From positions 1 through 25,436 of IMG/VR virus record IMGVR_UViG_3300025018_000500: a DNA stretch of 25,436 nt, one strand, 5' to 3'. How positions within the stretch are numbered: position 1 is the stretch's first letter; the number at the start of each line of letters is the position of its first letter. Below, in pieces: positions 1-25,436 of this stretch. Both the position numbers and the translations under genes were made by a program. A model generated the notes under the pieces. The model searched no databases and had not been told where the DNA came from. It saw nothing but the letters and a program-made list of their open reading frames with translations. The stretch comes from a virus. Taxonomy: Duplodnaviria; Caudoviricetes.

Positions 1-12
1 TATGCTTGGCAT
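1..12 (-). CDS. Start of the next late gene (MPSI...), truncated by the window edge
   Basis: Minus strand reads TAGGAGATCGCCATG: a GGAG Shine-Dalgarno overlaps the stop of 22..546 and an ATG follows at 12. Only 4 codons are visible. Confidence 0.55.
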
Positions 13-21
13 GGCGATCTC

Positions 22-546
22 CTATCTTTGACCCCACACCTCGATCTGCCCCGATGTCATATTCCCGACATCAGGGGTGCCGCTCGATGTCGAGCCGCCA
101 AAGATTCGGATGCGATTGATCGGATTGGTCGAAGCGAGAAATTGGATCAGCTCGCTCGGCGCTTGGCTGTAAACCTGCGGCATGATCCCGCCGCCGGGTT
201 GCCATACGGTGATATTGCCGCTTCGCTCCGCTGCGGCACCTGTAAAATGAAACCCGATAGATGAACTGTTGGTCAGAACGCCATCAACGCTTGTGCGCGC
301 GTAATTTCCGTTAGCATTGAACCAGCTGGACCCGCCGTTGATGCTGAATTGCATACACCGCTGAACCGCCGCAGCGTGAACCACGCGGTCGACGATCACC
401 TGAAAAATGCTCATGCCCGTTACATCGACTTCAACGATAGGCGCGGGGCTCGCCGCCAAATTCACATCGGCCAAAGCGACGAACGGCCTGCCGCGCCGGA
501 CAAACCCGGAGCCGAAGCCTAGAAAACCGAATCCTGCCCCCCTCAC
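22..546 (-). CDS. Small fibre/spike-like virion protein, 174 aa, beta-rich C-terminal domain
   Basis: C-terminal part of ORF 22..882. The GTG at 546 overlaps the tailspike TGA (GTGA coupling). N-terminus MRGAGFGFLGFG; beta-rich end INRIRIFGG...MTSGQIEVWG; visibly more AT-rich than its neighbours. Function inferred from position. Confidence 0.65.
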   Translation of the reverse strand: MRGAGFGFLGFGSGFVRRGRPFVALADVNLAASPAPIVEVDVTGMSIFQVIVDRVVHAAAVQRCMQFSINGGSSWFNANGNYARTSVDGVLTNSSSIGFHFTGAAAERSGNITVWQPGGGIMPQVYSQAPSELIQFLASTNPINRIRIFGGSTSSGTPDVGNMTSGQIEVWGQR

Positions 547-2837
547 AGCCGCTGCACCTTCACAACAGGCAAGGACGAGAAGGTCAGCACCACCGCTGCG
601 CCGGACGGGATCAGCACCTGCCTTCCGGTCGAAGTGCCGATCTGATCGCCGCCAAGGCTCACGTTCGATACCGTGCCCCCGGTGATCGTCATGCTTTCCT
701 TTGCACCGCTGTTGTTGGTGTAGGTCCAGGGCGAAGCGCCCACCGCCACAGCGGTTGCGGTCGCTTGGTTGTTGTAACCGGGGCAAGCCTCGATCATCAG
801 ATTGGTCTGGCTTGCGCCTACATCGATCCCGCCGGTTGTATTCCCGCGCACCACCGCACCGATGATCGAAGTCCGGTCGCACCCGGCTGCGATGCTGATG
901 CCGAAGCCCTGACTGTTCCCTGCAACAGACACGCTATCGCCATATCTGCCGCCCGCGATGTGCGTATCAGCTGCACCCGCCGCGATCCGCAGGCCGTGAT
1001 AGGTGCCCGCCGCCTCGGTTCCGTTGTCGGTTGATTCCACCCCGTCCAAGCGCACATCGAGCGGGCCAGCTTCGCGCAAGATGCCGTGCTGCGCATTCCC
1101 CATGCAGCGGGTGCCTTCACCAAGCACCACGTTGCCACGGAAAGCAGCACCGATGCGCAGGCCGTTGCCCGTCTTGCACGAACCGATCCAGTTGATCCCA
1201 GCGCCGAAAAAGCCCTCGCCGCGCACCAGATCGCAGCCGACAAAATAGTTGTTGTCGCATTCGAGGTTGAGCGAGAACGTCCATACCGGGTAACTCGTCC
1301 CGGTGTTGGCGCTGTCCTCCATCGCAAAGCCGCGCGCGCCGTTCAGCAGCGCGGTATAACCCAGCACCAAAGAATAGGCGAAGCTGTCGTGGATAATGTG
1401 CGTGAGCGCATTATGGGACACGAACCGCAGCTTCGCCGTTCCGCTGTCAATATCCGTGGTGAACACGCTATCGGGGCTGGCGCCCGAAGGATAGCCGCTC
1501 GGCGCTGATCCACCCGCCACTCCGGCCTGCACACATTGCCAGATGGCGTTATTGGCTACGAAGTGGTCGCCGACCGCCAGCGACATGCCGCCCGTGAAGG
1601 TCTTGCGGTTGCCGGGGCCGGCAGCAACAGCCGCAGGCCAAGGATTGTCGCTGATCTGATCTTCGCACACCGCCCGGAACGACCGGGAGCTATTGCTCCC
1701 GGTGAACAGCGTTCCCACGGTGCCGAGCATGTAACGGCTGACAAGCCGCCAACGGCATTCCGTCGCCCCGTCAAGAAGCAGGCCGTTCCAGCCATATTCC
1801 GTGCGGATGTCCACGCGGCACGCGAAGGAGGCGCCCGTCAGCTTGACCGAATAGCCGCTGGTCTTGCGCACGGTCGGCCAGAAGCACACTTCGCTGATTT
1901 CGCTATGCTGGCAGGCGGAAAAGGTGATGGCATCGCCCGAGGTAAATGCCTCGCGGATCATCGTGCCCGCGCTACTTTTGCCCGCGCCGATGATGCGGAC
2001 ATTGTTCAGCGCCGTGAAGGTGAGCGGCGAATTCAGTGTATAGGTGCGCCGCGACAAGCGCACCACGCCGCCGCCGCCTGCCGCCAGCACAGCAGCAACC
2101 GCGCGGGTGATACAGGGGCCGTCATGCGCATCGGCCACCAACTTGAACTGGTCGGCCCACACTTCGCGCTGGAGCGCAGTTTGCAGGTTTTCATCGCGCG
2201 CTTCGGCCCCGGCCTGCTTGAACGCCACCAGCGCCGCGCCGCCCACCGCAGCAAGGTCAGCGCGCAGCGCCGCGTCAGATCCCGCAACCGGCGCGGTCGC
2301 AGGAACAGGCAGGCCCGTTCCGGCCGCGCCGACATAGTATTTGCCCGCAAACGGGGCGGCGAGAAACCGACGCAGCTTGCCGTCGCGGTAGGCGAGCAAA
2401 TCGCCGTCGATCAGGTCGGAGAAATCGACTTCCGGCGGCAATTGCCCGCGCGGCACCCGCAGCGCCAATTCCGTTTCGCGCGCCTGTTCCTGCGCAATCC
2501 GCGTCAGGCGGTCGAGGTCGGCCTCGACAGCGCGGCCCGGCGGAATCTTGAACGGGTCATACTCGCTCGGCTGCTCGACAGTCGTTTCGCGCTGGGCATG
2601 GAACACATCGCCGATGGGCCAGCTGCCAATGGCCGTGATCGAGCCATCGGCACCATTGACGGGCAAGGTGATGTTGTAGTGAACGCCGCGCAGCAGCATG
2701 GTGGGAATGCCGCTCGCGGGCTCATGGTAAACCGCGATGTCGTCCGCGTCGGTGAAACTGATCCCCGGCAACGCCTCGGGGGCTTGCGCTGATCCGGGCA
2801 TGTAGCGGTGAAAGGTTTGCTGCGCGTTGACCGACAT
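543..2837 (-). CDS. Tail fibre/tailspike, 764 aa: T7 gp17-like N-terminal adaptor plus pectate-lyase-like beta-helix (putative depolymerase)
   Basis: N-terminus FTDADDIAVY...RETTVEQ...EADLDRLTRIAQE resembles podovirus fibre anchors. GAALVAFKQAG...DGPCITRAV...VVRLSRRTY resembles a beta-helix cap, and G/N-rich beta-helix rungs follow. Located directly after the ejection genes. Confidence 0.85.
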   Translation of the reverse strand: MSVNAQQTFHRYMPGSAQAPEALPGISFTDADDIAVYHEPASGIPTMLLRGVHYNITLPVNGADGSITAIGSWPIGDVFHAQRETTVEQPSEYDPFKIPPGRAVEADLDRLTRIAQEQARETELALRVPRGQLPPEVDFSDLIDGDLLAYRDGKLRRFLAAPFAGKYYVGAAGTGLPVPATAPVAGSDAALRADLAAVGGAALVAFKQAGAEARDENLQTALQREVWADQFKLVADAHDGPCITRAVAAVLAAGGGGVVRLSRRTYTLNSPLTFTALNNVRIIGAGKSSAGTMIREAFTSGDAITFSACQHSEISEVCFWPTVRKTSGYSVKLTGASFACRVDIRTEYGWNGLLLDGATECRWRLVSRYMLGTVGTLFTGSNSSRSFRAVCEDQISDNPWPAAVAAGPGNRKTFTGGMSLAVGDHFVANNAIWQCVQAGVAGGSAPSGYPSGASPDSVFTTDIDSGTAKLRFVSHNALTHIIHDSFAYSLVLGYTALLNGARGFAMEDSANTGTSYPVWTFSLNLECDNNYFVGCDLVRGEGFFGAGINWIGSCKTGNGLRIGAAFRGNVVLGEGTRCMGNAQHGILREAGPLDVRLDGVESTDNGTEAAGTYHGLRIAAGAADTHIAGGRYGDSVSVAGNSQGFGISIAAGCDRTSIIGAVVRGNTTGGIDVGASQTNLMIEACPGYNNQATATAVAVGASPWTYTNNSGAKESMTITGGTVSNVSLGGDQIGTSTGRQVLIPSGAAVVLTFSSLPVVKVQRL

Positions 2838-2890
2838 CGACCTGATCCTGCCCGAAGGGCCGTGGCGGTGGGGACCGGAACGCAGGCCGC

Positions 2891-2919
2891 GTATTACGTC
2901 TTACGTCAAACCCTGTCAA
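2891..2919 (-). promoter_or_regulatory. Putative sigma70-like promoter for the tail-fibre gene
   Basis: Minus strand TTGACA (2919-2914), 17-bp spacer, TAATAC (2896-2891) in the 86-bp intergenic gap. Overlapped by ACGT/ACGT/ACGC at a 7-bp period. Confidence 0.6.
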
Positions 2920-2923
2920 CGCA

Positions 2924-5455
2924 TCACAGGCCGGTGGACGGCTGCACCGCCGCCTCGGTCGGCTGCGGGGCAAGGGCATTGCCCAGGTTCGGCGCGCGCC
3001 AATCGAAGGTCGATCCGGGCGGCGCAAAATACTGCGTCCCGCGCTCGGCGGCATAGCTCTCCAGCCTGCGATACCGCTCGTCGATCTTGTCGCCGTAAGC
3101 CCACTCGCTCATGAGGTCGCCGAACGTCCGGTCGATCAGCAGGCGGGTCTGCCACAGCGAAATGCCGGGGATTTCACTCATGGCGATCTTTGCCGCCGCC
3201 TTGCGCCACTTGTCGTCGTTTTCGGGATCGTCGTCGATCTGCCCCATCACGCCTTGGCCGACCGCGAAAAGGTTATCAGCCAGCTGCGCGCCCGGCCCAA
3301 CCAGCGTGTCCGCAATGCCCCCGCCAAAGCGGTTGCGGTTGCTGAACAGGAAATCCCCCACGATCCCCAGCCCACCGCCCTGCGCCATCGCAGCGGTCCA
3401 GAATTTCGCCGAAGGCAGGCCGTTTTCATCAAGCATCGGCAGCGGGTCACGCCCCCGCGCCACTTCCTTGACCTGCACCGACAATGCCCCGCCCAGCGTG
3501 GTCATTGCCATGATCGTAACGCCATAACGGAGCATGAATGCACCAGCCAGCGCACCGACATCGCGGGCGCGCAAGCCTTCATCGAGCATCCGCCCGCCGT
3601 GCATGTTCATGATCGTGATGGGGAACCCTTTGAACAGGAACGCGCTGCGGGTGATTTCCCCCATCCATGTCCCGCGCTTCCAGCCCGAATTGAGCATGGC
3701 GCGGGTGCGCAGGTCCGGCACCGGAACGGCAAAGTCGGCCTCGGTGACGATCATCCGCATCAGATTGTCGGCAATGCCCTGATGCCCGGCCTTGGCGGCG
3801 GTTTCGGGGTATATCCATTCGGCCCCGCGATCCATGTCCGGGGTCAGCGCCCGCAGGATGTCCCACTCGCCTTCACCAATGCCGTATCGCTGGAGCAAGC
3901 GGGCAAAGGCCGGATCGAGATTGCCGAACGCTCGGTCGCGCATGTGCGTAAGGTGCGACACCATTTCCATGCCGAAGGCTTGCCGGGCAATGTCGGTGTG
4001 CGCCGCCAGCCCGCTTGCGCGCAGCACCCCGGTTGCCATGCGCCGCGCGCCTTCATGCGCCAGTTCCTCGCCCAGCATCCGCCACTGGCCCGAATGCCCA
4101 TCCGCCCATTGATCGGCGATCAGCACATGCCGCGCCGCCTGCGCGCGGTCGGCGCTGTTGGCGGGGTTGAGCATCGAGATATAGCGGCCCATCACCTTCG
4201 AGGCTTCGAGCCCGTTGAACCGGGATGTCGAAATCATCAGGCCATAGTCGCCGCCAACCGAAAGCAGCGCACCGCCCAGCTTCGCGGCGGTCTGCTGCGC
4301 ACGGAAGATCGAAAAGCCCATTGCAAGGCGGCGGTTCACCGGCTTGTTGTTCGATCCCACATATTCGTCATACAGGCGATCAAGGCTTTCCGCGGTTCCG
4401 CGTGCCGCGTCCTTCACCTTCTCGCCTTCGCGCCCGGTCAGCTTCGCCATCTTTGCGCGCTGCTCGACAAGATCCTGCATGAATTTGAGGGTAGCGCGCG
4501 GATTGGTGCCCATCGTTTCCAGCGCCGCGATGTCGCGGGCCATGCCTTCGACATGCGCCACCATCGCATCGAACGGGCTTGCCGCACCGCCGAATTGCTC
4601 GGCATATTCATACCAGGCATCCGATGTGGCGAAGTGTAGGACGCGATGTTCAGCCCGGCGGTTTGCCAGCGCCCCGGCGGTGATTTCACCGGGGTTCTTG
4701 CGGCTCCAGCCATCGGTTGCCACCGCCTCGAACATGTCGGTCAGCAACAGCTCCAGCTTGGCATCGGACATCGGTTCGCCCGTGCCATAGTCGATCATCT
4801 GACTGCGATCGAGTCGATCCCAAATGAAGTCGCGCCACGCCTCGTATCCCGCATCGTTGATCCGGCGCATGTCGTGGGTCTGCGGAAGCCGCCAGCTGTC
4901 CATCTTGCCGATCTGCCCGCCAGCTGCGTTGAAGCGGCTGCGCAGCCATTCCGATGTCTCGCGCCATGCCTGCGCGATTTCCTTGGCGTTCAGGTCGCCC
5001 GTATCCTTGCTCCACAATTCGTCCATCACGTTGCGAAGGTCGCTGGGATTACGAACATTGCCCATCAGGTCGCGCCGAAACTTCTCCAGCATCCCGTAGA
5101 GCATCTGAAACGCCTGCTTGCGCACCGATTGGCGCAGCCCGTCCATATCGACGATGATCTGTTCGGTGCTGCGCTTATCAACGATCTTGCCGCGCGCCTC
5201 GGCATCCTGCTGCATCCGCATGGCGATTTGGTCCTGCGCCTTCTGCTGCAACAGGACATGCCGCTTGCGCTGCATCAGGTCGCTTTCCGCCTGCGCCAGC
5301 GCCTTTTCGGTCGCCATTGCTTCCGCCGCCGCCCGCCCGTAGCGCCCCTCGTATTGAAGGATCAGTTCTTCATACAGGGGGCGCAGCCGCTCGAACCGCT
5401 CCGGCGTGATAACGCCCCGGTCGCGCAAATCGGTCAGGCAGGTGCCAAGGCTCAT
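2924..5455 (-). CDS. Ejection/internal virion protein, 843 aa (gp16-like, membrane-interacting C-terminal half)
   Basis: Start reassigned to the ATG at 5455 (ATGA overlap with the 88-aa gene). Helical composition with hydrophobic Gly-rich segments (VGALAGAFMLRYGVTIMAMTTLGGALSV; GGGLGIVGDFLF). Last ejection gene before the fibre. Confidence 0.8.
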   Translation of the reverse strand: MSLGTCLTDLRDRGVITPERFERLRPLYEELILQYEGRYGRAAAEAMATEKALAQAESDLMQRKRHVLLQQKAQDQIAMRMQQDAEARGKIVDKRSTEQIIVDMDGLRQSVRKQAFQMLYGMLEKFRRDLMGNVRNPSDLRNVMDELWSKDTGDLNAKEIAQAWRETSEWLRSRFNAAGGQIGKMDSWRLPQTHDMRRINDAGYEAWRDFIWDRLDRSQMIDYGTGEPMSDAKLELLLTDMFEAVATDGWSRKNPGEITAGALANRRAEHRVLHFATSDAWYEYAEQFGGAASPFDAMVAHVEGMARDIAALETMGTNPRATLKFMQDLVEQRAKMAKLTGREGEKVKDAARGTAESLDRLYDEYVGSNNKPVNRRLAMGFSIFRAQQTAAKLGGALLSVGGDYGLMISTSRFNGLEASKVMGRYISMLNPANSADRAQAARHVLIADQWADGHSGQWRMLGEELAHEGARRMATGVLRASGLAAHTDIARQAFGMEMVSHLTHMRDRAFGNLDPAFARLLQRYGIGEGEWDILRALTPDMDRGAEWIYPETAAKAGHQGIADNLMRMIVTEADFAVPVPDLRTRAMLNSGWKRGTWMGEITRSAFLFKGFPITIMNMHGGRMLDEGLRARDVGALAGAFMLRYGVTIMAMTTLGGALSVQVKEVARGRDPLPMLDENGLPSAKFWTAAMAQGGGLGIVGDFLFSNRNRFGGGIADTLVGPGAQLADNLFAVGQGVMGQIDDDPENDDKWRKAAAKIAMSEIPGISLWQTRLLIDRTFGDLMSEWAYGDKIDERYRRLESYAAERGTQYFAPPGSTFDWRAPNLGNALAPQPTEAAVQPSTGL

Positions 5456-5718
5456 ACGACGATAGCAACCGCAATGGTTTCGCCGCCGTTCACCTCGAAC
5501 CACGTTTCGCTGACGACCAGCTCGGGCTCGCCGTTCGGGTTCACGGTGATCGGCGAATCGGTCGCCACACGGATAAACTTGGTGTTGAGGTTCAGCGTCA
5601 GGTTGCCCGCATCGGCACGGCCCTGCACATCAACGAATTGCTTGCGCGCGCCAAGGTGCAGCGGCGCACCGTTCGGCGAAAGGGCGGTGCCACGGTATTC
5701 GGTGATCGTCATATTCAT
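5452..5718 (-). CDS. Small beta-rich protein, 88 aa, possibly a virion decoration or spike base
   Basis: Strong SD (TAGGAGAG) before the ATG at 5718. Stop overlaps the next start. Alternating hydrophobic pattern (TKFIRVATD...WFEVNGGETIAVAIVV). Confidence 0.7.
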   Translation of the reverse strand: MNMTITEYRGTALSPNGAPLHLGARKQFVDVQGRADAGNLTLNLNTKFIRVATDSPITVNPNGEPELVVSETWFEVNGGETIAVAIVV

Positions 5719-5728
5719 CGTTGCTCTC

Positions 5729-8700
5729 CTACAGGCAGTCGCGGATAGTCTTGAGTTCGCTCGCTTCGCGGTCGAATTCCTCGATCATGTCGCGCAGCAT
5801 TTCATCGCCGCCCTCCGGGTCCAAACGGACCGTTGGCGCGTCGAACAGGTCGCCCGTGGTGTCGCGGGTGTCGAACAAGCCGCCGTCCGATCCTGCCGCC
5901 CGCTGCGGCACGGTGCCGCGCATCCGGCCCTCGGTCTGCCGCTCCAGCGCAATCCGCCGCTGATCCTGCGTCGGCGCTGCAAAGTCGGCTTGGGCTGGGG
6001 GCTTGCGGTTCATTTCCCACTGTCCCCGGTCGAAGCCGTGCAGCCACATGACGTTGTTGTCGTAGTCGCCGCCTTTGGGCTCGCCGCGCTTGGCCGCGTC
6101 AAATCCCAGCGCGAATTCCCGCGCCAGATCATCAGGCGTTTTCTTGTCGATCATCGCGCCTTCTTTGTTGGCGCGACGCATATCGCGGACAACTGCCAAG
6201 GCTTCCGCGCTCGGTGTTTCATCGGCAGGACGGCGCAATTCCCATCGCGCCGCAAGATCATCGGCAGGGGCGGGACCGCCCACCGCAGGGGCACGGGAAG
6301 GGGTGGCAACATTTTCCAAGTTAATTCCCATGCCCTGCGCAATCCGGGCCAGATCGCTTGACGGAATACCCACCCAATTCTGCCCTTCGATCACTTCCAG
6401 CTGGCCGTTGCGCACCCGCACGGTGCCTGCGCCATATTCGTTGATCCGGTTGCGGATGGGGTTTGCCATGCGGAATGTATCGGTGCCGGCATTGACGCGC
6501 TCGGCGATAGCCTCGGCCAGCGCCGCCTGCTCGACCTTCTTCTGCGCCAGAAACGCCTCGGAGGCCGCATTGCGGGCATCGTCGTATTGTTGGTCCCACC
6601 GCTCGCGCGCCGCGTCGAACCGCCCGATCACCGCATCAAGCCCGTCAGCATCGCCTGCCGCATCCCATAGCCGCGCGCGAGCCGCGTCCATTGCCAGCTG
6701 GCTTTCGTCGGTGTCGGGAAGATCCCGCATCGCCGCGAACATTTCATCCTCGGTCGCTGCGGGCGGCAGGCGGTCAAGCGATGTGGTTGCGGGCTTGCTG
6801 GTAAGCTCGCGCACTTTTGCTGGAGTAAGCGGGCCATCTGCCAACTCGCCCCCGGTATGCCATTGCACTCTCGCAGAAACCTTTTCACCGAGCGCGCGAG
6901 CAACTGCGACACGGTTATTGCCTTCCATGATGAAGGGATTGCCGTCTTTGTCGATGGAAATGAGGATCGGGCTTTCAGCACCTTTCCATCCTTCGCGTTC
7001 GACACTCTCCATCAGGTTGTCATATTTCGGTTGACCGGGCGCCGGGCGCTCGCCGTTGCGGCCCGGAATGCCTGCAAGATCGTTCGGATCAAACTCGACC
7101 ACATCTTTGGTATAAGCGGTCGTCGCTCCCAGCCTTCCATCACTGGTGCGCTCGCGCTGTCTTTCAAGCCACTCTCCGCCGGGATTGTCGTAACCGATCC
7201 CAGCCACACGCTCTTGGGAAGGCGCTGCTGGCGGCAATCGCTCCAGCGCCACCCGCGCATCATGCTCAAGGCTATGCGCCTGCGCCTTTACGGCTTCGCC
7301 TTGCGGGTCGAGGAACGGCGCGCGTTGTTCGGGTGTCAGATCGACTAGGGCGCGCCCGTCCGCTTCGCTTCCATCCGGGCCATCGCCTCCGCCACGAATG
7401 CCGCCCGCTTCCGGGTCGATTCCGGCAGGCTCGTATCCTGCGAGATCATCGCCTGCTGCTGGCGCTTCGCGGTCAGCTGGGAATCGTCCGTGGATCGCTT
7501 CATCATAATCAATGGCCTCATAGCTTGGTTCGGGGGAATTGGCGAATGCTTCGTCCTGGTTGCGCGCAGCCATCACGTTCAGGGCGTAATACAGCGCATC
7601 GCCTTCGCTCAGGTCGTCCGGGCGGGTCAGGACGGCCTCGATCAGATCATCAAGCAGATCGTCGTCGATCCACTCGCTCATGCCGAGGTCTTTGATCCCG
7701 CGCAGCACGGTCACGGCGGTTTCTTCCTTGGCGACACCGCGCTCGATGTCCTCAAGCTCCCAATCGGGCTCGGCCATACGCTCCATGCCCGTGTCCGGGT
7801 CGATGTCGCGCTTGTTGGTAATCACATCGTCGAGGAACGCGATCACATCCGATTCCGAAGGGCGGTCCACCAAGTCGCTCGGGCCGAAAACGCCGCGCTC
7901 CCACAGGAATTCGCCGACTTCATCGAGCGACATGCCACCCGGTCGAAGCAGCGGGCCGATCCCCGGCACGAAATGATCGAGCGACCCGGTGTTCCGCAGG
8001 TCATGGCCTGCGCGCTTGCGGGCCTGCCCAACAGGCGCGCCGCCTTCGTCGAAGCGTGGGGCACGGCCATCCGGGCGAATGCCGCCCATCGACGCGATCA
8101 TGCCGATGATGTCGGTCGCAGCGCGAGGACCGCCCGCACGGGGCCGCAGATACTTGCCCGTGGGAAGCCTGCGCCGCCGCCCGCGCGCATCCACGCCGAC
8201 CTTGAGCGCGCGCTTCAATTCGCCCTTGCCCACCATCCGGTCCAGCGCCCCGGTGACTTCGGCCTCGGTCGCCTCCAGCCTGCGCGCCAGCCCGGCGATG
8301 TCGTTCAGGTTGGCGCGGGTGTCCTGCGCCAGCTGACGCACCTGCTCCAGCACCGCGTTCGCGCGCGGGGAATCATCGCCGAAATCGGCGCGCCGCATGA
8401 ACAGCCCATTGTTTTCGGTGAGCCGCCCTTGCCGCGCCAGCTGCCGCAGGCCCTGCCGCACCGCATCGGTCGGCACACCCAATTCCGAAGCGATTTCCCC
8501 GGTCGCATTCAGCGCACGGCCCGGATCGGCGGCAATGCGCTCCAGCGCGGGCAGGATCACCGCGATTTCCGGGTCCACATCGGCCATGTCGGCGCGCGGC
8601 GCGATGGGCGCGATCGACTGCATGTCGTCGCCATCAACGCGCACGGGTTCGGGCAGGTCGGCAAACGGATCGGGCTCGCCCCGCGCGGCGGCGCGCTGCG

Positions 8701-10384
8701 CCTCGGCGGCGGTGAACGCCTGCGCCACCGCCTGATCCATCGCTTGCTGCGCGGCCTCGCGTTCGGCCTGATTGCGGGACAGGGCATCGCTGAATGTCGG
8801 CGCAGCCCCGCGCGGGGGCAGGCGCTGGTCCATTGCCCGGTGCGCCCAGCGCAGCATGTCCTCGGCGGTCATGTCGCGCAGAAACGGGTTGGCGGCAATC
8901 ACATCGGCGCCAAGCAGCCCCGAAACCCGCGCATCGGGCGCGGCGGCAAGCACCTTGGAAGCCCCGCGCTGCCCGGCGAAATGAACAAGATACAGGTTGC
9001 CCTCGGTGACGGCCTGCCCCTGCGAACGCAGGAAGCGGGCATTGTCCTCGGTAAGATCCCGCATCAGGATGTCTTGCAGTCGGCCATCGCCGCGCAGCGC
9101 GAGGATCTGCGCATCGGTCTTGCCGCCGCTGCCGTAGCGCCGCTTGTAGTAGGCGAGCCAAGTGCTGTCGATAAACTGGTATCGACCCGTGGCGCTGGAA
9201 CGCGGGTTGCGCGCCCCATCATCGCCGCTCGATTCCTTGCCGCGCACCCGCTGCATGAAGCTGCCGATTGCCGGGCCAACTGGCCCCGTGTGACTTGCCG
9301 CCACCACCGGATCGCGGTCAGGCTCGAACCGTCGCACCGGCCCGGTATCCGGCACCCGCGCGGCAAACCGCCCCGCTTCGGGCAAGGGGGTGTCGGACAG
9401 GACGCGCGCGAACACTTCTTCGATCATGTCCTGGTGCATCGCTGCGCCTGCGCCGTCCGGCCGGAACACATTGGCCTGATCGAGCGCAGCCTCGCGCCGC
9501 ACCACTTCGATTGCATCGCGGCCCAGCTGGGGCAGGTTGTCGCCCGCCAGTTCCTCGACCATATCAGCCAGCAAGACATCCTCGCCCGATGAATTCGCAA
9601 CGCTGGCGCGCGCTTCCCACCGCTCTCGCAAGGGGGCGGGCAGGCGGTCCCAATTCTCGCTAACAACGCGCTCGAAACGCGAACGCACCGCGTCGACGCC
9701 TTTTGGCGCAATCTCAATGCCGCCTCGGATCGCCGCCGCGCCAGCCCCGGCAAAGCCGATGTTCGTTGCCGCTTCCTCAAATGTCAGATCGGCGCGCCCC
9801 AATTCCCTGCGGTTGCGCTGCACGGCGGGCTGCAAGATCGCCTCGATCCCCATGTTCAACAGGGCCTCGGTTCCAATCCTCTGCGCTACAGTTCGCCCGC
9901 CACCGCCAACAGGCAGGGTAAGCAGGTTGACCGGATCGGACATCGCCCCTGCCGCGCCGCCGATGAACGCGACAATGCCATTGCCGCGCGAAGCGGTCAC
10001 AGCTGCGCGGTCAATCTCCTGCGCCTTCTTGGCGCGCCATTGCTGTTCGAATTCCTCTTGCGTCTTGGGCAGGTCGGTGAACATGCCCTTTTCGCGCCGC
10101 AGCCGCTCGACATCGCGCCATACGGATTCCGCCGACACGGTGCCGCGCTGCGGGCTGATGTAGGCGGTGAAGCGCCTCGACTTGTCGGCCTCAAGCAGCG
10201 CGTCGATGATCGGCTTGTAGGCTTCAACGCGGAAATCTTCGGGCGCGGTCGTGGTGTCGGCAAAAGCCGCGTCATAGGCGCTGGTCAGGGTTTCCCACAC
10301 GCCCGGATCATCAGGCAAGGGCGGCATCGAGCCCTGCCGGGGCTGGATCGCGTTATCGACAAAGATGTTGGGAGGCAGGCCCAT
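5729..10384 (-). CDS. Large multidomain ejection protein, 1551 aa, with lysozyme/lytic-transglycosylase-like, wHTH-like, ParB/Srx-like and Rmf-like segments
   Basis: Start at ATG 10384 (TGATG coupling). SLT-type motifs KESSG...SSATGRYQFIDSTW...LYLVHFAG...ANPFL at about 8830-9262. ParB-like SVEREGW..PILISID...IMEGNNRVAVAR at about 6870-7020. Located in the internal-virion gene block. Confidence 0.8.
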   Translation of the reverse strand: MGLPPNIFVDNAIQPRQGSMPPLPDDPGVWETLTSAYDAAFADTTTAPEDFRVEAYKPIIDALLEADKSRRFTAYISPQRGTVSAESVWRDVERLRREKGMFTDLPKTQEEFEQQWRAKKAQEIDRAAVTASRGNGIVAFIGGAAGAMSDPVNLLTLPVGGGGRTVAQRIGTEALLNMGIEAILQPAVQRNRRELGRADLTFEEAATNIGFAGAGAAAIRGGIEIAPKGVDAVRSRFERVVSENWDRLPAPLRERWEARASVANSSGEDVLLADMVEELAGDNLPQLGRDAIEVVRREAALDQANVFRPDGAGAAMHQDMIEEVFARVLSDTPLPEAGRFAARVPDTGPVRRFEPDRDPVVAASHTGPVGPAIGSFMQRVRGKESSGDDGARNPRSSATGRYQFIDSTWLAYYKRRYGSGGKTDAQILALRGDGRLQDILMRDLTEDNARFLRSQGQAVTEGNLYLVHFAGQRGASKVLAAAPDARVSGLLGADVIAANPFLRDMTAEDMLRWAHRAMDQRLPPRGAAPTFSDALSRNQAEREAAQQAMDQAVAQAFTAAEAQRAAARGEPDPFADLPEPVRVDGDDMQSIAPIAPRADMADVDPEIAVILPALERIAADPGRALNATGEIASELGVPTDAVRQGLRQLARQGRLTENNGLFMRRADFGDDSPRANAVLEQVRQLAQDTRANLNDIAGLARRLEATEAEVTGALDRMVGKGELKRALKVGVDARGRRRRLPTGKYLRPRAGGPRAATDIIGMIASMGGIRPDGRAPRFDEGGAPVGQARKRAGHDLRNTGSLDHFVPGIGPLLRPGGMSLDEVGEFLWERGVFGPSDLVDRPSESDVIAFLDDVITNKRDIDPDTGMERMAEPDWELEDIERGVAKEETAVTVLRGIKDLGMSEWIDDDLLDDLIEAVLTRPDDLSEGDALYYALNVMAARNQDEAFANSPEPSYEAIDYDEAIHGRFPADREAPAAGDDLAGYEPAGIDPEAGGIRGGGDGPDGSEADGRALVDLTPEQRAPFLDPQGEAVKAQAHSLEHDARVALERLPPAAPSQERVAGIGYDNPGGEWLERQRERTSDGRLGATTAYTKDVVEFDPNDLAGIPGRNGERPAPGQPKYDNLMESVEREGWKGAESPILISIDKDGNPFIMEGNNRVAVARALGEKVSARVQWHTGGELADGPLTPAKVRELTSKPATTSLDRLPPAATEDEMFAAMRDLPDTDESQLAMDAARARLWDAAGDADGLDAVIGRFDAARERWDQQYDDARNAASEAFLAQKKVEQAALAEAIAERVNAGTDTFRMANPIRNRINEYGAGTVRVRNGQLEVIEGQNWVGIPSSDLARIAQGMGINLENVATPSRAPAVGGPAPADDLAARWELRRPADETPSAEALAVVRDMRRANKEGAMIDKKTPDDLAREFALGFDAAKRGEPKGGDYDNNVMWLHGFDRGQWEMNRKPPAQADFAAPTQDQRRIALERQTEGRMRGTVPQRAAGSDGGLFDTRDTTGDLFDAPTVRLDPEGGDEMLRDMIEEFDREASELKTIRDCL
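6755..7246 (-). repeat. Imperfect 24-bp direct repeat (LERLPPAA / LDRLPPAA) bracketing a 156-codon ParB-like cassette
   Basis: 7223-7246 CTGGAGCGATTGCCGCCAGCAGCG versus 6755-6778 CTTGACCGCCTGCCGCCCGCAGCG (minus strand); 19/24 identical, in frame, 468 nt apart. Confidence 0.75.
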
Positions 10385-12264
10385 CAGCGCGCACTCACCG
10401 GGAAGGTGTAAGGCTCGGCTGTATCCTTCCAAAGCAGCGGCTTGCCCGTCCGATCATGCAGCTGGTAATAGGCCGCGCCCTTGCCATCGGTGTAGAAATA
10501 GACGGGGCGGTAATACCGCAGCACATCGTCCTTCTTCACCGGGCTGTTGTCGCCATAAACAGCGCCGCTGAACATCATCGCCGAATACTCGGCATCGAAT
10601 TCTTCGGTGCGCACCCCCTTGGGCAACAGGACGCGGTGCCCCCGCACCGTGCCAAGCCCGCCCGCATAGGCCCCGTTGCTGCGCTGCCGCGCGCCGAGCA
10701 TGATCGACACCGACCTTGCAAACGCAGCCTTGCCCCATTGCCCCGCGCCGCCCTGCTGCGCCTGATTGCCCACGAAGTAATCGGTCGCCGCCTCGCGCAG
10801 CGGCTCATACATGTTGGTCTGGATCAGCTGCGCGGTGATCTGCGGGCCAAGAATGCTCCGAAACTCGGCATCGAGCAGCGCCTTGTCGCTTTTGCCGCTG
10901 CTGTTCGCCGGCATGAAGGCATCCGGGTTATTGGCGCGCACCTGCCGCCCCTTCACCGCCAGCGCCTGATTGCGCGCGGGCAACTCGGCGATGAACGCGG
11001 CGCTGGTATCCCCGGCCTTGCTGGCGGCAGCAAAACGGCGCTGCGGGGTCATTTGCGCCAGCTGCGCAATCGCCGCGGACCGCTCGCCCACATCGTCGCT
11101 TTCCAGCCCGGACAGTAGGCTTGCGGCATCATCATCGCGGCGGTCCAGCTCCTTTTCCAGCACATCGAGCAGCTTGGCATCCTGCCCGCTACCCTCGCCC
11201 GAATTGACCTTGGCGCGCAGCGATCCGATTTGCCCCTCAAGCTGCGGGGTCTGCATCGACCGCGCCGCCTGCACCCGCACCTGCTGGGTGCCGAGCGCAA
11301 GGAATTCGATCACATCGGCCTCCGGCACATTGGCCGCGCGCATCCGGGCGGCGACTTCGATGAACCGCGAAGCAGGCACATCCTCGCCCGCATCAGCCTG
11401 CGCCCTCACGGTTTCGGCATCTTCGATTGCCGCCTTCTGCACCTCGAGCGCCGCCGCCTCTTGCGCGCGAGCCACTTGCGCGCGCCCCGCCTCGATACGA
11501 TCAAGCCACAAGGTCTTGCCATCTTTGCCCAAGGCTCCGTCGAATGCGCCGCTGTTCAACAGTGCCTCGATCTGATCGAAGCCGCCACGCCGCTCCATCC
11601 CCTCGAACGCGCTGTTCGCCAGCTGCGCGCGGGTCGCATCAGCAACCTTGGCCTTGGTGTTGCCGTCATGGTCGGTCGCATCGAGCAACAGGTTCATCCG
11701 GGCGAGGGCTTCGGGCAGCTGCGCGGGATCATCCACCAGCGCATCGGCCTCGACCTGCGCGGCCTTGGAATAGGATTCCGCCTCCCATTCCGAACGCTGT
11801 TCCAGTTCCCAGCCCAATTCGCGCTCGGCAATCGACGCGGTGACGCTTTGGATGCTGCGCCCCAAGTCCACCGCCAGTTCGGGATCGTCGGAATAGTCCT
11901 CCAGCAAGCCGCCGAAAACTTCTTCGCGGATTTCCGTCGCCTTCTCGGCCCACCCCGGCGCGCCCGGCGCTGTCTCCCCGCGAGCCTCTTGCGAAAGGGT
12001 CACATATTTCAGCCGGGCATCAGCCAGCTTGCCGCCAAACTCCACCGCGCGCCGCGCGCGGGTGCGCTGGCGCTCGATTTCGTCAATGCGCGCATCGGCC
12101 TCAAGGTTCGCCTCTTGAACGCGCATCTGATTGTCGGCAGCACCGCCTAGCGCGGCGCCGAGGTCGCTCAAGCCGCGCCCGATCGCCGAGGCAAGCGAAG
12201 CCGGGCGGCGCGCAGCCCGCAAAACAACGCTATTGCTCGATCCGGCGCGGAATGTTTCAACCAT
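10384..12264 (-). CDS. Ejection/internal virion protein, 626 aa (gp15-like position)
   Basis: Ala/Glu/Arg-rich helical ORF with N-terminal LASAIGRGLSDLGAALG segment. Tightly coupled between the gp14-like gene and the large ejection gene. Confidence 0.75.
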   Translation of the reverse strand: MVETFRAGSSNSVVLRAARRPASLASAIGRGLSDLGAALGGAADNQMRVQEANLEADARIDEIERQRTRARRAVEFGGKLADARLKYVTLSQEARGETAPGAPGWAEKATEIREEVFGGLLEDYSDDPELAVDLGRSIQSVTASIAERELGWELEQRSEWEAESYSKAAQVEADALVDDPAQLPEALARMNLLLDATDHDGNTKAKVADATRAQLANSAFEGMERRGGFDQIEALLNSGAFDGALGKDGKTLWLDRIEAGRAQVARAQEAAALEVQKAAIEDAETVRAQADAGEDVPASRFIEVAARMRAANVPEADVIEFLALGTQQVRVQAARSMQTPQLEGQIGSLRAKVNSGEGSGQDAKLLDVLEKELDRRDDDAASLLSGLESDDVGERSAAIAQLAQMTPQRRFAAASKAGDTSAAFIAELPARNQALAVKGRQVRANNPDAFMPANSSGKSDKALLDAEFRSILGPQITAQLIQTNMYEPLREAATDYFVGNQAQQGGAGQWGKAAFARSVSIMLGARQRSNGAYAGGLGTVRGHRVLLPKGVRTEEFDAEYSAMMFSGAVYGDNSPVKKDDVLRYYRPVYFYTDGKGAAYYQLHDRTGKPLLWKDTAEPYTFPVSAR

Positions 12265-12266
12265 GA

Positions 12267-12761
12267 CTATGCACCCCCACCAAGCGATGCACTACGAACC
12301 CTTCCGCGCGCAGCACTCACACCGGCCTGCGCATTCATGCCGCTGGCACCTGCAATCGCATTCGACGCGGCGCTGAAAATGCCGCTGATAAGCGCATTGC
12401 GGCCCGCCCGACGCTTATCCTTGGCGGCTTGCAGATAGTTCGCCTGTTCGCTTGCAGCCTGCTCGCGCCGGGTCACAACAGCCCGGTTCAACTGGCGCGA
12501 GGACTCGCGCAGAAGCGCCTGCGCGCTACCGCCCCCAATCAGCAGGCCCGAGCTTGCCATGTCGGCCACCGCATCGCCTGCAACTGCACGTTCCTCGCGC
12601 ATCAGATCGGCGACTTCCTGCTCGCCCGCAAGCACCGACAGACGGGCGTTTTCTTCGTCCACCCGCGCCGCCGCGCGATATTCCTTGCGCGCGCCGATCC
12701 CCTCGACAACAGGACCAGCGGTTGACAGGACCAGGGCGGCAATCGGCAATGCCTGCGCCAT
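12267..12761 (-). CDS. Small internal virion protein, 164 aa (T7 gp14-like)
   Basis: Hydrophobic N-terminus, Ala/Gly-rich coiled coil, motif MASSGLLIGGGSAQALL, C-terminal ALISGIFSAAS segment; follows the GNAT-like gene. Confidence 0.8.
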   Translation of the reverse strand: MAQALPIAALVLSTAGPVVEGIGARKEYRAAARVDEENARLSVLAGEQEVADLMREERAVAGDAVADMASSGLLIGGGSAQALLRESSRQLNRAVVTRREQAASEQANYLQAAKDKRRAGRNALISGIFSAASNAIAGASGMNAQAGVSAARGRVRSASLGGGA

Positions 12762-13183
12762 CAGTTTACTCTCCGGTAAAGGATCAAATCACCGCCGCCG
12801 GGCGCGGCATCAGCCAAGCGCACATCTTCGATCAGACCGATTGCCTCGGCCCACCGACGCGCGGGCTCGTTATCAAGGACAGGCGTATCGACCCGACGAT
12901 GCGGCAGGCTGGCAATGAAATCGCGCGTGGCGCGCCGCAGCCGGAACATCGCTTGCCGCTTCCCCTCCGCGAACACGGCCCACAGCTGGGCATGGCCCTC
13001 ATGCAGTTCGACCGCGCCGCCGCAGAATATGACCCGTCCATCTTCGCCAATTGCGGTGAAAGCACGTCCGGCCTGTTCAAACTGACGGGCGATCCGCTCG
13101 CGCACGGCAAAATCCATGTCCTGCGAAGGCTGGATTTTCATGGCGTGAAGATCCGCAGACCGGAAAGTGGTGACATGGATCAT
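12761..13183 (-). CDS. GNAT-fold protein, 140 aa (T7 gp13-like position)
   Basis: Start reassigned to ATG 13183 (ATGA overlap with the nozzle stop). GNAT-like pattern DGRVIFCGG...AQLWAVF...DNEPARRWAEAIGL. Conserved position between nozzle and gp14-like genes. Confidence 0.8.
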   Translation of the reverse strand: MIHVTTFRSADLHAMKIQPSQDMDFAVRERIARQFEQAGRAFTAIGEDGRVIFCGGAVELHEGHAQLWAVFAEGKRQAMFRLRRATRDFIASLPHRRVDTPVLDNEPARRWAEAIGLIEDVRLADAAPGGGDLILYRRVN

Positions 13184-15450
13184 CGGGCCTTCACCTCGAC
13201 TTCGCAGCCGATTGCGGCAATCGTAGCTTGCATGGGCGCGCGGCGCTCGATCCGCAGCTTCGGCGAGCGGGTGTAATCCCCCACCACTTCCAGCGCATCG
13301 AGAAAGCCGGAATAGGGCACCAGCGCGCCCTCGTCGGTCCATTCCTTCGCCAGCTGCTCCAGCGGCTGCATATTGCCTTCCACGCCGAACCAGATACCGC
13401 GCGCGTCGATCACTTCGCACCAGGCGCGGCCGATCCGGGCCGTCTTGTGGCGGGCAGGGCCATTGTCGCCCCCGGCCTCGATCGCCAGCTGATCCAGCAC
13501 CGCCTCGAACGGCAGGCCCGCAACCACCTTGCTAGCAGGCGCCGGCAGGGAGAACGCCCCCGTGCCGACCGCCGCGACGACCGTGTGCCACACGCCATCC
13601 GCCATGACTTCGATTTCGCGGCCCGCCAGCAGCGGCGCGGTGAAGCTGGCGGTCGGTTCGCCCTCGAACGTGAACGCCATATCCACCATCACCGCGTTGA
13701 TGTCGCTCTCGCCATCCTCGCGCCACGGGGCCATGCGCAGCACATGCCATGCGCCGTTGAATTCGGCGGCGATCCAAACCTGCTCAAACCGTCCGTCGGG
13801 ATCGGTGATCGACACCAGCGAACGCGCGGCCATGCCGCTCGCCAGCTTGCGCCGCGACATGCCCAAGACTTCTTCCTCGGGCAGATATGATGCGCAGGTA
13901 AGCACCCCGTCTGCGCGCAGCGCCCAAATCATGTTGTGCGGGAAATGCTGCACCGCCAGCGCCGTAAAGCCCGGCCCGCTGATGTGGCGGGCATAGCGGG
14001 TCAGATCGAGCGCGGTTTCCACCTGCCGCTGGACGGTGAATTCGGTTTCATGAATGCGCGTTCCGCAGCGGCTTACGGTCAGGGTGCGCCCATTGAGCGG
14101 AACAGCCGCCACCGCGCTGCTTCCCGAATGATGCTGGCGGTCGCGCCGCAGATTGCGCGGGCCAACCCCCTGCGCCGCACTGGCAGGGCCGATTGCATGG
14201 CAACCGCTGGCCGTGAACAGCAACAGGCGCTCACCACCCACCATTTCGACGATTGCGTTGGAATCGGGGATCGTGGCGATGAACGCCTGATCGTTCGACA
14301 ATTCGCCAAGATCGTTGACTTCGGCATGGCTCTCAAGGTCGCCAGCCACGCTGCCGTAAACCGTGCTGTCCTTTGCCAAGCACAGGCGCTCAAGCCACAC
14401 CTCGCCGCATTCCGGCCACCCGCTTGTGTTGCTGAATGCGCCAAGGCTCCAGCGCCATGTGCCATAGGCGTAGGACAAGGTTCCCGGCGGAACATAAGAT
14501 CCCCATGATCCGCTGTAATAGCCGCCCGTCCACACGTAGTTATTGCTGACAGCGGTGAAGGGCAGGCGGCGCAGGACGACCGCCTGAACCACTGTCGCAC
14601 TGGTAAAGGCGGTGATCCGCGCAATGCCGAACAGATCATGCACATATTCCCACTGGACCCCGCCAGCGGCATTGTTGTTGATGTCGGTCCCGCTGCCCAT
14701 GCCATCCCACTCGACCCCTTCGGTGTGAGCAGGTTGCCAGCTTCCGGTGCGCCCGCCTTGAACGCAGCGATAGACGCGCTCTAGGCTGACACGCAGCTGC
14801 CCGGCGGTCACGGTAATCCCCGGCTCCCAAGCGGGCGTGGTGCCGAAGTCGGCAATTTCGATTTTGACCAATCGGCCCACATCGGTCGCCGCAAACAAGG
14901 CGATGCTCGATGTCAGGGTGATCGTGCCTTCAACCGCGCTAGCCGACAGGGTATGCGCCTTGTTGTCGTTGCGATCATCGAACGGGCCATCGGTGAATTC
15001 CATCAGCTCGAATGCGAAATCCGCAGGCCCGTTGCGCACAAATTTGCGCGGCTGATAATCGCGGTGGAAGCAATAGAGAACGTCGAAGGATTGCAGCACT
15101 TTCAGCTGCGCCAGATCGGCATAGGCATATGGGCTGACGATTTCGACCGGATCGCCGCTGCCATCGCGGATCAGCGCGTCATTGGTATATACCCGCCACA
15201 GATATTGGCTCGCTTCAACGACATGGCCTTGCGTGGTGTTATACTCGAACCGGAACAGGCGGATCGGCCCCGGTGCCTGCTCCACATGGATAAAGCCGGG
15301 CATGGCCTCTGCCGCGCCTTCCACCAGCGCCGCCCAGCCCACCATTTTCGAGGCCGAAATGGCATACAGCGATTGGTCGATGCGCGCCTGCAACCGGCGC
15401 GAGACTTCGCCGCCGTTGAAGCTGGATTGAACCGGGGCAACCCGTGACAC
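13180..15450 (-). CDS. Tail nozzle / tail tubular protein B (T7 gp12-like), 756 aa
   Basis: GTG start at 15450 after a GGGAG SD. N-terminal QSSFNGGEVS motif, GWP...ERLCLA...YGSVAGD and LLLFTASG beta-propeller-type motifs. Follows the adaptor gene. Confidence 0.88.
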   Translation of the reverse strand: MSRVAPVQSSFNGGEVSRRLQARIDQSLYAISASKMVGWAALVEGAAEAMPGFIHVEQAPGPIRLFRFEYNTTQGHVVEASQYLWRVYTNDALIRDGSGDPVEIVSPYAYADLAQLKVLQSFDVLYCFHRDYQPRKFVRNGPADFAFELMEFTDGPFDDRNDNKAHTLSASAVEGTITLTSSIALFAATDVGRLVKIEIADFGTTPAWEPGITVTAGQLRVSLERVYRCVQGGRTGSWQPAHTEGVEWDGMGSGTDINNNAAGGVQWEYVHDLFGIARITAFTSATVVQAVVLRRLPFTAVSNNYVWTGGYYSGSWGSYVPPGTLSYAYGTWRWSLGAFSNTSGWPECGEVWLERLCLAKDSTVYGSVAGDLESHAEVNDLGELSNDQAFIATIPDSNAIVEMVGGERLLLFTASGCHAIGPASAAQGVGPRNLRRDRQHHSGSSAVAAVPLNGRTLTVSRCGTRIHETEFTVQRQVETALDLTRYARHISGPGFTALAVQHFPHNMIWALRADGVLTCASYLPEEEVLGMSRRKLASGMAARSLVSITDPDGRFEQVWIAAEFNGAWHVLRMAPWREDGESDINAVMVDMAFTFEGEPTASFTAPLLAGREIEVMADGVWHTVVAAVGTGAFSLPAPASKVVAGLPFEAVLDQLAIEAGGDNGPARHKTARIGRAWCEVIDARGIWFGVEGNMQPLEQLAKEWTDEGALVPYSGFLDALEVVGDYTRSPKLRIERRAPMQATIAAIGCEVEVKAR

Positions 15451-15452
15451 GC

Positions 15453-16079
15453 CTATCTCCCTTCGGGGCCATAGGTGGTGCGGCGCGCGGAAAGCCAATC
15501 GCTGCGCTGGGTGATAGCCCGGCGCTGCTTGTGTCCGCTCGATCGCCCGTCGATACGCTTGGCGTGGGCAAGCGCCTTGTCGGCCTCAACCCTGATGAGG
15601 TCCTTGATCGACTCGTCCTGGGTGATCGGCTCGGCAAGCCGCGCCGCGATTTCCAGTTCCAGCGCCCGCTCGAAAGCCGGGCTCCACGCAGCAATGTTCT
15701 GGCCTTTGGTGATCGAGATATAGCGGATCGGCAGCGGGGCGGGCGTATCGGTCAGGACACAACCGCCTTCCTCGATCCCCTCGAACCACGCATCGCCATC
15801 TTCATGCGCGGGAGGCAACCAGCGCAGACTGTCCTCGGGCAAGGTGAAAGCGTAGAGATAGCCGAATTCCGGGGCGGTGGCGGTTTCATTGAGCATCCGG
15901 CGGGCAATCGACCAATTCCACGGATGCGCCGCCAGCATGAAGCGAACGGCCCCATCCCACACCGATGCGGCGCTGGGAGCGGGGCCAAGGGAATCGTTGA
16001 CGGACTCGATGCGACGCGTCGATCCCAGCTCATTCAGAGCGGCGTTGATGATCGAAGTTTGTGACGCGCCTGCACTCAT
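15453..16079 (-). CDS. Tail adaptor / tail tubular protein A (T7 gp11-like), 208 aa
   Basis: IINAALNELG...HPWNWSIARRML...YAFTLPEDSLR...FERALELEIAARLAEPIT pattern; position after capsid and cement genes. Confidence 0.9.
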   Translation of the reverse strand: MSAGASQTSIINAALNELGSTRRIESVNDSLGPAPSAASVWDGAVRFMLAAHPWNWSIARRMLNETATAPEFGYLYAFTLPEDSLRWLPPAHEDGDAWFEGIEEGGCVLTDTPAPLPIRYISITKGQNIAAWSPAFERALELEIAARLAEPITQDESIKDLIRVEADKALAHAKRIDGRSSGHKQRRAITQRSDWLSARRTTYGPEGR

Positions 16080-16091
16080 GGTTCAGCCCTT

Positions 16092-16161
16092 GAGAGAAAA
16101 GGCGGCGCGCCAGCCAGAGCGTCCCGGTCCCCACCATGAAAGCCCGAAACTGGCGCGCCGC
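16092..16161 (-). terminator. Terminator-like hairpin at the end of the capsid-cement unit
   Basis: GCGGCGCGCCAG...CUGGCGCGCCGC followed by CUUUUCUCU. Position analogous to post-capsid terminators, but the loop is unusually long. Confidence 0.5.
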
Positions 16162-16207
16162 AGGTTCCCGCCGCTGGGAGAGAAAAAAGGAGGATGCGGC
16201 GGGAAAT
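16092..16207 (-). ncRNA. Candidate two-hairpin 3'-UTR RNA with guide-like loops
   Basis: Stem 1: 16196-16205 / 16165-16174 (10 bp), loop AUCCUCCUUUUUUCUCUCCCA. Stem 2: 16150-16161 / 16102-16113 (12 bp), 36-nt loop. Loop regions are complementary to the leaders at 25199-25226 and 2867-2883. Confidence 0.55.
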
Positions 16208-16212
16208 CAGCG

Positions 16213-16626
16213 TCAGCGGTGGGAAGTCACCACGTTGGTCTTGATCGTGCCCGTGCTGGGCAGCGCGCCGCTCGGCGTGATGATGATTTCCTCGGTTTCC
16301 GTGGTCAGCGCGATGCCGAGCGTAATCGGCGGCAAACGCACCTGCCGCGTGGCGTTCGGGCCGGCAGCTGCCGGGCCATACTTCGACGGGTTCGACGGCG
16401 TTCCGATCTGGAAGTTGATCGTGGACAGGTTGCCAGAGGCTTCGATCCAGATTTCCTCGATCTGATTGGCCGGGCCGATCTGCGCGATCTTGATGTCCTC
16501 GGTCGTGCCGCCATCAGTCACGAGGTTGATGAAGTTGCAATGCGAATAACGCTTCGCATTGTGGCTGGTCCCCGGAGCGAGCCGGAGCGGATCGGTTGCG
16601 CTGAATGCACTTCCATACTTGGTCAT
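16213..16626 (-). CDS. Capsid cement/decoration protein, 137 aa
   Basis: Purine-rich SD GAAAGGGAAAG. Beta-rich and T/G/P-rich (INFQIGTPSNPSKY...TGTIKTNVV). Directly downstream of the major capsid gene, as in BPP-1/epsilon15-like phages. Confidence 0.7.
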   Translation of the reverse strand: MTKYGSAFSATDPLRLAPGTSHNAKRYSHCNFINLVTDGGTTEDIKIAQIGPANQIEEIWIEASGNLSTINFQIGTPSNPSKYGPAAAGPNATRQVRLPPITLGIALTTETEEIIITPSGALPSTGTIKTNVVTSHR

Positions 16627-16659
16627 GATCTTTCCCTTTCACACGGCGCTGGGGCCGAC

Positions 16660-16721
16660 TGCGGTGAAAGCCCCACCGCAAGGGCGTGAAGCTGCGCGGC
16701 GCGGACCGAAGCCCGCGCCGC
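16660..16721 (-). other. Two stable hairpins between the capsid and cement genes, one with a cUUCGg tetraloop
   Basis: GCGGCGCGGGC-UUCG-GUCCGCGCCGC (16721-16696) and UGCGGUGGG-GCU-UUCACCGCA (16680-16660). The G-U pairs work only on the minus strand. Confidence 0.7.
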
Positions 16722-16732
16722 CGCCATTGGGA

Positions 16733-17647
16733 TTACGATTCAGTGCATTCGAGAATGTAGCACTTCTTCTCGTCGGTGCGGACGACCGCGCTGCGGGCCT
16801 CGCCATAGACCTGAATGTTCAGCTTCTTGTCCCGACGCGGGCCGATGTCGCCGAAGAATTCGGTCCACACACCGCGATGCAGGCCCGAAGGCACGAAACA
16901 CGGCAGGCGGCGCGTGGTCGAAACCTTGGTCAGCGCCCCGCCCTGCGGATAGGCCCGCGCGCTGTCCGGGTTGAATTCGATGAACCGGAAGCCCATGAAC
17001 GGCTTGATTTCGCCGCGCGCCAGCGGCGTGCTGCCGCTGTAATCCATGTTCCGGTATTGCTCGATATTCATGAGGTCCGTGACCTGCTTCGGCGTGACGA
17101 GCAGGATCGGCATTTCCAGCTCGAAATCGACATCGTTCAACGCCATGCGCTCGCGCATCGTTTGCAGCTTGGTCAGCGTCAGCCCCGATGCCGCCGCCGC
17201 CACCACGTTCGCAGCAGCGAAAGGCACAGCGGTATCGCCGGTCGGACCCTGCCACGCGCTGCCGAAATAGCCCTTGAGCCATTCGTCGTCATGGACGCGC
17301 TGCGCCGCAGTAGCGACACGCTGGGCCAACGGCGAACCGAGGGAAACCTCGGTCACGGCCTGGTCGTTCTTGTCGAACATCACCGCCACATCGCGGGCCT
17401 TGCCGACCTTGATCCAGCGGGCCACGCTGTCGGGATCGGTCAGGTTGGTGTCCTCAAGACGGCCGACCTGATCGGACATCGAGATTTCGTCAAAACGGTT
17501 CTCGATGCGGTGCGACGACTGCCCCGAATAGTTCTCGGTGCTGCCGACCAGCGGGTAAAGCAGGCCGGGCCGCTGCCGCATTTCATAGGTTACGGCATTG
17601 TTGTAGCCGACATTGCGATGCTGTTCTGCAAATGCGGGATCGGGCAT
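16733..17647 (-). CDS. Major capsid protein, 304 aa
   Basis: ATG 17647 preceded by AAGGAG. HK97-fold-like motifs (AAQRVHDDEWLKG; GLTLTKLQTMRERM; VTPKQVTDLM; KPFMGFRFI; AVVRTDEKK). Follows the scaffold gene. Confidence 0.92.
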   Translation of the reverse strand: MPDPAFAEQHRNVGYNNAVTYEMRQRPGLLYPLVGSTENYSGQSSHRIENRFDEISMSDQVGRLEDTNLTDPDSVARWIKVGKARDVAVMFDKNDQAVTEVSLGSPLAQRVATAAQRVHDDEWLKGYFGSAWQGPTGDTAVPFAAANVVAAAASGLTLTKLQTMRERMALNDVDFELEMPILLVTPKQVTDLMNIEQYRNMDYSGSTPLARGEIKPFMGFRFIEFNPDSARAYPQGGALTKVSTTRRLPCFVPSGLHRGVWTEFFGDIGPRRDKKLNIQVYGEARSAVVRTDEKKCYILECTES

Positions 17648-17659
17648 GGTATTCTCCTT

Positions 17660-17848
17660 GGTCAAAAAAGCGAATGATGGGTTCGGTTCTTCGACCGGGG
17701 AGGCGGCTTGATGAAGCCGGGCCGATCTAGGCGCTATCGCGCGCCGTAAGCGTGGCTGCTTTCGCCATCAGCACCGAGGCCGGGCAAATCCCGGAGAGGC
17801 CGGTTGACCGGAGAGGGCGGTAACGGGCCGCCACTCACCCGGTCGTAG
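17660..17848 (-). ncRNA. Structured 5' leader of the capsid gene, about 190 nt
   Basis: At least five hairpins, plus a 5' segment (CGACCGGGUGAGUGGCGGC) able to pair either locally or with a distal copy near 17692-17707. Confidence 0.55.
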
Positions 17849-17851
17849 GAA

Positions 17852-17880
17852 GAAATGATACGTTTTGCGTGTCGCGTCAA
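17852..17880 (-). promoter_or_regulatory. Putative promoter for the capsid operon
   Basis: TTGACG (17880-17875), 17 bp, CATTTC (weak -10). Contains ACGC/ACGC/ACGT at a 7-bp period and lies just upstream of the structured leader. Confidence 0.5.
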
Positions 17881-17886
17881 TCCCGC

Positions 17887-18756
17887 TTAGGCGCCGCGCG
17901 CCTGAATTGCCAACAGCTGCTCGTATTTCTTGTATTCGGGCGAAGTCTTGTCGCGCAGCTTGTTCTTGCCGACATCCTCGCTGAACATGCGGTCGATTTC
18001 TGCCTGCGCCTGCGCTGCCGTCATGCTGCCCATGCGCATTTCGACCAGCGCGCCATCGACCTTGCCCAGCTCGCCCGTTGCCTCGGCAAGCCGGAAAAAT
18101 GCGCGCATCGCGGGTTCCGCGCCCTGCACCTGCTCGAGTGCCTGCACCGCGTCAAAGCCTTCGATCCCGGCGCGCGCGAACATGTTGGCGACGGCCTCGA
18201 GCCGCGTATTGTAAGCCGCTGCGCCCATTTCCAGTTCGATCGCCTTCAACCCGTCCTGATTCTTTTGGATCAGCTGGCTTGCCTGATCGGCGGCAAACTG
18301 GTTGTTGAAATCGACCACCGCCTTCGCCCATTGCGGCGGCAGGCCGATGTCGAAGAAATGGGCGCGCGCCGCTTCGGCCAAGGCCGGATCGGCACCCGGG
18401 GGCACGGTGATGTCATACTTGTCTGCCGATTCCGGGCGCAGCTTCTCGCCAAGTTCCTTGAAGCCCGCTTCATCGGTCGGGATGGGAATGCGGCCACGCG
18501 CCCAGGCGCGCGTTTCCTTGAGCCCCTTTGCCAGATCCTCGACGCTGCCATAGCGGTTGATGTCAGGATCGTTGCGCAGATCGTCAGGCATCGAATTCAG
18601 CCATTGCGGGATCGCCGGGGGCGGATCGCCCGCAGGCGCGGGGCTGGCGGCAGGAACAAGCGCAGCCGGAGCGGGAGCGGGAGCGGGCGCAACCGCAGCC
18701 ACAGCAGCAGCGGCAGGCGTGGCGGGCGCGGGCGGGGTGGGAAGCGGGTCACTCAT
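17887..18756 (-). CDS. Capsid scaffolding protein, 289 aa
   Basis: Pro/Ala-rich N-terminus, WLNSMPDDLR...YGSVEDLAKG...RPESADKY motif, helical remainder; between portal and capsid genes. Confidence 0.85.
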   Translation of the reverse strand: MSDPLPTPPAPATPAAAAVAAVAPAPAPAPAALVPAASPAPAGDPPPAIPQWLNSMPDDLRNDPDINRYGSVEDLAKGLKETRAWARGRIPIPTDEAGFKELGEKLRPESADKYDITVPPGADPALAEAARAHFFDIGLPPQWAKAVVDFNNQFAADQASQLIQKNQDGLKAIELEMGAAAYNTRLEAVANMFARAGIEGFDAVQALEQVQGAEPAMRAFFRLAEATGELGKVDGALVEMRMGSMTAAQAQAEIDRMFSEDVGKNKLRDKTSPEYKKYEQLLAIQARGA

Positions 18757-19102
18757 GGTTCGATCCTCTCATTCGCTGTTGCATCAAAAGTAAATCCTCG
18801 CTGCCCAGCGCAAGCCGGGCAAAGATGTGCAGGACAATGTGGCGCATGGCGTTGTTGCTGCGCAGTTCGGCATCGGACGCGCCAACATGGCTCGCCCCGA
18901 AATTTGCCTGCTTGGCGATGTCCCTCAACACCGCCATGCCGCTCTCGGAAAGATTGCCGTCCTCGTCGCAGAAACAGCGGCGGTAATGGTCCTGAAACCC
19001 CAGCGCGCGCGCCACGCGCTCGAATGCGCGCTGGCGCTTGGCCGCAGCATTGTTCGCCCGTGCGGCCAGCGCGCCGATTTCCATGCCAATCGGATCGTTC
19101 AC
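18749..19102 (-). CDS. Bbp19-like phage protein, 117 aa
   Basis: GTG start overlapping the portal TGA. Pattern YRRCF...GMAVLRDIAK...AMRHIVLHIFARL; position between portal and scaffold. Confidence 0.8.
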   Translation of the reverse strand: MNDPIGMEIGALAARANNAAAKRQRAFERVARALGFQDHYRRCFCDEDGNLSESGMAVLRDIAKQANFGASHVGASDAELRSNNAMRHIVLHIFARLALGSEDLLLMQQRMRGSNHE

Positions 19103-20784
19103 CGCAGCATCCCTTGCCCTTGGGTGGCGCTAAGATCCTTGGCCGCGCCCGCGATCACCGGCACCGCCTCCAGCAATTGCTGGGTCTGCGCGGCTTCCTG
19201 CTTCTGGCGGTCGAATGCGGCCTTTTCCTCGTCGGTCGCCTGCATCGCCGCAGGCACCCCGGCGATACGGCCAAGTTCCGGCAGAACCTTGCTCGGCGGG
19301 TATTCGCGCTTGAAATCTTCCGCCGCTGATTGGTCGAATTGCGCGATCAGGCCGACTTGCTGCGCCAGATTGAGATAGGCAACGCTCTTGCCCGCCTCCT
19401 GCATGTGCGACAGCGTGTTGTCGTAGCGGATGTTGAGCTGCCCCTCGGCCTCGAAATAGTCCGCGACTTCGCCGGGCATATCGTCCAGCAGGCCCGCTTC
19501 CTCCATCAGCGCCAGTTCGCGCATCGTCATGCGCGACAGCCATTCATCTTCCTGCCGCGCCAGCGGGGCCAGCAGCAGGCCCTTTTCGGCGACTTCTTCC
19601 ATCACCCGTGCCGCCGAAACGTGGCTCTTGTATTCACGATTGATCTGCAACAGGTCGCGGTAGAACACCCGGTCGATGAAGGCCCGCGCGTCCTGCATCA
19701 GCTGCACCGCCTTTGTAGGATCGGAAGCGGTGAATACAGGCTCGAACATGCGCCGCCCGTCCTCCATGCCGCCCCATGTCACGCCGTAGGGCTTGAGTTC
19801 CAGCAGCAGGTTGTCGTCGGCATCGCTCTCTGCCAACAGCGGCGGCTTCAAATCCAGTTCCGCGCTGAACGTCATGTCGAGGTCCATTTGCTGCAACTGC
19901 CGGATTTTCGGCAGCGCCTGCATGGTCGGTGATGCACCCCATGCCGATCCCGGCATACGCGCAAAGCGGCTCACCGTGCGCGGCAGGGAATTCGCGCCGC
20001 CCGTCTTGAACAGGGCTTCATCGGCCACCGAATAGAAACCGACCTGCCACGGCATTCCGGCCGCGTCGATCCGGCTCGGGTCCATCCGCAAATTGGGCTC
20101 GATCACATGCAGGAACGTGAACCGTTCGTGCTTGCGCTCGCCGTTCTTTTCGGTCGCCGCCTTGAACACCTGTTCGGCGGCGCGCAGATCATCGCCCCAT
20201 TCCTTCAACGCCGCCTCGGCGGTCATGGTCATTTGCTGGTGGAAGCGGAACGGATAGCTCTCCGCATCCACTTCGATGTAGCTGTCACCGATGAATTCGG
20301 ACTGATAGGACAGCCCGGCAAAACGGCCCGTTTGCAGCGAGCGGCGCGGCTTGACGTAGGTGCTTTGCGCGCCGAATGCGAACAGGCTCATGGCCGATTC
20401 ATGCACCGCGTTGACGAAGCCGCTCATGGGGTCGTTACGCATACGGAACAGCCGGATTTCGACGTTCTCCAGCCATTGCCGCACCTTCACCCTGCGCATC
20501 AGGCTTTCGTCGGGGATTTCCAGCTTCTGCCACCGCTGACCGCGCGGCATCACAAACCCCTCGAACGCCGAAACGCCGTCCTCCAGCGCCTGCGCCGCGT
20601 AAGGATCGTGCATGACAGCTTCGGGCGTGATCCACTGGCGGAAAGCCGCGGAACTCATGCCCCCGCTGAACAGCACGTTCTGGCGGGGAAAGACAAGTGT
20701 GGCGATTTCCGCCCACAGCGTATCGAAATTGCTGCGGTCCTTGACCATGCGCGCATGGTTGGCCTTCACATCGGTCGCGTTCAT
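19099..20784 (-). CDS. Portal / head-tail connector (T7 gp8 / Bbp21-like)
   Basis: RSNFDTLWAEIA...P; PRGQRWQKL; SLFAFG; WGASPTMQALPKIRQLQ; SAARV..EVAEK..LLAP motifs; about 561 aa. An alternative GTG start lies at 20787. Confidence 0.92.
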   Translation of the reverse strand: MNATDVKANHARMVKDRSNFDTLWAEIATLVFPRQNVLFSGGMSSAAFRQWITPEAVMHDPYAAQALEDGVSAFEGFVMPRGQRWQKLEIPDESLMRRVKVRQWLENVEIRLFRMRNDPMSGFVNAVHESAMSLFAFGAQSTYVKPRRSLQTGRFAGLSYQSEFIGDSYIEVDAESYPFRFHQQMTMTAEAALKEWGDDLRAAEQVFKAATEKNGERKHERFTFLHVIEPNLRMDPSRIDAAGMPWQVGFYSVADEALFKTGGANSLPRTVSRFARMPGSAWGASPTMQALPKIRQLQQMDLDMTFSAELDLKPPLLAESDADDNLLLELKPYGVTWGGMEDGRRMFEPVFTASDPTKAVQLMQDARAFIDRVFYRDLLQINREYKSHVSAARVMEEVAEKGLLLAPLARQEDEWLSRMTMRELALMEEAGLLDDMPGEVADYFEAEGQLNIRYDNTLSHMQEAGKSVAYLNLAQQVGLIAQFDQSAAEDFKREYPPSKVLPELGRIAGVPAAMQATDEEKAAFDRQKQEAAQTQQLLEAVPVIAGAAKDLSATQGQGMLR

Positions 20785-20813
20785 CACTTGCCTTCCCCCT
20801 TCCAGTCAGTCGG

Positions 20814-21500
20814 TCACGCTTCGGGCGCGGAAAACAGCAGCGTCCGGGTATCGAACATGGCGCGTTGCCCGCCGCCCGCGCTGACGGGCGCAAGCAGCTC
20901 GATCACGGATGCACAGCGGCCTTCGGCATCGAACAGGCCCACGCAGGCGATCTGCACGGGCGGCACATCCGCCGGCACGTCGATTGCCTGCCCCAGCACC
21001 TTGCCCGAACCGATGAAGCCGAAATCGCTATCGGCGAATTCGAGCGCGGGGAGCGCCGTCAGCGCAAGCCCGTCTTTGCCGCCGAGCATCACGATAGTCG
21101 CTTCCCCGAACAGCGCCTTGTCGGAAACCTTGAACTTGACCCGCTTGGCCTCGCGCTTCTTGGGGGGAAGCGTCACCTTCTCGGCCTTCGCCAGCTTTGC
21201 GGCCAGATCGTCGCGCTGCGCGGTCATTTCCGCCAGCTGCGCGCGCAATTCTTCGACATCCGCCGAAAGCTCGACCTTGCCTGCCTCGCCCGCTTCGGCC
21301 AGGGCGGCATTCTCGGCTTCGGCGCGGCGGTCCATTTCCGCCTTGATCGCGTCGATCACGGTAGAACGGGGCTTTTCTGCCTGCCGCTCGATCACCATCA
21401 GCGCCAGCACTTCCTCGTTTGCCATGTCGCCAATCGCCAGCGCGATTTCGTCACGGGTGCCGCCTTGGACAGCCAGCACCGACTTATTCGCATTATCCAT
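20814..21500 (-). CDS. Hypothetical protein, 228 aa (helical N-terminus, coiled coil, beta-rich C-terminus)
   Basis: GGAGTG SD; fills the gap in the operon; normal protein-like composition. Confidence 0.75.
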   Translation of the reverse strand: MDNANKSVLAVQGGTRDEIALAIGDMANEEVLALMVIERQAEKPRSTVIDAIKAEMDRRAEAENAALAEAGEAGKVELSADVEELRAQLAEMTAQRDDLAAKLAKAEKVTLPPKKREAKRVKFKVSDKALFGEATIVMLGGKDGLALTALPALEFADSDFGFIGSGKVLGQAIDVPADVPPVQIACVGLFDAEGRCASVIELLAPVSAGGGQRAMFDTRTLLFSAPEA

Positions 21501-21526
21501 GAGATTTCACTCCAGTTGCGCCGGGA

Positions 21527-21754
21527 TCAGCTGCCCAGCGTGTTTTTCATCCCTGCCGGGCGGTTTTCCGTTCCGCGCGGCCCGGTGCGCTGATTGGCCC
21601 GCGATCCGCGCCGCGCTGCCAGCGCATCCGCAGCCGCCGAATTGACCCGCTGCTGCACGGTCGGAACAGGCATCGGCGGCGGTGCCGCCTTCGGGCGCTT
21701 CTGGCTCAACAGCCCACCGATCACGCCGCCGACAAGTGTTTTGACTACGCTCAA
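21527..21754 (-). CDS. Small basic virion/assembly protein, 75 aa (gp7.3-like position)
   Basis: AGGAGG SD before a TTG start; Gly-rich N-terminus, PKAAPPPMP, RRG, C-terminal KNTLGS, typical of small pre-portal podovirus proteins. Confidence 0.7.
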   Translation of the reverse strand: MSVVKTLVGGVIGGLLSQKRPKAAPPPMPVPTVQQRVNSAAADALAARRGSRANQRTGPRGTENRPAGMKNTLGS

Positions 21755-21763
21755 AGCCGCCTC

Positions 21764-23359
21764 CTACGCACGGTCCCGATGGGCGAAATGCCCGCCGCCA
21801 AAGTCGATATTGCCGCGCCGACCGCTGCTTGCCTGCCGCACAGCACCGCGCGGCTCGCTGCCATCAGCCAGCACCCCGCGCTTGGTCATGCCCGCGACAA
21901 GGTATTGCAGCCCGTCATGGACATGCGAAAAGTCGTTCTTGTCGGGCTCGTTTTTCCAGCGCCCCATTCCGTTCGATCGCTGGGTGCGCACCAGCACATA
22001 GCCGTTGTTGAAGCCCCGCCGCAGCACCGCGCATCGCTTGGGGTCGATCAACAGGCCGGGCTTGCCGCCCGGATTGGTGGTCAGCAGCTTGCGCACCGGT
22101 TCGATCCGGTCCGGCAGACGATTGCCCTTCACAGGCGCCGCGCGCATTTTCCATCCGCGTGCCTGCGGCCCGATCCGCTCGCAGAACGCCCGCCAGAAGC
22201 GCCGCGTCCAGCTGGCGGTGTAATCATCCCCGTGCAGACCTGCCGGGTCGCTCCACGCCTGCCCGAACTGGCACTTGCCGAAATGCTCAAGCCAGTAATC
22301 GGCGCATTCAGCGCCGAACGCCTCGGCGCTGAATTTCTCCAGCACCATGTCCTCGCCCGGCGCAAACACCACGACTTCGGCCAGCACCCGCACCTGCCCG
22401 CTCGGCAGGCGTTGCCCGAACACGCAGGCAGGGGTCGAGCCGCCATCCACCGCCAAGCACACCGGAAGATCCCGCAGCGGCTCCAGCGTTGCCGCAGCGA
22501 TATGCAGCGCATCGTTGAATTCGGGATAGACGGGCTGACCGTTCCGCACCGCGCCGAACTGATTGTCCACAAAGCGCCGGATGTAGTGATCCGGCATCCC
22601 GATCATCAGCTGCTCGTAGTAACCCGCTTCGAGGTTTTTCAGGTTCTCGGCATTCGGCTCGCGCCCGCCCGGTTGGCGGTGGAACCCCACCCCGAAACGG
22701 TCGCCCAGCGCATCGCGCAAGCTGGCCTGCGCCTTCTCGTCCAGCCCGATATTCTGCTCGACGAACAGATCATAGGTCCAGTTGTCGATGTCAGGCGCGT
22801 TGAAGTCGCAAATGACCGTGCGATAGGCGCAGCCGCCATCCTTGGCAGAGGGGTATCGCCCGATACGGCCCACCCCGAAGGTCAGCACAGCGCGGTCCAG
22901 CGTGTCGGTTTCGTTCAGCCACAGCCCGGTCAATTCCAAGCCCTTGAGGACATCCTCGGCTTTTTGGTCCCCCATCGCCCGGAACATGACTTCCAGCTCG
23001 CATTTGATCGGCTGCGATCCGTCGAGCGTATGCACATCGAAGGTGATCCGGTGAATGCGCTCGTTGCCGTTCCAGTATCCCATGTCTTTCGGGAACCAGG
23101 TGAACCAGCTTTTCATCACGTTGGCTTCAAGCTGGGGGTAGGTGTCGCGCACCACGCACCACCGCGCCCGCCGCACCCCGTCGCGCGGGGAAGGGCGCTG
23201 CAACAGGCACGAACGGACCATTTTGCGGATGCTCATGGTCGTCTTGGCCGACCCGAACGGCCCCATGATCCCGGTGATGATCCGCTCGTCGTTCACATAG
23301 GCTTCCGCCACCGGACCAACCGGAGCCATCAGATCGGCGAAGGAGCGCGTTTCCTCCAT
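21764..23359 (-). CDS. terL: Terminase large subunit, 531 aa
   Basis: Walker A GPFGSAKT, VVRDTYPQL, Walker B LWLNE, coupling motif DFNAP, RNase H-like nuclease LAVDGGSTPA...FSHVHDGLQY. Confidence 0.95.
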   Translation of the reverse strand: MEETRSFADLMAPVGPVAEAYVNDERIITGIMGPFGSAKTTMSIRKMVRSCLLQRPSPRDGVRRARWCVVRDTYPQLEANVMKSWFTWFPKDMGYWNGNERIHRITFDVHTLDGSQPIKCELEVMFRAMGDQKAEDVLKGLELTGLWLNETDTLDRAVLTFGVGRIGRYPSAKDGGCAYRTVICDFNAPDIDNWTYDLFVEQNIGLDEKAQASLRDALGDRFGVGFHRQPGGREPNAENLKNLEAGYYEQLMIGMPDHYIRRFVDNQFGAVRNGQPVYPEFNDALHIAAATLEPLRDLPVCLAVDGGSTPACVFGQRLPSGQVRVLAEVVVFAPGEDMVLEKFSAEAFGAECADYWLEHFGKCQFGQAWSDPAGLHGDDYTASWTRRFWRAFCERIGPQARGWKMRAAPVKGNRLPDRIEPVRKLLTTNPGGKPGLLIDPKRCAVLRRGFNNGYVLVRTQRSNGMGRWKNEPDKNDFSHVHDGLQYLVAGMTKRGVLADGSEPRGAVRQASSGRRGNIDFGGGHFAHRDRA

Positions 23360-24021
23360 CAGCCTTCATCCTCGGCTTCGGTGAATTCGGCATCGACCAA
23401 CTGGTTATCGACCAGTCGCAATCCCGCCAGATCGGTTGCCTCGATTTCGCCCTTCGTCAGCGCCCGCCCGATGATTTCGGCGGCGCGGCGCGTGTCGGCA
23501 TCAAGCGCGTCGAACGCGCTTGCCGCGCCGCCCATGCCGGGCATCACGATCACGGCATCCACATTGCTCGTAATCTTCGCCTCGACCGGCTTTTTCGAGT
23601 GGACATACTCGGCCACCGACTTCGCCGCCGCCAGCTGGATGTTCAGAACCTTGATTGCGATGTCGCCGCGCTTGGAATCCTTACCCGGATCAGCCGCGCG
23701 GACCATTTCGCACAAGTCGAAGAACGGCATGGCATAGAGGCTTGCCATAGCCTCGACCGGATCGCCGAACTTGTGAACGATCAGCTTGGCGAGGTCGGCG
23801 CTGCGCTTGTTTTTCGAGCCTTTCGGCCTGCCGCGCCCGCGCGCATCGCCACCCGGTTGCTGCCGCACCAGCTGGAACACATTGGCAGGCAGTTTGCCCG
23901 TGTCTGGCTCGCGGAATGCGTCCAGCTGCTCCGGCTGCGCGCCGCCAAGCGGGCCGAGCCGCCCTTGGCTCTCCATTTCATCACGGATCGCGCCTTCAAG
24001 GCTGCTGGGCTCGGTTGACAT
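23359..24021 (-). CDS. terS: Terminase small subunit, about 220 aa
   Basis: Coupled to terL (TGATG). AT-hook-like RGRGRPKGSKNKRS and AKSVAEYVHSKKP motifs. Start placed at ATG 24021. Confidence 0.8.
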   Translation of the reverse strand: MSTEPSSLEGAIRDEMESQGRLGPLGGAQPEQLDAFREPDTGKLPANVFQLVRQQPGGDARGRGRPKGSKNKRSADLAKLIVHKFGDPVEAMASLYAMPFFDLCEMVRAADPGKDSKRGDIAIKVLNIQLAAAKSVAEYVHSKKPVEAKITSNVDAVIVMPGMGGAASAFDALDADTRRAAEIIGRALTKGEIEATDLAGLRLVDNQLVDAEFTEAEDEG

Positions 24022-24099
24022 CAGCCCCGCCCCGAATCTAGCCTGCTGAAACACACCCAACCGACCGGATCATGGCGCGCAGCACACCCCCGCACCCCA

Positions 24100-24600
24100 C
24101 ACAACCCGTTAAGAATCGGCGAAATTTTTTGCCGTGGGCCAGAACAGGCAAGCCCTGAACGGGCTTTTGCGCGGCCTATCCCCCGCACCCCGGACCCCAT
24201 TTGCCCGATTTCCTTGTTCCGCGCCCGAAATCGGGCTTGCTCCGCTCCGGCAAGGCGGCAAGCCGGGTGCAGGCCGGAATTTTCCAGATCCTGCCTATCG
24301 CTGGTGCGACCCGCATAGGGTGCGCGCGAACGGGCCGCAGGGGGGACCGCCCCCCCGGTCGGCTGCGCCGACCGCGCGCCCGCGCGCAGCTGGTGGGGCC
24401 TCGATCCGCGCCGCGTCTGATAACGGGCAGACAGGCGACGAGGCACCGCAAGCCCTTGGAATGCCGAGGCAATCGCAGCGCCATGCGACGGCACCCGCGC
24501 GACGGCCTCGACCGACGCTAGGCTAAGTGCCTGAAATTGCGTGAAGGGCGCGGCCTCGACGGGATCGAGCCGAGGCCGCGCCGGATCGGCAGCGCAGGCC
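24100..24600. repeat. Cluster of inverted repeats upstream of terS (possible packaging or genome-end region)
   Basis: IRs at 24203-24212 / 24227-24236 (10 bp), 24547-24558 / 24571-24582 (12 bp), 24150-24166 and 24357-24373; G6-N4-C7 run near 24340-24356; no credible ORF. Confidence 0.5.
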
Positions 24601-24805
24601 CCCGCGCCCGCAGCTGCTCGACCGCTCGCCCAGCTGGCACACCCTCCAGCCGTGGCGAATTCTCCAGGTCGACGACCCGCGCACCTGAAAATCACCCGTC
24701 GCGGCGAATATCCGCCGCCCAGAATAATCCCCGCCGAGGTCGAAGCCTGAAACATGGCCGGGAGGTTTAACGCGTGGCGCAATATCAGCGCAAGCCCGCG
24801 CCCCA

Positions 24806-25044
24806 AATGTTCCGAATGTTCCGACCCTAGAACGTGGATAGAACGGAGAAAGCCAAGCGAAAGCAAGGGACTAGGCCGAGGCGTTCCAATGTTCCACGCG
24901 CGCGCCACGCGAGCCGCGCGCGCTGCGCTCCACGCGGGAGGCTTTTGCCGAGGCCAGAACGGAACACCGGAACGCAGCGCCAACCTATTGAAAAGACACA
25001 AGCGCAAGCCCGCACCGCCCGTTATCCACTGGAACAGCCGGAAC
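24806..25044. repeat. Mirror-symmetric GTTCC/GGAAC repeat array, origin-like
   Basis: GTTCC at 24809, 24818, 24883 and 24891; GGAAC at 24961, 24969, 25031 and 25040; symmetric about 24927-24928 around a CG-alternating core. Confidence 0.75.
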
Positions 25045-25162
25045 GCTCGACGGATCGCCACGCGCACCAGCTGGGCCGCTGATATTATGCCCGCAAATCC
25101 GGGTCCGGGTTTGGGCCAAGCGATTGAGAGCGCGCGGCAATTCCCCTGAAACTGTGGGCAAG

Positions 25163-25191
25163 TTGACGCGGCCCGGTTTTAACGTTAGACG
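25163..25191 (+). promoter_or_regulatory. Putative sigma70-like promoter for the divergent gene
   Basis: TTGACG (25163-25168), 17 bp, TAGACG (25186-25191). ACGT at 25182, 25189 and 25196. AGGAGG SD downstream. Confidence 0.6.
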
Positions 25192-25234
25192 TAAAACGTC
25201 TCGCAGTTGGGACGAAGCAAAGGAGGCTTCCCGA

Positions 25235-25436
25235 ATGTCACGCAACACCCGCAAACCCGCCCGCCGCCTCACCTATGCGCAGCGCCGCCGCGCCCACCAG
25301 GCGCGCCTTGCCGCGTCCTCGATCTGCTGCACGGCGCTCTCGACCGCTGCGCTGTTTGTCGGCGCGCTCGCAGCTGACAGCGGCGCGGTCGCCTATGCCG
25401 CTGGATCGTGGGCCGCTTGTGCCGTGTTCGGCGCGC
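25235..25436 (+). CDS. Divergent putative membrane protein, partial (runs off the window)
   Basis: AGGAGG 8 nt before the ATG at 25235. Open to the window end: MSRNTRKPARRLTYAQRRRAHQARLAASSICCTALSTAALFVGALAADSGAVAYAAGSWAACAVFGA (basic N-terminus, two hydrophobic stretches). Not in the supplied ORF track. Confidence 0.7.
   Translation, partial: MSRNTRKPARRLTYAQRRRAHQARLAASSICCTALSTAALFVGALAADSGAVAYAAGSWAACAVFGA

Follow-up and report, generated by a model that had tools for sequence, protein, structure and literature searches.

A hairpin in the gap behind the capsid operon of this podophage carries a loop segment complementary to the predicted start of the tail fibre message of the same phage, and comparison with related phages indicates that this RNA-RNA complementarity is very probably real, conserved and specific to each phage. 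We have analyzed a window of 25,436 nucleotides, the whole stretch of DNA under study, together with its relatives in sequenced genomes and viral contigs. RNA folding models suggest, with a probability that we put at roughly 0.55, that the hairpin is a trans riboregulator that would activate translation of the fibre and lysis genes and link it to capsid output. The coordinates of the features discussed are collected in Table 1.

Family searches and the relatives identify the window as the late region of a BcepC6B/BPP-1-like podophage. Its genes run from terminase and portal through capsid and a 137-aa gene to tail tubes A and B, internal proteins, a phrog_684 protein and a 764-aa gene that is fibre-like; those late genes that were mapped are co-linear between the window and its relatives. 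Since the capsid relatives, at 38-71% identity, are Sphingomonadales genomes and proviruses, the group is likely temperate. A search of INPHARED revealed no close cultured phage, the best full-length matches being about 28-34% identical, and no viral relatives were found with the gp14-like protein alone as the query. The 137-aa gene has no family match. The 764-aa protein itself matches no family or PDB entry; its N-terminus matches genes of the relatives, one of which matches tail-fibre PHROGs and a beta-helix, and the fibre set of the relatives matches BcepC6B gp18, a "tail fiber protein". Position and this N-terminal homology point to a tail fibre. A lysozyme-like gene follows the fibre in both of the two relatives checked, and the end of the window falls before any lysis gene. 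BcepC6B lacks a long-loop hairpin ahead of tube A, and the gap preceding its fibre gene is just 58 nt. Near the other end of the window lies a 348-aa ORF (24021-25067) that has no family match, matches only three non-identical relative loci, weakly, and overlaps several hairpins; it may be partly non-coding.

Table 1. Features of the window bearing on the capsid-fibre RNA pair
Feature	Position	Strand	Remarks
Conserved structured capsid leader with promoter-like site	17666..17886	-	fold z -3.52
Major capsid protein	16733..17665	-	phrog_3437, PF19821
137-aa gene after the capsid gene	16213..16626	-	decoration-like by position only; trigger hairpin in its 3' gap
Hairpin 1	16165..16205	-	10-bp stem, 21-nt pyrimidine loop
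Trigger hairpin (hairpin 2)	16102..16161	-	14-bp GC stem, 32-nt purine-rich loop
Pairing segment, 3' half of loop	16119..16135	-	17-nt duplex with 2867-2883
Pyrimidine tract after stem	16092..16101	-	5 T in 8 nt; not a canonical U-tract
Tail tubular protein A	15453..16079	-	phrog_394; directly downstream of trigger hairpin
Virion structural protein	2924..5503	-	phrog_684; upstream of fibre promoter
Predicted sigma70-type fibre promoter	2891..2919	-	TTGACA (2919-2914), 17 nt, TAATAC (2896-2891), no -7T; ACGT-N3-ACGT operator-like site at 2896-2906
C-rich target, predicted first bases of fibre transcript	2867..2883	-	7 nt after the -10 box
Rest of fibre leader	2838..2866	-	small hairpin; SD-like AGGA at 2849-2846
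Tail fibre/spike gene, 764 aa (putative)	543..2837	-	position and N-terminal homology

Segments 16119-16135 and 2867-2883 of the plus strand are inverted repeats of each other but for one mismatch. Read on the minus (sense) strand, the first (16135-16119) and the second (2883-2867) form a 17-nt duplex of 16 Watson-Crick pairs and one G-U, which an extra terminal U-G extends to 18. An earlier, sequence-only reading of this DNA had described such a complement, with the mismatch a wobble on the sense strand, had located both sites in gaps between genes and had placed the target directly behind the predicted -10 box; all three points are confirmed. The duplex is the longest of its kind in the window, which also holds three 16-mers and fifteen 15-mers; because 17 only just exceeds these in mostly coding DNA, length alone says little. 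The placement in two short gaps carries more weight. In shuffled controls, which that reading had proposed, a run of 17 never arose in 1000 shuffles of the late intergenic sequence (616 nt; the maximum was 15), nor in 150 when the unannotated ends were added to it. Two details were modified. The loop segment is a genuine complement, but in the predicted fold it is partly paired inside the loop; and the pairing of GGUCC with GGAUC that had been drawn over the fibre SD is not part of the minimum-energy fold of the leader. The exact 17-mer has four matches in viral contigs, none of them in related phages; what the relatives conserve is thus the pairing and not the letters.

The trigger hairpin has a predicted folding energy of -42.1 kcal/mol (z -6.35), a value that none of 200 shuffles reached. 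For comparison, the post-capsid gap was paired with the fibre leader of the same phage for 25 relatives and the window, giving 26 loci. A rule-based search finds the hairpin in 24 of these, with stems of 11-18 bp and purine-rich loops of 18-54 nt; the two loci without it (L034 and L040) were omitted from the pairing tests. The stem covaries: among 18 hand-chosen rows, 94.8% of the cells of a 13-bp hairpin are paired and 9 of the 13 pairs show two-sided changes, a level found in 0 of 500 shuffles and set against at most 49% in slid controls. Rho-independent terminators have a short loop and a U-tract; here the loops are long, at least five T in the next 8 nt occur in only 6 of 24 loci, and the hairpin is absent from the terminator predictions for the window. 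Searched against Rfam 15, the window gave four weak matches at E<=5, none at either site, and seven relative loci gave no match at gathering score, C4-type phage antisense RNAs included. Nor does the loop have a recurring second target in the capsid leader (mean run 7.2 nt, the background level). Upstream of the hairpin, 12 of 24 loci have a further stem of 7 bp or more; in the window this is hairpin 1, which may be a 5' protecting element of a processed RNA. Its loop (16175-16195) consists of 21 pyrimidines, among them an anti-SD-like stretch, and C/U-rich loops occupy this position in some relatives too.

The pairing of loop and leader was followed through the relatives. Whole-loop duplex energies are noisy in this GC-rich DNA; in a scan of each prophage by energy, the fibre leader ranks first in 5 of the 23 relatives and among the first five in 7 (Fisher p 1e-9). 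With these results known, we turned to a run-length rule in which the 3' 22 nt of the loop serve as the query and the longest run with at most one G-U is scored. By this rule no other window matches the loop as well as the 100 nt before the fibre start in 14 of the 23 relatives. As L027/L082 and L029/L081 join separate contigs of G029 that were matched by complementarity, the fair count is 12 of 21 same-contig relatives, in each of which the leader stood among 144-320 windows. The leader ranked worse than 10th in 7 of the 23, two loci (L033 and L035) have a hairpin and no convincing target, and seven of the 14 top matches share one core, so that these counts do not represent independent events. 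Cognate combinations have a mean run of 11.8 nt, non-cognate ones of 7.1 nt (permutation 0 of 100000), and in a set of 11 representatives without cross-reaction no off-diagonal run exceeds 9 (again 0 of 100000). Compensatory changes, which the sequence-only reading had named as the thing to look for in the gaps of related phages, are visible as direct swaps (L036/L073 versus L145, and L032/L075 versus L038/L076) and persist across capsids at 40-64% identity. Used as a control query, the capsid leader finds scattered partners and no recurring site. Most duplexes are 9-16 bp long and some reach 18-28 bp; many pairs extend over only 9-12 nt or are bipartite, and the interior mismatches, small in number, are three G-U, one A-C and one other.

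Held-out phages that have both hairpin and leader, scored by the fixed rule, gave ranks of 1 of 196, 21 of 196, 15 of 158, 19 of 164 and 2 of 174 (Fisher p 2.8e-4, n=5). A first set of 74 held-out viral loci was for the most part uninformative: a required gene was missing from 25, a usable start from 12 and the hairpin from 20, which left 17 to be scored. Five loci, scored or hairpin-less, duplicated training phages, and most of those scored were without the leader. Among 56 loci, hairpin and leader occur together in 29, are both missing in 20 and are discordant in 7, a co-occurrence confounded by ancestry. The trans-acting RNA-RNA switch that had been proposed is well supported as far as pairing is concerned, by phage-specific covariation, while its function and the RNAs themselves are predicted.

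What the pairing would do is suggested by the folding of the leaders. In most relatives, the C-rich target and its flank are predicted to pair with the ribosome site and the start codon of the free leader. When the target is held unpaired, the cost of opening the RBS falls by more than 1 kcal in 18 of 22 leaders (mean 4.4) and rises in none, and blocking the target does better than blocking control segments of the same length in 13 of 18. The gain in the window is just 1.0 kcal, and its target:RBS duplex ranks 18th of 22; the sequence-only proposal that the capsid-operon 3' end frees the fibre RBS is accordingly the best fit in the relatives, but weak in the window. Little phage specificity is seen in the target:RBS pairing (-16.5 versus -15.4 kcal, permutation p 0.03). 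Co-folding of the full hairpin with the leader, in a model that cannot form kissing loops, gives a gain of at least 5 kcal in 9 of 22 and of 0 kcal in another 9. About 28-72 nt separate the end of the duplex from the start codon downstream, which places the duplex outside a ribosome footprint and disfavours direct blocking of the RBS. In the mechanism that we favour, the hairpin loop behind the capsid operon would act in trans as an RNA key on the fibre message of the same phage, whose C-rich segment is predicted to fold onto the ribosome site. The trigger would be the capsid mRNA, or a processed piece of it, present at the same time as the fibre message; pairing would start loop to loop, and binding would release the fibre RBS, with activation as the outcome. 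The fibre gene and the lysis genes downstream would then be translated only once the capsid message accumulates.

The promoters bear on the timing of the two messages. A promoter-like site similar to that of the window precedes the fibre gene in 19 of 26 loci, by a permissive scan that had no chance control, and the target starts 7-28 nt after the -10 box in the relatives. Promoters that lack the -7 T are common in Alphaproteobacteria according to the available part of PMC7703639. Promoter and target remain with the fibre gene even where 0.6-1.7 kb has been inserted after the phrog_684 gene (L059, L065 and L077). The window contains three exact ACGT-N3-ACGT sites against 0.13 expected, one at the fibre promoter (2896-2906) and two at 25182-25199, near its right end. 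An operator-like site with one mismatch lies at the capsid promoter (17860-17870), the count of such one-mismatch sites being at chance level. Capsid and fibre promoters of the relatives share phage-specific motifs (p 0.014, n=8, three of them close kin), and this sequence pattern suggests joint repression of the two. Both promoters could therefore switch on together, and where they do, it would be the RNA pair that sets the order of expression.

The capsid leader is itself structured, with about 200 nt that include a conserved multi-stem core and a C-rich box pairing over the capsid RBS. It has no Rfam match, and a trigger for it was sought in the relatives and not found; it is probably the start of the transcript that carries the trigger hairpin. 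A second complementary pair in the window, 24361-24347 with the anti-SD box of this leader at 17706-17692 (15 nt, sense strand), was not reproduced in the relatives and is attributed to chance.

The same complementarity would allow control in the reverse or in both directions, with the fibre leader RNA invading the hairpin, releasing its 3' arm and altering read-through into the tail genes or their translation; in a lysogen this could serve superinfection immunity, by analogy with P4 CI. The flanks of the leader can indeed pair with the arms of the hairpin, as in L029/L081, where 27 of 28 nt are complementary, and blocking the loop together with the 5' arm makes the tube A RBS more than 1 kcal costlier to open in 11 of 24 loci and less costly in 2. 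Blocking the loop alone, however, shifts that cost by a mean of 0.03 kcal, and the leader has no evident terminator that would yield a short RNA. The joint repression suggested by the shared promoter motifs also counts against this direction, as does the hairpin itself, with its long loops and scarce T tracts; these features of the hairpin also leave the idea that the fibre 5' end modulates termination before the tail genes, the other arm of the earlier proposal, poorly supported. We regard reverse control as unlikely.

It is slightly more doubtful that the pairing acts on the stability of the fibre mRNA, by protecting its 5' end or, as negative feedback, by exposing the duplex to cleavage. 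In favour of such a role, the message of the window and those of L018, L024 and L029 are predicted to begin with the target (7-11 nt after the -10 box), several leaders gain little at the RBS, and the longest duplexes measure 18-28 bp. Against it, the prevailing length of 9-16 bp is short for RNase III, and in the leaders of most relatives the target is predicted to pair with the RBS.

It is very improbable that the complementarity has no function, whether as a product of chance or of a shared SD-like versus anti-SD composition, or as what is left of an inverted duplication. C-rich targets do pair with most G-rich RBS regions, three 16-mer matches occur elsewhere in the window, and L029/L081 resembles a duplication; but cognate runs lie far above non-cognate ones, the held-out test was passed, compensatory changes extend across distant capsids and the control query yields no recurring site. 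The sequence-only reading had also offered a pair of inverted DNA sites, for recombination, inversion or protein binding, as an alternative; sixteen of the 17 positions do form an inverted repeat in the DNA, and phage-specific sites are typical of recombinases too, but inversion would flip the tail module, whose mapped genes are co-linear, one copy always lies in the loop of a stem that covaries as a fold-back, many pairs are very short or bipartite, and the few interior mismatches are mostly G-U, all of which makes this the least credible explanation and leaves it unsupported.

Pairing of a phage RNA with complementary sites in another phage transcript is familiar from P1 C4. The closest precedents for activation, as described in the available parts of the papers cited, are IsrK and PreS. 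IsrK of the Salmonella prophage Gifsy-1 opens, in trans, the RBS of a translationally silent phage mRNA (PMC4825925), and the hairpin described here would likewise be a prophage RNA that exposes the RBS of a phage mRNA. IsrK and its target overlap and share one promoter, and the target leads to an antirepressor (PMC4825925), whereas the proposed key described here follows the capsid operon at a distance of 13 kb from the fibre and lysis message, which has its own predicted promoter, and this key varies from phage to phage. The lambda RNA PreS/LPR1 pairs upstream of the dnaN start codon and exposes the RBS (bioRxiv 10.1101/2024.10.31.621285), which resembles the pairing upstream of a start codon and the RBS exposure predicted here; PreS, however, is a free Hfq-bound sRNA with host targets (bioRxiv 10.1101/2024.10.31.621285), and the present target is a phage late gene. 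As in those two systems, complementarity is to a leader segment upstream of the RBS, here conserved by covariation.

The comparison with P4 CI made in the sequence-only reading holds loosely, in that a phage RNA is complementary to sites in another phage transcript, but IsrK and PreS are closer in mechanism. P4 CI is processed from the transcript under its own control and brings about premature termination for immunity (PMC4825925, available part); in place of a regulator between two target sites on one transcript, we find a single target 13 kb away with its own predicted promoter, no Rfam match and a predicted effect of translation activation. SdhX is cut by RNase E from the 3' end of an operon and represses with the help of Hfq, which it needs (PMC6393394, available part). 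The trigger hairpin similarly closes a block of genes and would regulate another mRNA in trans, but it lies inside a late region and is without a typical U-tract. STnc6030 of BTP1 and as15 of PAK_P4 are inhibitory antisense RNAs that control tailspike or endolysin (PMC12197685); base pairing and the type of target, as predicted here, are alike, while locus (distant), complementarity (partial) and predicted effect (activation) differ. In its available part, this 2025 review of phage sRNAs does not mention "capsid" and reports control of tailspike or endolysin only through inhibitory antisense RNAs. A description of the hairpin-leader element was not found in searches of the open-access literature. 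Three short motifs were absent from the accessible content of six supplement files of a catalogue of viral structured RNAs (PMC10690425), of which files 1, 2 and 4 may list the hairpin.

A wider form of the activation reading, which we hold only tentatively, is that these are phage-private RNA locks and keys forming an assembly checkpoint, in which capsid mRNA would license translation of fibre and lysis genes, each phage having its own key, and keys would be born by inverted duplication of the leader hairpin, as the 27 of 28 match of L029/L081 suggests. With a key of its own for each phage, co-resident prophages would not cross-trigger; G029 appears to carry two such non-matching pairs. To our knowledge, how temperate podophages without a phage RNA polymerase order the production of heads, fibres and lysis proteins is largely open. 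If the activation reading is true, a direct link from mRNA to mRNA would couple capsid output to fibre and lysis translation, an RNA-only timing layer for late genes, and the pairs would constitute natural orthogonal riboregulators for Alphaproteobacteria. Because they are short, vary between phages and occur in prophages of cultured sphingomonads, among them Novosphingobium clariflavum 164, Stakelama pacifica DSM 25059 and N. huizhouense c7, they are directly testable with reporters.

Several individual loci merit separate mention. G029 seems to hold two related prophages with different, matched pairs on contigs that the assembly does not join, and it is there that the post-capsid gap of L029 is complementary to the leader of L081. 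The prophage of G075 (L086:1900-3400) lacks the genes from tube B through the phrog_684 gene, so that its fibre lies 1.3 kb after tube A, and it keeps a 15-nt match between hairpin and leader. The site upstream of the fibre promoter appears to be an insertion hotspot; in L065 and L077, the roughly 1.7 kb that separate the phrog_684 gene from the fibre gene as an insertion include an ORF that by eye resembles a Bro-N antirepressor. Three more distant phages (L146, L090 and L099) have an extra small gene before tube A and show complements of 9-13 nt between their fibre leader and the gap that follows the post-capsid gene. When the leader of six loci was used afterwards as the query, two of them (L146 and L090) had a complement of 11-13 nt in this gap, one small gene further from tube A, which gives a post-hoc lead to a wider distribution of the pairing.

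Follow-up and report, generated by a model that had tools for sequence, protein, structure and literature searches.

The small RNAs DsrA and RprA are anti-antisense activators of translation, which act by pairing with the 5′ leader of the target mRNA. The C4 RNA of phage P1 and the CI RNA of phage P4 are small, structured phage RNAs with a long closing stem and an exposed guide, which varies with the target; they act as repressors, and lie in the transcript that they control. In the Salmonella prophage Gifsy-1, the IsrK sRNA is described as binding a translationally inactive phage mRNA in trans, which results in its activation (PMC4825925), and the accounts of PreS/LPR1 of lambda, which acts on dnaN, and of StxS, which acts on rpoS, also describe the activation of translation through pairing with the 5′ leader (10.1101/2024.10.31.621285; PMC12197685). 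The STnc6030 RNA of BTP1 is reviewed as an antisense repressor of the tailspike mRNA that confers superinfection exclusion (PMC12197685), while the cuckoo RNAs of the Alphaproteobacteria are presented as two to four adjacent hairpins, each with the motif CCUCCUCCC (PMC4615179).

The element described here lies on the minus strand of a 25,436-nt stretch of DNA, which is the whole of a virus record and is referred to below as the window. By analogy, it is likely to be an anti-antisense activator similar to IsrK in its action, outside any Rfam family. Like IsrK, it would be a prophage-type RNA activating a locked phage mRNA, as described for IsrK and predicted here, although IsrK acts on its own read-through transcript, whereas the present guide is located after the capsid genes, with its target, a separate tailspike leader, 11-13 kb away. 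Unlike PreS/LPR1, StxS, DsrA, and RprA, which address host mRNAs through short seeds, the pairing here is phage-internal, 9-27 nt in length, and specific to the lineage. As in the case of STnc6030, the RNA is aimed at a tailspike mRNA, but it is encoded far from this target and is predicted to be an activator. No match to IsrK or to any other Rfam family was found at the element, either in the window (E up to 5) or in 20 relatives (Rfam 15, E up to 1), where a single weak hit was unrelated. The assignment of the element to the C4/CI antisense RNAs was rejected, given that it has no Rfam C4 match and that its target has its own promoter-like site some 13 kb away. The first of its two hairpins shares with the cuckoo RNAs a C/U-rich, anti-SD-like loop motif on a variable stem, with the loops of the relatives reading CCUCUCCC or CCCUCCC, in contrast with the CCUCCUCCC of the cuckoo family. 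This hairpin was also rejected as a cuckoo RNA, as CCUCCUCCC is absent from both strands of the window (0 copies), and the two to four motif hairpins of that family are replaced here by a single CU-rich loop, with the interior of the second hairpin being purine-rich.

The minus strand of the window carries the virion operon of a podophage, with the terminase, portal, capsid, tail tubes, internal proteins, and a 764-aa tail fibre or tailspike. The major capsid gene (16733-17647, minus strand; PF19821) is followed on its 3′ side by a 137-aa gene (16213-16626, minus strand), the stop codon of which lies 7 nt before the start of the element, while the gene for a tail tubular protein (15453-16079, minus strand) is immediately downstream of the element. 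The tail fibre or tailspike gene (543-2837, minus strand) encodes a protein of the beta-helix type, for which the nearest Atlas cluster is tail fibre (0.90), with no sequence match in Pfam, PHROG, or the PDB. On the plus strand, gene 25235 (25235-25436), which is truncated at the end of the contig, is the first gene of a leftward accessory cassette, and its product has no family match. The capsid shares 24-34% identity with the capsids of Pelagibacter HTVC010P-like and Ralstonia DU_RP_II-like phages, and 40-70% with many uncultured proteins. As the named relatives lie in the genomes of Novosphingobium, Citromicrobium, Sphingorhabdus, and Sphingomonas, the host is presumed to be a sphingomonad. 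Inspection by eye of the Ralstonia phage DU_RP_II revealed the same gene order with a different intergenic layout, and both the element and the leader parts are present in two cultured strains, Novosphingobium huizhouense c7 and Sphingomonas hankookensis KCTC 22579. In one related prophage (G086; L197 9400-14700), the packaging genes and the divergent cassette appear to have been swapped for unrelated genes, with the capsid, the element, and a matching tailspike leader being retained.

The 137-aa gene and the tail tube gene are separated by 133 nt, which contain two hairpins followed by a pyrimidine tail, and the fold of the region has a z-score of -3.97, with none of 200 shuffles being equally stable. 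Hairpin 1 (16165-16205, minus strand), which was the element originally flagged, is optional and variable in the family; its 10-bp stem (16205-16196 / 16174-16165) presents a 21-nt CU-rich loop (16195-16175; AUCCUCCUUUUUUCUCUCCCA). Hairpin 2 (16102-16161, minus strand) is the conserved core, with a 14-bp closing stem around a 32-nt interior, and is followed by a pyrimidine tail (16092-16101, minus strand), which is weakly terminator-like and almost a direct repeat of the U-rich part of loop 1. Neither this site nor the divergent leader discussed below is an assembly artefact, since the contigs of an independent DNA run (X2) agree letter for letter over 15546-16316 and 24946-25436; no variants were found at either site in four DNA runs.

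Elements were collected from related loci, of which 38 were kept after 11 had been dropped, either as duplicates and near-duplicates (L092, L082, L088, L033, L034, L081, G009, and L098) or as distant elements that were divided differently by the hairpin parser (L099, L102, and L097). Eight of 10 later genomes were added, the two others being duplicates (G205 of G039, and G456 of L084). Hairpin 2 was found throughout the family, even where hairpin 1 is absent, and a pattern scan of viral contigs recovered no close copies of it. The purine-rich interior of the hairpin shows complementarity to the opening bases of the tailspike leader, which lies 11-13 kb downstream, and in the window this guide (16119-16135, minus strand) covers 17 nt, with 16 Watson-Crick pairs and one G-U pair, directed at the 5′ end of the leader (2867-2883, minus strand); the pairing may extend to 16145. 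The complementarity runs to 18 of 18 nt in one relative (G001) and to 16 of 16 in two others (G003 and L051), and at least a dozen different pairs of guide and target sequences exist across the family.

The guide and the leader change together. In the first 25 phages, the cognate leader ranked first for 12 guides and among the top three for 20, with a cognate excess of -8.65 kcal/mol (permutation p = 5e-5, a value which, like the other permutation p-values given here, overstates the independence of relatives that share ancestry). With the eight later genomes included, the complementary run averaged 10.8 nt, against 5.7 nt for the comparison (n = 33, p = 1e-4), and the cognate leaders of these eight genomes ranked 1, 15, 2, 8, 1, 6, 6, and 5 of 33. 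The leader run was the longest of all runs in the fetched DNA in just 17 of the 33 phages. Complementarity and covariation are thereby demonstrated at the level of the sequences, and the guide has long complementarity to a 5′ leader from another locus, maintained by covariation, as would be expected of an activator. This also supports the proposal, made from the sequence of the window, that one loop of the RNA addresses the fibre transcript, and the element is itself a conserved candidate structured RNA. The covarying pairs have a mean net energy of -10.2 kcal/mol, which reaches -10 in 14 of the 33, with one pair producing no interaction. In none of the 33 predicted interactions is the closing stem of hairpin 2 invaded by 4 nt or more. 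The tails contain at least four U residues in 8 nt in just 20 of 32 cases, and the five pairs returned by RNAalifold for a MAFFT alignment of 29 copies of hairpin 2 reflect variation in length and do not represent evidence. The wobble tests, in which the sense direction was stronger in 14 of 33 phages, with three G-U pairs against four other internal mismatches, do not decide between RNA and DNA pairing.

In 32 of the 33 phages, the folding models place the target segment of the tailspike leader in a helix with the gene's ribosome site and start region, which encloses an inner hairpin. When the segment is blocked, the mean cost of opening the ribosome site falls from 15.3 to 8.4 kcal/mol, and the decrease exceeds 1 kcal/mol in 30 of the 33; a control with a fixed window gave -5.4 kcal/mol for the tailspike leaders against -0.3 for 250 other leaders (p = 9e-10). 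The ribosome sites of the tailspike genes are also more closed than the background (15.2 vs 11.1), while the divergent leaders are, by contrast, open (mean 6.0). The tailspike leader is thus predicted to sequester its ribosome site in cis, and to be freed by pairing with the guide.

A promoter-like site, TTGACA-17-TAATAC, precedes the tailspike leader (2890-2919, minus strand) and includes an operator-like motif, ACG-N4-ACG-N4-ACG (2890-2906). The same motif is found at 25182-25198 in the divergent promoter-like site TTGACG-17-TAGACG (25163-25198, plus strand), with a third copy (17861-17877) at the promoter-like site of the capsid gene (TTGACG; 17861-17880, minus strand), from which the transcript ending in the element probably originates. 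The window contains four matches to the motif, at these three sites, against 0.26 expected. In the relatives, the tailspike and divergent promoters carry a common motif that is specific to each phage (n = 18, p = 5e-5). Additional copies occur 18-20 kb upstream in three of 12 phages, and the capsid gene is preceded by the motif in two of 12. We infer from this distribution that the shared motif is the operator of a phage repressor. A scan for consensus promoters and terminators detected none of these promoter-like or terminator-like sites.

Taken together, the sequence comparisons and the folding models make it reasonably probable that hairpin 2 is an RNA key which opens a self-locked tailspike leader, and which forms the 3′ end of the capsid-operon RNA. 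The tailspike gene would be transcribed from a promoter of its own, with one operator controlling this promoter together with those of the capsid and the divergent gene, and upon derepression the tailspike mRNA would be made with the ribosome site locked. The capsid transcript would either terminate in hairpin 2 or be trimmed to it, with the hairpin serving as a stable 3′ end, and the guide would then capture the 5′ segment of the tailspike leader, which would free the ribosome site and leave the closing stem intact, so that the output of the tailspike would follow the transcription of the capsid operon. That this control activates the tailspike mRNA is a prediction from the folding models, and the tailspike promoter, the discrete hairpin 2 RNA, and the activation itself are all putative.

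If this is correct, the output of the receptor-binding protein would be tied at the RNA level to the transcription of the capsid operon, and the lock must match the key, given that phages exchange their tailspike genes. The set of guides and leaders would thus represent naturally diversified, partly orthogonal pairs of activators and leaders. No description of a riboregulator formed by a guide and a tailspike leader was found in the literature searched, although the candidate alignments of PMC10690425 could hold the motif without a function; for this large catalogue of viral candidate RNAs, the analysis covered 21 of the 23 table rows with sphingomonad hosts. The portions of a 2025 review (PMC12197685) considered here mention no capsid or tail-fibre activator.

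The other readings of the locus are not all mutually exclusive, and the first of them concerns hairpin 1, which is an optional module, perhaps a stabiliser or a generic anti-SD loop. It is possible, although doubtful, that loop 1 is a generic anti-SD module with an action similar to that of the cuckoo RNAs, directed at host mRNAs or at the portal gene and not at gene 25235. Loops reading CCUCUCCC or CCCUCCC sit atop unrelated stems in seven phages, with a related CUCCUUU loop in another (G032), and the account of the cuckoo family describes pairing between C-rich loops and ribosome sites (PMC4615179). With accessibility counted, the ribosome site of the portal gene (20785-20800, minus strand) is the best partner of loop 1 in the window, at -13.3 kcal/mol, against -10.4 for the divergent site. 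The portal match is not, however, common to the other phages with CU-rich loops, nor was any other orthologous phage target of the CCUCUCCC loops found among them, and the trait is scattered on the capsid tree, with seven changes against a shuffled mean of 7.4. In a clade without hairpin 1 (L001, 11440-11470; L008; L005), the inner hairpin of hairpin 2 itself has a CU-rich loop (UCCCUCCU, AUCCUUCCU, or CUCUCCU), which could, from its sequence, pair with the SD of the next gene.

A reversal of roles is unlikely. In this case, the tailspike leader RNA, or in some lineages an antisense RNA over the start of the small terminase, would regulate the late transcript by changing termination or stability at hairpin 2, for which the P4 CI and P1 C4 RNAs are analogues. 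A promoter-like site, TTGACA-18-TAGCCT (24015-24044, plus strand), overlaps, in antisense orientation, the start codon (24021) of the gene that precedes the large terminase in the window, and a site of this kind is present over the start of that gene in 28 phages. In some members of the family, the antisense transcript begins with a match to the guide (n = 28, p = 0.002, with ranks of 1-2 in eight phages), and the late leader therefore holds a second copy of the guide. In the window, however, the antisense RNA has no match to the guide of hairpin 2 (rank 26 of 28), and both the predicted burial of the leader segment in its own ribosome-site helix and the persistence of the closing stem upon binding argue against regulation in this direction. 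To judge from these matches, two transcripts can be addressed in the family through the single guide of hairpin 2, although not in the phage of the window.

The sequence-only reading had proposed one RNA with two guides, in which loop 1 would silence gene 25235 by covering its SD, while hairpin 2 would act on the fibre. This is improbable, and the same low probability applies to the version in which the second guide is a recent gain in the lineage of the window, through the lengthening of an ancestral CCUCUCCC loop. The alignment on which the proposal was based is correct: positions 16166-16193 and 25199-25226 align without gaps, with 20 of 28 identical and four more that are G-U compatible. 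The second of these segments (25199-25226, plus strand) is the 5′ end of the divergent leader and begins at the predicted +2 of its transcript. It is also true, as claimed, that AAAGGAGG (25219-25226) lies in the loop of a GAAGC/GCUUC hairpin upstream of the ATG at 25235, a presentation that is suited to kissing. Nine of the 28 matched positions (16166-16174), however, are the 3′ arm of the stem of hairpin 1 itself, and the loop contributes an 8-bp anti-SD run and a 5-bp UCCCA/UGGGA run, in which the UGGGA partner is itself part of the hairpin of the leader, where it pairs with the UCCC that precedes the start codon. The 28-nt duplex, at -34.3 kcal/mol, would require 18.5 to open the stem and 12.2 to open the leader, which leaves a net value of about -3.6, and, with accessibility counted, the strongest pairing is that of the 12-nt SD part, at -10.2 kcal/mol. 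As this equals the mean net energy of the guide and tailspike leader pairs, it is covariation, and not energy, that separates the claims for the guide and for loop 1.

The match was ranked among 932 start regions from 28 phages and their flanking host DNA, taken from a crude gene caller written for the analysis that includes false starts, with the energies being obtained from a home-made, RNAup-like script and not from IntaRNA. By hybrid energy, the site was near the top, with four of the 932 regions matching or beating it for the loop (the top 0.5%), one being as good for the loop plus the arm, and two of the 102 GGAGG regions being as good. With accessibility included, which was scored for the 432 of 932 regions with a loop hybrid of -10 or better, 39 of the 932 and nine of the 102 GGAGG regions scored as well, and the site was second of 17 within the window. 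When the leader was shuffled upstream of the SD and only the SD was kept, the loop gave p = 0.10 and the 31-nt match p = 0.003, and when the leader's own hairpin was held fixed, p was 0.55 for the loop and still 0.014 for the 31-nt match, values that ignore the selection of this pair by eye among many possible ones. The match thus appears to exceed that of an average SD, with the remainder beyond chance being located in the stem arm, which is not available.

In 26 phages, a divergent promoter and leader with the same architecture lie 9-11 kb upstream of the element, and in 18 of these leaders the SD lies in a small hairpin loop, with GGAGG also being present in 18 of the 26. The window's own leader ranks first among these 26 homologous leaders by hybrid energy with its loop 1, and the short loops of the relatives reach about -8 kcal/mol on the window's leader, in comparison with -20.6 for the window's loop. 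No covariation was found between loop 1 and the divergent leader, however, either in 25 phages (complementary run of 5.6 vs 5.5 nt, p = 0.27) or in the six with loops of at least 7 nt (4.8 vs 4.8, p = 0.58), and the version of the test based on energy gave p = 0.07 and 0.34, respectively. When hairpin 1 or the capsid leader was tested against the other leaders, all p-values were above 0.06. In the two other phages that have both a CCUCUCCC loop and a recoverable divergent leader (G001 and G658), the leader ranks 25th and 13th of 26 and pairs over just 3-4 nt with the loop, while G086, a capsid sister with a short loop, has no recognisable divergent leader within the 5.4 kb scanned. The GGAGG leader occurs despite a loop of 6 nt or less in 10 phages, and without any hairpin 1 in three. 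The SD-in-loop hairpin of the divergent leader is thus a family-wide feature, which is kept where the loop of hairpin 1 has 3-6 nt or is absent.

Given these comparisons, the match of hairpin 1 to the divergent gene is likely to be, for the most part, a side effect of the sequence that is usual for ribosome sites. Loop 1 of the window owes its extra length to a U-rich stretch that repeats the pyrimidine tail of hairpin 2, and the repeat would provide a simple origin for the extra anti-SD bases. Of the dual-guide proposal, the structured RNA with a loop addressing the fibre is supported by covariation, while the role of the CU-rich loop as a second guide for gene 25235 is not, with covariation being absent and the SD hairpin being kept without the loop. 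A two-way switch from early to late expression is correspondingly improbable; here, hairpin 2 would unlock the tailspike and the lengthened CU loop would silence the first gene of the accessory cassette. The wider reading, of a re-addressable, modular family of riboregulators that gains targets, with the cassette under the same operator, has equally poor prospects.

It is very unlikely that the complementarity reflects a long-range contact within a single late transcript produced by read-through, or that a protein assists recognition between RNA and DNA at the start site of the tailspike, with no free sRNA, since, while both sites lie on the same strand, the tails are weak terminators, and the wobble tests are undecided, the tailspike has its own promoter-like site with the phage-specific operator motif, the lock on the ribosome site points to control at the RNA level, and none of the 23 window proteins scanned was a candidate guide-binding protein.

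The 5′ leader of the capsid gene (17650-17850, minus strand) is also structured, with a length of approximately 200 nt and a z-score of -4.0. It had no Rfam match in the window or in 20 relatives, and no covariation with other leaders. Inspection by eye of 36 loci revealed the strongly conserved motifs CCGGCCUCYCCG, GGCCCCGG, GGCGAAAGCAGCC, GCCAGAYCGGCCC, and CCUCCCCGGUCGAAA, with the last hairpin adjoining or overlapping the SD; the CUCYCC motifs resemble the loop of hairpin 1, and perhaps represent a shared protein site. In two relatives (L157, 17755-18759, and L207, 4209-5756), a ribosome-site hairpin formed by CGGC, a purine loop, and GCCG is repeated before several genes of a leftward cassette located between the primase and the packaging genes, one product of which presumably resembles the ArdC-type antirestriction proteins. 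In the window, a cluster of GTTC/GAAC repeats (24809-25045) lies between the packaging genes and the divergent promoter, and includes one GAAC-N7-GAAC spacing, which we take to be similar to the alphaproteobacterial LexA box.
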